A DNA stretch of 46,842 nucleotides, from IMG/VR virus record IMGVR_UViG_3300028871_000005. One strand, written 5' to 3'. This DNA comes from a virus. Below, piece after piece: positions 1-46,842 of this stretch. The position numbers and the translations under genes are program-made. The stretch's first letter is position 1, and each line of letters starts with the position of its first letter. The notes below the pieces were generated by a model. The model was given only the letters and a program-made list of their open reading frames with translations, did no database searches and had not been told where the DNA came from.

Positions 1-127
1 TCCGTCAGCAGGTTCGGCCATTCCGCCTTGAACGCGTTGCTCCAGTCCACCAGCGCGGTTTCGTAGGGAACGGCTTTGTACTGCTCGGGAAACTTTCGCT
101 GGATGGACGCGTAGAACTCAGGGTTCC
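1..127. repeat. Terminal direct repeat, copy 1 (circular closure or terminal redundancy overlap)
   Basis: Read directly: bases 1-127 (tccgtcagcaggttcggcc...agggttcc) recur base-for-base at 46716-46842. Confidence 0.95.
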
Positions 128-1199
128 AGGCGATATGCCGAACGATCTTGTCGAAGAACCGATAGATCGAGTCCATCTCACGCCGGAAACCATCCACGAA
201 CGTGGCGATCGCCTTCGCGTCCTCTGAGCCCTCACCGAAGCCTTCCGCAAGGGTTTCGTCATTGAGCATCGAGGCCGGCATGGGAGCAGATGCAGCGATG
301 TTCTTCAGGATGTTGTTCCGGGCGAACTCGGAGGCATCCTTGATGTTTTTCAGGTCCAGTGACTCGACGTTTTCCTCAGTGCCGATGGACAACACGTTGC
401 CGGTTCGGCCGCCTTGCAGCATTCGACGTTTTACCGCACCGAAGGTCAGGCTCAGGCGATCCAGCACCGACCCAGGCGAATGCATCTTGAAAACCAGCAA
501 ACCGGCTTTCTGGGTGATGAAGTCGTCCGTGATCATGGACTGGATGTAGCTTTTCAGCGGGAACAGGGCGCGCTGGTAGACCGAGCGACCCACGAAGCCA
601 TACGCCGAACTGGTCCATTCGATGTAAATGGGCTGCTCGTTCATGATCACGCTGGCGCGGCTGGCGTGATACGACTTGCCAGCGACCGAGATACCGCGAG
701 GCTTCAGGAAGGTCGGACTGTTCGGGTCCTGATCCATCACCAGCGAGCCGGACGTGTTCAGCGGGTCCAGAACGTTGAAGCCCAGCTCCAGCTCATGCAG
801 CCTGTCATACGGAAGCGGTTCGTTGGGATCGAGATCCTTCGCCAACGCCACGCATGACGCGATGCCGTAAACCCGGCTCAGCGTCACCGTTCTCTTGATC
901 AGCTGATCGGCCCCTTCGCCTCCCAGCTTGTTCCATGCGACATTGAACGCTTCGATCAGCTCATCTTCCGGGCCACCGGGGATGGTGATCAGTCGCTTTT
1001 GACTCTGCGCGATGTCGATGGGCTTTTCAGCCATCTTTGCGCCGAGCGGGTGATACGTGTAAAGCGTCTTGGCCGTCTGGTACGAGGGAGACGAGCCCGG
1101 AACGATGTCGTCGCATTCAAGCAGCGCCATGAGCGACGACGGAACGGATGAGCCAATGCGCAGAAAGGCCGACCCTCCCGAATCGTTTTCGTCACTCAT
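1..1199 (-). CDS. Portal protein, N-terminal 1199 nt (runs off the left edge; continues at 46715..46457)
   Basis: My own translation from the ATG at 1199 (MSDENDSGGSAFLRIGSS...) stays open to base 1. It is missing from the ORF track because there is no in-window stop. It starts 4 nt after the terminase stop. The joined length of 1458 nt (485 aa) and the position after terL fit a portal. Confidence 0.75.
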   Translation of the reverse strand, partial: MSDENDSGGSAFLRIGSSVPSSLMALLECDDIVPGSSPSYQTAKTLYTYHPLGAKMAEKPIDIAQSQKRLITIPGGPEDELIEAFNVAWNKLGGEGADQLIKRTVTLSRVYGIASCVALAKDLDPNEPLPYDRLHELELGFNVLDPLNTSGSLVMDQDPNSPTFLKPRGISVAGKSYHASRASVIMNEQPIYIEWTSSAYGFVGRSVYQRALFPLKSYIQSMITDDFITQKAGLLVFKMHSPGSVLDRLSLTFGAVKRRMLQGGRTGNVLSIGTEENVESLDLKNIKDASEFARNNILKNIAASAPMPASMLNDETLAEGFGEGSEDAKAIATFVDGFRREMDSIYRFFDKIVRHIAWNPEFYASIQRKFPEQYKAVPYETALVDWSNAFKAEWPNLLT

Positions 1200-1202
1200 G
1201 AA

Positions 1203-2480
1203 TCAATAGCCTTTGTGATCGCCGAGTGCGATAGCGCACCCGTACGTAAAGCAGTCCAGAAGGTCGCGCGGTCCGTCTTTCTGGCCCATGCGGAAACCGC
1301 AGACCTGCGAGGTCATGTGGTTGCGCGTCTGGCCCTTGTAGTTGATGACTTTGTTCCACGCGTAATCGCTGGCTTTCACGAGCCCTTGGAACACGTAGCC
1401 CGACACCGACAAGCAGCGACCCTCTTTGCCCGCCGCCGTCATGGCTTCGGGGATAGGGCTGGCGTTCATGCCTGCGCGTCGCGCCTGCTGCAGCAACACA
1501 ATGCCGCTGGCCTTGTCCTCGATCCACGCGCCCATGTTTCCCTGACGTGCTTTCGTCAGAACCGCCAGTTCTTCGAGCCGCATGTTGACGCTGGGCAACC
1601 AGTTCATCAGCAAAGAACCTTCGATCTGAAGAATCTCCCAATCCAGGATGACCAGTGGGGTGCCGTGAAACTTGTTGCGGGCGTAGTAGATGACCGCCGT
1701 ACCGTCGTGCTCGATGCCATCCTTGAGCGCGGTATCGATGATCGCAAAGACCTGATCGCACCGTTCCGGGTAGGGAACAGGATGACCGTCTTGCAGCAAC
1801 GAGTCCTCAGAGAAGAACGCTGAACCTTTCCAGTCGACGAACTCCGCCAGGTATTCCTGCTGGTAGACCAGCGGCGGGTATTCGTCTTTCAGCTTTTCCA
1901 CCACCTCAGGATCGAGATGCGGGTTCGCCGACGTCGGAGCATGCACTTCATGCCAACCCTCAGCAGGATTGGTGCAGGCCTCATAGAAATAGTTGTCTTG
2001 GTCGATACCCTTGGGGGTACCGGCCATGATGATGTTGCCGTTGTAGTCCAGCAGCGTGGGCCGTATGGACTGGTCGATGATCTCTTTCAGCCCCTTGGAC
2101 TTGAGGCTGGCTTCGTCAACGATAACGGTGTGGTACTTGCGGGATCGGCCCGCGTTCTCATCTTCCAGCGTCCAGAACTCGATCAGCCCGCCCGTGGTTA
2201 GCTGGATCAGCTGGTCAATCTTGGACTTCGACTGAATGATCGGCTTCAGGGTGTGAATCAGGTTCCCGTAAGTCGGTGCGTTGAGCTTGTACTTCGGGCC
2301 AAGCCAGCCGACACGCTTTCCAGTGAAGGCTAGCTTTGCTGCACATCGCTCCAACAGCGCTGTCTTGCCGAAGCGTCGACCGCAACGGATGACGACCTTC
2401 TTGTGCTCCTGAAACAACCGCGCGATTTCGACCTGCTTGGTGTGCAGCTTCTGCAGCTCGACCGAACCACGCCTACTCAT
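1203..2480 (-). CDS. terL: Terminase large subunit
   Basis: 425 aa with a Walker A-like RCGRRFGKT and a Walker B-like TVIVDEAS. It sits between the small terminase and the portal. Confidence 0.85.
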   Translation of the reverse strand: MSRRGSVELQKLHTKQVEIARLFQEHKKVVIRCGRRFGKTALLERCAAKLAFTGKRVGWLGPKYKLNAPTYGNLIHTLKPIIQSKSKIDQLIQLTTGGLIEFWTLEDENAGRSRKYHTVIVDEASLKSKGLKEIIDQSIRPTLLDYNGNIIMAGTPKGIDQDNYFYEACTNPAEGWHEVHAPTSANPHLDPEVVEKLKDEYPPLVYQQEYLAEFVDWKGSAFFSEDSLLQDGHPVPYPERCDQVFAIIDTALKDGIEHDGTAVIYYARNKFHGTPLVILDWEILQIEGSLLMNWLPSVNMRLEELAVLTKARQGNMGAWIEDKASGIVLLQQARRAGMNASPIPEAMTAAGKEGRCLSVSGYVFQGLVKASDYAWNKVINYKGQTRNHMTSQVCGFRMGQKDGPRDLLDCFTYGCAIALGDHKGY

Positions 2481-2911
2481 ACGTCGGGATCGGGGTCAAC
2501 GAGCGGTGGTTCGTCACCATCTCCCGTCTCTACTCGATCCCGCCACTTAGCCGGCTGGCGATTCTTGAGCCAAAAGATCATGGACGTTGTATCAGGCGGG
2601 TAATGCTCGATCGTCTTGGCCCGAATGATCTGACCCTGAAACTGAAACACTTTCTCTGACTTGTGGCTGTAGCCCATGGCGCGACGAAACAAGGACTTCT
2701 CAACCTGAGCGTCCACTTCTTCCTTGGTGCGTTTTAGGGCGTCCGAAAACTCAAAGTGCTTTAGCTTCCACAGCGCAACCGTGGACTCTGATACCTGGAA
2801 GAAATCAGCAATCTCCCGATCACCAGCACCCAACCTAACAAGCTTTATCGCCTTACCGACAAACTCATCCTTGTACTTCGATGGGCGGCCACCCTTATTA
2901 GCGTCCGCCAT
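2477..2911 (-). CDS. terS: Terminase small subunit (HTH-containing)
   Basis: 144 aa. N-terminal GGRPSKY...REIADFFQVSESTVALW is an HTH-like segment. Its stop overlaps the terL start (4-nt overlap). Confidence 0.6.
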   Translation of the reverse strand: MADANKGGRPSKYKDEFVGKAIKLVRLGAGDREIADFFQVSESTVALWKLKHFEFSDALKRTKEEVDAQVEKSLFRRAMGYSHKSEKVFQFQGQIIRAKTIEHYPPDTTSMIFWLKNRQPAKWRDRVETGDGDEPPLVDPDPDV

Positions 2912-2922
2912 ACATCAACCGA

Positions 2923-3066
2923 TCAAACGACCAAATGACGTTCCACAAGGAACGCCAGCGTAGCCAGCAACAGTCCCAGTGAAACGAGGTTGATCCGGCT
3001 CGATACGGGAATTGCTCCGAGAAGGAACACGACCGCCGAGGCTATCCAGAGAATGAGCGAAAGCAT
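2923..3066 (-). CDS. Small two-helix membrane protein (47 aa), not in the ORF track
   Basis: Hand translation gives MLSLILWIASAVVFLLGAIPVSSRINLVSLGLLLATLAFLVERHLVV. Its ATG overlaps the stop of the upstream ORF (ATGA). Confidence 0.45.
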   Translation of the reverse strand: MLSLILWIASAVVFLLGAIPVSSRINLVSLGLLLATLAFLVERHLVV

Positions 3067-3365
3067 CAGACTACGGCCGCAGCAGGAACGGCGGGCGTAA
3101 CCGCAGCAGCGGCAGCGGCTGGGCTATGTGCAAACGCTACTGCACCCTCAATCAGCGGAGCAATCAGCTTCTCCAGCTCGGCGACCACGTTGGTGTCGGT
3201 TTCGAGCTTGGCGATGTATGCCTGAATCGCGGCAGTGACCGATGCCAGTTTGGCCGAGCCCACTGAGTCCGCCAGCAAGGTGTCAGCCTGGGAGACAAAA
3301 GCCGAGATGACCGGAAGCAGGGAGGGGATGAGCGCGAGGGCTTTGAGCAGGACAGCAAAGTTCAT
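3066..3365 (-). CDS. Hypothetical protein with a hydrophobic N-terminus (99 aa)
   Basis: I used the internal start MNFAVLLKALALIPSLLPVISAF, which has GGAG upstream. The longer track ORF (to 3578) would overlap the o-spanin frame. Confidence 0.5.
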   Translation of the reverse strand: MNFAVLLKALALIPSLLPVISAFVSQADTLLADSVGSAKLASVTAAIQAYIAKLETDTNVVAELEKLIAPLIEGAVAFAHSPAAAAAAVTPAVPAAAVV

Positions 3366-3378
3366 GGTGATCTCCGGT

Positions 3379-3690
3379 TTACTTGATGACACCATCGGCG
3401 CGATAGGCGTCGAGGCAAGAGGCGGTAGCGTTTCGCTTGATGGCGGCGTCTCGGTAGATACCGGCGACGGTGATGGCCCAGGCTGATTGCTCGGCACTGT
3501 AGGCACCAAGACTGGCTTGGTCGCTGACTTTGGGGCCCAGTGGATAAGCTGGTAGAACTTCGAAAGCAGTGCGTTCACCGCACATCACCGTTGGTGGCGT
3601 CGATGGCTTTGTTGACGTCGACGGACTGCACGCTTGCAGGCTGGTCACGATCATCAGCAAGACGATCAAGCGCAGATTGCGTTTCCACAT
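3379..3690 (-). CDS. Rz1: o-spanin (Rz1-like outer-membrane lipoprotein), overlapped architecture
   Basis: MWKRNLRLIVLLMIVTSLQA|CSPSTSTKPSTPP reads as a signal peptide, a lipobox-like LQAC and a Pro/Thr-rich mature N-terminus. It starts inside the i-spanin gene in another frame. Confidence 0.7.
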   Translation of the reverse strand: MWKRNLRLIVLLMIVTSLQACSPSTSTKPSTPPTVMCGERTAFEVLPAYPLGPKVSDQASLGAYSAEQSAWAITVAGIYRDAAIKRNATASCLDAYRADGVIK

Positions 3691-3862
3691 GGGCGGCGTC
3701 CTCTTGCTTGGTCGCGGTATCGCGGATGGTGTCGGCTTCGTGCAGTGACTTGTCGCGGGCAGCTTCTTGAGCGGCGGCCGCTTTCTTGGCGCTACGTCCA
3801 TCTAGCCAGCCGGCAAGCCACCTGATGAGCGCGGCGGCTATGGCTTCGAGGATTGTCATCAT
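3575..3862 (-). CDS. Rz: i-spanin (Rz-like)
   Basis: 95 aa with a hydrophobic N-terminal segment followed by a charged, helical-looking region. It contains the start of the lipoprotein ORF. Confidence 0.55.
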   Translation of the reverse strand: MMTILEAIAAALIRWLAGWLDGRSAKKAAAAQEAARDKSLHEADTIRDTATKQEDAAHVETQSALDRLADDRDQPASVQSVDVNKAIDATNGDVR

Positions 3863-4080
3863 CCGAGTGGACGTTTACGTCGGTCGAAATAAACATCAGC
3901 GACCAGAGCTCCCCACCGCGAATAAATCCACAGACGGCGCCCTGACGACGGCGCGTGTACCTGTAGCTTCACTAGACTTGCAGAGAACAGCCTCCACCAA
4001 GGCCAGTCTTGTGGACCATGCTTTGGCCGTAGTTCCGGACGCATGTGAGCAGCGGATCCATCAAAGTGAATTCTCATCAT
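3859..4080 (-). CDS. Hypothetical protein (73 aa)
   Basis: ATGA overlaps at both ends suggest translational coupling. The Trp/Arg-rich composition makes the call weak. Confidence 0.35.
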   Translation of the reverse strand: MMRIHFDGSAAHMRPELRPKHGPQDWPWWRLFSASLVKLQVHAPSSGRRLWIYSRWGALVADVYFDRRKRPLG

Positions 4081-4295
4081 TTCTTGTCCGTGTATTTCAG
4101 CAGCAAATCGGCGTAACGCTCTTGGCAGTGCTGCAGCTCGTCTTCGTAGCGATTGCGCGTGGCAATGCCGCGATCAGCTTCGCCGCGCGTCACGTTGGAC
4201 TGCATATAGCCGTAGCCGGTGCCGCCAAGACCGGCCAGCATCATTACGACCGCAAGCACATTGGGAACGCCGCGCTTATGCTCGATCTCGTTCAT
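4077..4295 (-). CDS. Single-pass membrane protein of the lysis cassette (72 aa)
   Basis: One TM segment (VPNVLAVVMMLAGLGGTGYGY) followed by a charged helical tail. It has 4-nt overlaps with its neighbours. Confidence 0.55.
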   Translation of the reverse strand: MNEIEHKRGVPNVLAVVMMLAGLGGTGYGYMQSNVTRGEADRGIATRNRYEDELQHCQERYADLLLKYTDKK

Positions 4296-4621
4296 GGCGT
4301 CGGTGTCGCTGGCTGAGCGGCTGGGGTGGATTCGGTGGTGATCTTGCCGGGTATTACAGTTGTCGAGGTTGTTACCGGTGGCGTGCTGGTAGAAAGCAAC
4401 TGCGCTTGGTGATCTGAGCTGGCACTACTGCCGAAGAAATAAGCCACGACAGCACCAGCTAAGCCATTCCATGCCGTCAGGATCATCACCACGACGTTTG
4501 CCGTATCAGTCGTACGCGGCAGACCGTTCTGCATGATGTAGTAGTCAAGAAAACCGGCACCCATAACCACCATCACCGCCAGAATTGACGATGTGATGCC
4601 GCGGTGGGTGCCTTGCATCAC
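4292..4621 (-). CDS. Holin-like protein with two TM segments and a Thr/Pro-rich tail
   Basis: The two hydrophobic helices are ITSSILAVMVVMGAGFLDYYI and VVVMILTAWNGLAGAVVAYFF. It lies in the lysis cluster. Confidence 0.55.
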   Translation of the reverse strand: MMQGTHRGITSSILAVMVVMGAGFLDYYIMQNGLPRTTDTANVVVMILTAWNGLAGAVVAYFFGSSASSDHQAQLLSTSTPPVTTSTTVIPGKITTESTPAAQPATPTP

Positions 4622-4917
4622 TTCGCCCCGGCGAGCGCGTGGATTTCCTCCATCGCCCAGTTGTAGATCGTGTTATCGAGGATCGTCACGCGCGTAATTC
4701 GCTTGCGATTGATCATCTTCACTTCGACCGATGTGCTTTGCTGGATAGCCAGCAGGATGAAGCCGATCTTCTGCTTGACTGGATCGGGCTCTTTTAAAAC
4801 CGTGATCGCGTCACTCGCCAGCCGGCGAACCATGTCGAGAAGTTCAACGGTGGGCCGTTTGTCTCGCGAGTCGAGAGCGAAAACGATGCCCTGCATAGAG
4901 GTAAGGGCGCTCGTCAT
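4618..4917 (-). CDS. Hypothetical protein between endolysin and holin-like gene
   Basis: 99 aa with no TM segment. It is coupled to both neighbours by 4-nt overlaps. Confidence 0.5.
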   Translation of the reverse strand: MTSALTSMQGIVFALDSRDKRPTVELLDMVRRLASDAITVLKEPDPVKQKIGFILLAIQQSTSVEVKMINRKRITRVTILDNTIYNWAMEEIHALAGAK

Positions 4918-5429
4918 GCCACCGATCCAGTCACGTTCGCCAGTGACGTGATAGTTCCGCCTGCGTTGCGATAAACGTCGCGTAGACCGTCGAGCTGCTG
5001 CTCATGCTGTCCGTACCCGGCGCCAGGCAGCGAGGCCCAAAGATGCGCGATAAGCACAATCGCGGCATCGAAGTGACCCGCCAGAATCGACGGCAGCGCT
5101 TGGGCTTCCTTGATCTGCTGGATAGCCATCCTGTCCTGACTCACCGGCCCGAAGTCCGGCAGGTTGAGCATCGACTTGTAGGCCAGCCAGTTGCGGAACA
5201 GCTCCTGATACCGACCAGCAGCCGTGGAGTCATACCGCGAGTTATACACGTTCGGGTGCGTCGCGTAGCTGGTGAACAGCTTGGGCTTCGTCGGCGTCGA
5301 ACCCACCAGAACGTCATATCCATCGTCGCTGGCAATCAGCCCAGCGGCGCTTATCTCACTCCACGCAATGGTGTCGAGCAGCGCGCAGACGTTACGTCCG
5401 CCGGCTGCGTCTGGCGTGATGCGTGGCAT
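4914..5429 (-). CDS. Endolysin, lambda R-type lytic transglycosylase
   Basis: It aligns by eye with lambda R: DTIAWSEI / GYDVLVG / STAAGRYQ / FGPVSQDRMAIQQIKE / LWASLPGAGYGQ. Confidence 0.9.
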   Translation of the reverse strand: MPRITPDAAGGRNVCALLDTIAWSEISAAGLIASDDGYDVLVGSTPTKPKLFTSYATHPNVYNSRYDSTAAGRYQELFRNWLAYKSMLNLPDFGPVSQDRMAIQQIKEAQALPSILAGHFDAAIVLIAHLWASLPGAGYGQHEQQLDGLRDVYRNAGGTITSLANVTGSVA

Positions 5430-5561
5430 AAAAGGTTTCCAGCCCGGTCAGCGGTCGGCTGATTGGGGTTTGTGCTTTTGGGCGATCAGTGGGCGAGGCG
5501 CGCTGGCGTCAGCACGACGTGAGCTATGGCGCGGTGGCCGGTGCTGGAAAGTGGTTGCGGA

Positions 5562-5648
5562 CTAGCCGCCTTTTGTTTCGCTGTCGATGAAGGCGGTGGT
5601 ATCAATCCCGTTTCCGGTACCGCTGATGCAATCGGTCGTGCCTTTCAT
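5562..5648 (-). CDS. Possible 28-aa leader peptide ORF (MKGTTDCISGTGNGIDTTAFIDSETKGG)
   Basis: GGAGAG lies 6 nt upstream of the ATG. It sits in the roughly 320-nt untranslated stretch between the terminator and the endolysin. Too short to be certain. Confidence 0.3.
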   Translation of the reverse strand: MKGTTDCISGTGNGIDTTAFIDSETKGG

Positions 5649-5748
5649 CGCACTCTCCAATAGGTTTGCTGCTGCCGGGTGCTTCTTTGCGAGCGTGGCT
5701 CAGGACTTCGCCGGCGTGGCGACTGTGCGAGCTAGCAGCAAATTCGGG

Positions 5749-5778
5749 CAACAAAAAAGCCCGCGGTTAGGCAGGCTT
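5749..5778 (-). terminator. Rho-independent terminator (minus strand) downstream of the Q/T5orf172 genes
   Basis: The minus strand reads AAGCCTGC-CTAACC-GCGGGCTT followed by TTTTGTTG. That is an 8-bp stem with one G-U pair. Confidence 0.7.
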
Positions 5779-5836
5779 TCTTACGAAGTGCCTTGTTTCG
5801 CTGGCAATTCTACTTGTCGCAAAAAATATCTGACTT

Positions 5837-6319
5837 TTATGCGCACTGCAAGGGGTATTTTGCTCTCTTGGGCTTTTTCTTCTCCGAAACCTTTAGTGCG
5901 ACATACGCATTTAGCTGCTCGGGAGTGATTTTCTGCCAATCAACACTCTTTCCTGTATGCGTAGCAATGATCGATTTGACCACTCCGTGAAATTCCTGCT
6001 TGTCGAAAGCGTTTGTTAGGTCAAACCGGAACCACTCGCCCCGCGTCTTCCGGTGTCGAAAGGCCTGATGGATGCGGCGCTCAATGTGGCCGGCCAATTC
6101 CTTGCCACCGATCTGCGTGTGTAGAACGGTCTTCATCTCAAATATCAGGCCCGTCTTCAGGGTTCGTATGCGGTCGTACACCTGTGAACTTATACCAACC
6201 TTCACATAAGCAACGCTGTTTCCATCCAGGCAAAACAGGCAATAGAGCCGCCAATCGTTGAAAGTCATTCGCATACGACCATGCGAATCGTATATGTCCC
6301 ATCGTTCGCGACGATCCAT
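5837..6319 (-). CDS. T5orf172 / GIY-YIG-superfamily domain protein
   Basis: AYVKVGISSQVYDRIRTLKTG...GHIERRIHQAFRHRKTRGEWFRF resembles the T5orf172 (MUG113-like) motif. Its ATG overlaps the Q stop by 1 nt (TAATG). Confidence 0.6.
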   Translation of the reverse strand: MDRRERWDIYDSHGRMRMTFNDWRLYCLFCLDGNSVAYVKVGISSQVYDRIRTLKTGLIFEMKTVLHTQIGGKELAGHIERRIHQAFRHRKTRGEWFRFDLTNAFDKQEFHGVVKSIIATHTGKSVDWQKITPEQLNAYVALKVSEKKKPKRAKYPLQCA

Positions 6320-6750
6320 TAAGCGCTCCTCGCCAGACCAGCCAGCGTCCCCGCTACTCGCTGAAACGCCACGTCGTAGTACGTGAAATATGCCCGCTTA
6401 CCCATTTTCTTTCCCCAGAGTGTTTCGGCTAGCTCAAGGCGCTCCACTGATTGACGGCCAAAGCCGCAGTAGTACGCACGGAGAACCGCTGACAGGTGCG
6501 GGTGTTCGTGGTGAATGTCATGGACGATCGTCTCGATCTGCCAATCAAGCTCGGGGACGACCATGGGAGCGAAGCCGGTTGGTCGTTCCGGCATCTCCCC
6601 GTGATGCTCGATCAGCACGGCAAGCATGTTCTTGCTTTTGTAGCCAAGGTCGAAACCGGATCGGTTTATGTTGAACTCGCGACCCCATGAGTCGAGGCGG
6701 CGGTCAACGTAGGCATCAAAGGTGTTCGTATTGGCCTGGGCGCTGGTCAT
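6319..6750 (-). CDS. Q: Late-gene antiterminator, Q-like
   Basis: LDSWGREF...LSAVLRAYYCGFGRQSVERLELAE...YYDVAFQRVAGTLAG resembles the phage Q (Antiterm family) layout. It lies upstream of a terminator and the lysis genes. I chose the start at MTSAQ (ATGA coupling). Confidence 0.55.
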   Translation of the reverse strand: MTSAQANTNTFDAYVDRRLDSWGREFNINRSGFDLGYKSKNMLAVLIEHHGEMPERPTGFAPMVVPELDWQIETIVHDIHHEHPHLSAVLRAYYCGFGRQSVERLELAETLWGKKMGKRAYFTYYDVAFQRVAGTLAGLARSA

Positions 6751-6938
6751 TTGTTTCCCCTGATTCGTCGTAACTGTTCGGCAAGATGCGGGGTATCTCC
6801 CCAAGTCCTACCCCCATCCCTTGGGGTTAATTTCCTTTTCTGGAGCTGGTGGATCTGACAGGATTTTTCGGGTTCGGACAGCACGTCGGCGCTGAAAACC
6901 GAGTGGCGAGGATTGGGGGATCGGCGGGCGCGGATCAT
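6747..6938 (-). CDS. Small basic hypothetical protein (63 aa)
   Basis: MIRARRSPNPRH... Its ATG overlaps the upstream stop (ATGA), and its stop overlaps the Q start (ATGA). Confidence 0.5.
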   Translation of the reverse strand: MIRARRSPNPRHSVFSADVLSEPEKSCQIHQLQKRKLTPRDGGRTWGDTPHLAEQLRRIRGNK

Positions 6939-7243
6939 GGAAACATTCCGTCGATATTTGTTACAACGCTTGCATTGACCATCCGGCGATACTTGTTGCA
7001 GTGCTTGCATCGCGGCCAGTTCCCTTCGTGCAGTGCTGGCGCCCGTTCTGTGGTGTAGCCGGCCACGTCGCAGAGTGATTCATAGATGTTCATGTCGGAT
7101 CGGACGTCCATCACTGCGCGGTAATCGGCATCACGGTCGACCCAGTAATGCGTTCGCTGACCGCTAAATGGAAACTTCGCCCAGCCGCCCGTGAATCCTT
7201 CGATCGGTCCGCCTGAGATGATCGCCACGGCTTGTTGATTCAT
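6935..7243 (-). CDS. Hypothetical protein with a C-terminal CxxC motif
   Basis: 102 aa ORF ending ...WPRCKHCNKYRRMVNASVV... Confidence 0.55.
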   Translation of the reverse strand: MNQQAVAIISGGPIEGFTGGWAKFPFSGQRTHYWVDRDADYRAVMDVRSDMNIYESLCDVAGYTTERAPALHEGNWPRCKHCNKYRRMVNASVVTNIDGMFP

Positions 7244-7398
7244 CCAGCCCTCCTCCGCTTAACTTCCCGCCGAAGCATCGCCAATTGCCTCTGTCGTGCC
7301 TTGACCACTGCCAGAGCTTCGGCAAGTGCCACCTTTGCCGCCTCAACTACATCAGGCAGCGTCTGCATCGGTATCGACTCGTAGCCGGTGGGTTTCAT
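7240..7398 (-). CDS. Small hypothetical protein (52 aa), not in the ORF track
   Basis: Hand translation gives MKPTGYESIPMQTLPDVVEAAKVALAEALAVVKARQRQLAMLRREVKRRRAG. ATGA overlaps at both ends. Confidence 0.45.
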   Translation of the reverse strand: MKPTGYESIPMQTLPDVVEAAKVALAEALAVVKARQRQLAMLRREVKRRRAG

Positions 7399-7733
7399 GG
7401 CTTGGCCTCAATCTCAATCCGCACCCCAAACTTTCCACGAGCGCATTTCTCTTGCGCGTAGTTCCATGTGAAACCGGGATCGTTGTCGGCGAGTCCGTAG
7501 GCGTCGGCGATTCCGTCTCTGAGGCTCTTGAAGGCCCCAACACAATTATCGGAATCGAGCACACCCGCCGATATCCGCGTCATCGTCACAACGCAAGGGA
7601 ACGGCCTTTCTGCGCATTTGACGGACAGGTAAGCCGCAGTTCGCTCAGCCTTGACTCGGCGAGCTCGGCCCCGAAAGTGTTCCCGAGCATTCAAACCGGC
7701 CACGGTCTTGATGGGGAGTTCGATGCGGGTCAT
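7395..7733 (-). CDS. rusA: RusA-like Holliday junction resolvase
   Basis: LDSDNCVGAFKSLRDGIADAYGLADND resembles the RusA acidic catalytic motif. It is in a Nin-region position. The start at MTRIELPIK has ATGA coupling. Confidence 0.6.
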   Translation of the reverse strand: MTRIELPIKTVAGLNAREHFRGRARRVKAERTAAYLSVKCAERPFPCVVTMTRISAGVLDSDNCVGAFKSLRDGIADAYGLADNDPGFTWNYAQEKCARGKFGVRIEIEAKP

Positions 7734-7966
7734 GGGGTGAACCACGCAGGACAAGCGAATCGGCTGGTAAACAGATAACCCTCCACATTCTCCGAATCGA
7801 GTTCTGAGGCCTCGGGCCAGTTGCAAAGGATTTCCGCCTCGTCATCGGCATAAGCCACGACAATTGAATGATCTTCACCAAACCCGCTGCACCAATAGGG
7901 ATGCTTGATCGGCCAGTTGACGGGCCGATAATCGCCAGCGCTAGTTTTGAACCTGCAGCGGATCAT
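7730..7966 (-). CDS. Hypothetical protein (78 aa)
   Basis: ORF with ATGA-coupled start (MIRCRFKTS...). Confidence 0.5.
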   Translation of the reverse strand: MIRCRFKTSAGDYRPVNWPIKHPYWCSGFGEDHSIVVAYADDEAEILCNWPEASELDSENVEGYLFTSRFACPAWFTP

Positions 7967-8232
7967 GCCTCCACCTCGCAATCCGTCTGCCGGGTCAGGC
8001 TGGCTGGCTCGGCGGGTGGGTTGATGGGCTGAAGTTGCCAGTCATCAATGCATAGAAGATCCTCATCCTCTGGGAAGTCGACTCCGTAGTCATACATCCA
8101 CCCATCTGGGTGATCCTCTACGATCGCTATTTCCGCTATGGTCCCGATACAGCCATTAGTGACCGGCAAATCGTCCAGCGTAGCCACAACCAGGCGCACC
8201 AAATCCCCAACCTTAAACCGAAGCCCGCTCAC
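7963..8232 (-). CDS. Hypothetical acidic protein (89 aa)
   Basis: ORF with a GTG start overlapping the upstream stop (GTGA). Confidence 0.5.
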   Translation of the reverse strand: MSGLRFKVGDLVRLVVATLDDLPVTNGCIGTIAEIAIVEDHPDGWMYDYGVDFPEDEDLLCIDDWQLQPINPPAEPASLTRQTDCEVEA

Positions 8233-8966
8233 CCTTCACCGCCTGCGGGCTCGCGCGCGATGTGAGCATCAGTGCTTACGTAGTGAATCGTTAGCGGGTA
8301 CGTCAGTTCAATCGCTGTCAGGTACTTGCCGAACACCGCGCCGGTATCGATGTAGACCACGTTGCCGAGCCGCTGAGGTCGTTCAAGTGGGGTGTGCCCG
8401 ACGACCAGATAGCGGAGCCCTTCAACTTCTGAGTCATCGCAGCGCGTGATCTTCGTTCTGGACCAAAGCGCGGTCTCTGTGACATTCCGTAGCCTTGTCT
8501 TGGATGCTGAGTTATCCAGCGCATCGCAGAACGCAGGCCATGAGTCGCCACACTCCGCATGCACGATGCCGACTAACCCGTCTTCTGTGCCTATCTCGAT
8601 GGCGTACGGCAGGGAGTCGAAAGCATCCGCGTAAAGCCTTTGCCGGTCATCTGTCATCGACAGGAACCAACCGCCGCCGTTCTGCAGGTAGTTCGCCAGA
8701 TCGTGCCGGCCAGCCGCTACACCGATCGCCATCTGTTCGTGATTGCCTCGTACCGCGTGAAACCATGGCTTGGCTATCCAGTCGATTGATTCTTCGGACT
8801 GGGTACCACGGTCGACCAAATCACCGACGCTGAACATCCGGTCTGCCGCCTCATCAAACTGGAAGGTGGTCATCAACTCACGCATGGCGTCGAAACATCC
8901 GTGAATGTCGCCAACCACGAAGTCTCGGCCAGTCGTGTTTCGCTCAAACCGCTGAACGTTGTTCAT
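8229..8966 (-). CDS. Ser/Thr protein phosphatase (lambda PPase / NinI-like metallophosphoesterase)
   Basis: Motifs GDIHGC, GDLVDRG and RGNHE are present in the canonical order. Confidence 0.85.
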   Translation of the reverse strand: MNNVQRFERNTTGRDFVVGDIHGCFDAMRELMTTFQFDEAADRMFSVGDLVDRGTQSEESIDWIAKPWFHAVRGNHEQMAIGVAAGRHDLANYLQNGGGWFLSMTDDRQRLYADAFDSLPYAIEIGTEDGLVGIVHAECGDSWPAFCDALDNSASKTRLRNVTETALWSRTKITRCDDSEVEGLRYLVVGHTPLERPQRLGNVVYIDTGAVFGKYLTAIELTYPLTIHYVSTDAHIAREPAGGEG

Positions 8967-9262
8967 CGCCCCATCTCCACCTGAGTTCTCATCACGCCCT
9001 CTGCGTGCATGAGGTGTAATTCGACGCGCGAGTGATGAGCGTTCCGAATGCGTCCGTCGATTACGTCGTGACAGGCGCTACAAGCCCACGCTCCCATGCT
9101 GTCGTCGGGCTTCAGCCCTACCCCGCAGTAGCCAGTCAGCCGGTAATGGGCCAACACGGTCGTTTCGGGATTGCCATTGCACACGCCAGGAATGCGGACC
9201 ATGCAAGGCATGCCCATAGCCGCCTTACGCGCCGCGGTGGATTTGGGGCGGGTGCGTTTCAT
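8963..9262 (-). CDS. ybcO: YbcO-like protein (DUF1364)
   Basis: PCMVRIPGVCNGNPETTVLAHYRLTG...ACSACHDVIDGR matches E. coli YbcO closely by eye. Start at MKRTRPK (ATGA coupling). Confidence 0.75.
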   Translation of the reverse strand: MKRTRPKSTAARKAAMGMPCMVRIPGVCNGNPETTVLAHYRLTGYCGVGLKPDDSMGAWACSACHDVIDGRIRNAHHSRVELHLMHAEGVMRTQVEMGR

Positions 9263-9495
9263 GCCATTAGTTCCCGCGCCCATGTCTCGCCTTTGCGGCT
9301 GAGCATGTAGCGGATCCACGGCCTACCCTTCGTGCGAATGACGGAGTGGACAAGCAGCTCGCCGGACTGGCGAAGACCAGCAACGCGGGTGCGCGCCGTC
9401 ATCGGCTGGATGCTCAAGCACTGCGACAGCGCGCGAACGTCCATGGGCTGAAGTAACAGCGCGGTCAGGATGCGTGTCTCGGCGGATGGCATCAT
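9259..9495 (-). CDS. Small winged-helix-like DNA-binding protein
   Basis: 78 aa. RILTALLLQPMDVRALSQCLSIQPMTARTRVAGLRQSGEL looks like an HTH/wHTH. Confidence 0.45.
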   Translation of the reverse strand: MMPSAETRILTALLLQPMDVRALSQCLSIQPMTARTRVAGLRQSGELLVHSVIRTKGRPWIRYMLSRKGETWARELMA

Positions 9496-9869
9496 GCGTC
9501 GACCTCCGTGTGCGGCTTCACCGGATCAATCTTCAGCTTGTCCGCCAGCTCAGCCAACGTGCGCATGCCGACTTCACGCGAATGCGGCCCGTCGATCGCC
9601 TTGGGTTGCTGCACGGTTTCGATGCGCGGAAGCGCCTCAAGGAAATCGCGCGGCACCGGCCAGGCGCGGCATGTTCCGGCCAGGGTGACGAAGGCAGCGC
9701 GGAAGCGTGGCGCATCGCGATCCTCCTCGAACTGCCGGCCAGTGGTCAGCGTGTTTATCCACGTCGGCACCGTCCCATCCACGATCACTTCAGCGGCTGG
9801 CTGACGATCCAAGCCGAGCGTCATCAGGATTTGAAATCCGGTCAACAGTTCGCGTTTCAGCCAGTTCAT
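9492..9869 (-). CDS. Hypothetical protein of the replication module
   Basis: 125 aa ORF. Its first 80 nt overlap the 3' end of the replication protein gene, so the start is uncertain. Confidence 0.45.
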   Translation of the reverse strand: MNWLKRELLTGFQILMTLGLDRQPAAEVIVDGTVPTWINTLTTGRQFEEDRDAPRFRAAFVTLAGTCRAWPVPRDFLEALPRIETVQQPKAIDGPHSREVGMRTLAELADKLKIDPVKPHTEVDA

Positions 9870-10665
9870 TTTTCATTTCCTCAAGTCGTAAGATTCCGGC
9901 CATGACCTTGCCGGGCGGAGCTTTCGATGCCGTCGCGCTTGGCCCTGCTCGCGCTTGCTGAAGCGGTTTGGCGCCTTCAGCATTTCGATTACGAGCGGTC
10001 GTAATGGCCCATGCGAACGGGTTCGATTTACCGGGTGATTCGAGATACGTGTCACGCAGTGCCTCCGGTGACACGCCCTCGTCCAGCGCGGCCAGCAGGT
10101 CGGGGTTGCTTGGGTTAACCCGCTCACACCCAGCGCTTCTCATCAGCAAGCACGCTCGCCCTGCCGGAGTTCCTTCCGGAGTGCTCGGCTCGGTGTACGG
10201 AATAGTCGGAGCGAGCGAGCTTTTACTGGAATCAGGAATCAGGGAAGGGGAATCAGTTACAAGCCCGGCTGAACCAGTGCATTTCTCGGCTGCGTCTAGC
10301 CTAGGATGTGCTTTGTCATTGCCTAGGTTGTGCTTTGTTTCGGCTGGAGCCGGTATGACACTCGGAACCTCACGCTGGTGCGGGTTCTGGTGCTGAGAAA
10401 ACTCTGCTACCGCGATATACCGTTTACCCTCAACCGAGTAGCGAACGATGAATCCGCGGTCAGACAGCTCGCCAAGAAGATCTTCGATGTCACACTCGTC
10501 GTAAGGCAGGCACTCAGCCTTCAGGCGTTTGGGGCGATCTTCCATGCGGCCTTCCCTGTCCGCCTCGCACCACAGGCCGGCGAAGAGGATTCGAGTCAGC
10601 GGATTGCACTCGGCAAGAAGGTCATTCTTGAAGAAGCCAGGCTTGATGTTGCGGGCTCTGCTCAT
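9790..10665 (-). CDS. Replication initiation / replisome-organizer-like protein
   Basis: N-terminal MSRARNIKPGFFKNDLLAECNPLTRILFAGLWCEADREGR is typical of phage replication organizer N-domains. A low-complexity linker carries DNA repeats. Confidence 0.55.
   Translation of the reverse strand: MSRARNIKPGFFKNDLLAECNPLTRILFAGLWCEADREGRMEDRPKRLKAECLPYDECDIEDLLGELSDRGFIVRYSVEGKRYIAVAEFSQHQNPHQREVPSVIPAPAETKHNLGNDKAHPRLDAAEKCTGSAGLVTDSPSLIPDSSKSSLAPTIPYTEPSTPEGTPAGRACLLMRSAGCERVNPSNPDLLAALDEGVSPEALRDTYLESPGKSNPFAWAITTARNRNAEGAKPLQQARAGPSATASKAPPGKVMAGILRLEEMKNELAETRTVDRISNPDDARLGSSASR
10228..10338. repeat. Candidate origin iterons inside the replication gene
   Basis: GGAATCAG occurs three times (10228, 10235, 10249). 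GCCTAGG(A/T)TGTGCTTTGT occurs twice, 22 bp apart (10299-10316, 10321-10338). Confidence 0.4.
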
Positions 10666-11153
10666 GGCGCTGGCCCAAGCAGTTCACGCAAGCGCGCCAT
10701 ATGCCGTTCTGCCGCTGCCTCGCGGATCTCTTTTCCGGTGTGCGCTACAACGTAGGCATGAATCACCTCTTGAGCGCAGCCAAAGCAGTTGCGATAGATG
10801 TCGGAACCACTGAAGCGAAGAACTTTCCAGTTGTGCTTTTGCAGGTAGCGATCACGCTCCTTGTCCTTTGACGCCTGCTCCTTAGTTCGCTCGTGGAAGT
10901 CGTGACCATCGATTTCAATGGCGATCTGATATCGACCCTTTTCACCTTCGCCCTGAATCGAGAAATCGAGACGATAGGGGCCATAGACCTGCTGGCTTTC
11001 AAGACGACGCGGCAACGTCGCTCCATATCCGCCGACCATCCACACAACTTCATAGGCGCCCTGGAATAAATCTTCCATGGGTGACTCGACCGAACCCCCG
11101 CGGGTACCTTGATCGCAAACCCACTGCTGCCACGCTGGAGCGACTGAGTTCAT
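10662..11153 (-). CDS. DUF559 / Vsr-like (PD-(D/E)XK) endonuclease-domain protein
   Basis: YRLDFSI...IAIEIDGHDFHERTKEQASKDKERDRYLQKHNWKVLRFSGSDIYRN matches the DUF559 pattern. Start at MNSVAPAW (ATGA coupling). Confidence 0.65.
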   Translation of the reverse strand: MNSVAPAWQQWVCDQGTRGGSVESPMEDLFQGAYEVVWMVGGYGATLPRRLESQQVYGPYRLDFSIQGEGEKGRYQIAIEIDGHDFHERTKEQASKDKERDRYLQKHNWKVLRFSGSDIYRNCFGCAQEVIHAYVVAHTGKEIREAAAERHMARLRELLGPAP

Positions 11154-11509
11154 GCCGCACCACCCACAAAAACCATCGACCGATACCGCGTGCAGATGCT
11201 CGCGTGACGCTTGGGATGCACGCCACAGCCATCCTTGACCATCAAGCCTTCCCGCTGCGCTCGCGTGTAAATACCGCCCCATGCGCGCTCGTTGACGGGC
11301 TGCGGGAACGTCGGGCAGGCATGACTTGCCGCTGTCACTTCATAGCCGCAGAAATGGCTCTGGTAGCGCGCGAAGTCAGCGAGAAATGCATAGGCCTTGT
11401 CGGGCCAGTCGATGCAGTCGGACTCGGCGTGTTGCAGAGCCGATGCCATGCCGGCGTCACGATCAGCGCGCGCCTGGGCAAAATCGATAGTTGCTTGGTC
11501 GAACATCAC
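11150..11509 (-). CDS. Hypothetical protein (119 aa)
   Basis: ORF coupled to both neighbours. Confidence 0.5.
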   Translation of the reverse strand: MMFDQATIDFAQARADRDAGMASALQHAESDCIDWPDKAYAFLADFARYQSHFCGYEVTAASHACPTFPQPVNERAWGGIYTRAQREGLMVKDGCGVHPKRHASICTRYRSMVFVGGAA

Positions 11510-11652
11510 TCCACCTCCCGCCTAACCTGTTTGGGATCGAGTCCCGATTCATGAGCGACCCGGCGTGCTTCGTCACGGGTGCGAAACCAGAGGCCAGGCG
11601 TTCCGTCTTCTTCAACGATCACCCAGCCGGGGATGTTGTCGGGGGATTTCAT
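11506..11652 (-). CDS. Small hypothetical protein (48 aa), not in the ORF track
   Basis: Hand translation gives MKSPDNIPGWVIVEEDGTPGLWFRTRDEARRVAHESGLDPKQVRREVE. ATGA start coupling to dam. Confidence 0.45.
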   Translation of the reverse strand: MKSPDNIPGWVIVEEDGTPGLWFRTRDEARRVAHESGLDPKQVRREVE

Positions 11653-12170
11653 GCGGCACCTCCAGCAGCAACGAAGCCGAGTCCACTAAGACTTTCAAGG
11701 CACACGCCAAAGCCAAACATCGCGCTCCCATGGCTTGCGGCTTCCTGTCGTCCGTTCTCTCGTAGAACTCCGAAGCGAAGGCGCGCTTGAACAAGCAAAA
11801 CTGACGTGCATGCATGCAGGCACGTCTGGAAGGTCCTTGTTTCGGTGTGAGCAGGCATCAGCAAGACGACCTTGCGCTGCTTACCTTCGCTGATGCACCG
11901 AGCGGCCCAGCGGTTACGCGCTTCGCCATACGGTGGATTGCACCAGACCGTCTCTGCATCCCATGGAAGCGCACAGCCGTCCATCGGCTGGTGGTAGAAG
12001 ATATCGGCACGCGTCGGGTTGTCGGGCTCAGTACAAGGATCAAGGCCGATGCCGCCAAGCAAAGCGCGTACTGGCTCAAGCACATAGCTAGGCGTCAACA
12101 TTGCCTGACGCGCATGGCTATCTGGACGACGACGTTTGGCGTTGTCGAAACGATGTGCTGCAACGCTCAT
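11649..12170 (-). CDS. dam: Phage DNA N6-adenine methyltransferase
   Basis: GLDPCT...VWCNPPYG...VVLLMPAHTETRTFQ resembles the phage Dam family layout. Start at MSVAAHRF (ATGA coupling). Confidence 0.8.
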   Translation of the reverse strand: MSVAAHRFDNAKRRRPDSHARQAMLTPSYVLEPVRALLGGIGLDPCTEPDNPTRADIFYHQPMDGCALPWDAETVWCNPPYGEARNRWAARCISEGKQRKVVLLMPAHTETRTFQTCLHACTSVLLVQARLRFGVLRENGRQEAASHGSAMFGFGVCLESLSGLGFVAAGGAA

Positions 12171-12526
12171 AGGCCACCGCCTGTGGCTTTCTGGATCGCT
12201 TCGTGAGCTATGCAGCTGTTGCACATCTTGTCAGCAAGGTATGGGGCGTCCGGCGTACAACCCTGTTTGCGGCATGCCCCATATCCTTCAGTAGACCTTT
12301 CGCAACTGCCGCTATCTATCTGCTGAAGCGCCTCCAATAAATCTGGAGAAGACGCGATCAACTGAGCGTTCTCAAAATCGTTCAATCCCTGCGGAGAATT
12401 CTCAATCCCGTCGCACGCAAGAATTCCGTAGTTGTCGGTAGTCGAAACGAGCGCCCACGTCGGATTTTCCTCGCCTGTCTTATAGACGTTCGACCAAACC
12501 CAGGGGCCGGGCGTATACGCGCTCAT
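12167..12526 (-). CDS. Hypothetical Cys-rich protein (119 aa)
   Basis: ORF MSAYTPGPWVWSN... It looks lower in GC by eye. Confidence 0.5.
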   Translation of the reverse strand: MSAYTPGPWVWSNVYKTGEENPTWALVSTTDNYGILACDGIENSPQGLNDFENAQLIASSPDLLEALQQIDSGSCERSTEGYGACRKQGCTPDAPYLADKMCNSCIAHEAIQKATGGGL

Positions 12527-12603
12527 ATCCGAAACCCCCTCAACGCCCTAACAGCCTCAAGGAAGATGCGGCGCTCGCGGAAGGTGAGGAAGAAAGTTTT
12601 CAT
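12523..12603 (-). CDS. Possible 26-aa coupling ORF
   Basis: MKTFFLTFRERRIFLEAVRALRGFRI. It overlaps stop/start codons at both ends. Too short to trust. Confidence 0.25.
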   Translation of the reverse strand: MKTFFLTFRERRIFLEAVRALRGFRI

Positions 12604-12779
12604 GCCTTCATTCCCGTTTCAGCGCGCAACTGGCTGAGCATCTTCTGCCTGGCGTCGCGCTCGTTTTGGCGCAGGCGATTGGCTTCGATAGCCTCACGCG
12701 ATAAACGGGCGATGGCGGTATAGATTTCGCCGAGAACGAAGTCGATGGGATCGTTGCGGCCGGTATCGGTGATGGTCAT
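12600..12779 (-). CDS. Small helical hypothetical protein (59 aa)
   Basis: Start at MTITDTGRND (ATGA coupling). The longer track ORF has an Arg-rich, implausible N-terminus. Confidence 0.5.
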   Translation of the reverse strand: MTITDTGRNDPIDFVLGEIYTAIARLSREAIEANRLRQNERDARQKMLSQLRAETGMKA

Positions 12780-13183
12780 GCGGCTACTCCGCGCAGTGCA
12801 TCGGTGAGAACACGGTTCTTGAATTCCAGCTCGACAATCCGCTCTTGGCTGATGCGATCTCGCCGCTCGGCTTCGGTTTCCAGCAGCACAAGGCCGTGGC
12901 CGTACTGGTGAGCCAGCCAAGACAGCGGCATAAGGTTCTGGCCTATCTCCATTACCCGGCGCATCTCATCGACAGACCAGGGCTTCTGACCGTTCTTCTT
13001 GCAGCTGTAAGCGCCAGCGTCGACGCCCACCTTGCCGGACGCCTGTTTGTCGTTCTCGAACCTGCACAGATCAATGGACAGGTTCATTGCGCCGCGAAAA
13101 TTCGGCTGCGCGATGATTACGTTGCGCTCAATCGGATAGGCGTCCATCCGAAACGGCAACTGGGGTTCGTCAATGGGTGTCAT
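12776..13183 (-). CDS. Hypothetical early protein, possibly a CII-like regulator
   Basis: 135 aa in the early operon downstream of cro. The segment GKVGVDAGAYSCKKNGQKPWSVDEM loosely resembles CII-type HTH regions. This is a weak call. Confidence 0.35.
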   Translation of the reverse strand: MTPIDEPQLPFRMDAYPIERNVIIAQPNFRGAMNLSIDLCRFENDKQASGKVGVDAGAYSCKKNGQKPWSVDEMRRVMEIGQNLMPLSWLAHQYGHGLVLLETEAERRDRISQERIVELEFKNRVLTDALRGVAA

Positions 13184-13303
13184 GACACATGTCTCGCGTT
13201 GTAGATCCCCGTGGGGCCAAAATTTTTCAAATGGAAACGAACCGAAAAAGAAAAGCCCTGCCAGCGGTAAGCTGTGCAGATATCAATAAGGGCGGCAGTA
13301 CGC

Positions 13304-13672
13304 ATGGAAAATTTCCTTCTGGGACTCATCTCAGGAATCCTTTTGATGGCTATGAAGGAAATTCCAGCTATCGCACTGAGCAAGCCGAGAGCGTTCGAAG
13401 AACTGGTTCTCTTGAGCCAAAAAGCCCTGTTCTTCGGAGCTTTTATATTTGCAGTCGCCAGCATCTGGAATCTGATAAATCCAGACTCGGAGCGCTTGCT
13501 TCTTTGGTACGAGATAGGTTGCTTTTTCGTGCTCTTGCACGCGATCCCAAGATGGATCGGGGAGATCGCGATCAAAGTGAGCAAACGCGATACCGACCAA
13601 GGCAACGCTCAGAGCGCCAGCAAGAAAGCCGCGTTCAAACCCTACAAGCCACGTTTCTCTCGTCGGAAGTGA
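13304..13672 (+). CDS. Three-TM membrane protein, antisense to the cro operon (candidate moron)
   Basis: MENFLLGLISGILLMAM...ALFFGAFIFAVASIWNLI...LLLWYEIGCFFVLLHAIPRWI followed by a basic tail. By hand count, third-position GC is about 61% versus about 50% for the competing minus ORF, and codon position 1 is more purine-rich. Confidence 0.5.
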   Translation: MENFLLGLISGILLMAMKEIPAIALSKPRAFEELVLLSQKALFFGAFIFAVASIWNLINPDSERLLLWYEIGCFFVLLHAIPRWIGEIAIKVSKRDTDQGNAQSASKKAAFKPYKPRFSRRK

Positions 13673-13674
13673 CA

Positions 13675-13905
13675 TCAGGCAGCCTGCCGCTTGGCTTTCG
13701 GGGCTGGGCCGAATACGTCGGGGCGCAAGTCGTAGCGTGTGACAGCGCCAGAGGTGAGTGTCTCGATCGCTATGCAGCGTTCGGCGGGCACTCGCTTGCG
13801 CTTACGCCATTCGGCTATAGATGGAGATTTAACGCCAAGCAGTTCAGCCAGCCTCTGCTGAGTGCCGACTTTCTCAATTACGGTATCAAGCGGGTTAGTG
13901 GTCAT
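13675..13905 (-). CDS. cro: Cro-like / YdaS-family HTH regulator
   Basis: GTQQRLAELLGVKSPSIAEWRKRKRVPAERCIAIE is an HTH. It is the first gene of the minus-strand early operon and is divergent from the repressor. Confidence 0.75.
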   Translation of the reverse strand: MTTNPLDTVIEKVGTQQRLAELLGVKSPSIAEWRKRKRVPAERCIAIETLTSGAVTRYDLRPDVFGPAPKAKRQAA

Positions 13906-13912
13906 GGACCAG

Positions 13913-13941
13913 ATATTAGGATGATCCTAATAACTAGTCAA
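13913..13941 (-). promoter_or_regulatory. PR-like promoter for cro: TTGACT-17 bp-TAATAT
   Basis: On the minus strand the -35 is at 13941-13936 and the -10 at 13918-13913. Only 7 nt separate the -10 from the cro ATG, and no SD is visible, so the mRNA may be leaderless. Confidence 0.6.
13915..13931. promoter_or_regulatory. Operator, perfect 17-bp palindrome ATTAGGATGATCCTAAT
   Basis: Read directly. It overlaps the spacer and -10 of the cro promoter. Confidence 0.7.
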
Positions 13942-13972
13942 CAGGGCAAACCTAACTCTATTCCGGTCAATA

Positions 13973-13989
13973 TTTAGGCCATGCCTAAG
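13973..13989. promoter_or_regulatory. Operator variant TTTAGGCCATGCCTAAG, overlapping the repressor start codon
   Basis: It has the same half-site spacing (N5) with one mismatch per half-site. It spans the ATG at 13981. Confidence 0.45.
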
Positions 13990-14496
13990 AAGATTCGCGA
14001 TGACACAGCCGACGCATTTGGCAAGCGGCTTTCAAAACTCTTGTTAGAAAAAAACCATCCGCGTCGCGGTGCTGGCTCATATCTAGCGAAACGTTACGGA
14101 TATGCCACCGTCACAGCGAACGCATGGCTAAACGGCGAATATCGTCCCGAAACGGAGTTAGCCAGAAGAATTGCTGAAGATCACGGATCGACGTTCGACG
14201 AACTTTATTTTGGAGCGAACCCGTCCATGAAAAACATCGCTGACGACCCGGAAAGTGAAATCGCGGCCCTAAGGGGTCGTGTTGATCACCTTTCCCTGGC
14301 ACTTTCCGCTTTGTTAAAGATCAGCGCCGAGCACCGGCCCTTGGAATACCAGAAGCTTGTCGAGGTGATGGGAACGCAATTACCTGACATGTCTTCAAAT
14401 GAGCCGCTTCGGGAAGCGCTGGAGTTTTTGAGCAATGGAAAGAATCGAGACACAACGCCATCTGCGTCGGCGCGCGTAAAAGCCCGAAAGCAGTAA
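13981..14496 (+). CDS. Repressor-like XRE-family HTH protein (CI analog, no obvious S24 peptidase domain)
   Basis: FGKRLSKLLLEK...YLAKRYGYATVTANAWLNGEYRPETELARRIAEDHGSTFDELYFG is an HTH_3-like segment. It is divergent from cro. No SD is visible upstream. Confidence 0.7.
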   Translation: MPKKIRDDTADAFGKRLSKLLLEKNHPRRGAGSYLAKRYGYATVTANAWLNGEYRPETELARRIAEDHGSTFDELYFGANPSMKNIADDPESEIAALRGRVDHLSLALSALLKISAEHRPLEYQKLVEVMGTQLPDMSSNEPLREALEFLSNGKNRDTTPSASARVKARKQ

Positions 14497-14651
14497 GGTA
14501 CTTCTGGAACAGTTCGTCGTACTGGTCAGTCATCATCGTCTCTCCTGTTGGCTCCATGAGACACCTTGCGTGTCCTCAGCGGTGAGACTCGCTTGATATA
14601 GCCATTCTTTCAGCATCACTTGAGAAAATACTGTAACTACCGGAGAACGGA

Positions 14652-14972
14652 ATGGCTAAGAAACTACAAGGAATTTCTTCTTTGATCGTAGTCGCTTGGG
14701 TAGCAAGCGCCAGTGCGCAGAACATGCCCGCCGCCTCGGTGGCGCATCAAAACCCGTGTGCATGGCCAGAAGTCCAGTCACAGCTCATGACCATGTACAA
14801 CGCCACGCCTCAATTGGTCGCTGATCATGGCAAGGTCACCAAGTTCTCTCACATGCAAACAACCTACGTAAACCTGCAGAACAATGATCTGCAGTGCGAA
14901 GGGGAATTCACCTATGCAGATGGGGTTACCAAAAAATCGGGCATCGGTATGCCTGTGAAACTTGGGCGCTGA
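14652..14972 (+). CDS. Secreted small protein (signal peptide, two Cys)
   Basis: MAKKLQGISSLIVVAWVASASA|QN is a signal peptide. GGAG lies 8 nt upstream. It sits downstream of the repressor. Confidence 0.65.
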   Translation: MAKKLQGISSLIVVAWVASASAQNMPAASVAHQNPCAWPEVQSQLMTMYNATPQLVADHGKVTKFSHMQTTYVNLQNNDLQCEGEFTYADGVTKKSGIGMPVKLGR

Positions 14973-15047
14973 GCAATGGATCGGAAGCTGGGAGGATTAA
15001 ACCGTGGTTAACGTATTTGACAAAACGGACTGCTATAGTGCTGACCT

Positions 15048-15266
15048 ATGAGCGCACAACTGAAGCCCTTATCGTTTGCCGACGCCTTTGGAAGTCTGCT
15101 GGACTTCTCTCATACGCCGCTGTCGAGCAAGCTTCCCGCCATGCCTACGCACGAGTTTGGCGTACAACGCCACTTCACGACCGTGGGAAACCGCATGAAG
15201 CGCGCCATGTCGGTAGCGGCTCATGAGCAAGCGCTCAAGCAAAAAGCGCCAAATCGCTCTAAGTAA
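15048..15266 (+). CDS. Small hypothetical protein (72 aa)
   Basis: ORF with about 65% third-position GC by hand count. It overlaps the annotated start of the next ORF by 44 nt. Confidence 0.4.
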   Translation: MSAQLKPLSFADAFGSLLDFSHTPLSSKLPAMPTHEFGVQRHFTTVGNRMKRAMSVAAHEQALKQKAPNRSK

Positions 15267-15702
15267 GAGCCGACCTCAAGCCCTTCATCCCAAGCCAATT
15301 CCTCACACCGAGGGATCGGTAGCTATGCATGTGGCGACGAAAGAAAGTTATAGCGGGCCGCTCCCCCATCCAGATCATCTTGAACGGTTCGAACACCTCC
15401 ATCCTGGAATTACGGGACGAATCGTGGCGATGATGGAAAAGGAGCAGGCTGACAGTAATGCTACGGTTGCCAAACAGCTGTCATTACACGAAAAAGTGAT
15501 TGACTGCACCGCCAAGGACAATCAGCGCATGCATTACGTGGCCCTTGCTGCGCTCGCCTTTTGCCTTATCGCCTCCGTTGCGCTCGCATACCTTCAGGCT
15601 TACAAGGCAGCCGGCATAGTTGGAGGAATAACCGTTGTCGGCGTTGTGGGATCTTTCCTGAGAAGCCAATTCAAGGGCGGAGACAGTAAAGAGCAAGAAT
15701 AA
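15223..15702 (+). CDS. DUF2335-like membrane protein (alternative start at 15325)
   Basis: YSGPLPHPDHLERFEHLHPGITGRIVAMMEKEQ is the DUF2335 signature. Two C-terminal TM segments follow. The upstream 34 codons look weakly coding. Confidence 0.6.
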   Translation: MSKRSSKKRQIALSKSRPQALHPKPIPHTEGSVAMHVATKESYSGPLPHPDHLERFEHLHPGITGRIVAMMEKEQADSNATVAKQLSLHEKVIDCTAKDNQRMHYVALAALAFCLIASVALAYLQAYKAAGIVGGITVVGVVGSFLRSQFKGGDSKEQE

Positions 15703-15726
15703 GCCGCCAAACACAACTGACCAACG

Positions 15727-15750
15727 AGCCCGCCATGAGCGGGCTTTTTT
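15727..15750 (+). terminator. Rho-independent terminator ending the repressor-side cassette
   Basis: AGCCCGC-CATGA-GCGGGCT followed by a T-run; T45-T50 are six consecutive T residues. Confidence 0.8.
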
Positions 15751-15767
15751 ACGTCTGCATGAAACTA

Positions 15768-15811
15768 ATTAGGATTGACCTATTGACATGATATTAGGCC
15801 TATCCTAATCT
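15768..15811 (+). promoter_or_regulatory. PL-like early promoter TTGACA-17 bp-TAATCT with two operators
   Basis: -35 at 15783-15788 and -10 at 15806-15811. Operators are ATTAGGATTGACCTATT (15768-15784) and ATTAGGCCTATCCTAAT (15793-15809), with the same architecture as the cro promoter. Confidence 0.65.
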
Positions 15812-15852
15812 CTCTCCATCGGCCACCAAACGGAGGCCAAGCCGGAAGGGAG

Positions 15853-16656
<804 letters not shown>

Positions 16657-16659
16657 GCC

Positions 16660-16851
16660 ATGGCTATCGCAGCGTTTGACGTTTTCAACCGTGGCGAACT
16701 TAAGGTTAAGCGGGGCTATGGGATCGAGTACGTAACCATGTTCGCGATCATCACTATTGAAGGATCGCGAATCTATCTATCCCGCGAAGAATCCATCCAG
16801 TTAGCCGCAGACCTGTTGGCGCTGACGGCGGATGTGGAGGAAAAGATATGA
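16660..16851 (+). CDS. Hypothetical protein (63 aa)
   Basis: ORF in the tightly packed early operon. Confidence 0.5.
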   Translation: MAIAAFDVFNRGELKVKRGYGIEYVTMFAIITIEGSRIYLSREESIQLAADLLALTADVEEKI

Positions 16852-17249
16852 GCCGGTCTGGTTATAGCGACGACTGCGAGGACATTGGCTTATGGCGTGG
16901 CGCTGTGCAGTCGGCGACGTTTGGAAAGCGCGGACAGAAGTTTCTCTCTGACTTGCTTGTGGCCCTTGATGCCATGCAAGACAAGCGACTTATTGCAGAC
17001 GAGCTTGTTACGGCAGATGGTAGTTATTGCGCCATTGGTGTTCTTGGCGCAGCTCGCGGACTGGATATGACGAAGCTTGATCCAGAAGACCGTTACGCCG
17101 TCGCGGACGCATTCAACATTGCACCAGCTTTGGCTGCTGAAATTGTCTTTGAAAACGACGAGCGATGGACGTTGGATAACTCACCAGAAAATCGCTGGAT
17201 ACGTATGCGCCAGTGGGTATCTGACCAAATCCTAAAGGGTCAGCCATGA
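16848..17249 (+). CDS. Hypothetical protein (133 aa)
   Basis: ORF with a 4-nt overlap with each neighbour. Confidence 0.55.
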   Translation: MSRSGYSDDCEDIGLWRGAVQSATFGKRGQKFLSDLLVALDAMQDKRLIADELVTADGSYCAIGVLGAARGLDMTKLDPEDRYAVADAFNIAPALAAEIVFENDERWTLDNSPENRWIRMRQWVSDQILKGQP

Positions 17250-17455
17250 ACGCCCGTCAATCGCACCCTTTCACCTTCATCGACTCCACCAAGCCGCTAC
17301 CAAAGCGCCGCCGTACCGACTGGATGGTGAACAAGTACGACGAATTGCGCGATGAACTAGGTCCGTTCGCTGCATTGTGGATTGGCGCTTATGCGGTCGT
17401 CGTTATCTGCGCGGCTGTGTCGGCTATTGAGATTTTTGAGGGATTCTTTTTATGA
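17246..17455 (+). CDS. Small protein with a C-terminal TM segment
   Basis: 69 aa. FAALWIGAYAVVVICAAVSAIEIF is hydrophobic. Confidence 0.5.
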   Translation: MNARQSHPFTFIDSTKPLPKRRRTDWMVNKYDELRDELGPFAALWIGAYAVVVICAAVSAIEIFEGFFL

Positions 17456-17856
17456 GCGCCCTACGCAGCTACGACGATTGGAAGTTAGCCAGCGGCGAAC
17501 CCGATACCGATGCGCAATTCGCTGCCGTTGAGCGCGCCGAGGATGCCATCAAGTCAGACCGCGAAAAGGTCGGTGAACTTCTGTTCGATAACCTGCCGTG
17601 TCGTGATGATGCCGAGTTCAGTGACGAAGTTCGCGAGATGGCAAACATCACCGCTTACGCGATCCAGGCGTGGCCAATCATCGAGTGCCTATCTACTGGC
17701 GTACCTCTGACGCCTTGGCAAGAGGCGATGCTTCCGAAGATGTTCCATGCGCTGAAACCGTGGATCGATAGAGAGCCGATTGTGATTCGCGAGGCCGCGG
17801 AAAATGACGTGGAGGCAGGTTTTGACGAGACGGCGGATCAGAGGAATTACCGCTAA
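17452..17856 (+). CDS. Highly acidic early protein (134 aa)
   Basis: Hand count gives about 29 Asp+Glu versus about 14 Arg+Lys. Confidence 0.55.
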   Translation: MSALRSYDDWKLASGEPDTDAQFAAVERAEDAIKSDREKVGELLFDNLPCRDDAEFSDEVREMANITAYAIQAWPIIECLSTGVPLTPWQEAMLPKMFHALKPWIDREPIVIREAAENDVEAGFDETADQRNYR

Positions 17857-17893
17857 TTAATTTTTACCAACCAACAAACAAAGGGAAAACACC

Positions 17894-18168
17894 ATGACAG
17901 TTTCAAAGAATACCGCACGTCCCGTCATCGTTTGCACTGAGCATCGTGGCGTGTTTTTCGGTTACGCCAAAGACACCAAGGGTGATGTAATTAACCTTGA
18001 GAAAGCACGCATGGCTATTTCTTTCGGAACAACGAAAGGTGTAATGGAACTTGCCGAGACGGGTCCGACACGTAACAGCAAAATCAGCGCTAGAGCTGAT
18101 ATCGAAGTGCGAAAAGTTACTGCTGTATTTGAAGTAACCGACGCGGCTAAGGGTGCGTGGGAGGCTGC

Positions 18169-18172
<4 letters not shown>
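17894..18172 (+). CDS. Hypothetical protein (92 aa)
   Basis: ORF with GGGAA upstream (MTVSKNTARPVIVCTEHRGVFFGY...). Confidence 0.55.
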
Positions 18173-18582
<410 letters not shown>

Positions 18583-18622
18583 CCCACCCAACACAAGCCG
18601 GTTAGCGGCGAGAGGAATTAAT

Positions 18623-19759
18623 ATGAATACGGAACTGCAAGTCATCGAACGCGCCGAGCTGGCTCTCGGGTTTGCCACGCGCAAGGCTGAATTGGCTGAG
18701 CTGGCGAAGCAGTCGGCGCGCATTACTGGCATCACGAATGCTGCTGGTTACAACGAGTGCCACGCCGCGCGCATGCTGCTGAAGAATACCCGTGTCGAGA
18801 TCCAGAAGACCGGCAAGGATGCGCGGGACGACGCGACCAAATTCTCGAAAGCCGTCATCGGCAAAGAGGGTGAGCTTATCGCCATCATCTCGCCCGAAGA
18901 GACGCGCCTCAACGCTCTGCAGGTGGCTTATGACCAGGCGCTGGCCGATGCCAAGCGTGCCGAAGAGGAGGCTGAGGCAGCGCGCATCGCAGCCATTCAG
19001 GAGCACGTTGACGACATTCGCGGCATTCCGCTAAAGCTTGTCGGCAAGTCAGCGGAATACATCGCGCGAGAGATTATCGACCTTCAGGCATTGTTGATTG
19101 ACGAAGAGCGTTTCGCGGAATTTATCGAGTCCGCCCGTCTGGCTCAGTCCACCGCGATCGCCCGCCTTGAACAGATGCATACCGACCAGCTGGCGCATGA
19201 AGCGGCACAAGCGAAACTGATTGCCGATCAGGCCGAGCTTGCCCAGCTTCGCAAGGAACAGGATGAGCGCCTAGCTTCCGCGCGCAAGAAAGCAGATGAA
19301 GAGCGGGCCGAGGCCGACAGGCTGGCCAAGATCGAGCGGGACCGCTTGGCTGCGGAGGCGGAGGCACAGCGCCAGCGTGATGCTGCCGCGGAAGCGACAC
19401 GCCGTGCTGTGCAGGAAAAGGCTGATCGTGAGGCTCGTGCCGAAGCTGATCGGGTTCGCGAAGATGAGGACAAGCGTCTAGCCGCACAACGTGAAGCGCA
19501 GAAGGTTGAGCAGGCCCGATTGGAGGCGCAGGCTGAAGAAGTTCGCTTGGCGCGCAACGAGGCACTGAAAAAGTCCGAAGCCGCGCGTGTCGCCAGCTTG
19601 ACGCTTGGTGCTGCTGTTGCCGCTCTTATCGAATGGTTTGACGAGTACGGCGCCCAAGATGATATGGGCATTGTTCCGAAGAAACTCTTTTCCGACCTAA
19701 AGATTGCAGTCGCAAACGATGTAAAGCCGGCGCGCGTGAAAAAACAGGCTGCGGCATGA
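18623..19759 (+). CDS. Long coiled-coil protein at the head of the recombination module
   Basis: 378 aa with an Ala/Glu/Arg-rich central helical region, directly upstream of the exonuclease and annealase genes. Confidence 0.5.
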   Translation: MNTELQVIERAELALGFATRKAELAELAKQSARITGITNAAGYNECHAARMLLKNTRVEIQKTGKDARDDATKFSKAVIGKEGELIAIISPEETRLNALQVAYDQALADAKRAEEEAEAARIAAIQEHVDDIRGIPLKLVGKSAEYIAREIIDLQALLIDEERFAEFIESARLAQSTAIARLEQMHTDQLAHEAAQAKLIADQAELAQLRKEQDERLASARKKADEERAEADRLAKIERDRLAAEAEAQRQRDAAAEATRRAVQEKADREARAEADRVREDEDKRLAAQREAQKVEQARLEAQAEEVRLARNEALKKSEAARVASLTLGAAVAALIEWFDEYGAQDDMGIVPKKLFSDLKIAVANDVKPARVKKQAAA

Positions 19760-20658
19760 ACGCGCAGATCAAGTCGCCGTTACTCACCAGCATCACCCAG
19801 TTCGCGCCGGGCATCTACCCCAACGTGCCCGCCGAGGTGTATCACCGCAAAGAGCTTGGCGTGGTGAACTGCGGCGCTCTGAAGCAGCTCTCCGTGACGC
19901 CGGCGCACTACCGCGCGTGGCTGGCCGACCTTGACGACAACGAGACACCCGCCAAGCATTTTGGTCGAGCACTGCATGTCGCCGTACTGGAACCGGAATT
20001 GTTCGACTCGACGTACATCATCGCCCGAGAGCATCCGTTTCGCCGTGTACCCGACCGCAACCGGAACGCAAAGAATCCCAGCCCTGAAACGCTGAAAGCA
20101 TGTGCGTACTGGGACGAGTGGGAGCGCGAGATGGCTGGCAAGATTGAGATCAGCCACGACGACGCAATCATTCTGCGTGGCATTCAGGCATCCGTCGCCG
20201 CGCATCCGATCGCCGGCAAGTTGTTCCGCGGCGGACAGTCTGAGCAGACCATCATCTGGCATGACCGGGAAACCGGCCTGTTGTGCAAGGCACGGCTCGA
20301 TTACTGGATCGCTGACCGCCGTATCGCCATCGACCTGAAGTCGACCGAGGATGCGAGCCCGCGAGGCTTTGCGAAGTCCGTCGCAAATTACCGATATCAC
20401 ATCCAGCACGCGCACTACAGCGAAGGCATGACGGCCACGGACAACGCCCTACGCGCATTCCTGTTCGTTGCGGTGGAAAAGTCCCCGCCCTACGCCGTCG
20501 CCGTGCACTGCATCGACGCTGACGCGGAGGCGCGCGGCTATGAACTGCGCCGGCGCGAGATGGATGCCCTTACCGATTGCCTGAAGACCGACAAATGGCC
20601 GGCATACGCGCCGTCGATCCACACGCTCGCGCTGCCGCGCTGGGCATTGAACGATTAA
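19756..20658 (+). CDS. RecE-like PD-(D/E)XK 5'-3' exonuclease
   Basis: ARLDYWIADRRIAIDLKSTEDASPRGFAKSVANYRYHIQHAHY fits the D...(I/V)DLK(S/T)...Y..Q motif order. It is adjacent to the RecT-like gene. Confidence 0.65.
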   Translation: MNAQIKSPLLTSITQFAPGIYPNVPAEVYHRKELGVVNCGALKQLSVTPAHYRAWLADLDDNETPAKHFGRALHVAVLEPELFDSTYIIAREHPFRRVPDRNRNAKNPSPETLKACAYWDEWEREMAGKIEISHDDAIILRGIQASVAAHPIAGKLFRGGQSEQTIIWHDRETGLLCKARLDYWIADRRIAIDLKSTEDASPRGFAKSVANYRYHIQHAHYSEGMTATDNALRAFLFVAVEKSPPYAVAVHCIDADAEARGYELRRREMDALTDCLKTDKWPAYAPSIHTLALPRWALND

Positions 20659-20673
20659 CCCGAGGAATTACGC

Positions 20674-21492
20674 ATGAGCGCAGTCGCTACACAAACCGAA
20701 ACGCCGAGCCAGGCATTAGCCGCAGAGAGTCCTTTTTCTCTGTTGCAACGTAAGGCGAAGGCTTACGCCAGCTCGACGCTGGTTCCGAAGATTTACCAAG
20801 ACAACATCGCCAACGTGATCATCGCGATGGAAATCGCGCAGCGCATCGGCGCGAACGAACTCATGGTGATGCAGAATCTTGCCGTCATTCAAGGCAAGCC
20901 GTCGTGGTCATCCACCTTCCTGATCGCCACCGTGAATGCCTGCGGCCGCTTCAAGCCGATGCGTTTCGAAGTTGTCGGAACGGACCCAAAGCACGAAGGC
21001 TACAAGGTCCGCGCCTACGCCGATGACAAGTCAGATGGCGAGCGCTGCATCGGTCCCTGGATCACTTGGACGATGGTTAAAGAAGAAGGATGGCTGCAGA
21101 AGTCCGGCAGTAAGTGGAAAACCATGCCCGAGCTGATGTTTATGTACCGAGCCGCTGGCTTCTGGTCGCGCCTGTACGCGCCCGAGGTAAGCATGGGCAT
21201 CCACACTGCCGAGGAAGCCGAGGACATTGGCCAGCTCCGCACAGTGACGCAAGGCGGATTGCGCACAAGTGAAACGCTGCAGCAGATTGAGCATGAACTC
21301 GCCGACGACGCGCCGCGCGTTCCGTCCGTAGACGACATTACAGCCCAGCAGATCCACGACAAGCTTGCCGAAGCAACCACGCGTGACGAACTCGATGAAG
21401 CGTCGGCACTGATCACGTTGTTGGATCAAAGCGAGCGAGCAGAGCTTATTGCCTTTTGGGATGAGCGCACGCTGGCTCTGGCCGAGGCCTGA
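20674..21492 (+). CDS. recT: RecT-family single-strand annealing protein
   Basis: 272 aa with GAGGA upstream. The N-terminal region NVIIAMEIAQRIGANELMVMQNLAVIQGKPSWSS resembles RecT. Synteny with the exonuclease supports the call. Confidence 0.55.
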   Translation: MSAVATQTETPSQALAAESPFSLLQRKAKAYASSTLVPKIYQDNIANVIIAMEIAQRIGANELMVMQNLAVIQGKPSWSSTFLIATVNACGRFKPMRFEVVGTDPKHEGYKVRAYADDKSDGERCIGPWITWTMVKEEGWLQKSGSKWKTMPELMFMYRAAGFWSRLYAPEVSMGIHTAEEAEDIGQLRTVTQGGLRTSETLQQIEHELADDAPRVPSVDDITAQQIHDKLAEATTRDELDEASALITLLDQSERAELIAFWDERTLALAEA

Positions 21493-21493
21493 G

Positions 21494-21655
21494 ATGAGCC
21501 GTAACCGCACAACGTTCGTCAAAGGCGAGATTGCTCCGCGCATAGCTGGCCGTAAAGGTCGCTGGAAATCACCGTGGCAGGTTCCGTACAACAAGGCCGC
21601 GAAGAAGACGATTCGGCTTGAGCTGATTCGGATGGCGGCGGAGGCGAGAAAGTGA
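21494..21655 (+). CDS. Small basic protein (53 aa)
   Basis: MSRNRTTFVKGEIAPRIAGRKGRWKSPWQVPYNK... The ATG lies just after the recT stop. Confidence 0.45.
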   Translation: MSRNRTTFVKGEIAPRIAGRKGRWKSPWQVPYNKAAKKTIRLELIRMAAEARK

Positions 21656-22029
21656 ATTCAGACGATACCGACTCGAAGCGCACGCTGAGCCAAAACTCAA
21701 AAATGTGGCCGATGCTGACCGATTTCTCACGCCAAAAAAAATGGCGCTGCACGGTCGCCGGAACCTGGGTGATGAAACTCATGCCGCCGGCTCACTGGAA
21801 GGCTGTTCTTACCGCGGCCTTTGCCGAAGAGACTGAGATGGCAGAGGGCTGGACTGGTGGTGTCGTGATGCTCGGCGAAAGCACCAGCAACTACGGTGTC
21901 AAACGCATGGCGGATTTCATCACTTGGTTGTACGCGAACGGCAACGAGGTTGGCATCGTCTGGTCAGAAAAGAGCGAACACGCTCACCGCATGTTTGGCG
22001 CGCACAACTACGCGAAGAAAGCCGCATGA
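21652..22029 (+). CDS. ninB: NinB/Orf-family recombination mediator
   Basis: RTLSQNSKMWPMLTDFSRQ matches the NinB N-terminal signature. Confidence 0.7.
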   Translation: MNSDDTDSKRTLSQNSKMWPMLTDFSRQKKWRCTVAGTWVMKLMPPAHWKAVLTAAFAEETEMAEGWTGGVVMLGESTSNYGVKRMADFITWLYANGNEVGIVWSEKSEHAHRMFGAHNYAKKAA

Positions 22030-22250
22030 ACCCGACACAAGAGTTCTGGCCCGATGGCTGGCACGACAACACGACCACCAACCACCGCGAGTATTGGAGC
22101 GAAGGACGCAAGGGTCGCCACGGTCATCGCAGCGGCATATCGCCGGACAGTATGTACCGTGAGTTTCGTGCTCCGTGGGGATCGTTTCCTGACCTACCCT
22201 TCCACGCCCACTCAGACCATCAATCACATTCGGTAGGGAGAAAGTTGTGA
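22026..22250 (+). CDS. Hypothetical protein (74 aa)
   Basis: Start at MNPTQEFWPDGW (ATGA coupling with the ninB stop). Confidence 0.45.
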   Translation: MNPTQEFWPDGWHDNTTTNHREYWSEGRKGRHGHRSGISPDSMYREFRAPWGSFPDLPFHAHSDHQSHSVGRKL

Positions 22251-22693
22251 ATCGAGTATTCGTAGACATGGATGGAGTGCTGGTTAATTTTGACGCATAC
22301 CGCGATGAAATAGAAGCAACCGGTGACGAGATAAAACGGGTTCCGGGGGCATATCTTGCGATGAATCCTTACCCTGATGGATTAGCTGGCGTTCGTAGCT
22401 TGATAGGCATGGGTTACGAAGTATGGATAGCTACAAAACCGCCAACTGGTATTTCATTTGCCTACAAAGATAAAGCGCAGTGGGTAATGAATCACCTTCC
22501 AGAATTGAAGCGTCGAATCATCATCACTCACGACAAAGGATTGCTAGGAGATGAAGACGATTTTCTAGTAGATGACCGACCGCACAAAGCAAATTGCATG
22601 AAATTCAAAGGAACGCTTATCCCGTTTATTAACGGAATTACTTGGGCCGATGTTCTAAACCAATTACGAAAGCCACAGAAGGCCACCCCATGA
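22247..22693 (+). CDS. HAD-superfamily 5'(3')-deoxyribonucleotidase-like protein
   Basis: VFVDMDGVLVNFD is HAD motif I. The size and later DDRP motif fit the NT5C family. GTG start. Confidence 0.6.
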   Translation: MNRVFVDMDGVLVNFDAYRDEIEATGDEIKRVPGAYLAMNPYPDGLAGVRSLIGMGYEVWIATKPPTGISFAYKDKAQWVMNHLPELKRRIIITHDKGLLGDEDDFLVDDRPHKANCMKFKGTLIPFINGITWADVLNQLRKPQKATP

Positions 22694-23037
22694 ACACTCA
22701 AGACAAGCTGCGGGAGTTGATTGATCGGCTAACTCAGACAGGTAGTCAGAGTGTTAAGTCTGGTTATGACGAAGGCTATAACGACGCCTGCAACTACATT
22801 TCAGACGAACTCGAAGCCATTCTCAACTCCGGCGATTCGGGGGAATGGGTTTTGGTTCGAAAAGATGCCGAAGAATGGGGATCTGCGCTTAACGCAGCCA
22901 GTTGGGAATTTATCGAAAACTGCCCGGAAAAGTCGGCGTTACTTTTCAACCACTGCAAGACCTCTTTACGTCTGGCGATCCTCAAGTATTTAGACAAGGT
23001 AACCCCAACCCTTCCGGCTGATGGGAGTGAGAAATGA
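22690..23037 (+). CDS. Hypothetical protein (115 aa)
   Basis: Start at MNTQDKL (ATGA coupling). Confidence 0.5.
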   Translation: MNTQDKLRELIDRLTQTGSQSVKSGYDEGYNDACNYISDELEAILNSGDSGEWVLVRKDAEEWGSALNAASWEFIENCPEKSALLFNHCKTSLRLAILKYLDKVTPTLPADGSEK

Positions 23038-23411
23038 ACTATTCGGATGCCGAGATTGATCGGGCCGCTTTTGAGAAGTGGGCTTTGAGCGAAGGTTTTT
23101 ATATTGACCATGCCGAAGACTCAGCCGGAGCGGCTAACCACTACGAGTACATAAACACTCAACGGCTATGGCAAGGCTGGCAAGCAAAAACTTCCAGCCT
23201 TGGGACTGGGGATGCGGTGGATGCTAGGCAGAAACTTCCGGCTGGTTGGAACATTGAGGTTAGAGAAAACGCAGGCGTTAAAGCTCTATGTATTTTTGGC
23301 CCCATCGGCTGTTTTGCGGTTGATGGAACCACAGATTTCCCAAGCATGATCCGCACGGAAATAATCGAATCACTGCAAGCCGCCCTAGCAAAAGGAAACG
23401 ACCATGGGTAA
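23034..23411 (+). CDS. Hypothetical protein (125 aa)
   Basis: ORF with a 4-nt overlap upstream. Confidence 0.5.
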   Translation: MNYSDAEIDRAAFEKWALSEGFYIDHAEDSAGAANHYEYINTQRLWQGWQAKTSSLGTGDAVDARQKLPAGWNIEVRENAGVKALCIFGPIGCFAVDGTTDFPSMIRTEIIESLQAALAKGNDHG

Positions 23412-23853
23412 TCCTACTGTTGATGAAGTGCGTGCTCAGCTAGATGCGCTTGAGTTTGACGTAGCGCAAGGAACGGTTTCGGCAATGCAGCTATTCACGA
23501 AGATGCGTTATCGAATCACAACGTTACTCGCCGAGCAGGCGAAGGCTGAGCCGGTGGATTATGCTGATGCGCTTGCGGATTTCATTCACGCATACATTAG
23601 CGAAGCTGGCGGATACACAAACGGCCACTTGCGGGATGCAATTAAGGCATTCAAACCCTCGCCGGTTGTCGCGCCGCAGGGTGTGGTGGTTGAACTGATC
23701 GACGCAGCCAAATTCGCAAGCGATGTGCTCGCGGAGTTGTACGCAAAGTACCAACTGAAAATAGGCCCTTATGCTTCGCAGGCGCAGCTTGCCAACGTCA
23801 AATTACGCTACGCCATCAAAGCCGCCCCATCGCCTGCCGAGGGTTCGGTATGA
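23404..23853 (+). CDS. Hypothetical protein (149 aa)
   Basis: ORF in the operon. Confidence 0.5.
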   Translation: MGNPTVDEVRAQLDALEFDVAQGTVSAMQLFTKMRYRITTLLAEQAKAEPVDYADALADFIHAYISEAGGYTNGHLRDAIKAFKPSPVVAPQGVVVELIDAAKFASDVLAELYAKYQLKIGPYASQAQLANVKLRYAIKAAPSPAEGSV

Positions 23854-24569
23854 GCGGGCCAAGTGTGGGTGCGAAAGATCACAGTGGGATTAGTAACGAG
23901 GAATTGGCGGAGATAATGGATATTCCTTGCTGCACGTCCATGTCGCATTCTGGATTGTCCGACGAAATAGCAAAGCGTTTGAGGAAATACGCCGAACTTC
24001 TCTCGCAGGTGGAGAATGCGGATGACCGAGCAACCGATTGGGGAACGAACACGGGTCATGGTCATGTGTGGAAACGGCCTGATGGGCTAATGGTAAGGTG
24101 CGGCGGACCATCCATTTGCACGATATGCGCTCGCGATGAGAAACAACCAAAACCACCGATCCCAGCCACGCAGGACGCTCAGGGGGGTAGATTTCTTCCG
24201 AATGGCACTCGCGTCATTTGGCAATCAAGCAACGGAACAGAATTCCCCGCGACGATCACTGCTTGGCACGCCGAAACATACGATGCCGTGCTGGACGATG
24301 GATGCGATGCAAAAGGCTTCGCTCGTGGGCGATTCAAGTTACCGGCCAACGCTCGCCGGGCTGAGGGTGGTGAGTGCAAGCTGCTGAGTGACCTTGTTCG
24401 CACTGCGCCAGATGCCATTTATTTGCAAGTGTCCGATGAAGCTTGGCACTCGGAAAAAGAATTCCCACGGGACCATGACGGCATATCGTGGTGCGAGGAT
24501 TCCGTGCTTGCTTGCGAGGTCAAGTACATCCGCGCTGATCTAGCCATCGGAGAATCGCATGAAGGCTGA
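23850..24569 (+). CDS. Hypothetical protein (239 aa)
   Basis: ORF with a 4-nt overlap upstream. Confidence 0.5.
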   Translation: MSGPSVGAKDHSGISNEELAEIMDIPCCTSMSHSGLSDEIAKRLRKYAELLSQVENADDRATDWGTNTGHGHVWKRPDGLMVRCGGPSICTICARDEKQPKPPIPATQDAQGGRFLPNGTRVIWQSSNGTEFPATITAWHAETYDAVLDDGCDAKGFARGRFKLPANARRAEGGECKLLSDLVRTAPDAIYLQVSDEAWHSEKEFPRDHDGISWCEDSVLACEVKYIRADLAIGESHEG

Positions 24570-24873
24570 GCTTCTTAACTGCCCGTTCTGCGGCGGGATA
24601 GCGTCTGTAACTGACATGGCTCGATGGGGACAGAATGTCGAATGCAACGATTGCGGAGCTTGCAGCAAAGACACCAAGGAAGGAGAGGCAACGCTCTATT
24701 CCTGGTGGAACTCCCGCGCCACAACAAACCTTCAATCCCGCGCTGATCGGGCTGAGGCGTTGCTGAGGGATTGCCGGGATGTTATCTGGGAATGCATGAG
24801 GGACTACGGCGTCGAGGATGGCGGCTCGATACTTCGTCGCCTGGATGAATTTCTTGCGGAGCGTGAGGGGTGA
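24559..24873 (+). CDS. lar: Lar-family restriction alleviation protein
   Basis: LLNCPFCGG...VECNDCGA...WWNSRA matches the Lar family pattern (CPFCG...C..CG...WN.R). Confidence 0.7.
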   Translation: MKAELLNCPFCGGIASVTDMARWGQNVECNDCGACSKDTKEGEATLYSWWNSRATTNLQSRADRAEALLRDCRDVIWECMRDYGVEDGGSILRRLDEFLAEREG

Positions 24874-25088
24874 GCGCTCAACACTTACTCACGCTCGAGG
24901 CCGTGTGCGAGAAAGTCTCGCTGAGCCACACGACCGTTTACAAAGGAATCAAGGAAGGCACTTTCCCGCGGCCGGGTAAATTCGGCAAGCGATCGCTCTG
25001 GTCAGAATCAGAGGTCGACGAATGGATTTCGCAGTTGATGGCTGATCGCGATGTGGTTGGAAACATGGGTCAGTCAAAAGCCGCATAG
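24870..25088 (+). CDS. alpA: AlpA-family excisionase / transcriptional regulator
   Basis: LLTLEAVCEKVSLSHTTVYKGIKEGTFPRPGKFGKRSLWSESEVDEW is a typical AlpA HTH. It lies directly upstream of int. Confidence 0.8.
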   Translation: MSAQHLLTLEAVCEKVSLSHTTVYKGIKEGTFPRPGKFGKRSLWSESEVDEWISQLMADRDVVGNMGQSKAA

Positions 25089-25091
25089 CAA

Positions 25092-25115
25092 AAAGCCCCG
25101 AATTAACAGGGCTTT
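25092..25115. terminator. Hairpin AAAGCCC-N10-GGGCTTT; weak terminator, better on the minus strand
   Basis: Read directly. On the minus strand the stem is followed by TTGC, extending the U-tract to 5. On the plus strand it follows the alpA stop. Confidence 0.4.
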
Positions 25116-25127
25116 AGGCTTATGTAT

Positions 25128-25139
25128 TGGCGGAGAGAG
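25128..25139 (-). other. Candidate attP core: 12 nt matching the reverse complement of a tRNA-Ser 3' end (CTCTCTCCGCCA)
   Basis: TGGCGGAGAGAG lies between alpA and int. From memory, this is the 3' acceptor end plus CCA of tRNA-Ser (for example E. coli serU). On the same strand the hairpin lies 12 nt downstream. Confidence 0.35.
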
Positions 25140-25283
25140 CGTCCGCGAGCCGCGCATATTGCACCATTCGCCCAAAGCAAGCAAGCCTTGCTGCATCAAC
25201 GTTTCTATGGGTTTTGTTTTCCGCTACTGTTCGCCAATGTAAGTGGCAATCAGGGTGTAAAACATGGGTGGGAATGTGGGTCG

Positions 25284-26459
25284 ATGGCCCGGGCGCTGAA
25301 TCGCTTGTCGGCGCGTCGCGTGGCGACTGTGGCCGAACCTGGATATTACGCGGATGGTGGAGGCTTGTATCTACAGGTGACGGCCACGCTGTCTAAGTCG
25401 TGGATCTTCCGATTCACTCGAGCTGGAAAGACTCGAGATATGGGACTGGGTGCATTGCACACCGTCAGCCTTGTTGAAGCTCGAGCCGCGGCGTTGCTTG
25501 CACGCAAAGCAAAGCTCGAGGGTATCGACCCGCTCGAGGCGAGGAAGGCAGCTAACGCGACCCGGGCTTCGATCCCAACATTCGCCGAGGCAGCGCTCGA
25601 GTACATCGCCAGTCAGCGAAAGTCATGGACGAATCCGAAGCACGCCGCCCAGTGGCAATCGACGCTCGAACTTTACGCATTCCCGTTCATCGGATCAAAG
25701 CCGGTTGACGCGATCGACACAGCTGACGTTCTCGAGATACTTCGGCCTGTGTGGGAGACCAAGACGGAGACGGCGACTCGAGTAAGGCAGCGTGTAGAGG
25801 CGGTGCTTGATGCCCAGTATGCCCAGCGGCATTGGGATAGGCAGAACCCGGCACGATGGCGTGGTCACCTCGCCAAGCTGCTACCGAAGCCCTCAAGCGT
25901 GCGCGCGGTGCGCCACTTTCCTGCAATGCCCTATCTCGAGATGCCTGCATTCATGGCGACGCTGCGCGCTGACACGGCTATCTCCGCCCGAGCGCTCGAG
26001 TTCCTTATCCTCACAGCCTCGCGCACGAACATGGTCAGCAAAGCGCGCTGGCTCGAGATTGCCGGCGACACTTGGACCATACCGAAAGAGCGCATGAAGG
26101 CGAAGCGTGTTCACCCTGTCCCGCTGACGGACGCAGCAATAGCCGTGCTCGAGCGGACCCCACGATTGCGCGGAGGTCTTTTCATCTTCCCGGGGGACCG
26201 TGGCCTGAAAGCCCATATGTCGAACGCCGCCATGGACAAGCTGCTCGAGCGCATTGGCTTCGCACGCTTCACCGTGCACGGCTTCCGCTCAACGTTTAAG
26301 GATTGGGCGACCGAACGAACCGACTTCCCCAACGAGGTCAGCGAGTCGGCGCTGGCGCATGTGGTCAAGGACAAAACCGAAGCCGCTTACCGCCGAGGCG
26401 ACTTGCTCGAGAAGCGACGCCAGCTGATGCAGGCCTGGGCTGATTACCTCACCCCCTGA
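25284..26459 (+). CDS. int: Tyrosine integrase, P4-like (DUF4102-type N-terminus)
   Basis: N-terminal LSARRVATVAEPGYYADGGGLYLQV. Catalytic residues are in ASRTN, HGFRSTF, LAH and AAYRRGD. Start at MARALNRL. The track's longer N-terminus looks non-coding. Confidence 0.9.
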   Translation: MARALNRLSARRVATVAEPGYYADGGGLYLQVTATLSKSWIFRFTRAGKTRDMGLGALHTVSLVEARAAALLARKAKLEGIDPLEARKAANATRASIPTFAEAALEYIASQRKSWTNPKHAAQWQSTLELYAFPFIGSKPVDAIDTADVLEILRPVWETKTETATRVRQRVEAVLDAQYAQRHWDRQNPARWRGHLAKLLPKPSSVRAVRHFPAMPYLEMPAFMATLRADTAISARALEFLILTASRTNMVSKARWLEIAGDTWTIPKERMKAKRVHPVPLTDAAIAVLERTPRLRGGLFIFPGDRGLKAHMSNAAMDKLLERIGFARFTVHGFRSTFKDWATERTDFPNEVSESALAHVVKDKTEAAYRRGDLLEKRRQLMQAWADYLTP

Positions 26460-26484
26460 GACACCGCCCCGCTACCCTGCCGCC

Positions 26485-26817
26485 ATGGGCAGACACATCG
26501 AAAAATCCCTCTTCGGACCCGGATCGGCCTGCGACAACTGCAACCGGGTGAACTGGGACATGGGCAGCGAGGGATCGCTTTGCTACTACTGCAAGGCTGG
26601 GATCTTCATGCACCGGTCGTTATGGTGGTATACGTTCAACGATCAGGACGAGCTCATCGACGTCTCACCCCGGTCAGAGATCACCGAGGCAGAGGTGCAC
26701 GAGGAGTGGCTCCGGCTGGCTGACAAGTACTCGAAATACCCGACGACGATGCCGCAGCAGCTGCGGGAGATGCTGGCCAGCCTCATCTATTCGAAGACTG
26801 CAACGCCGCCAGAGTGA
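26485..26817 (+). CDS. Hypothetical zinc-ribbon-like protein downstream of int
   Basis: CDNC-x14-CYYC motif in a 110 aa ORF, 26 nt after the int stop. Confidence 0.5.
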   Translation: MGRHIEKSLFGPGSACDNCNRVNWDMGSEGSLCYYCKAGIFMHRSLWWYTFNDQDELIDVSPRSEITEAEVHEEWLRLADKYSKYPTTMPQQLREMLASLIYSKTATPPE

Positions 26818-26830
26818 CGCCCGGCATGGC

Positions 26831-27448
26831 CTAACCTACCGATGAAAAACCCGATGGTGGAGCATATGTTTGACTGGCTGTTGAAAAGTAAATCTCAGCA
26901 GCGCCGCCCACGTCAAACATGTCAATGGTAGGAAACCATGTGCCGGAAGCGATGCCCGTAATGGAAGGGTTAATGCCTGTCGCAGGGTTGGCTGGGAAAA
27001 TCCAGCTACCCAATAAACCTACCCAAAATTCACCCGCATCTGCGTCAAAAGCGAACATGACGCGTTGACCCACATCAAAATTTGGACCCCCACCGAAAGA
27101 AGAAACGGGACCGCCATTGTGATAAATCTGTCCGTTGATGCCGTTATAGCCATAGCCATAGACGGTTCCACCAGCCTCTTGGTTTAATGGCGCAGATGAC
27201 GTTGTGATTGCCGCTATCTCTCGCGAGTTGGGCATGGAAGCGGTCATCTGTACTTCCCAATACCACTTTCCCGAAGAAAGACCACGCGTTGATCGAACAA
27301 TGCAATGGTAGTCTGATCCTCCCTTTGTAACGACGAGATTCCCGTCGCTAAGAGTCAGCGATGAATCCTTGTCGGCTGGGTTTAGCGTGGATGGCGGGTA
27401 AACCGTCTGCTGGTGATTTTGTCGGCAACGCGCAGCAAAAATACTCAT
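26831..27448 (-). CDS. SPRY-domain protein, last gene of the tail-fiber module
   Basis: LNPADKDSSLTLSDGNLVV...GLSSGKWYWEV...GYGYNGINGQIYHNG...GQRVMFAFDADAGEFWVGLLGSW is a B30.2/SPRY-like pattern. ATGA coupling to the fiber gene. Confidence 0.65.
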   Translation of the reverse strand: MSIFAARCRQNHQQTVYPPSTLNPADKDSSLTLSDGNLVVTKGGSDYHCIVRSTRGLSSGKWYWEVQMTASMPNSREIAAITTSSAPLNQEAGGTVYGYGYNGINGQIYHNGGPVSSFGGGPNFDVGQRVMFAFDADAGEFWVGLLGSWIFPANPATGINPSITGIASGTWFPTIDMFDVGGAAEIYFSTASQTYAPPSGFSSVG

Positions 27449-28497
27449 AGAATCTGCCAGATATCGGTAGCTACCTGCCGGGCATAGCGCGAGTCAAACT
27501 GTGCCGTTGTCGCCACGCCCCACGCGTCCACAAAGGTTACGCCCGTACCAGCAACGAACGTGACGGCACCCGTACCCCATGCTGACATGATGATCTGCGA
27601 TCCTATCGGAGCCGCTACGGAGCTATTGGGAGGAATCGTCACGGACTGGGCGCTTGAGCTGGTGATCTGGATATCAACAATGTTCCCGTTTGTCGGGAAA
27701 TCGGATAGCGCAAGTGTATAACTTCCCGTTTGCGGATTGATGACGACAAGTGATTGACCGCCCGCGCCGGGAGCCACGTAAGACAAAACGCCACCCGAGA
27801 CGCCTAGAACGGTTCCGTTAACCCCGATACCCAATCGCGTAGGCGCGCCACCCGAACCGCCAACGATCAAATCCCCGGCGGTTGTAATGGGCGTGGGCGT
27901 ATTACCCCATACCACGGTGGTTCCATTACTCAGAAGAACCTTCCCCGATGCACCAAGCCCAAGACGTATGGGAGCGCCTGCCGTTGAGCCAATAATGACA
28001 TCACCAACGGCCGTCATCGGGTTAACCAGCGCGGCGGATGTCTGCCATGAAGGAAGTCCGTCAACCACTGTCAAAACTTGTCCGCCTGATCCAATGGCTA
28101 AACGGCTAGGGTTTCCTGCGGTAATGCCGTAAATCATGTCACCCGGCGTTGTCATCGGGTTCGCCAGAGGTGAGCTTGTTGCTGCAACCACCCATGCCTC
28201 ATCCTGTCGGCCGTAGATATTGCCGTCACTGGGTGCGTCGGGAATGCCGGCCACCGTGCTAATGACTGGATTTCGCGGGTCGGTATTGTCTACAGTGACA
28301 TTGGCACCTTGAACCAGACTGGCTACGTAATTCCCGCCGTTAAGCGTGGTGGTATTGACGTTCGTAAACGTCGCTTCTTCTGGCGTGGTTCCACCGATAA
28401 CAGTACCGTCAACCGTTCCGCCCGTTGTAACGAGCGAATCCGTGACAACGGCTTCAGCAGTGACGTTTTGAAAAACGGGCGACGGATAAGTACTCAT
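27445..28497 (-). CDS. Tail fiber protein with three tandem about 40-aa repeats
   Basis: The motif NPMT..GD.I.G...G.P.RL..G..G.VL....G...W is repeated three times, which is a common fiber repeat. Confidence 0.7.
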   Translation of the reverse strand: MSTYPSPVFQNVTAEAVVTDSLVTTGGTVDGTVIGGTTPEEATFTNVNTTTLNGGNYVASLVQGANVTVDNTDPRNPVISTVAGIPDAPSDGNIYGRQDEAWVVAATSSPLANPMTTPGDMIYGITAGNPSRLAIGSGGQVLTVVDGLPSWQTSAALVNPMTAVGDVIIGSTAGAPIRLGLGASGKVLLSNGTTVVWGNTPTPITTAGDLIVGGSGGAPTRLGIGVNGTVLGVSGGVLSYVAPGAGGQSLVVINPQTGSYTLALSDFPTNGNIVDIQITSSSAQSVTIPPNSSVAAPIGSQIIMSAWGTGAVTFVAGTGVTFVDAWGVATTAQFDSRYARQVATDIWQIL

Positions 28498-28539
28498 GCA
28501 TTTTTCTCGATGTGTTTAAATAAATGGATGAGATAATTC

Positions 28540-29169
28540 TCAGTAGCCCAAAGCGCGGTAAAAAACGCCCCACTCTGATCCCGCGCCACCATGGGTACTC
28601 TGAATATGGATCGTGGATAGCGTGTTCGGTGCTGCACCTAAAGAACCAGATCCCGTTGGAATCGTTCCAGCGAGGTAACTTGCAACCGTCGAAAGCGTTA
28701 CAGTGGGAAATGGGATGGGCAAAGTGACTGTTGTTATAGCGCCATTACCAGCGACTCCAGTCTCACCCCATTGCTCGATAAAAAAACCCGTAGGGCTATT
28801 TGGATCGGGATACTTTTTCCATCCAGACCCAGCCAATAAAGAAGCAAACTGCGGAAGCTGAGTCGCATTTTTCATCTGCCCAGCCGTCGGAGCGCTGAAG
28901 GCGAAGTCACCGACATTCCAAGCCAGTGCATGCGTCCCCTCTTGCCCTCGCAATAAGCCCGAAAGGGTTGATCCTGAAATAGCCGTGGCATACACGATCT
29001 CGAAGTTCTGCTGTGTCGCCGAATCGTTTAGCGTGATGGCGATGCAATACCCGGACGGTATGGATGCGGGAAGCCCAAAAGCACTCGAAAGCGTCAGGCT
29101 GGTCGCTGAACTCGAAATTGATCCGGCAAGTTGCGTATTGACGTTATTGGCGAAGACGAAAAGTGTCAT
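28540..29169 (-). CDS. Tail fiber / receptor-binding protein
   Basis: The N-terminus ANNVNTQLAGSISSSATSLTLSS...LRGQEGT.A..W is typical of fiber N-domains. The C-terminus has a WGETGVAG...VTLPIPFP-type domain. Confidence 0.6.
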   Translation of the reverse strand: MTLFVFANNVNTQLAGSISSSATSLTLSSAFGLPASIPSGYCIAITLNDSATQQNFEIVYATAISGSTLSGLLRGQEGTHALAWNVGDFAFSAPTAGQMKNATQLPQFASLLAGSGWKKYPDPNSPTGFFIEQWGETGVAGNGAITTVTLPIPFPTVTLSTVASYLAGTIPTGSGSLGAAPNTLSTIHIQSTHGGAGSEWGVFYRALGY

Positions 29170-29172
29170 GGT

Positions 29173-30078
29173 TTACCCTGCGGAAATACAGATGAGGCCG
29201 GCGTTGTTCCACAGCTGCCCGTTATTGGCTGGGTCGTTGAATGGAAGATTTCCGCCGCCTAGCGAAAGCAAGCCGGGTGCGGTGAGTCCAGCAAAATAGA
29301 CAGGCGGGGCAGACGGATTCGGTGTGACGCCAGGTACGACGGCGACCGTTCCGCCGTTGTACCAAACAGCACCCGCAGCCAACCCGTAATCGGACAGCGG
29401 GTAGTCCGATACCGATGTCATCTGAAGCACGCCGCCATCGTTGAGAAAGACGAGGGCGAGGAACGACATCGTGTACTGAAAGGGAAACGACAAATAGCCG
29501 TTGGCATACGCCAGTTGCAGGGCGGTGTAGATGTCCCCGGCATAGGCGGTGACGGTAAAAACGGTCCCTGAGACAGTGATCGATGGCGGATTTTCTTGAA
29601 CGGTGTAATCCGTCCCATTGGGTCCATTCAAAAAACGATTGATCCTATTTTTCATCCATCCCATCGTGAAATACTGACCGTCTCCGCGATACATGTTCCA
29701 CGTCATCACGCGCTTGTAGATGTCGTCGTTGGCCGTGATAGCCGAACCGCTGCTGAGATAACTGGCAGCGTCGTACGCAATCGTGTTGTAGGCCGCGGAG
29801 TCATAGCCGGCGATGACCGTTGAAGCTTCCGTGGAAAGCACCGGCCGGCTGATATCGTAGATGCCCTGTGCCGTCCAGTCGAGCAGCGGACCACTGACAG
29901 CTGGCGCCGTGTAGAGCGCCAGTGGCGTCTGGTTGAACCAGGTCAAATAGGACTGCGCCAGCGCGTTTTGCGATGCGACGAAGGCCTGCAAATCCTCATC
30001 GTCGGAATACTCAAGATACAAATAGCTGTTGATCGGCGCTTGCAGAGGCACCGTGGCGAAGGACTCGATCTGTGCCAT
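29173..30078 (-). CDS. Baseplate / fiber-attachment structural protein
   Basis: 301 aa between the baseplate J-like gene and the fibers. Assigned by position only. Confidence 0.4.
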   Translation of the reverse strand: MAQIESFATVPLQAPINSYLYLEYSDDEDLQAFVASQNALAQSYLTWFNQTPLALYTAPAVSGPLLDWTAQGIYDISRPVLSTEASTVIAGYDSAAYNTIAYDAASYLSSGSAITANDDIYKRVMTWNMYRGDGQYFTMGWMKNRINRFLNGPNGTDYTVQENPPSITVSGTVFTVTAYAGDIYTALQLAYANGYLSFPFQYTMSFLALVFLNDGGVLQMTSVSDYPLSDYGLAAGAVWYNGGTVAVVPGVTPNPSAPPVYFAGLTAPGLLSLGGGNLPFNDPANNGQLWNNAGLICISAG

Positions 30079-30079
30079 G

Positions 30080-31486
30080 TCAGCCCTGCGCGACCGTCAC
30101 GCCAGCGGCGGAACAGAAGAAGTAGGATTCCGGATCGGAGGCGATGATGCTGGTACCGGCCGTGGGCGTCGCCACCACGCCATTGATCGTTACGGTGAAA
30201 ATCAACGTGGTGATGTTCGGTGCGGAAATGATCGAGGCCACAGCCTGCTGAAAGACGGCCGTCGCTTCCAAGAGGTTGATCGGCTGACCGACGAACACGC
30301 CGTTGATGTAGGACTGAAGCGCGGGAGCGGCCAGCTGATTGACCGACAGTCCGGCCGTAAAGCTGGGCAGCGTGGTGTTCCACGTCACATCGATCGTCAC
30401 CGTCTGTTGTGGCGGATTGACGAAAGGAATCGTATAGCTGTCTGGGTTCTGGAAAACGGTAGCCGACACGTTACGCGGGTTCGGCGTCAGCTTGGCGCCC
30501 GACGTATAAGTGCCAAAGGCTGACCCGTTCGTCGTCGTCGTGATCGTGGTCGGCGTGACCGACGCCACCGTATAGGAGGCATTGAAGCCTGCCGGCGTTG
30601 CGCCCGACACCACCACCGTCTGGCCGACGGTGTAGCCGTGATTGAGGTTCGTCGTGATGACGACTGGATTGGCTTCCGTCATCTCGGTGATGGCGAGCTG
30701 CGATCCCTGCAGCGTGGCGATGTCTGGAACGCCCTGCAGAATCGCTGTGGCGACCGAATAGGCATCGCCGCCGCCGCAGATGATCTGCCATCCGCCTGCG
30801 ACCTGGTTGATGGACACCAGCTGCTGCTGCACGCCGATGATCTTTTCAAGTAGCGTCTTGACGTATGCTGGCGTGCCTGTGGAACCGACGACACTAGCCT
30901 GTAGAACACGGGCTCGATAGCTCTGCACGCTCTCTGCGGCGGCTGACGCTACGCCAGCCTCCGGGTTGTTCACGGTGACCGCATAGGCGCTGGGAACGGA
31001 GGTGATGAGCTTGGTGACGCTGTTCGCCGGAATGGCGAAGCTGCCAGAGTTGGAAGCGACGGCGAAGAGCTGTGGCGAAAGTCCGTTGGACTCAATCACG
31101 CCACCGTCTTGCAGGACATATTGGTTCGTTCCATCACCGACAGTGAAGCCAGGCTGGAGAACGTAACCCGCAGGACCAGCGAAAACGACAAAGACACTGG
31201 CGTTCGATGGGAGGCCCTGGGGAATGCCGAACTGCGCACCCAGAAAATTCAGGATGAAGGCATTGCAACCATACGGCGTGACATCGTTCACCGCCTCGAC
31301 GCGCGCCTGATCCATTGTGACAAGGGCGCCCACGTCCGTGGACGAGATGTCCTCGATCAGCGAGCCGGGAAGATTCGCGGTGTAGTCGGGGTTGGTCGCC
31401 GCTACACCCGTGATCAGCGCGTCATGCAGGGCATCGGGAGACGTTGCCAGCGGACCGGTGCTGGTCATGATCAAGGGAAGCGTCAT
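30080..31486 (-). CDS. Baseplate J-like protein
   Basis: 468 aa. Size and position (after the spike and a small wedge protein) fit the baseplate J family. Assignment from synteny. Confidence 0.5.
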   Translation of the reverse strand: MTLPLIMTSTGPLATSPDALHDALITGVAATNPDYTANLPGSLIEDISSTDVGALVTMDQARVEAVNDVTPYGCNAFILNFLGAQFGIPQGLPSNASVFVVFAGPAGYVLQPGFTVGDGTNQYVLQDGGVIESNGLSPQLFAVASNSGSFAIPANSVTKLITSVPSAYAVTVNNPEAGVASAAAESVQSYRARVLQASVVGSTGTPAYVKTLLEKIIGVQQQLVSINQVAGGWQIICGGGDAYSVATAILQGVPDIATLQGSQLAITEMTEANPVVITTNLNHGYTVGQTVVVSGATPAGFNASYTVASVTPTTITTTTNGSAFGTYTSGAKLTPNPRNVSATVFQNPDSYTIPFVNPPQQTVTIDVTWNTTLPSFTAGLSVNQLAAPALQSYINGVFVGQPINLLEATAVFQQAVASIISAPNITTLIFTVTINGVVATPTAGTSIIASDPESYFFCSAAGVTVAQG

Positions 31487-31812
31487 GTGGCTATCGTCTC
31501 GTTGAGAATGGACCCGCTAAAGGTCACGGCGTTGACGTTGTAGAGCGGCGCCGCGGAGGTCTGCACGCGGCTGATCGTCAGGCCAGCAAAGAACGGTGAA
31601 AACTGGGTCTGCGTCATCATGGCGTAGTAGTCCGGCATGACTTGCGTCTGTATCGTCTGGTACTGCGGGATGCCATACGAGGCATAGAACGGGCTCTCGC
31701 CGAGGTTCAATTTCAGTACCTGGGCCAACGTTGTCAGATAGACGTTCTCGTTGTAGCCGTTGGCGTCGGTCTGGATGACGACCCACGTCTTGCTGCCATC
31801 GGGGTTGGTCAC
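31483..31812 (-). CDS. Small baseplate protein (109 aa)
   Basis: GTG start with GGAAGAG immediately upstream. Overlaps the J-like gene by 4 nt. Confidence 0.4.
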   Translation of the reverse strand: MTNPDGSKTWVVIQTDANGYNENVYLTTLAQVLKLNLGESPFYASYGIPQYQTIQTQVMPDYYAMMTQTQFSPFFAGLTISRVQTSAAPLYNVNAVTFSGSILNETIAT

Positions 31813-31840
31813 TCTTCCATAGGTGCGAATGACACGTCTC

Positions 31841-31867
31841 CCAAAGAAAAACCCCGCTAGGCGGGGT
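31841..31867 (-). terminator. Intrinsic terminator inside the tail operon
   Basis: The minus strand reads ACCCCGC-CTA-GCGGGGT followed by TTTTCTTTGGG. It starts 17 nt after the spike gene stop. Confidence 0.65.
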
Positions 31868-31883
31868 CGTGAATGGCGAATGT

Positions 31884-32483
31884 TTACGGAACAGGAGGGC
31901 CGGAGTCCGACGATCCGGTTTGCACCAAGCTATGCATATGCGTCTCGAACAGAATGCCGTCGATCATGAAACCGGTCGAGTTCAGGGTGACGACTTTTCC
32001 GCCGAAAGTCAGGGTGATGCCTGATGTACTCACTTCGATTTTTGACGTGCCATCCTCTGTCTCGATAACCGCGCCTTCAGGACCGGAAATATAGGCCGCG
32101 TTCTGGTTTACCGATGGATAGTCGGAGCTACCGCATGGAATGAACTGAAGGGATGAAAGATTCCCTTGCGATGTAAGCGTAGCAACGCCTGTTCCCAACC
32201 CTGATATGCCAGCGATAGATGCATCAGCCGGAACCGTCATGCCCTTGTCGCCGGGCTGAATAGGCATGCGCATCCATTTGCTCTGCGCAATCGGTATCTT
32301 GATTTGTGGAAGCGTGAATTTTCCCGCGTCAACTTCAAACTTTACCGTGACAATTGATCCATTGACCGAAACGACAGAGCACGGAAGAGCCCTTCCCGTT
32401 TTCTTTATCACCTGCTGAGCTCGCGTAATGGCCTGCTGGTTGGTATTTTTCTGCAGCCAGAGCTTGGCGTAGTTGTCAGCCAT
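31884..32483 (-). CDS. Baseplate central spike (gpV-like)
   Basis: 199 aa. The N-terminal OB-like segment LPCSVVSVNGSIVTVKFEV...PIQPGDKGMTVP and the position fit a gpV/gp45-type spike. Confidence 0.55.
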   Translation of the reverse strand: MADNYAKLWLQKNTNQQAITRAQQVIKKTGRALPCSVVSVNGSIVTVKFEVDAGKFTLPQIKIPIAQSKWMRMPIQPGDKGMTVPADASIAGISGLGTGVATLTSQGNLSSLQFIPCGSSDYPSVNQNAAYISGPEGAVIETEDGTSKIEVSTSGITLTFGGKVVTLNSTGFMIDGILFETHMHSLVQTGSSDSGPPVP

Positions 32484-33432
32484 TCGTCACCATGTTGAAT
32501 ACGGTCGCCCAGCTTCCAGCATCAGATGATCGGAAATTCCCGATGTGCCTGAGCTCGGTCACGGTGAAGCTACCCGTGAAAGTGCTTTTGTACTTGTTGC
32601 TAGATGGCAGCGAGGCGCCCGTGGTCGTGATGATTCCTGGTGCGTTCTGCAGGCCTTGCGGCATCGTTACAATTGACCCGAGCTGAAGATCCGCCCTCAT
32701 TACCGTCTTGATCTGGATGATGTTGCTATCGATCCATGTTGGCTGGCCGATGAAATCCAAAAAATTAAGCTGGATCGGCGCTGGCTGGTAGGTCTTATCG
32801 AAAGCGGTAACCTTACCTGCCTGAATTGCTATTTCGATTCGATTCTTGAACGTGTCCTCAGTGAAGTCACCGATGAACTGCGCCATCTCGTCCAGAGTCC
32901 CGCAAAAATGCGTCTGGTCCGAAGATGCGTTGATGTTGGGACTGATATTCACCGTCACCGGCATGTTCGGATAGGCCACCGACAGCGTTTGCTTCAACGC
33001 ATCGGCGAGGCTTGTCCCTTGCTTCCAGTCCAGAACAAAGTTGCCCGGGTTGTCGTTTGTGAAGGTCGACGGCAGCAGGACAAAGTCCAGCGTCATCTCG
33101 GTACCGATCCAGTTGCCAAACGACTGGAATATCTGCCCACTGACGAGGATGCCGGCCTGCGCGGGATTGACCAGCGGAAAGCCCGGCATCATGCCGCCCT
33201 TCATCACCAGGTTCATGCCGGCGAACTGCTGCGCCTGGTTCAAGTCCTGCAGCGAGATACCTTCGATCGTCAGCGTTTGACCGCCCGATGGCGTGCCATT
33301 CGGTAGCACCGGCATGTCGAACTCGATATTGAGCGCGCCGGGATCGTATTGCCCATTGGGATAGGAGCTGTACGTCCTGAAAGCCGCACCACCTGCAGCT
33401 GGCGTAATCGCAATATCGTAGTAACGCCCCAT
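32476..33432 (-). CDS. Baseplate hub-like protein
   Basis: 318 aa directly upstream of the spike. Positional call. Confidence 0.4.
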   Translation of the reverse strand: MGRYYDIAITPAAGGAAFRTYSSYPNGQYDPGALNIEFDMPVLPNGTPSGGQTLTIEGISLQDLNQAQQFAGMNLVMKGGMMPGFPLVNPAQAGILVSGQIFQSFGNWIGTEMTLDFVLLPSTFTNDNPGNFVLDWKQGTSLADALKQTLSVAYPNMPVTVNISPNINASSDQTHFCGTLDEMAQFIGDFTEDTFKNRIEIAIQAGKVTAFDKTYQPAPIQLNFLDFIGQPTWIDSNIIQIKTVMRADLQLGSIVTMPQGLQNAPGIITTTGASLPSSNKYKSTFTGSFTVTELRHIGNFRSSDAGSWATVFNMVTNG

Positions 33433-33704
33433 TACGGAGTGACCTCAAAATTACCCGTGTCTTCGCGAAAAACCAGTTTTGACGTGCTGAAGATGCCCGG
33501 CGCCATCGGGGTATCACTATCCAGCGGCGAACCGATCAGGCCGCCCGACCAAAGAACCGACCCGCTCTGATCAGTCAGCGTCAGATACCAGCGCTGCCCC
33601 GCGATGTTCCACGTCACTGCGCCGGTGTAACTCACGCCATCCAGCGTCATCTGCGCCGAGAACGGCGGATTGCTGTTCGTGTTGATCTGCAGAGGAATGA
33701 TCAT
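33432..33704 (-). CDS. Small tail/baseplate protein (90 aa)
   Basis: ORF coupled to both neighbours. Confidence 0.4.
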   Translation of the reverse strand: MIIPLQINTNSNPPFSAQMTLDGVSYTGAVTWNIAGQRWYLTLTDQSGSVLWSGGLIGSPLDSDTPMAPGIFSTSKLVFREDTGNFEVTP

Positions 33705-34444
33705 GGGCTGATCGGGTACGTGATGGTCGAGCCAACGCTATTGGTCGGTGAGGCACCCTGCGCCACGCCACCGGCTGGGCCCACGCCGGGTAGTTGATTC
33801 GGGCCGATCTGCTGTCCCGATGACACTTTGGCGTACAGCGCGTTATAGGCGGATGTGGCTGCTTGCTGCGTCAGCAAAGGTTGTATGAAATCCCACTGGA
33901 ATATCACCTGCTTCTGCTTCGTCTCGCCCGACGTGATGTCCTGCATCGCCGTCAGCAGGCAATTCGTATAGATAAAGGCGGGCGTGGCGACGTTGTAGGT
34001 TCCACCCGCGTTGTTATGGGCCTGAAGCGCGTTCTGCAGTGAGGTGAAGTTCGCCAGCTTGCTGTTGTAGCCGCCCGCATCCCTGACCGGAGCGATCATC
34101 ATCACCGACACATTCAGCGGGTTCTGAATCAGCGCATTCGCGGCGACCTGTTGATTAGCGAAGGGGTACGTCCCGATCGCATTGGATATCAGCGTCCCGC
34201 CCGGGATGACGATGTAACGCGCCAGGTAATTGTCCAGGCCGCCGAGAAGCGACGCCGTGCCATTGATCGCCGTGGATTGGCCGAACAGAGAGATGATCGG
34301 CATCTGGCCGCCGGCCGCATTTGCCGCAATCCCGCCCACCAGAATGATCGGCGATATCTGGTAGGACATGTCGTAATCCGACACGCCAGAGGGAATCAGT
34401 CCCGATGAAAGGGCTTCCGACACAATGGATGGAATGGCGCTCAT
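33701..34444 (-). CDS. Tail structural protein (247 aa)
   Basis: ORF directly after the tape-measure gene, with a 4-nt overlap. Confidence 0.45.
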   Translation of the reverse strand: MSAIPSIVSEALSSGLIPSGVSDYDMSYQISPIILVGGIAANAAGGQMPIISLFGQSTAINGTASLLGGLDNYLARYIVIPGGTLISNAIGTYPFANQQVAANALIQNPLNVSVMMIAPVRDAGGYNSKLANFTSLQNALQAHNNAGGTYNVATPAFIYTNCLLTAMQDITSGETKQKQVIFQWDFIQPLLTQQAATSAYNALYAKVSSGQQIGPNQLPGVGPAGGVAQGASPTNSVGSTITYPISP

Positions 34445-36231
34445 ATCGCCGCCGCGTTGGCTGATACGGCCACGTTGGTGCCGGACTTATTGGTCACGAC
34501 GAGATTGACCGTTGTCTTGGATTTGTTCGATGCCATCAGCGACAAAACCTTCTGGATCTGGTTCTGCGTTTCCGTCGGCGCAAAGCGCTCCCAGTCCGCA
34601 CCGTGCTTTTTTATATCCGAATCCAGTGCGGCGGGCTTCCAGTTGTAGGCGGCAATCTCTTTTCGAACGTCTCCTCCGTAGCGCTTGCTCAACTGGGCAT
34701 AAAGCTTCGCTGCCCCCGTGGAACTCTGCTTGAAGTCGTAGACGTTGTTGACGCCCAATGCAGCGGCCGTTTCTGGCATGAACTGGAAAAGTCCCTGTGC
34801 GCCTGCAGCTGATGTTCCTGGGTCCAGTCGGCCTGACGATTCGACCTGCGCTGTAGCTCCAAGCAGGCCCGGTTGCAATGCCTGATTCTTTTCCAAATTT
34901 GAAAGGTAGGCCTGATTATTCGGGTCAGTGAGTACGTTACCCGCAATCGCCGATTTTATGGTTCTGGATGGGTTCCAAATAGCTTTCCCCACTCCCACCA
35001 TATTTTCCCAGACGTCATCCGCAACCCGCTCTACTTTGTCAGTCGTGGAAGCATCTTGGGGGTGAAGGACGCTATTTGCTCGGTCGACTATCCATCCCAT
35101 CGCCTTAGCTAGGCTCTTCAGGTTATCGACAAATCCTCTCACGTCATCCTTGAAATCCTGAGAACCCAAGTACGTCGCAAATGTGGTCAGGCCATCCTGC
35201 ATCGACTTCATGTTGGCGTCGGTAAACACGCCATTGATCAGGATTTCCGCATCCTTTTCCAGGTTCGTGATGAAGCTGGATAGCGCACCATTTTTGTTGA
35301 GATCGGAAAGCTTGTTGGCGAAGTCGATCTCTAGGTGGTCGCCTGCGTTCTTCAGACTGCGACTGAAGTCATAGAGCGCGTTGATTGAGCTGTTGCTCTG
35401 GCTGAGTCCGGGCGCATCGGCCTTGTACGTTGCATAGGCTTTCTCAAGCTCGGAGCGCGGTGTGTTTCCCTGCCGTCGAACATCAGCCAGTGACATGCCG
35501 GACTGAGTAAATCCCGTGGCCATGAGGTTGGCATCGGTATGCTGCGATTCCGGCGTGGAGGCCCACCAGTCATGCGCCTTAAGGGCGAGCTGAGCGGACA
35601 ACGATCCGGCATCTGTACGCTGCACATCGGTCTGGCTCATCCCCGTTGCACGGGCCAGCCAGACGCGGCCGACATAGCTGTTTTGGGCGTCAGCGACGCT
35701 GGTCAACGTGCTGCGGTCAATGTTGCGCGAAAGATCGTTGTCAAACGCTCGGTTCTGTCCGGTGGTCAGGCCCAGGGATCGCCCGCTGCGCTGATTAGCC
35801 ACCGCACTGTTCGCCAGCGCATCGATCCCGAAAAGGCCAGCTGCTGCCGATCCAATACCGATCGCGCCAAGCTTGAACAGGAACTTGCCGATGCCGAAAA
35901 CCGATTCACCCAGCGCCTTGGCATCTTTCGCCATCGCCTTTAGATTGTTCGATCCGACATTCGAGGCAGAGCCGAACTCGCGCTGTGCCGCGGCGGCTTC
36001 CCGCAGGTTCTTTGTCAGTGCCGAAGCGTGGCCCGCCGACTCCGTCATCGATCCCAGGATCGCAGCGGCGGTGACTTCCAGTGCTTCTGACGATTCCGTA
36101 CTCGCCGCATTGACGGCTTTCCAGTCGTCCGGCATCGCCTCCAGCTTTTCCTTGTACTGCTCGAAAAGCTGAAAGAAGTCCTTGAACTGCGCGTCCGAGA
36201 CTTCGATTTCAATGACGGATTTAGTGACCAC
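34441..36231 (-). CDS. Tape-measure-like protein with a C-terminal soluble lytic transglycosylase domain
   Basis: 596 aa with a GTG start. The SLT motif is TAQVESSGRLDPGTSAAGAQGLFQFMPETAAALGV. It follows the frameshifting chaperone pair. Confidence 0.7.
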   Translation of the reverse strand: MVTKSVIEIEVSDAQFKDFFQLFEQYKEKLEAMPDDWKAVNAASTESSEALEVTAAAILGSMTESAGHASALTKNLREAAAAQREFGSASNVGSNNLKAMAKDAKALGESVFGIGKFLFKLGAIGIGSAAAGLFGIDALANSAVANQRSGRSLGLTTGQNRAFDNDLSRNIDRSTLTSVADAQNSYVGRVWLARATGMSQTDVQRTDAGSLSAQLALKAHDWWASTPESQHTDANLMATGFTQSGMSLADVRRQGNTPRSELEKAYATYKADAPGLSQSNSSINALYDFSRSLKNAGDHLEIDFANKLSDLNKNGALSSFITNLEKDAEILINGVFTDANMKSMQDGLTTFATYLGSQDFKDDVRGFVDNLKSLAKAMGWIVDRANSVLHPQDASTTDKVERVADDVWENMVGVGKAIWNPSRTIKSAIAGNVLTDPNNQAYLSNLEKNQALQPGLLGATAQVESSGRLDPGTSAAGAQGLFQFMPETAAALGVNNVYDFKQSSTGAAKLYAQLSKRYGGDVRKEIAAYNWKPAALDSDIKKHGADWERFAPTETQNQIQKVLSLMASNKSKTTVNLVVTNKSGTNVAVSANAAAI

Positions 36232-36936
36232 GCAGACCCTTCAGAAGCTCGTGCAGATACCGCTCGCGATACGCGCGGGCTGACGGATGGGGAAAGTCAA
36301 AACGCGACAGGGATTCGTTGAATCGCGTCGTCGCCAGTTCGTTCAAGAGGGAAGCGATGACGCCTGGCTCGTTGCGGAAGCATCGGTTTTCGTCAATGTC
36401 GGCAAGGAATTGATGAACTCCATAGGCGCCAAGGAGGTGATCGAACCCTTCAAGACCGATGCTGTGCCTTGCATGACGGACTTCCGTTCCGCCTTTCTCG
36501 CCAGCGCACAGTTGCATGTAAAAAAAACGATGGCGCTCTCCGTCTCGCGCCAGTCGTCTTCGTCAATCGCGCCGTTGGCAATAGCGGTGTCCACCGGCAG
36601 CATGTTCCAACCGGCGCCGCTGGGACAGAGGATCGTGGTCAACCGGCGAATCTCTGCCAACAAGGCCAGAACTCCGCCATCCAGCGGGTTGTTCTCCCCG
36701 TCGAACTCGCCTCGCTCCGCCGATTCTTTGCGCCCCTCATCCATCAGCGTGAGCACGGCGATGCGCGGACCCGAGGACACCATGAACAGCGCGCCCTTGC
36801 TCATCATGGAGGACTTGGCGGCGGCAATGGTTCGGTAGTTCGCCTCAAACACTTCGCGCGAAATCGGGACGTGGTAGCACGTCGGCCCGTTCTCACTGAT
36901 GGGAAAGACGAGATTCAGCTTTTCATTGATTTGCAC
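36221..36936 (-). CDS. Tail assembly chaperone, -1 frameshift product (GT-like)
   Basis: Slipping -1 on G-TTT-TTT-TA (minus strand) continues into the frame of ORF 36221..36517. That frame is open from just after the slip site to 36221. Confidence 0.55.
36343..36936 (-). CDS. Tail assembly chaperone (G-like, zero-frame product)
   Basis: 197 aa between the tube-like gene and the tape measure. It contains a T8 slippery run near its 3' third. Confidence 0.6.
   Translation of the reverse strand: MQINEKLNLVFPISENGPTCYHVPISREVFEANYRTIAAAKSSMMSKGALFMVSSGPRIAVLTLMDEGRKESAERGEFDGENNPLDGGVLALLAEIRRLTTILCPSGAGWNMLPVDTAIANGAIDEDDWRETESAIVFFTCNCALARKAERKSVMQGTASVLKGSITSLAPMEFINSLPTLTKTDASATSQASSLPS
36520..36527 (-). 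promoter_or_regulatory. Slippery sequence (T8 on the coding strand) for programmed -1 frameshifting
   Basis: A8 run on the plus strand at 36520-36527. The zero-frame codons read GTT TTT TTT ACA. Confidence 0.6.
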
Positions 36937-37032
36937 GGTTTGCTCCCTTAAGCAAAATGAATCCCTTGAAAAGACGCTACGGCAAGCAGCAAGGGAACTG
37001 CCTTTCGGTTCTCACCTAGCCGTAGCTTCAAC

Positions 37033-37473
37033 TTAGCTGGCGGCCCAGAGTTCGCTGTTGGCGATGAAAATGCCCTTGATCGTCAGCTTGAACACCGGGT
37101 CGGTGCCGTCGTAGGCGCCTGGATCGATGTCGTTGATGATCGCGTTCTGGAAGGTCATGGCCGGAAAATTGGCCGAGTCCGGATACACCACGATCGATCC
37201 GATATCGCAGAGCAGCTGCGCTTGGGAAAGCCATGCGGCCGACAACGCCTGCGTCCGAAGCAGGCCAACCGAAATAGTCGACATGACGTACGGTTCCGGT
37301 GAGGTAACGCCACCGGTGGCTGTTGGAATCAGCTCGCCGAACGGACCACCAAAGGCGATCTTGGCGAAACTCTTGCCCATGTAGGGCGCCGTAATACTGA
37401 GGTAAGGCGTTTGGGGAACGACGATCGAGCAGCGAAGCCGATTCAGTGTGCCCTGCGGTACAAAGGTGGTCAT
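37033..37473 (-). CDS. Tail tube-like protein
   Basis: 146 aa located between the sheath-like gene and the chaperone. Positional call. Confidence 0.5.
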   Translation of the reverse strand: MTTFVPQGTLNRLRCSIVVPQTPYLSITAPYMGKSFAKIAFGGPFGELIPTATGGVTSPEPYVMSTISVGLLRTQALSAAWLSQAQLLCDIGSIVVYPDSANFPAMTFQNAIINDIDPGAYDGTDPVFKLTIKGIFIANSELWAAS

Positions 37474-37483
37474 TTGTCAGTCC

Positions 37484-38809
37484 TCAAGGCGCAAAGAAGG
37501 TGGCGTTCAAGTTGAACGTGATCGTCAGGAACCCGTTCTGCGTCACCAGCGTGGCCGACAGGCCGTTGTAGATACCCGCGGCGTAGTCGTCCGGGTTGGC
37601 GGCGGTGTAGTCGGCGAACGACACGGCGGAGACCACCACGCTATTGGCGCAGCCAAAGGCAACCGCGCTATTGCCCCGGTTCTGGGCAACGGCCTGCAGG
37701 TTGTTGATGCCGGCCTGGTCGTAGAGCAGCGGCGGATTGGTATTGGAGCCGTTGATGATCGCGGCGGCCAGATCCTGATGCGCGTTGATGCGGAACCAGT
37801 CCAGCCCGTACCATGCGGCCGACTGCTGGCCGTCCATCGTGGTGCCCTTGAAGACGCACGCCGTCGAGATGCCGCCTTCGGCACCGGTGATGATCAGGTT
37901 GCCGTAATCGGACAAAATGGCGTTGATCGTGGACTGGTTGCCCATCTGCGCCCATGGCGTGACGCCAAAGACGTAGCGGTACTGCATTGGCGCCAGCTGG
38001 TTCGACGCACTGGGGTTGTTAACCAGCCACTGGTAGAACAACGAGGCCATTTGCACTTCGGTGCTGGCCGCCGTCGGGCTATCCACCAGAGTGAACACGG
38101 ACTTGTTCGGTCCATAGACGGAAAGATTCGCCGCCGTCGTAGTGACGAAGAAGTACGTCTGCCCTGAGGGACTGGCGTATTCAGCCGCCAGCGTATTCAG
38201 ACCCGCAGCGTCCGCCGCATCCCACGACTTCGGCACAAGATAGCTGTAGAACTGCTGCGGCGAACTGTTGGCCGTCAGCCACGTCTGCAGCGCGGCAACT
38301 GCGGCGGTATTGGTCAGGACCGGGCCCAGTTCCAAAACATAGAAGCCGACCGTCTGACCTTGAGCAGCGAACGTGGTCGCGACATCGGTCAGGAAGGCCG
38401 AGCTCGGCGGGGTATAGGTACCGGGAGACGTTTCCGAGCCGGGGTTGCTGGTCAGTGTGAAAGTAAACGTGTCGGCACCGGTGACGGTCGCCAGATAGGT
38501 GCCGTTGTATGCGGCAGGCACGGCGCCGGCAATGGTGGTCGAAAAGGTCTCACCGGTGGTGAACTCAACCGCCGCCACGGCGGTTGCCGTCACGGTGCCG
38601 GATGCCCATGCCAGAGAGGCCAAGGCCAAGGGCGCCACCAGGATGGATGTCAGATCGGAAGGCGTACCCACGTACTGCCAGTGACCGGCTGCAAGGGTAG
38701 TGCCTCCCGTAGAAACGGCCGCGCCACTCCGCTGAAGCTGAGACGGCACAGGCGCTCGCGTCACGGTCGTATTGATCGTGACGATGGTCGGTGTAATGGA
38801 CTGCGCCAT
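37484..38809 (-). CDS. Tail sheath-like protein
   Basis: 441 aa from MAQSITPTIV, with AGGAG 8 nt upstream. The order sheath-like, tube-like, chaperone with frameshift, tape measure supports the call. The track's N-terminal extension is Arg-rich and implausible. Confidence 0.5.
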   Translation of the reverse strand: MAQSITPTIVTINTTVTRAPVPSQLQRSGAAVSTGGTTLAAGHWQYVGTPSDLTSILVAPLALASLAWASGTVTATAVAAVEFTTGETFSTTIAGAVPAAYNGTYLATVTGADTFTFTLTSNPGSETSPGTYTPPSSAFLTDVATTFAAQGQTVGFYVLELGPVLTNTAAVAALQTWLTANSSPQQFYSYLVPKSWDAADAAGLNTLAAEYASPSGQTYFFVTTTAANLSVYGPNKSVFTLVDSPTAASTEVQMASLFYQWLVNNPSASNQLAPMQYRYVFGVTPWAQMGNQSTINAILSDYGNLIITGAEGGISTACVFKGTTMDGQQSAAWYGLDWFRINAHQDLAAAIINGSNTNPPLLYDQAGINNLQAVAQNRGNSAVAFGCANSVVVSAVSFADYTAANPDDYAAGIYNGLSATLVTQNGFLTITFNLNATFFAP

Positions 38810-38826
38810 GTGGGCGGCTCCTGTGA

Positions 38827-39120
38827 TTACGAGTAAGCGACCGCGAGAACCTGGGCGGCTCCGGGGACGACGACGATGCCGACAGCGCATGGCAGCGTGA
38901 AGCTGTACGGGCCGATCGCTTCGGGAATGCTGCCGATGAGATTGGCCGCACTTACGGCACCGGTGGTGGCGCAGTCATGGATGCTTCCGACGCCGGTACC
39001 GAGCACGCTGTTGTTGACAGTGAACACGGTGCCGGGCAGCGCTTTGACGACGGTCGCCGCGGTGATGTTGAGAACGGTGGAATTACCACCGGCGCGCGGA
39101 GTAAGGGGATTCTGAGGCAT
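38827..39120 (-). CDS. Small virion protein (97 aa)
   Basis: ORF in the head-tail joining region. Confidence 0.45.
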   Translation of the reverse strand: MPQNPLTPRAGGNSTVLNITAATVVKALPGTVFTVNNSVLGTGVGSIHDCATTGAVSAANLIGSIPEAIGPYSFTLPCAVGIVVVPGAAQVLAVAYS

Positions 39121-39131
39121 GAGAAAAGCTC

Positions 39132-40088
39132 CTACGGGGTAGTGGTGATGTCAGCCGAGAGAATGAAGCGCCGCGCTATGGCATCGGCGGTGCCTTGGTA
39201 GTAAGACGCGGAGATGTTGATGGTCTTTTTCATCGCGAGAGCCGCGATTTCCACTTGCGTACGCTTCGCATCCCTGACGGCGGGCGAATTGCAAAAACCG
39301 AAGTTGTCGGTATTGAGCGAGTAGTCCATCAGCGCGCGGAAATACTGCAGCGCCTTCTGGTTATTGAATCCGTACAGGGTCAGCGTCACGTCATCGAGCA
39401 TCAGCTGCGAATCGGGAAGGCTGTAGAGCTGTGGTGAGTCCGGCACATACGCCGGCGTGCCGGGAAATCCGTCGATTGGAAACGATCCCAGTGCCGTCGT
39501 CTTGGCCGGCTCGATGTGCGCCACGATATAGGGCGGCGTCACGTTGTCCGGTACAAGAAACGACGGATAGACCGGCGCCATCGCGTTCTGACTCAGCCAG
39601 ATCGGTAGGCTGTTCGAAACGATCGGTTCGTTCGGTAAATCGGCGGCGTCCTCCACCAGCTGCGAGGCAAGCGCCGGATAGACCGCGTAACCGGAGTAGT
39701 GCCACAGATCGGCTTGCTGATAGAACGAGGCGTGATCGGAAAAGACGATCTGCAGTGCAGTGCCATCAATCGCCCAAGTGCCTACCCACATCGTTCCGGG
39801 GCTCACCGAATTGAGCGCAGTAACCTCTTCCTCTGCGGTGAAGATGAACTTGTTCGCCGCGACCGTCTGATCTTCTTCTTGCCGGCGATCGGTGATGCGA
39901 TGCAAAGAACCCTTGAAGGACTGCTTGACCGCACTAGCCACCCAGAACACGTAGCCGTCTTGCGAGAGAACGACCTTCGTGTACTGCGTGAAGGCAACCG
40001 TCTGGTTATTCGATAGTGTCTCTACGCCGGCATCCAGTGCAGCCCGCAGGCCCAGCGGAGCCTGTGCGGTTTCACTGATCAGGCCCAT
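39132..40088 (-). CDS. Virion structural protein (318 aa)
   Basis: ORF in the head-tail joining region. Confidence 0.5.
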   Translation of the reverse strand: MGLISETAQAPLGLRAALDAGVETLSNNQTVAFTQYTKVVLSQDGYVFWVASAVKQSFKGSLHRITDRRQEEDQTVAANKFIFTAEEEVTALNSVSPGTMWVGTWAIDGTALQIVFSDHASFYQQADLWHYSGYAVYPALASQLVEDAADLPNEPIVSNSLPIWLSQNAMAPVYPSFLVPDNVTPPYIVAHIEPAKTTALGSFPIDGFPGTPAYVPDSPQLYSLPDSQLMLDDVTLTLYGFNNQKALQYFRALMDYSLNTDNFGFCNSPAVRDAKRTQVEIAALAMKKTINISASYYQGTADAIARRFILSADITTTP

Positions 40089-40528
40089 CAGTTAACAATC
40101 CCTTCCATCCACACGCGGAATGAGGCGACATACAGGCCGGTGTCAACGAAGGCCACGCGCGCCGGATTGGCTTTCGCGTTCGGTGTTTTCTTGCGCTGAC
40201 TGTTGCCGTTGATCGCGGCCTGAATAGGATGCTGCAACCAACGCCCCTGCATCAGATCGCCGCTCGAAATGAAATCGCGAAAACGTTCCTCGATCTTGTT
40301 CATCGCGCCGCTGAAGTTCGTCTTGCCCGGTCCGCCCATCGCCATGCTTTCCAGCGCGCCAGCCATCTCGTTTGCTAGCGCGTCGGCAATGAAGTCCTGA
40401 TTCAGGTCGTAGAACGTCTGCATGATGTGGTAATCGGCCTCAAGGAAGCCGGCCACGTCGGTCGTTGTCGTGCCCTTCCCGTCGTCGTTGGTATAGGCAA
40501 CATCGACATTGCCCAGATCCAGTTTCAC
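40088..40528 (-). CDS. Head-tail joining protein (146 aa)
   Basis: I chose the GTG start at 40528 because it overlaps the upstream stop (GTGA). The track start at 40588 would overlap the upstream gene by 64 nt. Confidence 0.45.
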   Translation of the reverse strand: MKLDLGNVDVAYTNDDGKGTTTTDVAGFLEADYHIMQTFYDLNQDFIADALANEMAGALESMAMGGPGKTNFSGAMNKIEERFRDFISSGDLMQGRWLQHPIQAAINGNSQRKKTPNAKANPARVAFVDTGLYVASFRVWMEGIVN

Positions 40529-41202
40529 GACAGCCCCACCACGTTCATTCCCCACTGCTGCGAGTAGGCAATCCAGGCGCGCCCCCACGGGGTTTTCAGC
40601 GAGTCCAGCGTGGTCAGCGAGGCATTCTTCAGCCAGTCCGGGACCACCAGCGTCTGACTGGTTGCCTGATCGGCACTGGATGACACCGGACCCACGGTGT
40701 AGCTCAGGATATTGAGCGACGCGCGAAGGTTGGCGAAGAACAGTGTGCTGAACGTGCCGAACGCTGTTGCCGCGCCGGGATCGGTGGCGAGCGGATAGCT
40801 AAAACTATTCATCCCGGCATTCGTCGCCGTCACCGTGCCGTTGTAGGCATCGGGTGCGGCGCCTTGAATGGTTACCGCGAAGCTGGTGCCTGCCACGTCG
40901 CCCAAGGGCAGAGCCGTTGTCGCTGCCACGACCCCGGATGCCCAGACCAATGCGGTGATCATCAGATTGGATTGATCCGGCGCCCAGCTGATCAGCCAGT
41001 TCACCCCGAAGTTGTACACCGCGATCACGTACTCGATCGGGGGGTAACCCGCGGGCGTCTTGATGGTTCGATCAATGCCGTGCGTCAATGCCCACTGGAA
41101 GTAATCCGAGTCCACAGGCAAGGCATCGGGCGTAATGCCCTGTCCCTGACAGTAGGTCACGAAGTCGGCCAGATTAGGCACCGTGGGATTGACGAAGGAC
41201 AT
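40525..41202 (-). CDS. Virion protein sharing an about 65-aa module with the sheath-like protein
   Basis: 225 aa. WASGVVAATT...FAVTIQGAAPDAYNGTVTAT...PG aligns by eye with residues in the 37484..38809 product. Confidence 0.5.
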   Translation of the reverse strand: MSFVNPTVPNLADFVTYCQGQGITPDALPVDSDYFQWALTHGIDRTIKTPAGYPPIEYVIAVYNFGVNWLISWAPDQSNLMITALVWASGVVAATTALPLGDVAGTSFAVTIQGAAPDAYNGTVTATNAGMNSFSYPLATDPGAATAFGTFSTLFFANLRASLNILSYTVGPVSSSADQATSQTLVVPDWLKNASLTTLDSLKTPWGRAWIAYSQQWGMNVVGLS

Positions 41203-41705
41203 CAGGCTTTCGGCATCTTGTCGGAGCCATTCGGCGAAACGGACAGACTGAACTTAGTTTCCTTGCCGGTCGGCTTACGACCGCGCGGAACCTGCTCGAT
41301 AATCTCGACCTCACTTTCCGAGGCCATGCGCTCGTTGGTGTTTGGATCGCGGTTGGCTTTGTCGAATCCCAGCGCGGTCATCTTTGCCTCTTCAGCGGAT
41401 CGAAGCATGGCGCGATCAATGACGGCCTCATGACCATGCACAATCGCACTCTCGCTGATCGGCTTGCTGGTGCTGTAGAACAAGCCGGGGAAATCTTCCA
41501 GCTTGCCATTTACGGCGGACGCTGGACGCGCGCCGTAACGCTCCAGCTGGCTGATGACAGCCTGCTCCGAAGCGGGGCTGAAACTTTTTGGCACCTGGAC
41601 CTGACGACCGGCAGGGATCTGCACGAAGTAAGGCCGCGTCATCTCCGGCACGCGGAAATGATGGTGCCAGCGTTGATTGGTGGTGTTGGCGATGAAAAGT
41701 GACAT
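41202..41705 (-). CDS. Hypothetical head-associated protein (167 aa)
   Basis: ORF downstream of the major capsid gene. Confidence 0.5.
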   Translation of the reverse strand: MSLFIANTTNQRWHHHFRVPEMTRPYFVQIPAGRQVQVPKSFSPASEQAVISQLERYGARPASAVNGKLEDFPGLFYSTSKPISESAIVHGHEAVIDRAMLRSAEEAKMTALGFDKANRDPNTNERMASESEVEIIEQVPRGRKPTGKETKFSLSVSPNGSDKMPKA

Positions 41706-41754
41706 GGGGAACCCCTTAAAGGTTCAGCCACCGAAGTGGCCGAAGGATGGTGGA

Positions 41755-42783
41755 TCAGGCGTACTGGAAGTTCAGGATGAACAGGCCTTCTGGACGAAGG
41801 TTCCAGCCCGAGGTGCAACGCAGTTCGTAAACGTCAGTCACGCCGCCATCGGGAATCGGCGTGGTGATCTTGCGTGGAGCTGGCATGTCGCAGTACATCG
41901 CGTTGACGTCGCGCATGGACGGCTGCAGATCGGCGAACTCGTTGGTGTTGATGTCCACGTTCTGCAGATTCTCGATCTCCGGAATCGTCAGCAGCAGCAG
42001 ATCGGAACCGCCCGAGCCTTTGCCGATCAACGTGTCGTCGTAGTAGATCTCGAAGCTGTTACCAGCCTCTTCGAGAACACTCTTGATCACGCCTCCAGTG
42101 GTTTCCGAACCGGCGCCCGGACGCTGGTACTGCACGACCTGCACGATGTCGCTGAGCTGCCAGGCCAGGCCGACGCGCTGAGGGCAAACCAGAATCACCC
42201 GGTTGGAAATGCTCTTGCCGGACTGGAACATGTTTGCCTTGAGCTGCGCCACCTGTCCGAGCATGAACATCGCCATCTCGCCGTTGTCGTACGTCGACAC
42301 GCTGTCGTTGCCGTAGCTGTCAGGTGGCAGCGTGACCTGCGTAGCATTGCCCGAGTTGATCAGGCCTTCGCCGTTGGCCGGGTTGATGCCGTAGATCAGG
42401 CCCGTACGCATGGCCTGGAAGATGCCCTGACGGCCACCGAACTCCTGCGCCTTGGGCAGCGACACGTTCCACGTCGCCGCTTCCGCAATCGCGTGGTGAT
42501 CGTAAATCGCTCGGGTACGAAACAGGTAGGTGGGCGTGCTGTACATCGATGGCACGAAGGTTGCACTCGGCAGCTGGTTGTACGAGGCCTGCGAAGCCTG
42601 CGCATCCGTGCGGATGTCCAGAGCGTGCACGTACACGTACTTGTCCACTTCGCCCAGCTTGACCTTGGGGACACCGCGAGGAAGGACTTCGAACGCACCC
42701 GTGGGCTGCGCCCAGGTCAGGATGAGATCGGGTTCCGAGAAGCTCGGCGTGACTTTGGCTTGAGAAACAAAATAACCACTCAT
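41755..42783 (-). CDS. Major capsid protein
   Basis: 342 aa located after the scaffold and a small decoration-like protein. Composition and position are typical for a capsid protein. Not confirmed by search. Confidence 0.7.
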   Translation of the reverse strand: MSGYFVSQAKVTPSFSEPDLILTWAQPTGAFEVLPRGVPKVKLGEVDKYVYVHALDIRTDAQASQASYNQLPSATFVPSMYSTPTYLFRTRAIYDHHAIAEAATWNVSLPKAQEFGGRQGIFQAMRTGLIYGINPANGEGLINSGNATQVTLPPDSYGNDSVSTYDNGEMAMFMLGQVAQLKANMFQSGKSISNRVILVCPQRVGLAWQLSDIVQVVQYQRPGAGSETTGGVIKSVLEEAGNSFEIYYDDTLIGKGSGGSDLLLLTIPEIENLQNVDINTNEFADLQPSMRDVNAMYCDMPAPRKITTPIPDGGVTDVYELRCTSGWNLRPEGLFILNFQYA

Positions 42784-42795
42784 ATCGTCGGCTCC

Positions 42796-43401
42796 TTAAA
42801 TCTGAATGACGGCGACAGCACCGGCGACCCAGGACACAACCCCGGTACCGGCGTTGTAGCTGACGACTTTGCTGTTGGTGTTGACGGAAAGAACCTTGAT
42901 ACCGGCAAGGGTGATGGCGCCGGCCGTGCCGGATGCCGTGAGCTCCTGAAGCGCCGGGTCCCAGTACAAGGCCTGATTGATGTTGCCCGCCTCAATGGTG
43001 GCTACCTCAGCGGCCAATACGGCGACCTTGATGCGGGCGCCACTGCCCAGACGGAAGAACGTGGTGGTCTGCGTCGGTGCCAGCTGCGGAACAGTGTTGC
43101 CGGGCGTGACGATGGCATTGGACGACTGCGTGAATACCGTCCAGCCGGTCAGGTTGCCGACCGCCGTGGCGATCGTGATGGTGGTGCCGAGACTGGCCTC
43201 GCCATTCGTAGCAACCGATTCAGTGATGGCGATACCGCCATAGATAGGCTGGGCCACCGATGCGCCGATCTTGCCGGAAGCAAGCTCCATGCGGGTCGAC
43301 GGATCATCGACAAAGTCACCCTGGTAGTAGCCCTGGGTGCTGACATCGAACGTTCCATAGGGAGACGTGGTCAGCTGCGGGTTGAAGGTAATGCCGGCCA
43401 T
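42796..43401 (-). CDS. Head decoration / auxiliary capsid protein
   Basis: 201 aa, Gly/Ala/Thr-rich, between the scaffold and the capsid gene. Confidence 0.45.
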   Translation of the reverse strand: MAGITFNPQLTTSPYGTFDVSTQGYYQGDFVDDPSTRMELASGKIGASVAQPIYGGIAITESVATNGEASLGTTITIATAVGNLTGWTVFTQSSNAIVTPGNTVPQLAPTQTTTFFRLGSGARIKVAVLAAEVATIEAGNINQALYWDPALQELTASGTAGAITLAGIKVLSVNTNSKVVSYNAGTGVVSWVAGAVAVIQI

Positions 43402-45194
43402 TAGTTAGCTCCCTTATTCACGTCGCGGTTGATTCGGGCGACGTAGCCGGGGGCTTTGAAAGAAGCCATCCAGCCATTCGGGTCGCCGGTATAGGTGGTA
43501 ATGGGCCGACCGGTGGACATGTCGGTGTGCGCCATCAGGCGACCGGCAGGCTGGCTTGCAGGGCTGCGTGCGGCTACCGCGGCATCGGCGTAGATCTGAC
43601 CTTCGATGATCGCGAACGACGGCGCATCCAGTGAGTCCAGACGAACGTCCTTGGCGGACTCGCTGTGCTTCTGGAACTTCGCCGCCAGACGCTTGCGATA
43701 GCCGATCGGGCTTTCGTCATACAGCGGGGCGCTGACGCTGTCACCGAACATCTGGGCGACGCTGTCGGCACGCAGCTGCGCACGGCTCAGCGCGTCACGG
43801 TCTTCATTCGTCCGCGGCTTGGTGAGGCTGGCAACGCTATTGCGTACCTGTTCGAGATCGGCGCGCAGCTTGGCATTGTCGGCACGCAAAGCGGAGTCGG
43901 CACGTTCGGCCTTTTCCTCTTTCTCGCCCTCCTTCACCGCCTCCTTTTCGTCTTTTTCTTCCTTCTTGCCGTCTTTCTCGGCCTCTTCCTTGGAGTCCTT
44001 ACGCTCGTCCTTGTCGGAGTCCTTGCGATCGGCCTTTTTCTCGCTTTTCTCGTCTTTCTCTTCGTCCTTTTTGGACTCGGAATCCTTACGATCCAGCATC
44101 TCGCCGTCGTCGTCCTTGCGAGCGTCTTTCTTCTCGTCCTTCTTGGCTTCCATCGCGTCCATACGGGCGCAAAGAGCATCAAATCGCTCGGTGGAATCCT
44201 TACGCATTGCGTCCGCCCAGGCCGGGGCCTGATCTTCAGTTGCCATGTTTGTATCCTCTTGAATGTTGACGCCGTTAGGCGCGCCGCCCTTGTCCCATAC
44301 ACCCGCTGGGCAAATCGCCAGATGGTCGAGATAGGACGGTTTACCTTCGATTAAAACCGTCTTCCCATCCTCTAAACGGATGGTTTCAGTTGAACCGGCG
44401 TCACGAAACACAACGGCCGGGCTTGTCGATATGTGCGAGGTCAGCATCAGCTGCGCCGCGTCCGTATCAAACACTTTGGCGATGCCGCGAACCTCATCGC
44501 CCTGGATGTAGCACTGGATCATCGTGCCAATGGCACGGTCCCGATATTCTTCGGTGTTGAGGATCGAATCTGGAGGATGCTCGAAGATCAGCGGCAACCC
44601 GTTGCATCTCTCCACATAGTCGTCGGTCAGAAACTCGGACACCGGCCGACTGACGTATTCATCCAGTGCGGATCGGAAACTGGTTCCCGTACCAGTCACC
44701 CGAAGATCGAACATCCAGATGTTTTCGTACTTCTGCGGACTCAGCAGCTCGTCGGCGCGTATCGCCTTGGCGATGTCGAGTTCATGCCCGGAGGCGAGCT
44801 CAATCGACCGCCTGACTTCGGGATGCGTGTTCGCCGGCAGATCGGAAGGATGAAACCAGCCCGCAGCCAGTGATTCGTCATCCAGCACCGGCTCGAATAC
44901 CGGAACATCTTTGATGTAGCAGCTGAAACGAATGCCATCGGATAGCGAATTACGAAACGGCCACATCGGACCATCGGGAACCTGTCCGACTTCCTCTGTG
45001 CATTCTCGGATCGCGCAATCTTCGGGCGACTCGTCCGGCTCCTGATGTCCGCCAGGCTGGACCCACTGACCGTCGTCCTTGTTCTGGACGAGCAGGAACA
45101 GCGGGCCGCGGGAACGTAGCAGGATGCCGGCGCAAGCGATCGCATTAGCGTCGGCGAACTTCTCCCGATGCCTTGCTCGCGAACTGATGGACAT
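43401..45194 (-). CDS. Nudix hydrolase domain fused to a head scaffold / prohead-protease-like (DUF2213-like) protein
   Basis: One ORF holds all the parts. The Nudix box is GHQEPDESPEDCAIRECTEEVG. Next comes LPLIFEHPP...GDEVRGIAKVFD...YLDHLAICPAGVWD (DUF2213-like). Then a Lys/Glu/Asp-rich tract and a C-terminal domain. The start is probably MSISS (GGAAG upstream), but the ORF is open to 45239. Confidence 0.7.
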   Translation of the reverse strand: MSISSRARHREKFADANAIACAGILLRSRGPLFLLVQNKDDGQWVQPGGHQEPDESPEDCAIRECTEEVGQVPDGPMWPFRNSLSDGIRFSCYIKDVPVFEPVLDDESLAAGWFHPSDLPANTHPEVRRSIELASGHELDIAKAIRADELLSPQKYENIWMFDLRVTGTGTSFRSALDEYVSRPVSEFLTDDYVERCNGLPLIFEHPPDSILNTEEYRDRAIGTMIQCYIQGDEVRGIAKVFDTDAAQLMLTSHISTSPAVVFRDAGSTETIRLEDGKTVLIEGKPSYLDHLAICPAGVWDKGGAPNGVNIQEDTNMATEDQAPAWADAMRKDSTERFDALCARMDAMEAKKDEKKDARKDDDGEMLDRKDSESKKDEEKDEKSEKKADRKDSDKDERKDSKEEAEKDGKKEEKDEKEAVKEGEKEEKAERADSALRADNAKLRADLEQVRNSVASLTKPRTNEDRDALSRAQLRADSVAQMFGDSVSAPLYDESPIGYRKRLAAKFQKHSESAKDVRLDSLDAPSFAIIEGQIYADAAVAARSPASQPAGRLMAHTDMSTGRPITTYTGDPNGWMASFKAPGYVARINRDVNKGAN

Positions 45195-45285
45195 CGGCAC
45201 TTCCTGAATGGCATAGCGAAGCATCCGAGCCCAGCCCATCAGGCCGGTGCATAATCGGATTTCATTCGTATTGAGGGGACAATCA

Positions 45286-45651
45286 ATGAAACGTCTGGCG
45301 CTACTACTCGCGTTTCTGCCGGTTACAGCCTTGGCGCAAGACGATCAACGCACGCAACTGCCGATACCGCCGAGCTGCAGCGTGCAGGAGGCGATTAACT
45401 ACATGAACGCTCAACTGCCGCCGCTGCTCAACGAGCCTGAAACCGAGGCCGAACATATCGTCTCGATCAAGTCGTTCGCCGATCTACCGCGCACCAATGT
45501 GGAATGGCGAGATGCCACGCCAGGTCAGCACTACCAACTGAACTGCTCGATTGCAATCACCATGACCGGTGGGCAGGTGATCTATGGTCAGTTCAGGGCT
45601 CTAACGCAGGCTAACGGAACGATCACCGTAGGCTTCAAACCTTCGCGTTAA
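45286..45651 (+). CDS. Secreted small protein, opposite-strand moron in the head module
   Basis: MKRLALLLAFLPVTALA|QDD is a signal peptide. GAGGGG lies 8 nt upstream. It is the only plus-strand gene among the minus-strand structural genes. Confidence 0.65.
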   Translation: MKRLALLLAFLPVTALAQDDQRTQLPIPPSCSVQEAINYMNAQLPPLLNEPETEAEHIVSIKSFADLPRTNVEWRDATPGQHYQLNCSIAITMTGGQVIYGQFRALTQANGTITVGFKPSR

Positions 45652-46460
45652 GCCGCAATCCGCACCGCATCCAGTGCAGTCTTTCCAGATACCGTCAGCA
45701 TGTCGGCTGGAAGATCGCGCAGGTTGTAGATCCACACGTAGTAGCACCGGCAGAAAACTTCTTCACCCGGCGCCGTCTGTTCGTCGGTGTAGCCAGCACC
45801 CTTGTTGATCAGGCCTTTGTCAGCTGCCCAGCTGCCGCGCACGGCGAATACCTTGCCGTTGCGCTCCATATGGTCATGGCGGGCGTTGTACGTCTTGTCG
45901 ACCGATCCATGGTCACGCCACTTGCCGGCGATCGCGCCACCTTCCTTGGCGATCACGTCACTGATCGAGGCGACCAGCTTGTGGCCCTGGTCGATGATGC
46001 AGCGGCGCTCTTCGTACTTCGCCTGACGCAGGGACTTCGCCACGTCTGTTTTCACCGTCACGCGATCCACCACGCGCGAGCCGCCATCCGGAATGGACGT
46101 GGCCCAACCCGAGAACCGCTGCAGCGTCTTGTCGATGGCCTGTTCGCGATTCAGTTTGATCAGGTCAGCACTCGCCAGAACGCGGCGCGTCAGTTCAGCG
46201 CGTAGTTCAGGCTTGATCCGCTCCACCGTGAACCGCGGAATCTCCCGGTGGGTGCGTTTGACCGCCGCTGGCGAGATGGCCCGCTTGTAGACCGACTCCA
46301 AGGCCTGCTTGGTACGCGACTCGATCACCTTTGGCGTCGGCATCTCGGCCTGTGCCGTTTCCCGCAACCGCTTCAGCCAATGTGTCAGGCGAAGCGGGTC
46401 GTCAAAACCTTCCAGCGTGAAGCTGTTCACCGCCGCGGTCAGGGCCTCGTTGAAAGTCAT
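45648..46460 (-). CDS. Head morphogenesis protein (SPP1 gp7 / Mu F-like)
   Basis: 270 aa immediately after the portal (4-nt overlap). The C-terminal GEEVFCRCYYVW segment resembles the family's conserved end. Confidence 0.55.
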   Translation of the reverse strand: MTFNEALTAAVNSFTLEGFDDPLRLTHWLKRLRETAQAEMPTPKVIESRTKQALESVYKRAISPAAVKRTHREIPRFTVERIKPELRAELTRRVLASADLIKLNREQAIDKTLQRFSGWATSIPDGGSRVVDRVTVKTDVAKSLRQAKYEERRCIIDQGHKLVASISDVIAKEGGAIAGKWRDHGSVDKTYNARHDHMERNGKVFAVRGSWAADKGLINKGAGYTDEQTAPGEEVFCRCYYVWIYNLRDLPADMLTVSGKTALDAVRIAA

Positions 46461-46842
46461 TCGTGCGCACTCTCAACGATCGGCTCGCCAGGCTCTTTCA
46501 CTGGGTCAGGCGTCGGTGGCTCGTAGTTTTCGATCAGCTCAAGGTCGAGATTCAGCGGCGTGTCTTTCAGCATTGGCTGACCGTTCGCCACATCGGACAA
46601 CCAACCCGCGGCAGACGCGGCATTGACCGGATCGAGCCGCGGCAGCAACACCTCGAACAGCGCGATCGCGGACTTCATCACGATGTCGGATGTCTTGAAC
46701 TTCTCGCTGTCCGGCTCCGTCAGCAGGTTCGGCCATTCCGCCTTGAACGCGTTGCTCCAGTCCACCAGCGCGGTTTCGTAGGGAACGGCTTTGTACTGCT
46801 CGGGAAACTTTCGCTGGATGGACGCGTAGAACTCAGGGTTCC
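46457..46842 (-). CDS. Portal protein, C-terminal part (same ORF as 1..1199 after circularisation)
   Basis: The frame of ORF 46457..46765 stays open up to the window end. The sequence ...AWNPEFYASIQRKFPEQYKAVPYETALVDWSNAFK... reads continuously with the frame leaving base 1. Confidence 0.75.
   Translation of the reverse strand, partial: NPEFYASIQRKFPEQYKAVPYETALVDWSNAFKAEWPNLLTEPDSEKFKTSDIVMKSAIALFEVLLPRLDPVNAASAAGWLSDVANGQPMLKDTPLNLDLELIENYEPPTPDPVKEPGEPIVESAHE
46716..46842. repeat. Terminal direct repeat, copy 2
   Basis: Identical to 1-127. Removing one copy gives a 46,715 bp unit and restores one intact ORF across the junction. Confidence 0.95.

Follow-up and report, generated by a model that had tools for sequence, protein, structure and literature searches.

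In the window (the whole analyzed stretch of 46,842 nucleotides), positions 14497-15750 form a block of accessory cargo that belongs to the immunity region of a temperate phage and occupies the slot that rexA-rexB has in phage lambda. Analysis of the block and its relatives in other genomes revealed three characteristic features: (i) it stands between a repressor gene and an operator-covered early promoter, (ii) it appears to consist of two stacked, independently acquired units, namely unit A (14497-14975), which carries a gene for a predicted exported protein, and unit B (about 14980-15750), which carries two overlapping genes, and (iii) the gene pair of unit B, encoding a small basic protein and a DUF2335 membrane protein, belongs to a widespread type in which the two genes are constantly linked and which occurs in prophages, on a few plasmids, and in bacterial chromosomes of several phyla.

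The source phage comes from peat soil, has a genome of 46.8 kb, and bears an integrase. The window represents the complete temperate phage, including genes for the integrase (25122-26459), portal, terminase, and baseplate, as well as SLT-domain genes. Identical DNA was assembled from many peat metagenomes, both as circularly permuted contigs of ~46.8 kb and within contigs of 83 kb and 144 kb; thus, circular and integrated forms of the phage both exist. The sequence of the block is 100% identical across all assemblies, and comparison of four peat DNA runs with the window yielded identical contigs with 0 variants and 0 joints. No DNA similarity to the window was found among 50,697 phage records, and direct searches of viral contigs with each of the three ORFs of the block found nothing.

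An earlier note on this DNA had proposed the order of a cro-like gene, an operator, a repressor, three co-oriented ORFs, a strong terminator, and an operator-covered early promoter, and this order was confirmed in every element. The first gene of the leftward early operon is a cro/YdaS-like HTH gene (13675-13905, minus strand) that matches PF15943 (2.2e-24), PF14549 (P22_Cro, 4.4e-10), and phrog_35. The promoter of this gene on the minus strand, TTGACT-17-TAATAT, is covered by a perfect 17-bp palindromic operator (13915-13931, 0 mismatches). The operator, ATTAGGATNATCCTAAT, has three sites in the whole 46.8 kb, with 0.05 expected by chance. The two other sites (15768-15784 and 15793-15809, plus strand) cover the rightward early promoter at 15783-15811, which is composed of TTGACA (15783-15788), 17 nt, and TAATCT (15806-15811) on the plus strand. 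The operator search found no copy inside the block. The block is closed on the plus strand by an intrinsic terminator (15726-15752), comprising an 8-bp stem with 6 GC pairs at 15726-15746 followed by a T-run. There is no other plus-strand terminator-like site between the repressor and position 15726, in agreement with the proposed absence of a terminator in front of the three ORFs. The assignment to the rexAB position is strengthened by these data, as the block is flanked by two operator-controlled promoters that face away from it, lacks an internal operator, and ends with an insulating terminator. The suspected lower GC content of the region also held: it amounts to 0.49-0.54 over 13.2-16.2 kb versus ~0.58 elsewhere in the phage.

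The protein encoded at 13981-14496 (plus strand, 171 aa) has a CI-type N-terminal HTH domain (HTH_3, 9e-4). Over roughly its first 80 residues, it shares 49-69% identity with repressors from eight viral contigs (L001-L008), in each of which the repressor gene stands divergently next to a cro homolog. Judged by these similarities, the N-terminal part of the protein is that of a genuine CI-type repressor. The C-terminal half is unrelated and has no Peptidase_S24 domain, a domain found at 1.9e-19 in the only relative tested, from contig L003. The eight contigs share the cro-repressor pair with the window and carry other, unrelated small genes in the slot, mostly of membrane type or lipoprotein-like: a Zn-ribbon-plus-membrane-helix protein in four contigs (one of which has an additional gene for an Lcl_C protein), a lipoprotein in two, and a membrane protein together with a lipoprotein in one.

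Two known arrangements resemble the block in position and build. Like rexA-rexB of lambda, the block is downstream of and co-oriented with the repressor gene, lies between operator-controlled early promoters, and ends before an early promoter; as in the rex unit, which contains a second promoter, two genes encode one soluble and one inner-membrane product. In contrast to the lambda system, the block yields no RexA or RexB match in Pfam (E<=0.1), PHROG, or PADLOC, the membrane protein has two membrane helices versus four in RexB, and the small protein has 72 aa versus 279 in RexA. The second arrangement is the lambdoid moron exemplified by HK97 gene 15, which encodes an inner-membrane superinfection-exclusion protein. 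In both cases, the add-on is self-contained, being preceded by a promoter-like sequence and followed by a terminator, it deviates in base composition from the neighboring genes, it is absent from related phages, and its product is a membrane protein. Here, however, two overlapping genes are present instead of one, there is no homology to gp15/YebO, and the promoter is putative.

The larger gene of unit B, ORF3 (15223-15702, plus strand), encodes a DUF2335 inner-membrane protein of 159 aa. It matches PF10097 with 36.7 bits (the gathering cut-off is 25; E 3.8e-9) at residues 48-76 and phrog_3996, a "membrane protein" family, with 2e-21 at residues 33-157. In PHROGs, the latter family is placed in the category "moron, auxiliary metabolic gene and host takeover". 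The ORF3 family comprises 1408 representative clusters (E<=0.001). For the start of this gene, positions 15223 and 15325 had both been considered. The close homologs share an N-terminal motif, M-x-K/R-R-x-x-K-K-x-Q-I-A-x-S-K, in the frame starting at 15223; thus, the upstream start is correct and the product has 159 aa. The start at 15325 or later, corresponding to the 125-aa and 90-aa forms of the gene callers, is excluded by the same basic motif.

The expected two C-terminal membrane helices of ORF3 were confirmed by the hydropathy profile and an AF2 model. Hydrophobic segments were located at residues 102-127 (TM1) and 128-147 (TM2). The model, built from 76 sequences (pLDDT 87), contains helices at 63-123 and 127-158; from the N-terminus, it shows a short helix, the highly conserved GPLPHPDHL segment in extended form, a 60-residue helix, and the second span. 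The end of the 60-residue helix forms the first membrane span, and a charged tail follows the second. According to the positive-inside rule, the basic N-terminus and the basic tail should both be cytoplasmic, so that the protein would form a two-helix membrane hairpin. Searches with the model gave no named structural neighbor in PDB or BFVD, sequence-profile searches of PDB gave chance-level matches only, and the Atlas gave only unnamed clusters.

The small gene of unit B, ORF2 (15048-15266, plus strand), encodes a basic soluble protein of 72 aa (pI 10.6), overlaps ORF3 by 44 nt, and has no Shine-Dalgarno sequence. Adjoining the closest ORF3 homologs (in L017/L018, L019, L020, L041/L042, and L043), there is always an ORF of 71-77 aa that overlaps the DUF2335 gene by 40-59 nt and whose product is 38-65% identical to ORF2. 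These homologs in the same overlapping position bear out the earlier listing of ORF2 as a gene.

To describe the pair beyond close relatives, we surveyed 17 genome loci with DUF2335 genes only ~30% identical to ORF3. Besides alpha- and gammaproteobacteria, they represent Acidobacteriota and further phyla; Spirochaetales and Abditibacterium are the labels of a single MAG locus each. In this set, a weak ORF2 profile repeatedly singled out the ORF that directly precedes the DUF2335 gene; the ORF2 profile gave no match against genome contigs. The upstream ORFs are characterized by a C-terminal motif, W/F-x-x-V/I-G-x-x-L/M-x-x-A-M, and by a second motif farther toward the N-terminus, (A/S)F-x-x-(G/L)-x-x-D. 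ORF2 itself carries the C-terminal motif in the form HFTTVGNRMKRAM. In 15 of the 17 loci, the small ORF with this motif abuts or overlaps the DUF2335 gene. A strict version of the motif, W..[VI]G..[LMI]..[AGSV][MLITV], has 16 matches in the 338,710 six-frame residues of the 17 loci; all matches except one (15/16) fall in the ORF just ahead of the DUF2335 gene, and together they cover 15 of the 17 loci. The possibility that ORF2 is a chance ORF is ruled out by the positionally conserved homologs and by these motif hits upstream of DUF2335 genes. The Pfam and PHROG entries for the DUF2335 family describe the membrane protein only, not the obligatory small upstream partner; the small protein has no Pfam family, and PHROGs has only scattered small families of unknown function for it.

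The pair is found in diverse genomic contexts. In three annotated phages, Acinetobacter TCUAN1, Lacticaseibacillus P2.4, and Lactococcus proPhi6, a small gene abuts or overlaps the DUF2335 gene, and at least two of the three small proteins (those of TCUAN1 and P2.4) contain the motif. The TCUAN1 pair has an Arc-like gene and an anti-repressor gene as neighbors; the proPhi6 pair closes the late region, coming directly after the annotated holin and lysin genes; and the P2.4 pair comes last in a run of same-strand genes located where the record ends. In L041, the pair is directly downstream of and co-oriented with a gene whose product matches HTH_3, HTH_31, and Phage_CI_repr and which has a divergent HTH gene in its vicinity; no similarity was seen between this repressor-type protein and the repressor of the window. 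In L043, the pair is directly downstream of and co-oriented with a Peptidase_S24 fragment (E 1.2e-4, just under the gathering score), a C-terminal domain type that is missing from the window repressor. The repressor-adjacent position is thus further supported by two other, unrelated CI-type repressors. Two other copies are close to tRNA genes: the pair of L037 is preceded by a tRNA-Pro gene, and that of L017 is followed, at a distance of 470 nt, by a tRNA-Ser gene. Sites beside repressor, tRNA, lysin, and anti-repressor genes are classic cargo positions. Several copies are located amid apparently ordinary chromosomal genes (MutS-, SdhB-, and DeoD-like, judged by N-terminal sequences only), a few copies are on plasmids, and inspection by eye saw no phage genes adjacent to many of the chromosomal copies. 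In the accessible parts of the literature, no paper was found on the function of the pair, and the papers examined that name "DUF2335" use it for a T6SS phospholipase or Tle1 effector, presumably in place of DUF2235.

The region upstream of ORF2 (15008-15047, plus strand) contains a promoter-like arrangement: TTAAC (15008-15012), 21 nt, TATAGT (15034-15039), 8 nt, and the ATG. The same arrangement, TTAAC-N21-TAnAGT-N7-8-ATG with TA(T/C/A)AGT as the second box, is invariant in seven sequences, all of which lack a Shine-Dalgarno sequence. The upstream DNA of these sequences otherwise differs, except for a stretch of ~65-80 nt common to the window, L017/L018, and L043. The conserved arrangement fits a private promoter that would give rise to a leaderless or near-leaderless mRNA. 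This reading is insecure, since the distance between TTAAC and the -10-like box is 3 bp greater than suits a standard sigma-70 promoter, and the TTAAC box may instead be the site of a regulator.

Unit A contains a spacer of 155 bp (14497-14651) and ORF1 (14652-14972, plus strand), whose product of 106 aa has a signal peptide ending in ASA|QN, two cysteines (Cys36 and Cys82), and, by hydropathy, no further hydrophobic segment. The sequence GGAG is located 7 nt 5' of the ATG. A search of 5.8 billion proteins yielded one non-identical relative (P0006), with 71% identity. This relative retains the cleavage motif and both cysteines, and many of the differences between the two genes are at third codon positions; thus, ORF1 is a real but very rare exported protein. 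It is predicted to be a small protein exported to the periplasm. ORF1 has no match in Pfam, PHROG, PADLOC, or NCBIfam and only chance-level matches in the PDB sequence-profile search, and its structure model is poor (pLDDT 58). On the minus strand, the left end of the spacer (14495-14536) encodes the start of a divergent ORF, whose first 14 codons are conserved. The same start of a divergent ORF is found beside the sole relative of ORF1, in contig L016 (MTDQYDELFQKYLT versus MRDRLDELFHEFLI).

Contrary to the proposal of a single three-gene module, ORF1 is not linked to the pair elsewhere. In L017/L018, a different ORF is located upstream of the pair, and in L041 and L043 a repressor-type gene immediately precedes it. 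Accordingly, the expectation that the three genes would be found together beside other repressors holds for the ORF2-ORF3 pair and fails for ORF1. The window, L017/L018, and L043 are homologous at the DNA level from ~14980 onward, just past the ORF1 stop codon at 14972. Conversely, L016 remains similar to the window upstream of ORF1 up to its own end, which coincides with the position of the repressor stop codon, and no homolog of ORF2 is present in the ~140 bp available downstream of the ORF1 relative. The absence of ORF1 beside other copies of the pair, the left boundary of the pair homology, and the upstream extent of the L016 similarity indicate that the block is built of two stacked units.

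As stated in the earlier note, none of the three products resembles a nameable defense protein. PADLOC-DB v2 gave no significant match: the only hits, to LeoBC (E 0.0033) and CARF (E 0.035), fall in the helical/membrane part of ORF3, and there are none for ORF1 and ORF2. A search of NCBIfam gave no match. In the regulatory layout, a terminator directly precedes an operator-covered promoter, an arrangement that would be sensible for a block transcribed with that promoter shut, i.e., in the lysogen. Transcription would proceed by read-through from the repressor promoter and/or from the putative promoter of unit B, the latter yielding a near-leaderless mRNA, and the terminator would prevent it from running on into the repressed early operon. 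Acting at the cell envelope, the products would then benefit the lysogen, most likely by blocking or aborting infections with other phages; ORF2 would control the membrane protein ORF3. An exclusion role with such control is our guess by position and analogy, not by homology. As a whole, we consider it probable that the block is two-unit cargo of the immunity slot, transcribed in the lysogen, acting at the envelope, and likely directed against phages.

For the pair itself, our guess is a conflict module that acts at the membrane, be it for exclusion/abortive infection or as a toxin-antitoxin system. On the exclusion side, a far-reaching version can be put forward only tentatively: the pair may be a new, very widespread membrane-acting anti-phage system, resident in prophage lysogeny slots (including the rexAB position) and in chromosomes, in which the small protein would silence the two-helix membrane protein until infection, when the latter would block DNA entry or collapse the membrane potential. 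Such a system would be a functional analog of RexAB without sequence relation. A role unrelated to phages is also possible for the pair, given the chromosomal copies without phage genes seen nearby.

Among the alternatives, an addiction module of the toxin-antitoxin type is unlikely; several properties of unit B are compatible with it. ORF3 would be a membrane-damaging toxin checked by ORF2, the module would stabilize the prophage, and phage protection would be a by-product. The overlap of a small upstream gene with a larger downstream gene by 40-59 nt is compatible with such a module, as are the stand-alone two-gene islets scattered over chromosomes, prophages, and a few plasmids, and the conserved sequence upstream of ORF2 could be an autoregulation site. 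On the other hand, neither protein matches a toxin or antitoxin family in Pfam or NCBIfam, ORF2 has no DNA-binding domain, and complex predictions for ORF2 and ORF3 (1:1 and 2:2) gave no interface, with a score of 0.00 that by the tool's own scale is no evidence either way.

It is quite improbable that the three genes form one operon, transcribed from the repressor promoter, whose products cooperate in superinfection exclusion as do the membrane protein Imm and the periplasmic protein Sp of phage T4. The co-orientation of the genes, with no terminator in between and a single one at the end of the block, agrees with an operon, and a small two-helix inner-membrane protein (ORF3) together with a signal-peptide protein predicted to be periplasmic (ORF1) may be likened to the T4 pair. 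There is, however, no homology to Imm or Sp, ORF1 is absent beside every other copy of the pair examined, and both the surroundings of its sole relative and the left boundary of the pair homology speak against a joint unit.

The least probable alternative is that the pair serves the lytic cycle of the phage itself and not the lysogen, either in lysis timing, like a holin with its regulator, or in genome entry or exit at the membrane: the pair does stand at the end of the late region in two phages of lactic acid bacteria, directly after the holin and lysin genes in proPhi6, and ORF3 resembles class II holins in its two membrane helices and charged C-terminal tail, but in the window the pair is outside both operator-controlled early operons and cut off by the terminator, many chromosomal copies have no phage genes seen nearby, and no holin family of Pfam or PHROG is matched.

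The feature described here is real and well-delimited immunity-region cargo built around an uncharacterized, widespread gene pair. New in this work are the composite nature of the block, the corrected start of ORF3, the conserved architecture upstream of ORF2, and the occurrence of one subfamily of the pair in three unrelated repressor contexts. Annotations of the DUF2335 family need to be corrected, as ORF3 is mis-started (90 or 125 aa versus 159 aa) and ORF2 is often missed by gene callers. The pair is small, self-contained, and easily cloned. The present case adds an example from peat soil to a pair that spans several phyla and phages, now in three independent repressor contexts. Genes set beside the repressor by temperate phages are a rich source of exclusion and defense functions, and the repressor-adjacent slot can hold two stacked, separately mobile units.

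The slot behind the repressor (14497-15750, plus strand) carries different genes in related phages. In four viral contigs with a related cro-repressor pair, it is occupied by another recurrent small protein (L003, 4692-5057; L004, 4632-5057; L005, 4632-4937; L007, 4733-4939), for which no Pfam family was found. The characteristic features of this protein are, in order, (i) a CxxC motif, (ii) a membrane helix bearing T-N-H-x-L-H-L-x-L and A-G-x-W-x-x-V-W, and (iii) a second CxxC. It is a further unstudied cargo family of the same slot.

In the window, ORF2 (15048-15266) and ORF3 (15223-15702), the latter encoding a DUF2335 protein, are preceded by a conserved sequence at 15008-15047. Alignment with six related loci revealed the pattern TTAAC-21 nt-TAnAGT, the spacing of which is unchanged in all seven sequences and which does not match the sigma-70 -35/-10 pair; with the preceding base, the box reads GTTAAC in four sequences and CTTAAC in three. 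The TTAAC element may be a regulator site or part of another promoter class. The Tle1-type lipase domain is, we assume, DUF2235 and not DUF2335, so functional hints from text searches for DUF2335 mislead. A T6SS/T4SS phospholipase domain is named 'DUF2335' in three reports (10.1101/2023.07.16.549128, PMC6267618, and PMC13600407).

The spacer preceding ORF1, the gene for an exported protein (14652-14972), contains the start of a minus-strand ORF (14321-14557), and a minus-strand counterpart lies beside the only relative of ORF1, on contig L016 (2-43). Codons 1-14 are conserved at the protein level (MTDQYDELFQKYLT in the window, MRDRLDELFHEFLI in L016) and show synonymous substitutions; in the window, the frame continues past codon 14, antisense to the final 175 nt of the repressor gene. 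This pattern suggests either a remnant of a gene that moved with ORF1 or a genuine overlapping gene. Within the 3' end of ORF1, we also observed a perfect hairpin, GGCATCGGTATGCC (14939-14952), followed by a T-run on the minus strand; it is a predicted terminator-like site against antisense transcription arriving from the right.

Similarity between the repressor (13981-14496) and its ~240-aa counterparts in related phages is confined to the N-terminal HTH. The C-terminal 90 residues of the window's repressor are unrelated and lack the Peptidase_S24 domain present in the one ~240-aa repressor examined; hence, induction probably does not proceed via RecA-stimulated self-cleavage. The repressor of a related contig, L001, is likewise short (173 aa), and its C-terminus is different again.

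The phage of the window was assembled in at least 24 peat metagenome runs, with 100% identity over 13600-16000; the index of the contig collection places it in 105 blocks. Its assemblies (L009-L015 among them) comprise circularly permuted contigs (46,842-46,872 bp) and copies within 83-kb and 144-kb contigs. Both integrated and circular forms are seen, and this is a single clonal temperate phage, widespread in peat.

Follow-up and report, generated by a model that had tools for sequence, protein, structure and literature searches.

A Nudix hydrolase domain fused to a DUF2213-type protease-scaffold in a temperate myovirus: candidate cargo of the phage head

A single head-module gene of the viral genome analyzed here encodes a Nudix hydrolase domain joined in frame to a predicted capsid-maturation protease and scaffold. 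The genome, hereafter the window, is IMG/VR record IMGVR_UViG_3300028871_000005, a circular metagenomic assembly of 46,842 nucleotides. The gene product is best explained as a head-assembly polyprotein of a temperate myovirus, i.e., a phage with a contractile tail. On balance, we favor an account in which the Nudix domain rides on the protease-scaffold, is loaded into the head, is freed there, and is delivered with the DNA. The features on which the argument draws are as follows.

43401..45239, minus strand: full ORF; Nudix, DUF2213-type prohead protease, charged tract and C-terminal scaffold-like domain; full-length match to PHROG 6216 (7e-139)
45192..45194, minus strand: probable start codon, Met16; CAGGAAG precedes it (sequence read directly)
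45138..45239, minus strand: N-terminal segment, residues 1–34, non-conserved, standing in place of the relatives' leader
44808..45137, minus strand: Nudix hydrolase domain, residues 35–144; PF00293 (2e-13), PHROG 1198 MutT/NUDIX (4e-18)
44985..45050, minus strand: Nudix box G-x5-E-x7-RE-x2-EE-x-G, residues 64–85, peptide GHQEPDESPEDCAIRECTEEVG
44265..44783, minus strand: divergent DUF2213 domain, residues 153–325, modeled with a capsid-maturation (assemblin/gp21-type) serine protease fold; AF2 pLDDT 87.7
44577–44579, 44421–44423 and 44322–44324, minus strand: conserved residues His221, Ser273 and His306, respectively
44254..44258, minus strand: internal Shine-Dalgarno sequence GAGGA (inside AAGAGGA), 7 nt upstream of an internal ATG
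43401..44246, minus strand: predicted nested in-frame product, Met332 to stop, 281 aa, based on the conserved start and Shine-Dalgarno sequence
43875..44123, minus strand: Lys/Glu/Asp-rich tract, residues 373–455, 66% K+E+D
43404..43874, minus strand: conserved C-terminal domain, residues 456–612; helices and a β-hairpin, pLDDT mostly >90
45648..46460, minus strand: MuF-like head morphogenesis gene, 270 aa, the upstream neighbor; PHROG 324 (1e-25), weak Pfam Phage_Mu_F match (0.093)
42796..43401, minus strand: conserved head-module gene, 201 aa; PHROG 6268 (2e-46)
41755..42783, minus strand: major capsid protein, 342 aa; PHROG 6671, with a weak match to PHROG 264, major head protein

The ORF counts 612 aa from its first ATG. 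A sequence-only reading had described it as one uninterrupted ORF in four parts (a Nudix domain, a DUF2213-like domain, a Lys/Glu/Asp-rich tract and a C-terminal domain), and all four have been located. The extent given there, 43401–45239, stands; its start and its single product probably do not. Since the first ATG (45239) has no Shine-Dalgarno sequence and the ATG at 45194 is preceded by CAGGAAG, Met16 is likely the real start, and an internal start at 44246 probably gives a second product. The leader found in all close relatives, 'MPSVSxxQHxxMEAAAH..GIPxSVGKEFV', is absent from the window protein.

The gene order is terS, terL, portal, MuF, the Nudix-protease-scaffold gene, a gene of some 200 aa, and the capsid gene, with the portal gene spanning the ends of the circular window. 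This order and the PHROG matches bear out the earlier placement of the gene at the scaffold/protease position within the head module. The stop codon of the Nudix gene is overlapped by 1 nt by the start of the 201-aa gene, which occupies the same slot as λ D and the BcepB1A virion protein gp24. The capsid protein shows 47% identity to the annotated major capsid protein of phage PdC23. It matches the annotated capsid homologues in size, so that no added N-terminal delta domain is evident. Sequence searches of the PDB with the capsid protein and its 201-aa neighbor gave nothing meaningful, and no relatives at the nucleotide level turned up among GenBank phages when the head module was searched by megablast.

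At the protein level, the gene is an ordinary member of a large family. The family, PHROG 6216, has more than 1250 homologues on at least 570 viral contigs, and the fused architecture is found in cultured phage genomes and at hundreds of independent loci. Database annotations of the members vary, including hypothetical protein, NUDIX hydrolase and glycosyl transferase. Named members include those of Shewanella phage vB_Sb_QDWS (gp44), Pantoea phage PdC23 (gp04), Klebsiella phages RothC/D and Chronis, and the Yersinia vB_YenM phages; these share the four-part protein and the head-module synteny of the window, at 38–56% identity. The window differs from QDWS and its close relatives in lacking the N-terminal leader and in having an opposite-strand gene inserted upstream.

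The window being a metagenomic assembly, one might ask whether two separate genes, for a Nudix enzyme and a scaffold/protease, were joined by an assembly or sequencing error. Nothing we found supports such a merger, and it is scarcely conceivable, given that many independent contigs of ~46.8 kb encode the identical 612-aa protein, that cultured phages and hundreds of loci carry the same fusion, and that PHROG 6216 models the fusion over its full length. The fusion is neither an artefact nor rare; the earlier claim survives, sequencing error being ruled out by the independent contigs and loci.

The Nudix assignment made in the sequence-only reading holds. The Pfam NUDIX profile (PF00293) matches residues 35–144 with E=2e-13 and 51 bits against a cutoff of 21.1, and the box peptide lies, intact, at the nucleotides claimed for it. 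The strict box, including RE-x2-EE, is kept in ~105 of 120 homologues at identities down to 46%, and the domain appears from its sequence to be catalytically intact. Its PDB sequence matches include Thermus Ndx1 (5e-8), DIPPs and Bdellovibrio RppH (3ees). Among proteins of solved structure, its nearest relatives are Ap6A, DIPP and RppH-type enzymes, not ADP-ribose pyrophosphatases. An NCBIfam search with the domain returned no equivalog, every match being far under cutoff, and hence pointed to no particular substrate. Substrate-specificity motifs past the box (Pro/Tyr ~16 residues after it) were also considered; their spacing does not fit. We tentatively take ADP-ribose or NAD-derived molecules as the best-supported substrate class, with dinucleoside polyphosphates or 5′ RNA caps as alternatives.

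The second domain is a divergent relative of DUF2213 rather than a scored member, judging from its profile score. The earlier DUF2213-like assignment is upheld as to fold, as the model of the core matches proteases of this type, and not as to score: DUF2213 (PF09979) reaches 18.9 bits on residues 196–313 of the window protein, under the 22-bit cutoff, whereas homologues of the same family pass it (PdC23, 30.0; P0014, 28.7; Rac-SA53, 26.6 bits). The top 36 PDB matches of the core model are all T4 gp21 or herpesvirus proteases (assemblins), with match probabilities of up to 0.99 and a modest TM of ~0.4 and E of ~2e-3. Against BFVD, 136 matches were obtained at E≤1e-3, including DUF2213 proteins and annotated prohead proteases. 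The modeling thus indicates a capsid-maturation protease fold. By sequence, residues 150–612 found no match in the PDB. In the family alignment, His221 and Ser273 show no variation, and conservation of His306 is >90%; an HMM alignment pairs the former two with the His and Ser that are conserved in canonical DUF2213, and they are candidate catalytic residues. The match of catalytic residues is drawn from conservation and from this alignment to canonical DUF2213, because hhalign of the core alignment with HK97 gp4 gave no significant alignment.

What precedes the protease varies greatly among relatives. The N-terminal position contains an ADP-ribosyltransferase (ART) plus Nudix, PBECR1 plus Nudix, LPD3 plus Nudix, unknown modules, the leader only, or nothing. 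In two lineages, the Nudix domain is directly preceded by a full Alt/VIP2-type ADP-ribosyltransferase. Two members, P0006 and P0071, are ~99% identical in leader and backbone and carry unrelated cassettes. From these comparisons, the N-terminal position acts in the family like a slot for exchangeable cargo, and the window protein is best described as a minimal member of a polyvalent-capable chassis.

The direct adjacency of Nudix domain and protease would also fit a Nudix domain that binds nucleotides and serves the protease in a regulatory or structural role, e.g., by gating its activation, rather than one that acts as an effector enzyme. Non-catalytic Nudix sensors do exist, NrtR-type regulators among them (PMC9503650). 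We consider such a role very improbable. The strict retention of the full catalytic box described above speaks against it. Moreover, the survey of relatives that the sequence-only reading had called for revealed many family members that have no Nudix domain or have unrelated cassettes on a near-identical protease backbone; hence, the protease does not need the Nudix domain.

Downstream of the protease, the comparative evidence points to a putative scaffold that is probably also made separately. The internal start codon and its Shine-Dalgarno sequence are kept in 30 of 32 distinct related loci, as against 8.3% of control in-frame start codons, and are conserved across at least nine different peptide contexts. 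Where Val or Leu replaces the initiating residue, the codon is always GTG or TTG. The ATG at 44246 therefore most likely yields the scaffold alone, which presumably is made in excess over the long form. The conserved internal start is what is new here. The charged tract proved to be as described in the earlier reading; it is partly disordered (residues 374–416, pLDDT <50) and is followed by a helix of ~59 residues. The C-terminal domain, also noted earlier, is conserved, models confidently, and is the presumed capsid-binding end of the scaffold. As modeled, the nested product is helical and elongated, with the disordered charged tract. A Foldseek search of a viral structure library with this product matched only a member of its own family, and no structural or sequence match to characterized scaffolds was obtained.

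These elements suggest the following sequence of events. The backbone would be a DUF2213-type maturation serine protease followed by a scaffold made up of the charged tract, the long helix and the capsid-binding C-terminal domain. Co-assembly of the scaffold end with the capsid protein should carry the long form, and the Nudix domain with it, into the procapsid. Inside, the scaffold would be broken down by the resident protease, which would probably also release the Nudix domain; no cleavage site was definable. The freed Nudix protein, of 15 kDa, would be trapped in the head, exit with the DNA at the next infection, and hydrolyze a nucleoside-diphosphate-X compound in the new host.

Nested protease-scaffold pairs of the kind predicted here are familiar. 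In λ (gpC/Nu3) and Mu (gpI/gpZ), an in-frame internal start in the protease gene gives a scaffold from the C-terminal part. As in the window, these pairs lie between portal-side and capsid genes, and no delta domain is evident on the capsid protein. The λ protease gpC is of the ClpP/SppA type and does not have the assemblin fold. No N-terminal enzyme cargo is known from either λ or Mu.

A closer parallel is found in Burkholderia phage BcepB1A. Its head maturation protease gp26 (COG3566/DUF2213) has, like the window protein, an N-terminal Nudix domain, then a DUF2213 protease, then a nested in-frame scaffold; the latter is annotated as gp25 and starts at an internal ATG with a Shine-Dalgarno sequence. 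The gp26 gene likewise lies between a MuF-like gene and the genes for a small virion protein and the capsid protein. It differs in having a canonical DUF2213 domain (1.6e-35) and another N-terminal leader, and outside the Nudix domain there is no BLAST-level similarity to the window. Nudix domains of the window's clade recur in other arrangements. In Bcep781, the portal gp17 carries one at its C-terminus, the DUF2213 protease being encoded separately; such portal-Nudix fusions are found in Bcep781, Bcep1, Bcep43 and BcepNY3, in the head module as in the window. In Bm1, a related Nudix gene stands free between the MuF and protease genes, the DUF2213 protease again being separate. The portal-fused and Bm1 Nudix domains match that of the window with E of 1e-15 to 1e-21 and share the motif DEH..W(G)WF..LP..HP. 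T4 NudE, after which PMC9503650 names a Nudix clade, matches the window domain weakly (E=0.002 over 29 aa); its matches to the related domains of Bcep781 and BcepB1A reach 1e-8. Nudix domains of the head modules are much nearer one another than to T4 NudE. In BLASTP comparisons, the window's core, scaffold, 201-aa, capsid and MuF proteins showed no similarity to the head proteins of BcepB1A, Bcep781 and Bm1, which argues that these arrangements form a separate lineage; for gp26, sequence comparison suggests either a lineage of its own or a very ancient divergence.

The idea of a head-packaged Nudix enzyme is in the literature already: on computational grounds, Iyer et al. 2022 (PMC9503650, section 3.5.2) predicted head-packaged Nudix domains fused to MuF, to the portal and to a capsid-processing serine peptidase. 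The fusion itself is already annotated in BcepB1A gp26/gp25. ART, PBECR1 and LPD3 are domains characteristic of polyvalent effectors that are injected (Iyer et al. 2017, PMC5512222). Nudix is the sole effector domain of the window protein, whereas relatives with ART, PBECR1 or LPD3 plus Nudix qualify as polyvalent. Processing of polyvalent proteins is proposed to be by a metallopeptidase; in the window, the resident maturation serine protease would serve. MuF-effector fusions differ in that the MuF-like protein of the window is a separate gene (45648–46460), the carrier being the protease-scaffold. This carrier also differs from the short capsid-targeting peptide of other head-packaged effectors. 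What the window shares with T4 Alt, the internal proteins and the MuF fusions is an enzyme tied to, or targeted through, head assembly and presumed to be injected. T4 Alt is packaged in the head, processed by gp21, and injected, and the ART upstream of Nudix in two lineages parallels it.

As heads mature, prohead proteases and scaffolds are as a rule broken down and leave the capsid, and the Nudix domain could therefore be lost along with them. It is thus conceivable that the action of the enzyme is limited to the producer cell or to the procapsid during assembly, that the fusion serves to couple its synthesis to the late head genes, and that the domain is expelled or degraded at maturation and never delivered. 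The related Nudix of Bm1, which has a late gene of its own and is not physically tethered, is in keeping with such a role, as is the literature: searches on virion-associated phage Nudix proteins, on BcepB1A and Nudix, and on related phages found no experimental support for virion incorporation of any member, and no virion proteomics supporting packaging. We nevertheless regard action confined to the producer cell as unlikely. The same Nudix clade is found on the C-terminus of the portal, a permanent virion component; the slot carries ART, PBECR1 and LPD3, the domains of injected polyvalent effectors; and a soluble late enzyme has no obvious gain from being tied to an assembly protein. Loading of the Nudix domain as head cargo appears strengthened by the comparison, because the slot holds those effector domains and swaps as a cassette, and because related Nudix domains sit on the portal and on another protease.

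A broader reading joins these points. The DUF2213 protease-scaffold would be a general, hot-swappable chassis for head cargo, its protease both maturing the capsid and freeing the cargo; the Nudix domain, often with an ADP-ribosyltransferase, would be ejected with the DNA and destroy ADP-ribose immune signals or NAD-derived molecules before phage gene expression. The slot would lie between the leader ('...EFVxAD') and the protease ('ELDIAKAI...'). We offer this reading tentatively, as possible though doubtful in its entirety. If true, pre-loaded anti-immunity enzymes would have a second route that does not depend on MuF, and one by which foreign proteins could be loaded into capsids in a programmable manner.

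The value of the gene is that of a well-characterized test case rather than of a discovery. Cultured phages with the fusion infect Klebsiella, Pantoea, Yersinia, Shewanella and Burkholderia; P0006 and P0071 are a natural near-isogenic pair differing only in the cargo cassette; and variants pair Nudix with an Alt-like ADP-ribosyltransferase. Each is an experimental handle. The defined slot and the nested scaffold suggest a route to engineer protein cargo into phage heads. For the phages themselves, a Nudix enzyme that travels in the capsid would act in the new host before any phage transcription, at the stage when nucleotide-based defenses are set off, among them Thoeris-type ADP-ribose signals, NAD depletion and alarmones.

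The window begins and ends with the same 127 nt (1–127 = 46716–46842), a terminal repeat that marks a circular assembly. It therefore represents a complete genome of about 46.7 kb, with the portal gene crossing the circular junction. The gene set, including TerS, TerL, tail sheath, baseplate wedge, and integrase, indicates a temperate myovirus, the tyrosine-integrase-like gene marking the phage as temperate. The order of the minus-strand head module is TerS, TerL, portal, MuF-like, Nudix gene, 201-aa gene, and capsid gene, an order shared with Shewanella phage QDWS, Pantoea phage PdC23, and the Rac-SA53 prophage. That is, the Nudix gene lies between the portal/MuF-like genes and the capsid gene, in the scaffold slot where the sequence-only reading had placed it. 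The relevant features are as follows.

25122–26459, plus strand: tyrosine-integrase-like gene (PHROG 1, 2e-40)
34441–36231, minus strand: 596-aa tail-region protein with a C-terminal lytic transglycosylase/endolysin-like domain
41755–42783, minus strand: capsid gene, 342 aa
42796–43401, minus strand: 201-aa conserved head-module gene (PHROG 6268), overlapping the Nudix-gene stop by 1 nt
43401–45239, minus strand: Nudix gene, 612 aa
45247–45651, plus strand: ORF of 121–134 aa, likely start ATG 45286, between the MuF-like and Nudix genes
45648–46460, minus strand: MuF-like gene (PHROG 324, 1e-25)

In phages BcepB1A and Bm1, the gene at the corresponding position to the 201-aa gene is labeled “virion structural protein”; the “endosialidase” label on the PdC23 homologue looks like a misannotation. 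A 575-aa open frame on the strand opposite the capsid and 201-aa genes (41677–43404, plus strand) almost certainly arose by chance, as is common in GC-rich DNA, and is not a gene.

The 612-aa ORF is as originally read. An artefactual merger of two genes is excluded, as many independent contigs from metagenomes, each about 46.8 kb long, encode the identical protein. The Nudix box, GHQEPDESPEDCAIRECTEEVG, occupies residues 64–85 (nt 44985–45050), as had been stated, and Pfam NUDIX matches residues 35–144 (E = 2e-13; 51 bits, cutoff 21.1). Residues 196–313 match DUF2213 at 18.9 bits, slightly short of the 22-bit cutoff. Residues 36–600 match PHROG 6216, a family of unknown function, end to end (7e-139), so the four-part architecture is that of an established phage protein family. 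Lys, Glu, and Asp make up 66% of residues 373–455. Inspection of the sequence upstream of the first ATG revealed no ribosome-binding site, and CAGGAAG precedes the Met16 codon (ATG 45194); Met16 is therefore the more likely start.

The plus-strand ORF adjoining the Nudix gene encodes a product with a Sec-type signal peptide, MKRLALLLAFLPVTALA|QDD. No family match was found for it, and among 139 fetched loci it occurs only in an identical phage. It occupies the exact site where close relatives encode a conserved N-terminal leader, absent from the window phage, and has the appearance of an inserted moron that took the place of the 5′ end of the Nudix gene.

The middle domain was modeled with AlphaFold2 (residues 150–335) from a 109-sequence alignment, and the model is confident (pLDDT 87.7, pTM 0.83). 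In a PDB structure search, its best 36 matches are exclusively the T4 gp21 prohead protease and herpesvirus assemblins (probability up to 0.99, E about 2e-3, TM about 0.4). A viral structure library gave 136 matches at E ≤ 1e-3, among them DUF2213 proteins as well as many proteins annotated as prohead serine proteases or HK97 proheadases. The model thus shows a capsid-maturation protease fold, bearing out the earlier description of a scaffold/prohead-protease-type domain. All 109 homologues have His221 and Ser273, and nearly all have His306. In an HMM alignment with Bcep781 gp14, a canonical DUF2213 protease, His221 lies opposite the His of “GLPLMIKH” and Ser273 opposite the Ser of “LSCGY”. 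His221, Ser273, and His306 are candidate catalytic residues.

Shortly before the charged tract lies the sequence AAGAGGATACAAAC-ATG, where a GAGGA Shine-Dalgarno sequence lies 7 nt upstream of the Met332 codon, which begins at 44246. At this position, 30 of 32 distinct related loci have a start codon preceded, at proper spacing, by GGAG, GAGG, or AGGA; among the 792 in-frame start codons elsewhere in these ORFs, only 8.3% have such a motif. The 32 loci are mutually related, hence the comparison carries no formal probability. The peptides encoded at the site vary (TGDPEM, TGETQM, QEDLTM, NGETAM, LGDIEM, and others), and loci with Val or Leu in place of Met332 invariably use GTG or TTG, respectively. 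Selection on a translation start would be expected to leave this pattern. The predicted 281-aa nested product has a scaffold-like shape as modeled: it starts with a helix, continues through the charged tract, which is disordered, into a 59-residue helix, and ends in a compact helical domain that includes a β-hairpin and is modeled with confidence. Structure and sequence searches with this product gave no informative neighbors. Exactly the same arrangement of protease and nested scaffold is annotated in BcepB1A, where gp26 (“head maturation protease, COG3566”) carries a Nudix domain (residues 46–118) and a canonical DUF2213 domain (167–337, 1.6e-35), and gp25, nested in frame, is annotated “scaffold protein”, its ATG also preceded by GGAG.

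The family has at least 1258 protein-database members and occurs on at least 570 IMG/VR contigs and in 50 representative bacterial genomes, mostly Proteobacteria. The sequence-only reading had called for a survey of relatives for scaffolds lacking the Nudix domain. Such scaffolds exist: the domain is present in about 85 of 103 distinct proteins from fetched loci and absent from 18, the latter scattered among the former. The N-terminal arrangements are as follows.

Short leader (type A or B), then Nudix
Nudix alone, as in the window protein
Leader only
Nothing
Extended: PBECR1 plus Nudix, LPD3 plus Nudix, or an ADP-ribosyltransferase exoenzyme domain plus Nudix

Leader A reads “MPSVSEKQHxAMEAAAHGHSTLGIP”; leader B, also found at the N-terminus of BcepB1A gp26, reads “MPLEKGSSxxxISxNI” with a further ..GK..QAxAIA. 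The ADP-ribosyltransferase domain (1e-19) occurs in two different lineages. Two relatives, P0006 and P0071, share about 99% identity over both leader and backbone but have unrelated cassettes of about 125 aa between “...EFV” and “ELDIAKAI...”, one a Nudix domain and the other unknown; here one cassette has cleanly and recently replaced another. The N-terminus thus behaves as an exchangeable slot for cargo. In multi-domain relatives (P0014, P0019, P0068, P0071, and P0073; loci L018, L065, and L128), a connector, “(F/W)xE..HPRxxxG(K/R/E)FGSGGG”, follows the leader and precedes the first cargo domain. Connector and leaders are possibly a processing or targeting signal.

Database labels for the family are inconsistent, probably owing to the low-complexity charged tract. 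Members in Yersinia vB_YenM phages are annotated “glycosyl transferase” in GenBank, and those of Rac-SA53 and Actinobacillus pPE4 “TolA protein” with the note “nudix”, although the Rac-SA53 member has no Nudix domain. OK094664.1 (Shewanella phage vB_Sb_QDWS) and OP650936.1 (“Hujiaoplasma phage zrk29-1”), both 47902 bp with identical match statistics, may be a single sequence submitted twice, with very different hosts named.

Nudix domains related to that of the window are found in other phages: at the C-terminus of the Bcep781, Bcep1, Bcep43, and BcepNY3 portal proteins, at the N-terminus of BcepB1A gp26, and as a free-standing Bm1 gene between the MuF and DUF2213-protease genes. These head-module domains share a downstream motif, DEH..W(G)WF..LP..HP, with that of the window and match one another at E 1e-12 to 1e-42, whereas matches to T4 NudE range from 1e-2 to 1e-8. 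Outside the Nudix domain, BLAST found no similarity between the Burkholderia phage head proteins and those of the window; it follows that the association of Nudix with head proteins arose, or was kept, in separate lineages.

The main rival to packaging is that the Nudix enzyme would act solely in the cell producing the phage and be discarded when the head matures. The Nudix–portal fusions and the effector-type neighbors in the slot argue against it. In the packaging model, the scaffold end would co-assemble with the capsid protein, and a minority full-length form would thereby carry protease and Nudix cargo into the procapsid. The protease would remove the scaffold and probably free the Nudix domain, which would stay in the head and enter the next host with the DNA.

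As to its target, the solved structures closest in sequence are Thermus Ndx1 (an Ap6A hydrolase), diphosphoinositol-polyphosphate/ApnA hydrolases, and Bdellovibrio RppH, and NCBIfam offers no equivalog for the domain. For NudE, the annotation in the T4 record gives activity on FAD, ApnA, ADP-ribose, and NADH. Because ADP-ribosyltransferase domains adjoin Nudix in two lineages, the domain arrangement favors a role linked to NAD/ADP-ribose, as argued in PMC9503650.

Iyer et al. 2017 (PMC5512222) defined the phage polyvalent proteins, which are head-packaged and include LPD and PBECR domains, both also found in relatives of the window protein. Head-packaged Nudix domains fused to MuF, to portal, or to the capsid-processing serine peptidase were predicted computationally by Iyer et al. 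2022 (PMC9503650). No experimental test of a head-packaged Nudix was found in the searchable literature. The feature, then, was read correctly and is real, but its kind was already known and interpreted. Added here are structural confirmation that this divergent branch of DUF2213 has the protease fold, a nested start for the scaffold that is conserved, exact boundaries for the cassette together with a near-isogenic pair in which it was swapped, and the pairing of ADP-ribosyltransferase and Nudix domains on a protease-scaffold chassis. The Nudix-protease-scaffold gene is less a surprise than a good place to begin experiments.
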